Source: a virus (lineage: Duplodnaviria > Heunggongvirae > Uroviricota > Caudoviricetes). Taken from it: 4,116 bases of DNA. The DNA is taken from the IMG/VR virus record IMGVR_UViG_2675903409_000013; one strand, written 5' to 3'. Every line of letters starts with the position of its first letter. Within the stretch, counting starts at the first letter, position 1. The notes beneath the pieces are model-generated. The model worked only from the letters and a program-made list of their open reading frames with translations, did not search any database and had not been told where the DNA came from. The translations under genes and the position numbers were made by a program. Shown here piece by piece: positions 1 to 4,116 of the stretch.

Positions 1-345
1 ACGGTCAGTACAGCGTTATTCTGTTGGTGGAAGGATTCCCGCCGTCACATGCCGGGACCATCACTGTGTATGAAGATTCCCGACCCGGTACGCTGAATGA
101 TTTTCTCGGTGCCATGACGGAGGATGATGCCCGTCCTGAGGCACTGCGCCGTTTTGAACTGATGGTGGAAGAGGTGGCGCGTAACGCGTCCGCGGTGGCA
201 CAGAACACGGCAGCCGCGAAGAAGTCAGCCAGTGATGCCGGCACATCTGCCCGTGAGGCGGCAACCCATGCGACTGATGCTGCAGGCTCAGCGCGTGCAG
301 CCAGCACGTCAGCCGGACAGGCCGCGACTTCGGCTCAGGAGGCGT
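1..345 (+). CDS. stf: Side tail fibre protein (Stf family), N-proximal fragment; 5' partial (open from window start), 3' end interrupted by N-run
   Basis: Frame 3 (codons from nt 3) is open with no stop from nt 3 to 345. Translation GQYSVILLVEGFPPSHAGTITVYEDSRPGTLNDFLGAMTEDDARPEALRRFELMVEEVARNASAVAQNTAAAKKSASDAGTSAREAATHATDAAGSARAASTSAGQAATSAQEA resembles the region around residue 55 onward of phage lambda Stf as I recall it. The ORF-track entry 24..608 is this frame with an arbitrary TTG start; its stop at 606-608 is an artefact of reading through the gap. Confidence 0.8.
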
Positions 346-595
346 NNNNNNNNNNNNNNNNNNNNNNNNNNNNNNNNNNNNNNNNNNNNNNNNNNNNNNN
401 NNNNNNNNNNNNNNNNNNNNNNNNNNNNNNNNNNNNNNNNNNNNNNNNNNNNNNNNNNNNNNNNNNNNNNNNNNNNNNNNNNNNNNNNNNNNNNNNNNNN
501 NNNNNNNNNNNNNNNNNNNNNNNNNNNNNNNNNNNNNNNNNNNNNNNNNNNNNNNNNNNNNNNNNNNNNNNNNNNNNNNNNNNNNNNNNNNNNNN
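346..595. other. Assembly/scaffold gap (run of 250 N)
   Basis: Uninterrupted N characters. Flanks are near-identical overlapping sequence (105-345 vs 596-836), and the reading frame differs across the run (frame 3 before, frame 2 after), so the N length is not a true distance. Confidence 0.95.
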
Positions 596-836
596 CTCGG
601 TGCCATGACGGAGGATGATGCCCGTCCTGAGGCACTGCGCCGTTTTGAACTGATGGTGGAAGAGGTGGCGCGTAACGCGTCCGCGGTGGCACAGAACACG
701 GCAGCCGCGAAGAAGTCAGCCAGCGATGCCAGCACATCAGCCCGTGAGGCGGCAACCCATGCGACTGATGCTGCAGGCTCAGCACGCGCAGCCAGCACGT
801 CAGCCGGACAGGCCGCGTCGTCGGCTCAGTCAGCAT
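596..836 (+). repeat. Near-identical second copy of 105-345 (segmental duplication or contig-end overlap across gap 1)
   Basis: Direct comparison: about 7 substitutions over the first ~233 bp (e.g. agTgatgccGgcacatcTgcc vs agCgatgccAgcacatcAgcc); the last ~8 bp of block A diverge. Both copies encode LGAMTEDDARPEALRRFELMVEEVARNAS... Confidence 0.9.
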
Positions 837-2049
837 CTTCCAGCGCAGGAACGGCATCAACAAAGGCCAGTGAAGCATCGAAAAGTGCTGCTGCTGCAGA
901 GTCCTCAAAAAGCGCGGCGGCCACCAGTGCCGGTGCGGCGAAAACGTCAGAAACGAATGCTTCAGCGTCACAACAATCAGCAGCCACATCTGCATCCACC
1001 GCGACCACGAAGGCATCAGAAGCTGCGACCTCGGCCCGGGATGCGGCGGCCTCAAAAGAAGCGGCAAAATCATCAGAAACGAACGCATCATCAAGCGCCA
1101 GTAGTGCAGCTTCCTCGGCAACGGCGGCAGGAAATTCCGCGAAGGCGGCAAAAACGTCCGAGACGAACGCCAGGTCTTCTGAAACGGCAGCGGGACAGAG
1201 CGCCTCGGCTGCGGCAGGCTCAAAAACAGCGGCTGCGTCGTCTGCCAGTGCAGCGTCAACAAGTGCCGGGCAGGCCTCAGCCAGTGCCACCGCCGCCGGA
1301 AAATCGGCAGAAAGCGCCGCATCATCCGCTTCAACAGCCACAACGAAGGCTGGCGAAGCCACTGAACAGGCCAGCGCAGCAGCGAGGTCTGCTTCCGCAG
1401 CGAAGACATCCGAAACGAACGCGAAAGCGTCGGAAACAAGCGCAGAATCCTCAAAAACGGCTGCCGCATCGTCAGCCAGTTCGGCGGCGTCATCGGCATC
1501 ATCGGCGTCTGCTTCAAAAGATGAGGCGACCAGACAAGCGTCAGCAGCGAAGAGCAGCGCCACGACGGCATCCACGAAGGCGACAGAGGCTGCTGGCAGT
1601 GCGACGGCGGCAGCTCAGAGCAAAAGTACGGCGGAATCCGCGGCAACGCGCGCCGAGACAGCAGCAAAACGGGCAGAGGATATTGCATCCGCCGTGGCGC
1701 TTGAGGATGCGAGCACGACGAAAAAGGGGATAGTACAGCTCAGCAGTGCGACCAACAGCACTTCCGAGTCACTGGCGGCAACGCCAAAGGCAGTAAAAGC
1801 AGCCTATGACAATGCAGAGAAACGTCTGCAGAAAGACCAGAACGGTGCTGATATCCCCGACAAGGGCCGCTTCCTGAATAACATTAATGTTTACAGCAAA
1901 GGTGAAGTGGATAAGAAAAAGGGGATGCGAAAATACACTTTCTCTGCTCCTGCAAATGCAGTAAGCGGTAAGTGGTATCCTATAGTCTTTCGCCGATCTG
2001 GAGGCGGTACCGATGAATTAGCCTCACGAGTTGTGATAACTACTTATTC
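596..2049 (+). CDS. stf: Side tail fibre protein (Stf family), shaft region plus start of an alternative distal domain; interrupted at both ends by N-runs
   Basis: Frame 2 (codons at 596, 599, ...) has no stop from 596 to 2049. Translation begins LGAMTEDDARPEALRRFELMVEEVARNAS (same as block A), continues through about 336 aa of Ala/Ser/Thr-rich heptad-periodic sequence, then [30 protein letters not shown] (conserved phage tail-fibre repeat), then NAEKRLQKDQNGADIPDKGRFLNNINVYSKGEVDKKKGMRKYTFSAPANAVSGKWYPIVFRRSGGGTDELASRVVITTYS. This frame is absent from the ORF track, presumably because it has no in-window stop. Confidence 0.8.
689..1696 (+). repeat. Heptad-periodic (21-nt period) Ala/Ser/Thr-rich coding repeat array, 48 heptads, consensus x-(S/T)-S-A-x-x-A
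   Basis: Hand translation of frame 2: every 7th codon from 707 to 1673 is a GCN Ala codon (47 consecutive heptads). The position 3 residues earlier is mostly Ala (otherwise E/K) and the one before that mostly Ser. Nucleotide sub-repeats of the form AAAACGTC(A/C)GA(A/G)ACGAA(C/T)GC recur at 938, 1064, 1148 and 1400, spaced by multiples of 42 nt. Confidence 0.75.
1724..1810 (+). repeat. Single conserved phage tail-fibre repeat unit ([29 protein letters not shown]) in block B
   Basis: Translation in frame 2. The motif is the conserved tail-fibre repeat shared among lambdoid/P2/T-even tail fibre proteins (Pfam 'phage tail fibre repeat' family, from memory). Confidence 0.75.
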
Positions 2050-2320
2050 NNNNNNNNNNNNNNNNNNNNNNNNNNNNNNNNNNNNNNNNNNNNNNNNNNN
2101 NNNNNNNNNNNNNNNNNNNNNNNNNNNNNNNNNNNNNNNNNNNNNNNNNNNNNNNNNNNNNNNNNNNNNNNNNNNNNNNNNNNNNNNNNNNNNNNNNNNN
2201 NNNNNNNNNNNNNNNNNNNNNNNNNNNNNNNNNNNNNNNNNNNNNNNNNNNNNNNNNNNNNNNNNNNNNNNNNNNNNNNNNNNNNNNNNNNNNNNNNNNN
2301 NNNNNNNNNNNNNNNNNNNN
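2050..2320. other. Assembly/scaffold gap (run of 271 N)
   Basis: Uninterrupted N characters. Sequence right after the gap (2321-2606) is a near-identical copy of 1487-1772 located before it, so the contig ends overlap rather than abut. Confidence 0.95.
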
Positions 2321-2606
2321 GCGTCATCGGCATCATCTGCGTCTGCTTCAAAAGATGAGGCGACCAGACAGGCGTCAGCAGCGAGGGGCAGCGCCACGAC
2401 GGCATCCACGAAGGCGACAGAGGCTGCTGGCAGTGCGGCAGCGGCAGCACAGAGCAAAAGTACGGCGGAATCCGCGGCAACGCGCGCCGAGACAGCAGCA
2501 AAACGGGCAGAGGATATTGCATCCGCCGTGGCGCTTGAGGATGCGAGCACGACGAAAAAGGGGATAGTACAGCTCAGCAGTGCGACCAACAGCACTTCCG
2601 AGTCAC
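2321..2606 (+). repeat. Near-identical second copy of 1487-1772 (segmental duplication or contig-end overlap across gap 2)
   Basis: Direct comparison: 7 substitutions in 286 bp (e.g. catcGgcg/catcTgcg, gaAgAgc/gaGgGgc, gcgAcGgcg/gcgGcAgcg, gcTcag/gcAcag), same reading frame (offset 834 = 3 x 278). The copies diverge right after gagtcac (ctg at 1772 vs cag at 2606). Confidence 0.9.
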
Positions 2607-4116
2607 AGGCGGCAACGCCAAAAGCCGTTAAGGCCGCGTATGACCTGGCTAACGGGAAATACACCGCACAGGATGCAACGACAGCACAGAAAGGGATAGT
2701 TCAGCTCAGCAGTGCGACTAACAGCACTTCCGAGTCACAGGCGGCAACGCCAAAAGCCGTTAAGGCCGCGTATGACCTGGCTAACGGGAAATACACCGCA
2801 CAGGACGCTACGACAGCACAAAAAGGAATTGTCCAGCTCAGTAGTGCAACCAACAGCACATCTGAAACGCTTGCTGCGACACCGAAAGCAGTGAAAGCAG
2901 CTAATGACAATGCGAATGGTCGGGTACCTTCTGCCCGTAAGGTGAATGGTAAGGCGCTTTCAGCGGATATAACACTGACGCCGAAAGATATTGGTACGCT
3001 TAACTCAACAACAATGTCATTCAGCGGTGGTGCTGGTTGGTTCAAATTAGCAACGGTAACCATGCCACAGGCGAGTTCTGTTGTTTCAATTACGTTGATT
3101 GGTGGCGCTGGATTTAACGTGGGGTCACCTCAACAGGCAGGTATATCTGAACTTGTTTTACGTGCAGGTAATGGTAATCCGAAGGGGATTACTGGTGCTT
3201 TATGGCAGCGCACATTGACAGGGTTTACAAATTTTGCCTGGGTTAATACATCTGGTGATACTTACGATATTTACGTTGCAATCGGAAATTATGCGACTGG
3301 TGTAAATATTCAATGGGATTATACCAGTAATGCCAGCGTGACGATTCATACGTCACCAGCATATTCTGCTAATAAGCCGGAAGGGTTAACGGACGGTACA
3401 GTTTATTCACTCTATACGCCATCAGAGCAGTTTTATCCGCCTGGCGCACCAATCCCGTGGCCATCAGATACCGTTCCGTCTGGCTATGCCCTGATGCAGG
3501 GGCAGGCTTTTGACAAATCTGCATACCCGAAACTTGCAGCGGCTTATCCGTCAGGCGTGATCCCTGATATGCGTGGCTGGACGATTAAGGGCAAACCTGC
3601 CAGTGGTCGGGCCGTATTGTCTCAGGAACAGGACGGCATTAAATCGCATACCCACAGCGCCAGCGCATCCAGTACGGATTTGGGGACGAAAACCACATCG
3701 TCGTTTGATTACGGCACTAAATCCACGAATAACACTGGTGCGCATACCCATAGTTTAAGTGGCAGCACGAATGCAGCTGGTAATCACAGCCATAGAGATG
3801 GCCGTCGATTTAACCCCAGTGTTTTTAAAGATACTTATCAATATGGTTATACAAGCTCAGGTCAAAATACCTGGGGTGTACAAGGCTCAGTAGGTATGTC
3901 TACGGGGTGGTTAGCGAATACCAGTACAGATGGTAATCATAGCCACTCACTGTCCGGCACAGCAGCATCTGCAGGTGCACACGCGCATACTGTCGGTATT
4001 GGTGCTCATACGCACTCCGTTGCGATTGGTTCACATGGACATACCATCACCGTTAACGCTGCGGGTAACGCGGAAAACACCGTCAAAAACATCGCATTTA
4101 ACTATATTGTGAGGCT
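2321..4116 (+). CDS. stf: Side tail fibre protein (Stf family), distal shaft and C-terminal receptor-binding/tip region; 3' partial (runs off window end)
   Basis: Frame 2 is open from 2321 to 4116. Translation contains three tandem [25 protein letters not shown] units, then [80 protein letters not shown] ... [62 protein letters not shown]. This closely matches my recollection of the lambda Stf C-terminus, which ends ...FNYIVRLA, so the stop is expected 1-2 codons past the window. Confidence 0.85.
2558..2953 (+). repeat. Three tandem 132-bp (44-codon) tail-fibre repeat units: 2558-2689, 2690-2821, 2822-~2953 (third diverged)
   Basis: Units 1 and 2 both encode [44 protein letters not shown] and differ at 6 nucleotide positions, all synonymous third positions (aag/aaa, gta/gtt, acc/act, gat/gac, gca/gct, cag/caa). 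Unit 3 encodes [44 protein letters not shown]... with heavily recoded codons. Confidence 0.85.
3644..4045 (+). other. His-rich distal tip with seven H-x-H motifs (SHTHS, GAHTHS, GNHSHR, GNHSHS, GAHAHT, GAHTHS, GSHGHT); putative metal-binding needle-like region
   Basis: Motifs read directly from the frame-2 translation at about 3647-3655, 3743-3751, 3785-3793, 3938-3946, 3980-3988, 4007-4015 and 4034-4042. Similar H-x-H repeats in the T4 gp37 distal tip coordinate iron ions in the published crystal structure (from memory). Confidence 0.6.

Follow-up and report, generated by a model that had tools for sequence, protein, structure and literature searches.

Organization of the stf-like blocks in the window

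The analyzed window, which is the whole stretch of 4,116 nt, consists of three sequence blocks on the plus strand, A (1–345), B (596–2049) and C (2321–4116), separated by two scaffold gaps, N-run 1 (346–595, 250 N) and N-run 2 (2050–2320, 271 N). Block A lies inside an stf gene (gene nt 164–508, or 164–501 without the last 7 nt; reading frame 3). The window opens inside the PF08400 N-terminal domain, and block A comprises the end of this domain and the beginning of the Ala/Ser-rich shaft, with the terminal sequence ..GCTCAGGAGGCGT. Block B is the interior of a putative second stf paralogue (gene nt 268–1721, frame 2), and its 3′ end is a paralogue-specific module (1787–2049) without a Pfam match, which is missing from the gene type represented by A and C. 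Block C spans nt 1159–2954 of a 2961-nt stf gene and thereby its distal two-thirds (frame 2); the window ends 7 nt short of the stop codon.

The PF08400 profile was matched at positions 56–134 in block A (E = 8e-39) and at positions 90–134 in block B (E = 3e-14), while block C contained three matches to PF03406 (E = 1e-56), the Collar domain PF07484 (E = 6e-12) and the Phage_fiber repeat PF03335 (E = 2.5e-5). Three tandem 132-nt (44-aa) Phage_fiber_2 repeats (family D1) are located at 2538–2933 within block C; they are genuine (TRF period 132, 92% matches) and occur ungapped in complete genomes. A fourth, more distant copy of this repeat lies in block B (1704–1835). Complete stf relatives had the same distal architecture and PF08400 once per gene, whereas the literal scaffold repeats profile positions 90–134 of this domain at 596–836. 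The gene order in all annotated relatives was gpJ–lom–stf–tfa, and the window covers the gene interior only.

The genes matching in lambdoid phage records are annotated as side tail fiber protein. The best phage matches reached 95–97% identity over 56–92% of a block, and prophage alleles in complete E. coli genomes reached up to 99.8%. The products resemble the lambda-type Stf proteins (lambda stf, StfR of Rac and the Qin-locus stf) in the PF08400 N-terminal domain, the repetitive Ala/Ser/Thr-rich shaft, the Phage_fiber_2 repeats, the Collar domain and the HxH-rich C-terminus, and differ from them by nothing more than ordinary allelic mosaicism. Judging by sequence, each of the three blocks derives from the inside of a lambdoid side-tail-fibre (stf) gene.

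Repeated copies flanking the N-runs

A sequence-only reading of the same DNA had reported that the N-runs are flanked by overlapping, slightly different copies, and this was confirmed by direct alignment of both pairs. In pair 1, the copy in block A (105–345), assigned to the allele of one gene (gene 1), and the copy in block B (596–836), assigned to the allele of another (gene 2), had 11 mismatches per 241 nt (95.4% identity); without the divergent final 7 nt (339–345 and 830–836), there were 7 mismatches per 234 nt (97.0%; 105–338 and 596–829). In pair 2, positions 1487–1772 of block B (gene 2 allele) and 2321–2606 of block C (gene 1 allele) had 7 mismatches per 286 nt (97.6%). The likeness of pair 2 extends at 97% over 300 nt (1487–1786 and 2321–2620, family D3), beyond which B and C are unrelated and enter different modules, the divergence having previously been placed after 1772/2606. 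The identity of 97–98% proposed in that reading is valid for pair 2, but for pair 1 only without the tail, because its last 7 nt diverge. Both second copies begin at the first base following an N-run (596 and 2321); the first copy of pair 1 runs to the last base ahead of N-run 1, and the first copy of pair 2 stops about 263 nt short of N-run 2. Sequence blocks of 234–300 nt at 97% identity far exceed chance.

Codon reading also corroborated the substitutions G to S, KS to RG and T to A named earlier: the amino acid changes between the copies were G→S (240/731), K→R (1551/2385), S→G (1553/2387) and T→A (1604/2438), to which T→S (327–329) and E→S (339–341) are added in pair 1, whereas the remaining differences were third-position synonymous. 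Since the differences are mostly of the latter kind and all of them are present in other genomes, they represent real alleles rather than read errors.

Two continuations past 1772/2606 would also be expected from an invertible (Pin/Gin-type) segment at one locus, where alternative fibre C-termini are present in mixed orientations. A pinQ recombinase gene is located just 3′ of tfaQ in two related loci, L003 (NZ_AP022036) and L004 (NZ_CP189734), and the exchange of stf genes driven by invertases has been discussed (PMC3945230). However, the constant part should stay identical in this case, whereas differences of 2–3% were found both over the 286 nt before the divergence and in the N-terminal overlap. 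The gix/pix-like core motif is AAACCNNGGTTT, and scanning of the window for it with ≤2 mismatches revealed none. Pin invertase switching was rejected on account of these differences and the lack of a AAACCNNGGTTT-like site in the window, and inversion at one locus is the least probable of all the explanations considered.

Block A is read in frame 3, and blocks B and C are read in frame 2. The spacing between the copies is 491 nt across gap 1, which is not a multiple of three, and 834 nt across gap 2, which is; the literal junction thus breaks the frame at the former and keeps it at the latter, the N-run lengths being only estimates. When both overlaps are collapsed, one reading frame results, so the previous statement that collapse gives a single frame and that the literal scaffold shifts frame over gap 1 was borne out. 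These frames bear on whether the literal arrangement could be real, i.e., a tandem partial duplication in one very long fibre gene or N-runs masking real sequence; in the literal order, the N-runs would conceal unique sequence that links the blocks (approximately 250 and 271 nt). The frame-keeping spacing at gap 2, the internally repetitive shaft (families D2, D5 and D6) and the real 132-nt tandem repeats downstream, which vary in copy number, are compatible with such an arrangement. A frame break at gap 1 would argue against it if the estimated N-run length holds. Further arguments against it are that the duplicate copies start exactly at the N-run edges and that each copy is identical to an allele found elsewhere in another gene, a pattern that recent duplication within a single gene would not generate.

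Comparison with complete stf genes

According to gene-coordinate mapping, blocks A, B and C were all collinear and ungapped on complete stf genes, and their positions overlapped: the real offset between A and B is negative (−241 nt), and B and C are not separated at all, sharing gene coordinates 1159–1721. The literal A-B-C arrangement was found in none of the 41 related loci, nor among the complete-genome matches listed, the matches being single and collinear. Overlap 1 was matched in all 29 of the first loci and overlap 2 in 26 of them, once each, and the matches of A, B and C in the 12 later loci were likewise all single and collinear. The literal order requires the PF08400 end to occur twice and a mid-gene module to be followed by shaft sequence again; neither had a counterpart in these sets, and the literal arrangement is considered highly improbable. 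The same very low probability is given to its consequences, namely, a giant, possibly frameshifted stf in which two internal stretches are partially duplicated, or an intermediate of recombination between two prophage stf genes that was captured in the chromosome. Matches resembling stf were present in 4356–4656 of 5426 complete E. coli genomes, with a median of 2 places per genome and a maximum of 11–13, and strain MMC-J-0020 contained both gene types described below in prophages approximately 880 kb apart.

Block A was 99.1–99.4% identical to the 2961-nt stf of L003 and L004, the distinctive last 7 nt included. Block C was 99.6–99.8% identical, without gaps, to the stf of many complete E. 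coli genomes, and its first 342 nt, which include the second copy of overlap 2 (2321–2620), had no mismatches to L001, L003 and L004. Both A (99.1–99.4%) and C (99.4–99.6%) were found within one 2961-nt gene in L003, L004 and L028 (NZ_CM128549), where the distance between their starts is 995 nt, an exact match to the collapsed spacing. The collapsed path composed of A, B (837–1486) and C is 2791 nt; with 163 nt added before it and 7 nt after it, the total is 2961 nt, exactly the length of the genes bearing A and C. The exact 45-nt tail of block A was present in 23 IMG/VR contigs, of which 12 had the exact first 100 nt of C at the predicted distance of 695 nt; none of the 23 had N-runs or the whole of A, and an exact scan of genome contigs for the same tail gave 0 matches.

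The A tail was also joined to other distal modules, namely, a B-type tail in L019 and others in L005, L010, L015 and L024; for this reason, assignment of A and C to the same gene is likely, but not certain. If A, B and C each came from a different stf gene, the same artefact would involve three paralogues. The presence of non-C distal modules next to the exact A tail in these five loci agrees with three genes, as does the occurrence of up to 11–13 stf-like places per complete E. coli genome. However, every overlap is already explained by two genes, and A and C stand in one gene at the predicted spacing in most of the contigs and genomes with the A tail, so a third paralogue is a possible but rather unlikely contributor.

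Block B was collinear with the 3471-nt stf of L002, which adjoins potB, at 97.5% identity overall. Its ends (gene nt 268–508 and 1445–1721) were 100% identical to this gene, while its middle (gene nt 509–1158) was only 92% identical to the A/C-type genes. The 1787–2049 module was 100% identical to L002 and 99.6% identical to L029, and unrelated to the sequence at the same gene position in L001, L003 and L004 (~32% ungapped identity). Among known alleles, the best match to the whole of block B reached only about 98%; the block was tiled by four exact-match pieces that come from different loci, so B itself could be a natural mosaic or partly chimeric. A B-specific 86-mer was found in 11 IMG/VR contigs as well as in one complete genome, all of which differed from B. 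The middle of B was also considered as a collapsed copy of the gene 1 middle, which it probably is not, as approximately 51 of the 650 positions differ from the A/C-type genes.

Thus, the overlap copies match separately attested natural alleles (the 3471-nt and 2961-nt stf), which upholds the claim that two or more Stf-family genes are involved. The proposal that these genes share the N-terminus and shaft is correct but incomplete, since the two types also resemble each other distally, with 96% identity over 775 nt of the receptor-binding region. As alleles in two cells and paralogues in one cell are inseparable by sequence and would give the same contigs diverging by 2–3%, two strains with one stf allele each, sequenced together as a mixed culture or in a metagenome bin, were also considered. 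This is improbable: B and C run on into modules of different structure, as is typical of separate prophage stf genes, several stf copies per genome are the norm, and exact matching of 140 nt from block A (21–160) gave 0 hits in the metagenome contigs.

Probable interleaving of prophage stf genes in one scaffold

Taken together, the repeats at the N-runs are very probably an assembly artefact derived from at least two near-identical E. coli prophage stf genes; as such, they would be ordinary and would imply no biological duplication. The window would be a draft-assembly scaffold running through the stf of a lambdoid prophage of E. coli or a close relative. Judging from other strains, two or more stf paralogues most likely reside in different prophages of the source genome; these would be 92–100% identical in the N-terminal domain, the shaft rich in Ala and Ser and the distal region for receptor binding, and differ in the middle module. 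An assembler unable to resolve them would produce three contigs, which a scaffolder would chain with estimated gaps so that B from gene 2 falls between A and C from gene 1; gene 1 would be the 2961-nt gene, and gene 2 would be of the longer, 3240–3471-nt type. Contigs that overlap but differ by 2–3% would remain unmerged, so the same gene stretch would appear on both sides of each N-run, and approximately 650 nt of the gene 1 shaft would be absent from the scaffold. The joins may have been caused by paired reads cross-mapping in the shared regions. Two-gene interleaving appears to be the minimal and most likely model, favoured because one and the same gene carries A and C, spaced exactly as in the collapsed path, both in complete genomes and in the majority of IMG/VR contigs with the A tail. 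The earlier description of stf variants "collapsed into one scaffold" is not entirely apt as to the collapse, since the variants were kept apart, side by side. Mis-joining of contigs at the shared region, as proposed there, is supported by the overlapping gene coordinates; we infer the misjoin itself and the assembler mechanism rather than observe them.

False duplications in assemblies are known to be marked by a gap that separates the two copies within a scaffold (Ko et al. 2022, Genome Biol 23:205, PMC9516828, citing Kelley and Salzberg). The window resembles the published cases in having two slightly different copies on the same scaffold with a gap between them, the duplication being absent from better assemblies; here, the gap-free assemblies without the duplication, whose structure agrees with the collapsed one, come from other strains, as proxies. 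The published false duplications usually involve two haplotypes of a diploid, whereas paralogous prophage genes of a haploid bacterium would be involved here; also unlike in those cases, two contigs of one paralogue would enclose an entire contig (B) of the other. The stf/tfa regions of lambda, Rac and Qin have long near-identical stretches in one cell (De Paepe et al. 2014, PMC3945230). Repeats of this kind break short-read assemblies. The mosaic exchange described in that work is real in vivo recombination, whereas the window gives no sign of a real recombinant molecule.

The biological weight of the arrangement is small, as stf is a known, multi-copy and mosaic gene in E. coli and a classic short-read assembly trap. 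Nevertheless, a gene model over this scaffold is not trustworthy. Automatic annotation could yield a frameshifted pseudogene, a duplication or, because B and C are in frame, a chimeric B-gap-C fibre, from which host-range or receptor prediction would blend two fibres; prophage and tail-fibre counts of this assembly would be wrong too.

The N-run lengths of 250 and 271 fit no simple model: negative true offsets would predict minimal gaps, and derivation of the lengths from distances in the L002- or L029-type genes fails, as every expected gap is negative. Contig ends at de Bruijn repeat boundaries were considered as well. The ends of A and B and the start of C, which lies 17 nt before a mismatch, do not follow the repeat-boundary pattern, so the assembler cannot be deduced from them. 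Only the start of block B comes close to such a boundary; this block opens with a 128-nt exact run in common with A, near a k-mer of 127.

Composition of the window and placement of its blocks

The three blocks of determined sequence, A (1–345, open in frame 3), B (596–2049, open in frame 2) and C (2321–4116, open in frame 2), are separated by N-runs of 250 nt (346–595) and 271 nt (2050–2320). Each of the three comes from the interior of stf, the side-tail-fibre gene that lambdoid prophages carry. The Pfam profile PF08400 (prophage tail fibre N-terminal) was matched by block A at profile positions 56–134 and by block B at 90–134, and block C contained three matches to PF03406 (Phage_fiber_2), one to PF07484 (Collar) and a PF03335 repeat. 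Matching genes in lambdoid phage records are annotated as side tail fiber protein, with the gene order gpJ–lom–stf–tfa in annotated relatives. According to megablast, A-like and B-like sequences were present in 4,656 and 4,356 of 5,426 complete E. coli genomes, respectively, with a median of 2 and a maximum of 11–13 stf-like places per genome; the matches carry the annotation 'prophage tail fiber N-terminal domain-containing protein'.

Ungapped, collinear alignment to complete stf genes placed A at gene nt 164–508, B at 268–1721 and C at 1159–2954; since these coordinates overlap, the scaffold successively strings three pieces covering shared gene stretches. The collapsed path A + B (837–1486) + C was 2791 nt, which, with 163 nt before the window and 7 nt after it, gives 2961 nt, the exact stf gene length in four related loci (L001, L003, L004 and L028).

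The repeats that the sequence-only reading had described on both sides of the N-runs are real. Overlap 1 (105–338 and 596–829) contained 7 mismatches per 234 nt (97.0%), and overlap 2 (1487–1772 and 2321–2606) 7 per 286 nt (97.6%). The identity of 97–98% originally proposed therefore holds for overlap 2 and for overlap 1 without its final 7 nt (339–345 against 830–836), which diverge, but not for the full interval 105–345 against 596–836 (95.4%, divergent tail included). The copies do part into different sequence, although after 1786/2620 rather than after 1772/2606; beyond this point B and C are unrelated. Codon reading recovered all of the nonsynonymous changes named earlier (G to S, K to R, S to G and T to A) as well as T to S and E to S near the end of block A, all other substitutions being synonymous and in the third position. 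The copies lie 491 nt apart across gap 1, a spacing that shifts the frame of the literal scaffold, and 834 nt apart across gap 2, where the frame is preserved; once both overlaps were collapsed, a single reading frame ran through A, B and C, as had been claimed.

The first 128 nt of B (596–723) are exactly equal to positions 105–232 of A before the first mismatch, and a run of this length comes near to a k-mer of 127. When a k-mer-boundary pattern was looked for at the contig ends, only the start of B resembled one, so that the assembler is not inferable.

If the literal order were real, the window would represent a tandem partial duplication inside one gene. The frame-keeping spacing of 834 nt agrees with this, as does the internally repetitive shaft, although the former is a one-in-three coincidence, the N-run lengths being estimates, and the spacing across gap 1 breaks the frame. 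Neither overlap block occurred twice in any related locus compared: overlap 1 was found once each in 29 of the first 29 loci and overlap 2 once each in 26 of them, while in 12 later loci all matches to A, B and C were single and collinear. PF08400 occurs once in complete genes, whereas the literal scaffold doubles its profile positions 90–134 and would lead from a mid-gene module back into the shaft. Moreover, the two copies of each pair are identical to alleles that belong, in other genomes, to different genes, and a recent internal duplication is not expected to give this. The literal duplication is almost certainly not a biological feature.

Two stf gene types as probable sources of the blocks

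Block A was 99.1–99.4% identical (divergent tail included) to the 2961-nt stf gene of Qin-locus prophages in NZ_AP022036 (L003) and NZ_CP189734 (L004), and block C was 99.6% identical to the same genes, its first 342 nt being mismatch-free. The distance between the starts of A and C in these genes, 995 nt, equals the collapsed spacing. The exact 45-nt tail of A was detected in 23 IMG/VR contigs, 12 of which contained the first 100 nt of C, exact, at the predicted 695 nt. On balance, A and C appear to come from the same gene. A third paralogue among the sources of the blocks is possible, since some contigs (L019, L005, L010, L015 and L024) combine the A tail with other distal modules.

Two parts of B, namely, its overlap with A (gene nt 268–508) and its 3′ module (1445–1721), were 100% identical to the 3471-nt stf gene adjoining potB in NZ_CP054191 (L002), whereas the middle of B differed from A/C-type genes at approximately 51 of 650 positions. 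Past nt 1786, B consists of a module missing from A/C-type genes, whose Phage_fiber_2 repeats it replaces. This module (window 1787–2049; approximately 5455–6050 in L002) includes YDNAEKRLQKDQNGADIPDKGRFLNN and TFSAPANAVSGKWYPIVFRR and matched no Pfam profile, whether in the window or in the 1156-aa and 1079-aa complete relatives. The best known allele for the whole of B (596–2049) was approximately 98% identical; B is tiled by four exact pieces that stem from different loci, in order 323 nt from L002, 405 nt from L033/L036/L038, 342 nt from L019 and 384 nt again from L002, which may reflect natural stf mosaicism or a switch of the assembler path between paralogues.

Both gene types were present in the complete genome of strain MMC-J-0020 (NZ_CM128549), namely, a 2961-nt A/C-type gene (identity 99.1% for A and 99.4% for C) and, approximately 880 kb away, a 3240-nt B-type gene at bioA–ybhB (96.2% for B, 99.6% for its tail module). 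This strain probably shows what the source genome looks like; the scaffold itself turned up in none of the genome, viral and metagenome collections that were scanned. Two strains in one sample, each with its own stf allele, are a less likely source because several stf copies inside a single genome are the norm.

Near-identical stf genes occupy prophages at differing chromosomal sites: that of L001 adjoins ybhB, that of L029 (the B-type gene of MMC-J-0020) lies at bioA–ybhB, that of L002 adjoins potB, those of L003 and L004 lie at the Qin locus (ydfK–ydfJ), and that of L028 (the A/C-type gene of MMC-J-0020) adjoins a manganese catalase gene. The protein WP_072034704.1 was identical at two sites in two strains.

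At the Qin locus, the A/C-type stf is adjoined by tfaQ and, directly downstream of it, the recombinase gene pinQ (9471–10061 in both L003 and L004), which would favour a Pin-type inversion swapping fibre C-termini; the annotation of these loci shows no alternative fibre segment in between. Such an inversion was rejected, since the supposedly constant part differs by 2–3% and no gix/pix-like core, the motif of Pin-type inversion sites, was found across the window with up to 2 mismatches allowed.

Origin of the scaffold arrangement

The earlier proposal that at least two stf genes had been mis-joined was supported and refined by the overlapping gene coordinates and by the assignment of A/C and B to alleles of different genes; with high probability, the duplication is a scaffolding artefact built from at least two stf copies. 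The simplest model is two interleaved genes, gene 1 (A)–gene 2 (B)–gene 1 (C), in which approximately 650 nt of the gene 1 shaft would be missing from the scaffold. The N-terminal domain (exact runs of at least 128 nt), the shaft (92–98% identity) and the distal receptor-binding region (96% over 775 nt) are common to both gene types, and short reads or read pairs of one gene would therefore map onto contigs of the other. We infer that the scaffolder would then chain A to B and B to C, and that contig ends differing by 2–3% would for that reason be left unmerged and Ns put in. The N-run lengths of 250 and 271 match no model, every expected gap being negative. A gap flanked by slightly differing copies within a single scaffold is a hallmark of false duplication, and the window resembles published cases in this respect (PMC9516828); extended homology among the stf genes of lambda, Rac and Qin inside one cell has also been described (PMC3945230). 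The affected gene is a well-known, multi-copy, mosaic prophage gene, and in practice it follows only that neither gene models across the scaffold nor tail-fibre or host-range inferences across it are trustworthy.

Internal repeats of the fibre gene

The shaft (836–1700) is rich in Ala, Ser and Thr and made of degenerate short repeats, including 16 copies of a 30-nt unit (family D2, 60–83% identity, motif AAKTSETNA); this low-complexity periodicity makes assembly harder still. Three genuine tandem Phage_fiber_2 repeats of 132 nt (44 aa) occupy 2538–2933, the first two being mutually 92% identical, and a further copy lies at 1704–1835. The motif G[IVL]VQLSS occurred 0 to 4 times in the 41 related loci; thus, stf alleles differ in their number of repeats, and this is another spot where short-read assembly could err. 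Seven HxH motifs (HTH, HSH, HAH and HGH; 3647–4042) fall within the final 160 residues of block C, and a family of 26-nt repeats (D9, 3725–3945) lies at this end as well; motifs of this kind coordinate metal ions in the T4 gp37 fibre tip.

What the first reader, a model, noticed from the sequence alone, without database searches (positions are those of the whole stretch)
644..1696. Uninterrupted heptad register in the shaft: Ala at every 7th residue for 47 consecutive heptads
In frame 2 the codons at 707 + 21k (k = 0 to 46) are all GCN. The three preceding register positions (644, 665, 686) are F, V, V and the following one (1694) is V. The residue 3 positions before each of these Ala is Ala in most heptads, otherwise E or K. 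This is a strict 3-4 spaced small/hydrophobic pattern over about 340 residues, pointing to a long alanine-cored coiled coil, probably trimeric, or a comparably regular fibrous fold. The regularity is far beyond what low-complexity composition alone would give, and I am not aware that this strict register has been pointed out for Stf proteins. It also explains the spurious long ORFs in other frames and why the region is hard to assemble.
Basis: seen in the sequence. Interest (0 to 1): 0.5.

Follow-up and report, generated by a model that had tools for sequence, protein, structure and literature searches.

The report
Alanine-heptad coiled-coil shaft of Stf
The perfectly regular alanine-every-seventh-residue stretch is real and is the thin three-stranded alpha-helical rod of a lambda-type prophage side tail fibre, a module that has been described before and is common in E. 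coli and in many other phage fibres.

Summary
In frame 2, codons 707+21k (k=0-46) are all GCN, flanked in register by F, V, V and V. This gives 51 unbroken heptads (nt 635-1705, 357 aa) with consensus [A/K/E]-[S/T]-x-A-x-[T/S]-S. Composition cannot explain it: residue shuffles reach a run of 14 at most. There is also no 21-nt tandem DNA array.

It is the shaft between the collar-binding N-terminal domain (PF08400) and the Phage_fiber_2 repeat of a lambda-type Stf. DNA 96-97.5% identical occurs in complete E. coli genomes.

The coiled-coil reading is supported but not new:
- Ghosh et al. 2012 described the homologous "PCoil" domain as an Ala-X-X-Ala/Ser-X-X-Ser heptad. It was alpha-helical by CD and trimeric, with lengths differing by multiples of seven.
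- The 2025 Ur-lambda study models Stf 102-393 as a trimeric coiled coil.
- T5 pb1 and DT57C LtfA carry related shafts.

My additions:
- Shaft length variants are single in-register block indels of 15-22 heptads. For the two I mapped, the breakpoints lie at internal direct repeats.
- The same heptad occurs behind several different N-termini, with runs up to 71.

The side claims are only partly right. Codon composition, not heptad order, explains two of the open alternative frames. The assembly breaks fit multi-copy prophage paralogues better. Low novelty.

The parts
635..1705 (+). Shaft: 51 uninterrupted heptads (357 aa), LRRFELM ... ASAVALE. Predicted three-stranded parallel alpha-helical coiled coil about 53 nm long.
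   Evidence: Register table. Fourier and shuffle tests. AF2 single helix over residues 9-384 of the 596-1750 protein. Homologous to lambda Stf residues 103-354, which form 36 heptads.
707..1675 (+). Run of 47 consecutive d-position alanine codons, one every 21 nt.
   Evidence: Codon mix GCG16/GCA15/GCC11/GCT5.
596..730 (+). C-terminal end of the 'prophage tail fibre N-terminal' domain (PF08400 positions 90-134). It comprises the linker LGAMTEDDARPEA and the first heptads, whose d positions are F, V, V.
   Evidence: Pfam hit E 3.4e-14. In the full-length homologue, residues 1-94 match the solved lambda gpStf collar domain 9E7M/9MGH.
1706..1894 (+). End of the shaft: a Phage_fiber_2-type repeat ([22 protein letters not shown]), then a segment like phage Mu tail fibre protein S.
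   Evidence: PDB sequence hits 5YVQ/8JU3, E 1e-17 to 1e-19, on query residues 351-433.
904..1486 (+). Dispersed in-register direct repeats inside the shaft. Family D6 is at 904-940, 1219-1255 and 1450-1486. Family D2 is at 935-964, 1061-1090, 1145-1174 and 1397-1426. Spacings between these copies are multiples of 21 nt. They are breakpoints of natural length variants.
   Evidence: the repeat finder. The block indels of homologues map to nt 1061-1396 (P0004) and nt 935-1249 (P0012).
24..345 (+). Separate contig in frame 3: the end of the N-terminal domain plus the first ~11 heptads of a second, 97% identical stf copy.
   Evidence: ORF list. Pfam PF08400 E 3e-34. Repeat D4, 105-338 against 596-829.
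2321..2539 (+). Third contig: the last ~10 heptads of another stf copy, 97% identical to 1487-1705.
   Evidence: Repeat D3. Translation.
2538..2933 (+). Three tandem 132-nt (44-aa) Phage_fiber_2 repeats that follow the shaft in the third contig.
   Evidence: TRF period 132. Repeat D1. Pfam PF03406 E 1.2e-56.
2934..4116 (+). Distal receptor-binding part of the fibre. It has a Collar domain at about 3443-3586 and a His-rich Phage_fiber repeat at about 3728-3769. It runs off the window end.
   Evidence: Pfam PF07484 and PF03335. The translation of this part matches, nearly residue for residue, the distal part of the 1156-aa protein translated from L001 (read, not formally aligned).

Best explanation
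Nucleotides 635-1705 encode the proximal shaft of a lambda-type side tail fibre (Stf) of an E. coli prophage. Three identical chains each form one continuous alpha-helix of 51 heptads. They wind into a parallel, left-handed, three-stranded coiled coil. Its core is made almost only of alanine: d is Ala in 47 of the 51 heptads (F, V, V at the start and V at the end) and a is Ala in 70% of the 47. The flanking g position is Ser in 79%, and the outer face is Ser/Thr-rich. Because the core residues are so small, the rod should be unusually thin. Each heptad contributes little stability, so folding would rely on the great length and on the trimerising domains at the ends. The rod would hold the receptor-binding tip roughly 53 nm (357 aa x ~0.148 nm) from the tail collar. 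Because every heptad is near-equivalent, recombination between in-register internal DNA repeats adds or removes whole heptads. This yields fibres of different length without breaking the fold. Shown here: the sequence pattern, its statistical significance, helix prediction, homology, and quantised length variation. Taken from the literature on homologues: alpha-helicity, trimer state, rod shape. Inferred: thinness, stability logic, and any adaptive role of length.
For: Pattern and statistics. No DNA tandem array and mixed synonymous codons, so the constraint is at the protein level. AF2 monomer from a single sequence gives one helix over 9-384 with mean pLDDT 72.6. Context: PF08400 lies upstream and Phage_fiber_2/Collar downstream. 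The 97.5% identical complete gene (1156 aa) sits in the order J-lom-stf-tfa. Its residues 1-94 match the solved lambda gpStf collar domain. Lambda Stf has the same register for 36 heptads from residue 103, and PMC12617516 models residues 102-393 as the trimeric proximal coiled coil seen by cryo-ET. A Stx2-phage EPclA-type fibre has the identical junction LRRFELM VEEVARH followed by about 18 more heptads in the same register (d is Ala in all but one, which is Ser) before its collagen repeats. PMC3368898 showed for that protein type alpha-helical CD, a reversible melt at about 49-52 C, a trimer by SEC-MALLS/AUC, and a ~16 nm rod by EM. Register conservation: 27 distinct shafts of 19-51 heptads are in register and 1 is out of register. 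Across all their heptads d is A 88%, V 8%, F 3%, and never charged. Five homologues differ from the window by a single block indel of 105, 112, 119, 154 and 105 aa, all multiples of 7; a sixth, P0071, is the out-of-register exception (145 aa). Two breakpoints fall at direct repeats D2 and D6. Related shafts: sequence similarity (E 3e-19) to a protein with the DT57C LtfA N-terminus. The start of the LtfA helix is seen as a three-helix coiled coil by cryo-EM (PMC10713586). T5 pb1 residues 41-218 are described as a straight coiled coil (PMC12750041).
Against: No atomic structure exists for any Ala-heptad shaft. The PDB holds only lambda Stf residues 1-94, and the only sequence hit of the shaft is a weak one to T7 gp17. 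The lambda model is AlphaFold3 fitted to low-resolution tomograms, and AF3 folds the full-length protein back on itself. I could not run a multimer prediction, and the monomer model has pTM 0.26 with confidence dips near residues 165 and 295. An engineered all-alanine core (Lpp Ala-14) crystallises as a trimer but is largely unfolded in solution (as cited in PMC4137666), so stability of a pure Ala core is not self-evident. 12 of 47 a positions are Lys or Glu. The experimental PCoil domain is shorter and more charged than this shaft.
Confidence: 0.85

Rival explanations
1. The helices pack antiparallel, as an Alacoil-like hairpin or a three-helix fold-back within one chain, rather than as a parallel homotrimer. 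Ala at every seventh residue is the published signature of the tight antiparallel Alacoil.
For: Ala at every 7th residue. The AF2 monomer shows confidence dips near residues 165 and 295, which could be turns. AF3 folds full-length lambda Stf back on itself (PMC12617516). The Alacoil and x-da core idea is discussed for Ala-rich silk coiled coils (PMC12284834).
Against: Cryo-ET shows extended lambda side fibres, with the N-termini in the collar and the tip distal, and the authors rejected the folded AF3 model. PfN-PCoil is a trimer with a ~16 nm tail, which fits an extended rod of about 110 residues. DT57C LtfA helices leave the collar as a parallel three-helix bundle. DSSP of the AF2 model shows no break in the helix.
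Confidence: 0.05
2. The region is an intrinsically disordered, low-complexity Ala/Ser/Thr linker. The periodicity is a relic of repeat amplification without structural meaning.
For: Composition is 75% A+S+T. No Pfam or NCBIfam model covers it. Dispersed internal DNA repeats show some duplication history.
Against: The register is kept over 51 heptads with mixed synonymous codons and no tandem DNA array. Five of six mapped length variants are whole-heptad indels, and 27 of 28 distinct shafts are in register. The d position never takes a charged or large polar residue in 947 heptads. AF2 predicts helix. The homologous domain gives a strong alpha-helical CD signal with a cooperative melt.
Confidence: 0.04
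3. The shaft is a regular non-helical fibrous fold, such as a triple beta-helix or beta-spiral as in other phage fibre and spike shafts.
For: Many phage fibre shafts are beta-structured.
Against: The dominant period is 3.5 residues, which is the alpha-helical signature. AF2 predicts helix. The CD of the homologue is alpha-helical. There are no Gly/Pro or alternating hydrophobic patterns.
Confidence: 0.02
4. It is a three-stranded helical rod, but with a non-canonical core. The helices would be rotated so that the invariant Ala points straight at the axis (an x layer), flanked by Ser (g) and Ala/Glu/Lys (a), as an x-da arrangement rather than alternating a/d knobs-into-holes.
For: Conservation is centred on one position: d Ala 100%, g Ser 79%, a Ala 70%. 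In related T5-like shafts the a position is mostly Glu (AKTSETN repeats), which leaves only one Ala per heptad. The consensus across 6,073 heptads of other fibre proteins is the same.
Against: The Ala density on the helical wheel is centred between columns 0 and 3, as expected for an ordinary a/d core. The recent honeybee-silk model found canonical a/d packing despite the same earlier speculation (PMC12284834). No coordinates are available to test it.
Confidence: 0.2

Closest known systems
PCoil domain of E. coli prophage collagen-like tail-fibre proteins EPclA/EPclB (Ghosh et al. 2012, PMC3368898)
   Same: It sits at the same place, directly after the PF08400 N-terminal domain. The junction sequence is identical (LRRFELM VEEVAR.) and the heptad register is the same. 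It is an Ala/Ser-rich Ala-X-X-Ala/Ser-X-X-Ser heptad, and lengths differ by multiples of seven. It was shown experimentally to be alpha-helical and trimeric.
   Different: PCoil was described as 'loosely' periodic. It is much shorter, roughly 15-20 heptads against 51. It is richer in Glu (13%), and it is followed by a collagen triple helix instead of Phage_fiber_2 repeats and a gp37-like tip.
Proximal coiled-coil domain of bacteriophage lambda Stf (residues 102-393; Ur-lambda study, PMC12617516)
   Same: It is an orthologous protein. DNA identity over the first 505 nt is 86%. The N-terminal collar domain is the same, and so are the shaft start and register. It is modelled as a homotrimer fitted to cryo-ET density.
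   Different: Lambda has 36 heptads, and its d run is broken once by Val at heptad 6. The window has 51 heptads. The difference is one 105-aa (15-heptad) block. The paper does not mention alanine or heptads.
Coiled-coil shafts of T5 pb1 (residues 41-218) and DT57C LtfA L-shaped tail fibres
   Same: There is significant sequence similarity between the shafts (phrog_24369 hit). They share motifs such as AKTSETNA. A trimeric three-helix bundle is seen at the collar by cryo-EM, and a straight rod is seen in EM.
   Different: The N-terminal anchor is different, and attachment is through the LtfC/p132 collar. The a position is mostly Glu rather than Ala, and the shafts are shorter.
Alanine-zipper trimers: Lpp-56 and its Ala-14 mutant (PDB 1EQ7, 1JCD; Liu & Lu 2002 as cited in PMC4137666)
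   Same: A parallel three-stranded coiled coil with Ala at both a and d has been shown by crystallography to be a possible packing.
   Different: These proteins are unrelated. They are 56 residues long and engineered. The all-Ala version is unstable in solution, whereas the fibre shaft is natural and about 6 times longer.
T7 gp17 proximal half-fibre
   Same: It is the only PDB sequence hit of the shaft (E 0.036, gp17 residues 173-267). It is described as a dynamic triple-helical coiled coil from AFM, AlphaFold and MD (bioRxiv 10.1101/2025.10.22.683886).
   Different: The similarity is weak. The sequence is richer in Asn, Glu and Arg. The region is not resolved in the deposited structures either.

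Membership tests
Lambda-type side tail fibre (Stf) | N-terminal collar-binding domain (Pfam PF08400, prophage tail fibre N-terminal) | tested here: met
   PF08400 E 3e-34 on 24-344 and E 3.4e-14 on the start of 596-2047. In the 97.5% identical full-length homologue, residues 1-94 match the lambda gpStf chain of 9E7M/9MGH, E 4e-53.
Lambda-type side tail fibre (Stf) | Gene order J - lom - stf - tfa in a lambdoid tail module | tested here: met
   This is not visible in the window itself. It is met in the closest complete genome (NZ_CP054191) and in lambda.
Lambda-type side tail fibre (Stf) | Phage_fiber_2 repeat(s) after the shaft, and a distal Collar / His-rich gp37-like tip | tested here: met
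   PF03406, PF07484 and PF03335 on 2321-4114. The [14 protein letters not shown] motif is at 1727 onward. Contig B and contig C come from different gene copies.
PCoil domain (Ghosh et al. 2012) | Low-complexity Ala/Ser-rich segment directly after PfN, with Ala-X-X-Ala/Ser-X-X-Ser seven-residue periodicity | tested here: met
   Consensus A-[S/T]-x-A-x-[T/S]-S. The junction and register are the same as in an EPclA-type protein.
PCoil domain (Ghosh et al. 2012) | Length differences between members are multiples of seven residues | tested here: met
   27 of 28 distinct shafts are in register, with 19-51 heptads. Five of six mapped block indels are 105, 112, 119, 154 and 105 aa. One exception is P0071, at 145 aa.
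PCoil domain (Ghosh et al. 2012) | Alpha-helical CD spectrum, trimer in solution, rod in EM | not testable with these tools
   Only the literature on the homologue is available. AF2 predicts helix for this sequence.
Canonical alpha-helical coiled coil | Heptad (3.5-residue) periodicity of apolar residues without a break | tested here: met
   Fourier peak at 3.5 with power 43-48, against a shuffle maximum of 12.6. There are no stutters or stammers in 51 heptads.
Canonical alpha-helical coiled coil | Large hydrophobic residues (Leu/Ile/Val) at a and d | tested here: not met
   The 47 core heptads contain no Leu, Val, Phe or Met and one Ile, at g. The a and d positions are Ala, with Lys/Glu at 12 a positions.
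Canonical alpha-helical coiled coil | Knobs-into-holes packing, with defined oligomer state and orientation | not testable with these tools
   No multimer prediction or coordinates were available.
Alanine zipper (parallel trimer with Ala at a and d, as in Lpp-56 Ala-14) | Ala at both a and d over consecutive heptads | tested here: inconclusive
   d is Ala in 47/47 and a is Ala in 33/47, with Lys, Glu, Thr or Gln in the rest. The packing was not tested.
Alacoil (tight antiparallel helix pair) | Small residue at every seventh position | tested here: met
Alacoil (tight antiparallel helix pair) | Antiparallel helix orientation | not testable with these tools
   The literature on homologous fibres indicates parallel chains: N-termini in the collar and an extended rod.
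DNA tandem repeat / minisatellite | Head-to-tail copies recognisable at the DNA level | tested here: not met
   TRF finds no array with period 21 or a multiple in 635-1705, even at minimum score 30. Only dispersed repeats of 20-37 nt at 60-83% identity are present.

The most novel reading that the evidence does not exclude
The invariant-alanine heptad [A/E]-[T/S]-x-A-x-T-S defines a distinct and so far uncatalogued shaft module: no Pfam or NCBIfam model covers it and no atomic structure exists. It would be an ultra-thin trimeric coiled coil, possibly with x-da rather than a/d core geometry. Phages of unrelated tail types would reuse it behind several different anchor domains. Its length would be tuned in whole-heptad steps, by recombination at in-register internal repeats, to match the depth of the host's surface layers.
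Probability: 0.25. Interest if true: 0.45.

Novelty: already known. Interest (0 to 1): 0.2.

Why it matters
There is little here for discovery. The gene is a common E. coli prophage side tail fibre, and its shaft type has been characterised as a trimeric Ala/Ser-rich heptad coiled coil since 2012.

Some value remains:
- It is a clean natural example of a very long (51 heptads here, up to at least 71 elsewhere), unbroken, almost purely alanine-cored coiled coil. No atomic structure exists for this type, and the only engineered analogue is unstable.
- The whole-heptad length variants, with breakpoints at internal repeats, give a simple rule for engineering fibre length in lambda-based delivery vectors.
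- A profile model of this shaft would improve annotation of many fibre proteins that currently have no domain assignment over this region.

Tried and rejected
1. DNA tandem-repeat origin. TRF at a low threshold found nothing with period 21, so I rejected it.

2. Solved structure of the shaft. Sequence searches of the PDB with the contig-B protein and with the shaft alone gave only Mu S (which matches a region beyond the shaft) and a weak T7 gp17 hit. The lambda entries 9E7M/9MGH hold only residues 1-94.

3. Domain libraries. Pfam and NCBIfam have no model over the shaft. PHROGs only gives generic 'tail fiber protein' families.

4. Fold search with the AF2 model was not run, because a single long helix matches any long helix. 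A linked-trimer construct was not submitted. The tool returns no coordinates or contacts, so orientation and packing could not have been read from it.

5. Collagen-like repeats in the 267 retrieved proteins. None were found, so the link to the EPcl proteins was made through a Stx2-phage locus instead.

6. A hidden antisense gene as the cause of the open minus-strand frame. This was not adopted. The 97.5% identical homologue has a stop in that frame, and the signal reduces to avoidance of T|A at codon boundaries.

7. Literature searches for an explicit statement of a strict Ala register in Stf. Only Ghosh 2012 describes the heptad, and it calls it 'loose'.

8. The Cyrano locus L003 was not readable from scripts and was dropped.
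Full report
THE WINDOW. The 4116 nt are a scaffold of three contigs separated by N runs at 346-595 and 2050-2320. Contig A (1-345) reads in frame 3. Contigs B (596-2049) and C (2321-4116) read in frame 2. The ends overlap one another at 97% identity: 105-338 with 596-829, and 1487-1786 with 2321-2620. After the shared part, B continues into a segment like phage Mu tail fibre protein S. C continues into three Phage_fiber_2 repeats and a lambda/T4 gp37-like tip. At least two different stf genes are therefore represented. The finding (644-1696) lies wholly inside contig B and is not affected.

OBSERVATION. All 47 frame-2 codons at 707+21k are GCN. The three preceding register positions are F, V, V, the next is V, and then the pattern stops at T and Q. 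Written as heptads, the region is 51 uninterrupted units, LRRFELM ... ASAVALE, at nt 635-1705.

Over the 47 central units the columns are as follows:
- a: A33, K6, E6, T1, Q1
- b: S15, T15, and others
- c: mixed
- d: A47
- e: A16, S11, K7, E5, and others
- f: T15, S14, and others
- g: S37

Ala is 37% of the residues, so 47/47 in a fixed register has P about 8e-21. In 20,000 residue shuffles the longest run averaged 5.4 and never exceeded 14. Fourier power of the Ala indicator is 43 at period 3.5 and 18 at 7.0, against a shuffle maximum of 12.6. DNA self-identity peaks at lag 21, at 0.46 against about 0.35 elsewhere.

Tandem Repeats Finder reports no 21-nt array. The d-position alanines use GCG/GCA/GCC/GCT in the same proportions as all alanines. 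The regularity is therefore a protein-level constraint, not a recent DNA amplification.

WHAT IT IS. The start of contig B and all of contig A match Pfam PF08400 (prophage tail fibre N-terminal). Contig C carries Phage_fiber_2, Collar and Phage_fiber. No Pfam or NCBIfam model covers the shaft itself.

The DNA of 596-2049 matches 4356 of 5426 complete E. coli genomes, with a median of 2 and up to 11 places per genome that has any. The best matches are 97.5% identical and annotated 'prophage tail fiber N-terminal domain-containing protein'. It also matches many lambdoid phages, where the gene is annotated as side tail fiber. In the best genome the gene encodes 1156 aa, sits in the order J-lom-stf-tfa, and has the same 47-Ala run. 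Its residues 1-94 match the solved collar domain of lambda gpStf (9E7M/9MGH).

Lambda's own stf (orf-401) starts the same register at residue 103 and keeps it for 36 heptads. Its d positions are L, V, V at the start, one internal V and a final V, and Ala elsewhere. The feature is thus the proximal shaft of a lambda-type side tail fibre.

STRUCTURE AND MECHANISM. AF2 on the single sequence predicts one continuous helix over residues 9-384 of the 385-aa query. Mean pLDDT is 72.6 and pTM is 0.26, with dips near residues 165 and 295. I could not run a multimer prediction.

Published work on homologues supplies the rest:
- Ghosh et al. 2012 (PMC3368898) studied prophage fibre proteins with the architecture PfN-PCoil-collagen-PfC. 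They described the low-complexity PCoil region as a loose Ala-X-X-Ala/Ser-X-X-Ser heptad that is predicted to be trimeric.
- The same paper showed that PfN-PCoil has an alpha-helical CD spectrum with a reversible transition near 49-52 C, is a trimer, and appears as a ~16 nm tail in rotary-shadowing EM. PCoil lengths differ by multiples of seven.
- I confirmed that such a protein, from a Stx2 phage, has the identical junction (LRRFELM VEEVARH) and about 18 further heptads in the same register before its collagen repeats.
- The 2025 Ur-lambda study (PMC12617516) divides gpStf into the collar domain 1-91, linker 92-101 and a 'proximal coiled-coil domain' 102-393. This is a trimeric bundle modelled with AlphaFold3 segments and fitted to cryo-ET. 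AF3 on the full-length protein folded back on itself, and that model was rejected.

The best-supported mechanism is a parallel homotrimeric alpha-helical coiled coil with an Ala/Ala core and a Ser-lined flank. At about 0.148 nm per residue (textbook value), 51 heptads give about 53 nm, against about 37 nm for lambda.

An all-alanine parallel trimer is sterically possible, as in the Lpp-56 Ala-14 crystal structure. That engineered protein is largely unfolded in solution (as cited in PMC4137666). Stability here presumably comes from length and from the terminal domains. This point is inference.

VARIATION. Among 28 distinct homologous shafts delimited by both anchors, 27 are in register, with 19, 29, 34, 35, 36 or 51 heptads. 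Over their 947 heptads d is A 88%, V 8%, F 3%, with traces of S, L and T and never a charged residue.

Five homologues, including lambda, differ from the window's shaft by one block each: 105, 112, 119, 154 and 105 aa, or 15-22 heptads. Two breakpoints coincide with dispersed direct repeats found independently. The block at nt 1061-1396 lies between copies of repeat D2. The block at nt 935-1249 lies between copies of repeat D6. This points to unequal recombination between in-register repeats.

One sequence, P0071, has a 145-aa deletion, which is -5 modulo 7 and therefore out of register.

SPREAD. A full HMMER scan of 1.84 billion cluster representatives found 995 clusters at E <= 1e-3 and 138 at E <= 1e-10. 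Judging mostly by their first residues, the hits have the same heptad behind quite different N-termini:
- the PfN type;
- a T5/DT57C LtfA type, whose N-terminus matches PDB 8HQZ;
- proteins starting MWYREGTITF, with Gp34_trimer and Peptidase_S74 domains;
- N-termini that resemble T7 gp17 (by inspection only);
- 2000-6000-aa proteins whose N-termini resemble those of gpJ-type central fibres (by inspection only).

In 6073 heptads from non-PfN proteins, selected as runs of at least 12 Ala at spacing 7, the other six columns have the same consensus. Runs reach 71, 54 and 47 in P0218, P0196 and P0199. So the 47-run is neither unique nor the longest.

For DT57C LtfA, cryo-EM shows the helix starting at T40 as a three-helix coiled coil. 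For T5 pb1 the coiled-coil domain 41-218 is straight in EM, although its structure has not been solved. For T7 gp17 the proximal region is described as a dynamic triple coiled coil.

The first concerns the alternative-frame ORFs.
- Codon shuffles reproduce the scarcity of stops in frames +1 and -1: 2 observed in each, against 2.2 and 1.8 expected. Composition, not heptad order, explains those two frames.
- The antisense frame that carries ORF 309..1688 has 0 stops, against 8.6 (codon shuffle) or 7.9 (synonymous shuffle) expected.
- The cause is that NCT codons are never followed by an A-starting codon. T|A at codon boundaries occurs 4 times against 16 expected.
- The boundary T|A ratio is 0.33 in the shaft, against 0.83-0.94 in J, the distal part of stf and tfa.
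- Lambda shows the same bias, and its record annotates the antisense orf206b there.
- The 97.5% identical homologue has one stop in that frame.
- I leave this as an unexplained codon-context bias. The sequences compared are not independent.

The second concerns assembly. Most of the 120 listed database homologues are 'partial' proteins, so contigs do tend to break in this gene. But the internal repeats are short and diverged, whereas the genome-level copies are long and 90-97% identical. Paralogy is the likelier cause.

VERDICT. The coiled-coil interpretation is right, but it was already published for homologues (2012) and for lambda Stf itself (2025). The residual novelty is quantitative: the strictness, the length, and the whole-heptad length variants with their mapped breakpoints. 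The breadth of the module and the absence of any atomic structure or domain model are also worth recording. Interest is low, about 0.2.

Noticed in passing
window 1-345, 596-2049, 2321-4116 (N runs 346-595 and 2050-2320): The window is a chimeric scaffold. The three contigs overlap each other at 97% identity (105-338 with 596-829; 1487-1786 with 2321-2620), and contig A is in a different reading frame. Contig B continues into a Mu-S-like segment, while contig C continues into three Phage_fiber_2 repeats. At least two different prophage stf genes have been strung together.
   Followed up: partly
window 635-1705, minus strand (ORF 309..1688): The antisense frame is completely free of stops, although synonymous-codon shuffles predict about 8. 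T-ending codons are almost never followed by A-starting codons (4 against 16 expected; NCT|A 0 of 28). The boundary T|A ratio is 0.33 in the shaft against 0.83-0.94 in neighbouring genes. Lambda shows the same bias and annotates antisense orf206b at this place. A 97.5% identical homologue has one stop there. The cause is unexplained.
   Followed up: partly
window 904-1486 (repeats at 904-940/1219-1255/1450-1486 and 935-964/1061-1090/1145-1174/1397-1426): These are dispersed direct repeats of 30-37 nt, spaced by multiples of 21 nt. Natural shorter shafts (P0004, P0012) differ from the window by single deletions whose ends fall in these repeats. This suggests unequal recombination as the source of whole-heptad length variants.
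   Followed up: yes
protein P0071 (homologue; corresponds to a deletion of window nt 803-1237): This is the only out-of-register shaft among 28. A 145-aa deletion leaves a 2-residue offset ('SS') in the heptad phase. It comes from a 4.7-Mb contig. Whether this fibre is functional, or forms a local discontinuity such as a beta-layer, is unknown.
   Followed up: no
proteins P0121-P0267 from the representative search (e.g. P0218, P0196, P0199, P0126, P0179, P0144-P0195): The same heptad, [A/E]-[T/S]-x-A-x-T-S with recurring ETNA / ATNA / ASTATTK motifs, occurs in tail-fibre-like proteins with unrelated N-termini. These include very large 2000-6000-aa proteins with up to 14 matching stretches, and a protein with 71 consecutive Ala-at-7 positions. 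No Pfam or NCBIfam model exists for this module.
   Followed up: partly
window 726-1733 (+1 frame ORF) and proteins P0139, P0140, P0176, P0247: Public gene calls starting MRLMLQAQH... are translations of the shifted-frame ORF of this region, some of them fused to in-frame shaft sequence. Frameshifted or mis-called versions of this gene are therefore present in protein databases.
   Followed up: no
window 2538-2933: There are three tandem 132-nt (44-aa) Phage_fiber_2 units at 92% identity in contig C. Contig B and lambda have one at the corresponding place. The copy number of this repeat is a second length-variable element of the fibre.
   Followed up: no
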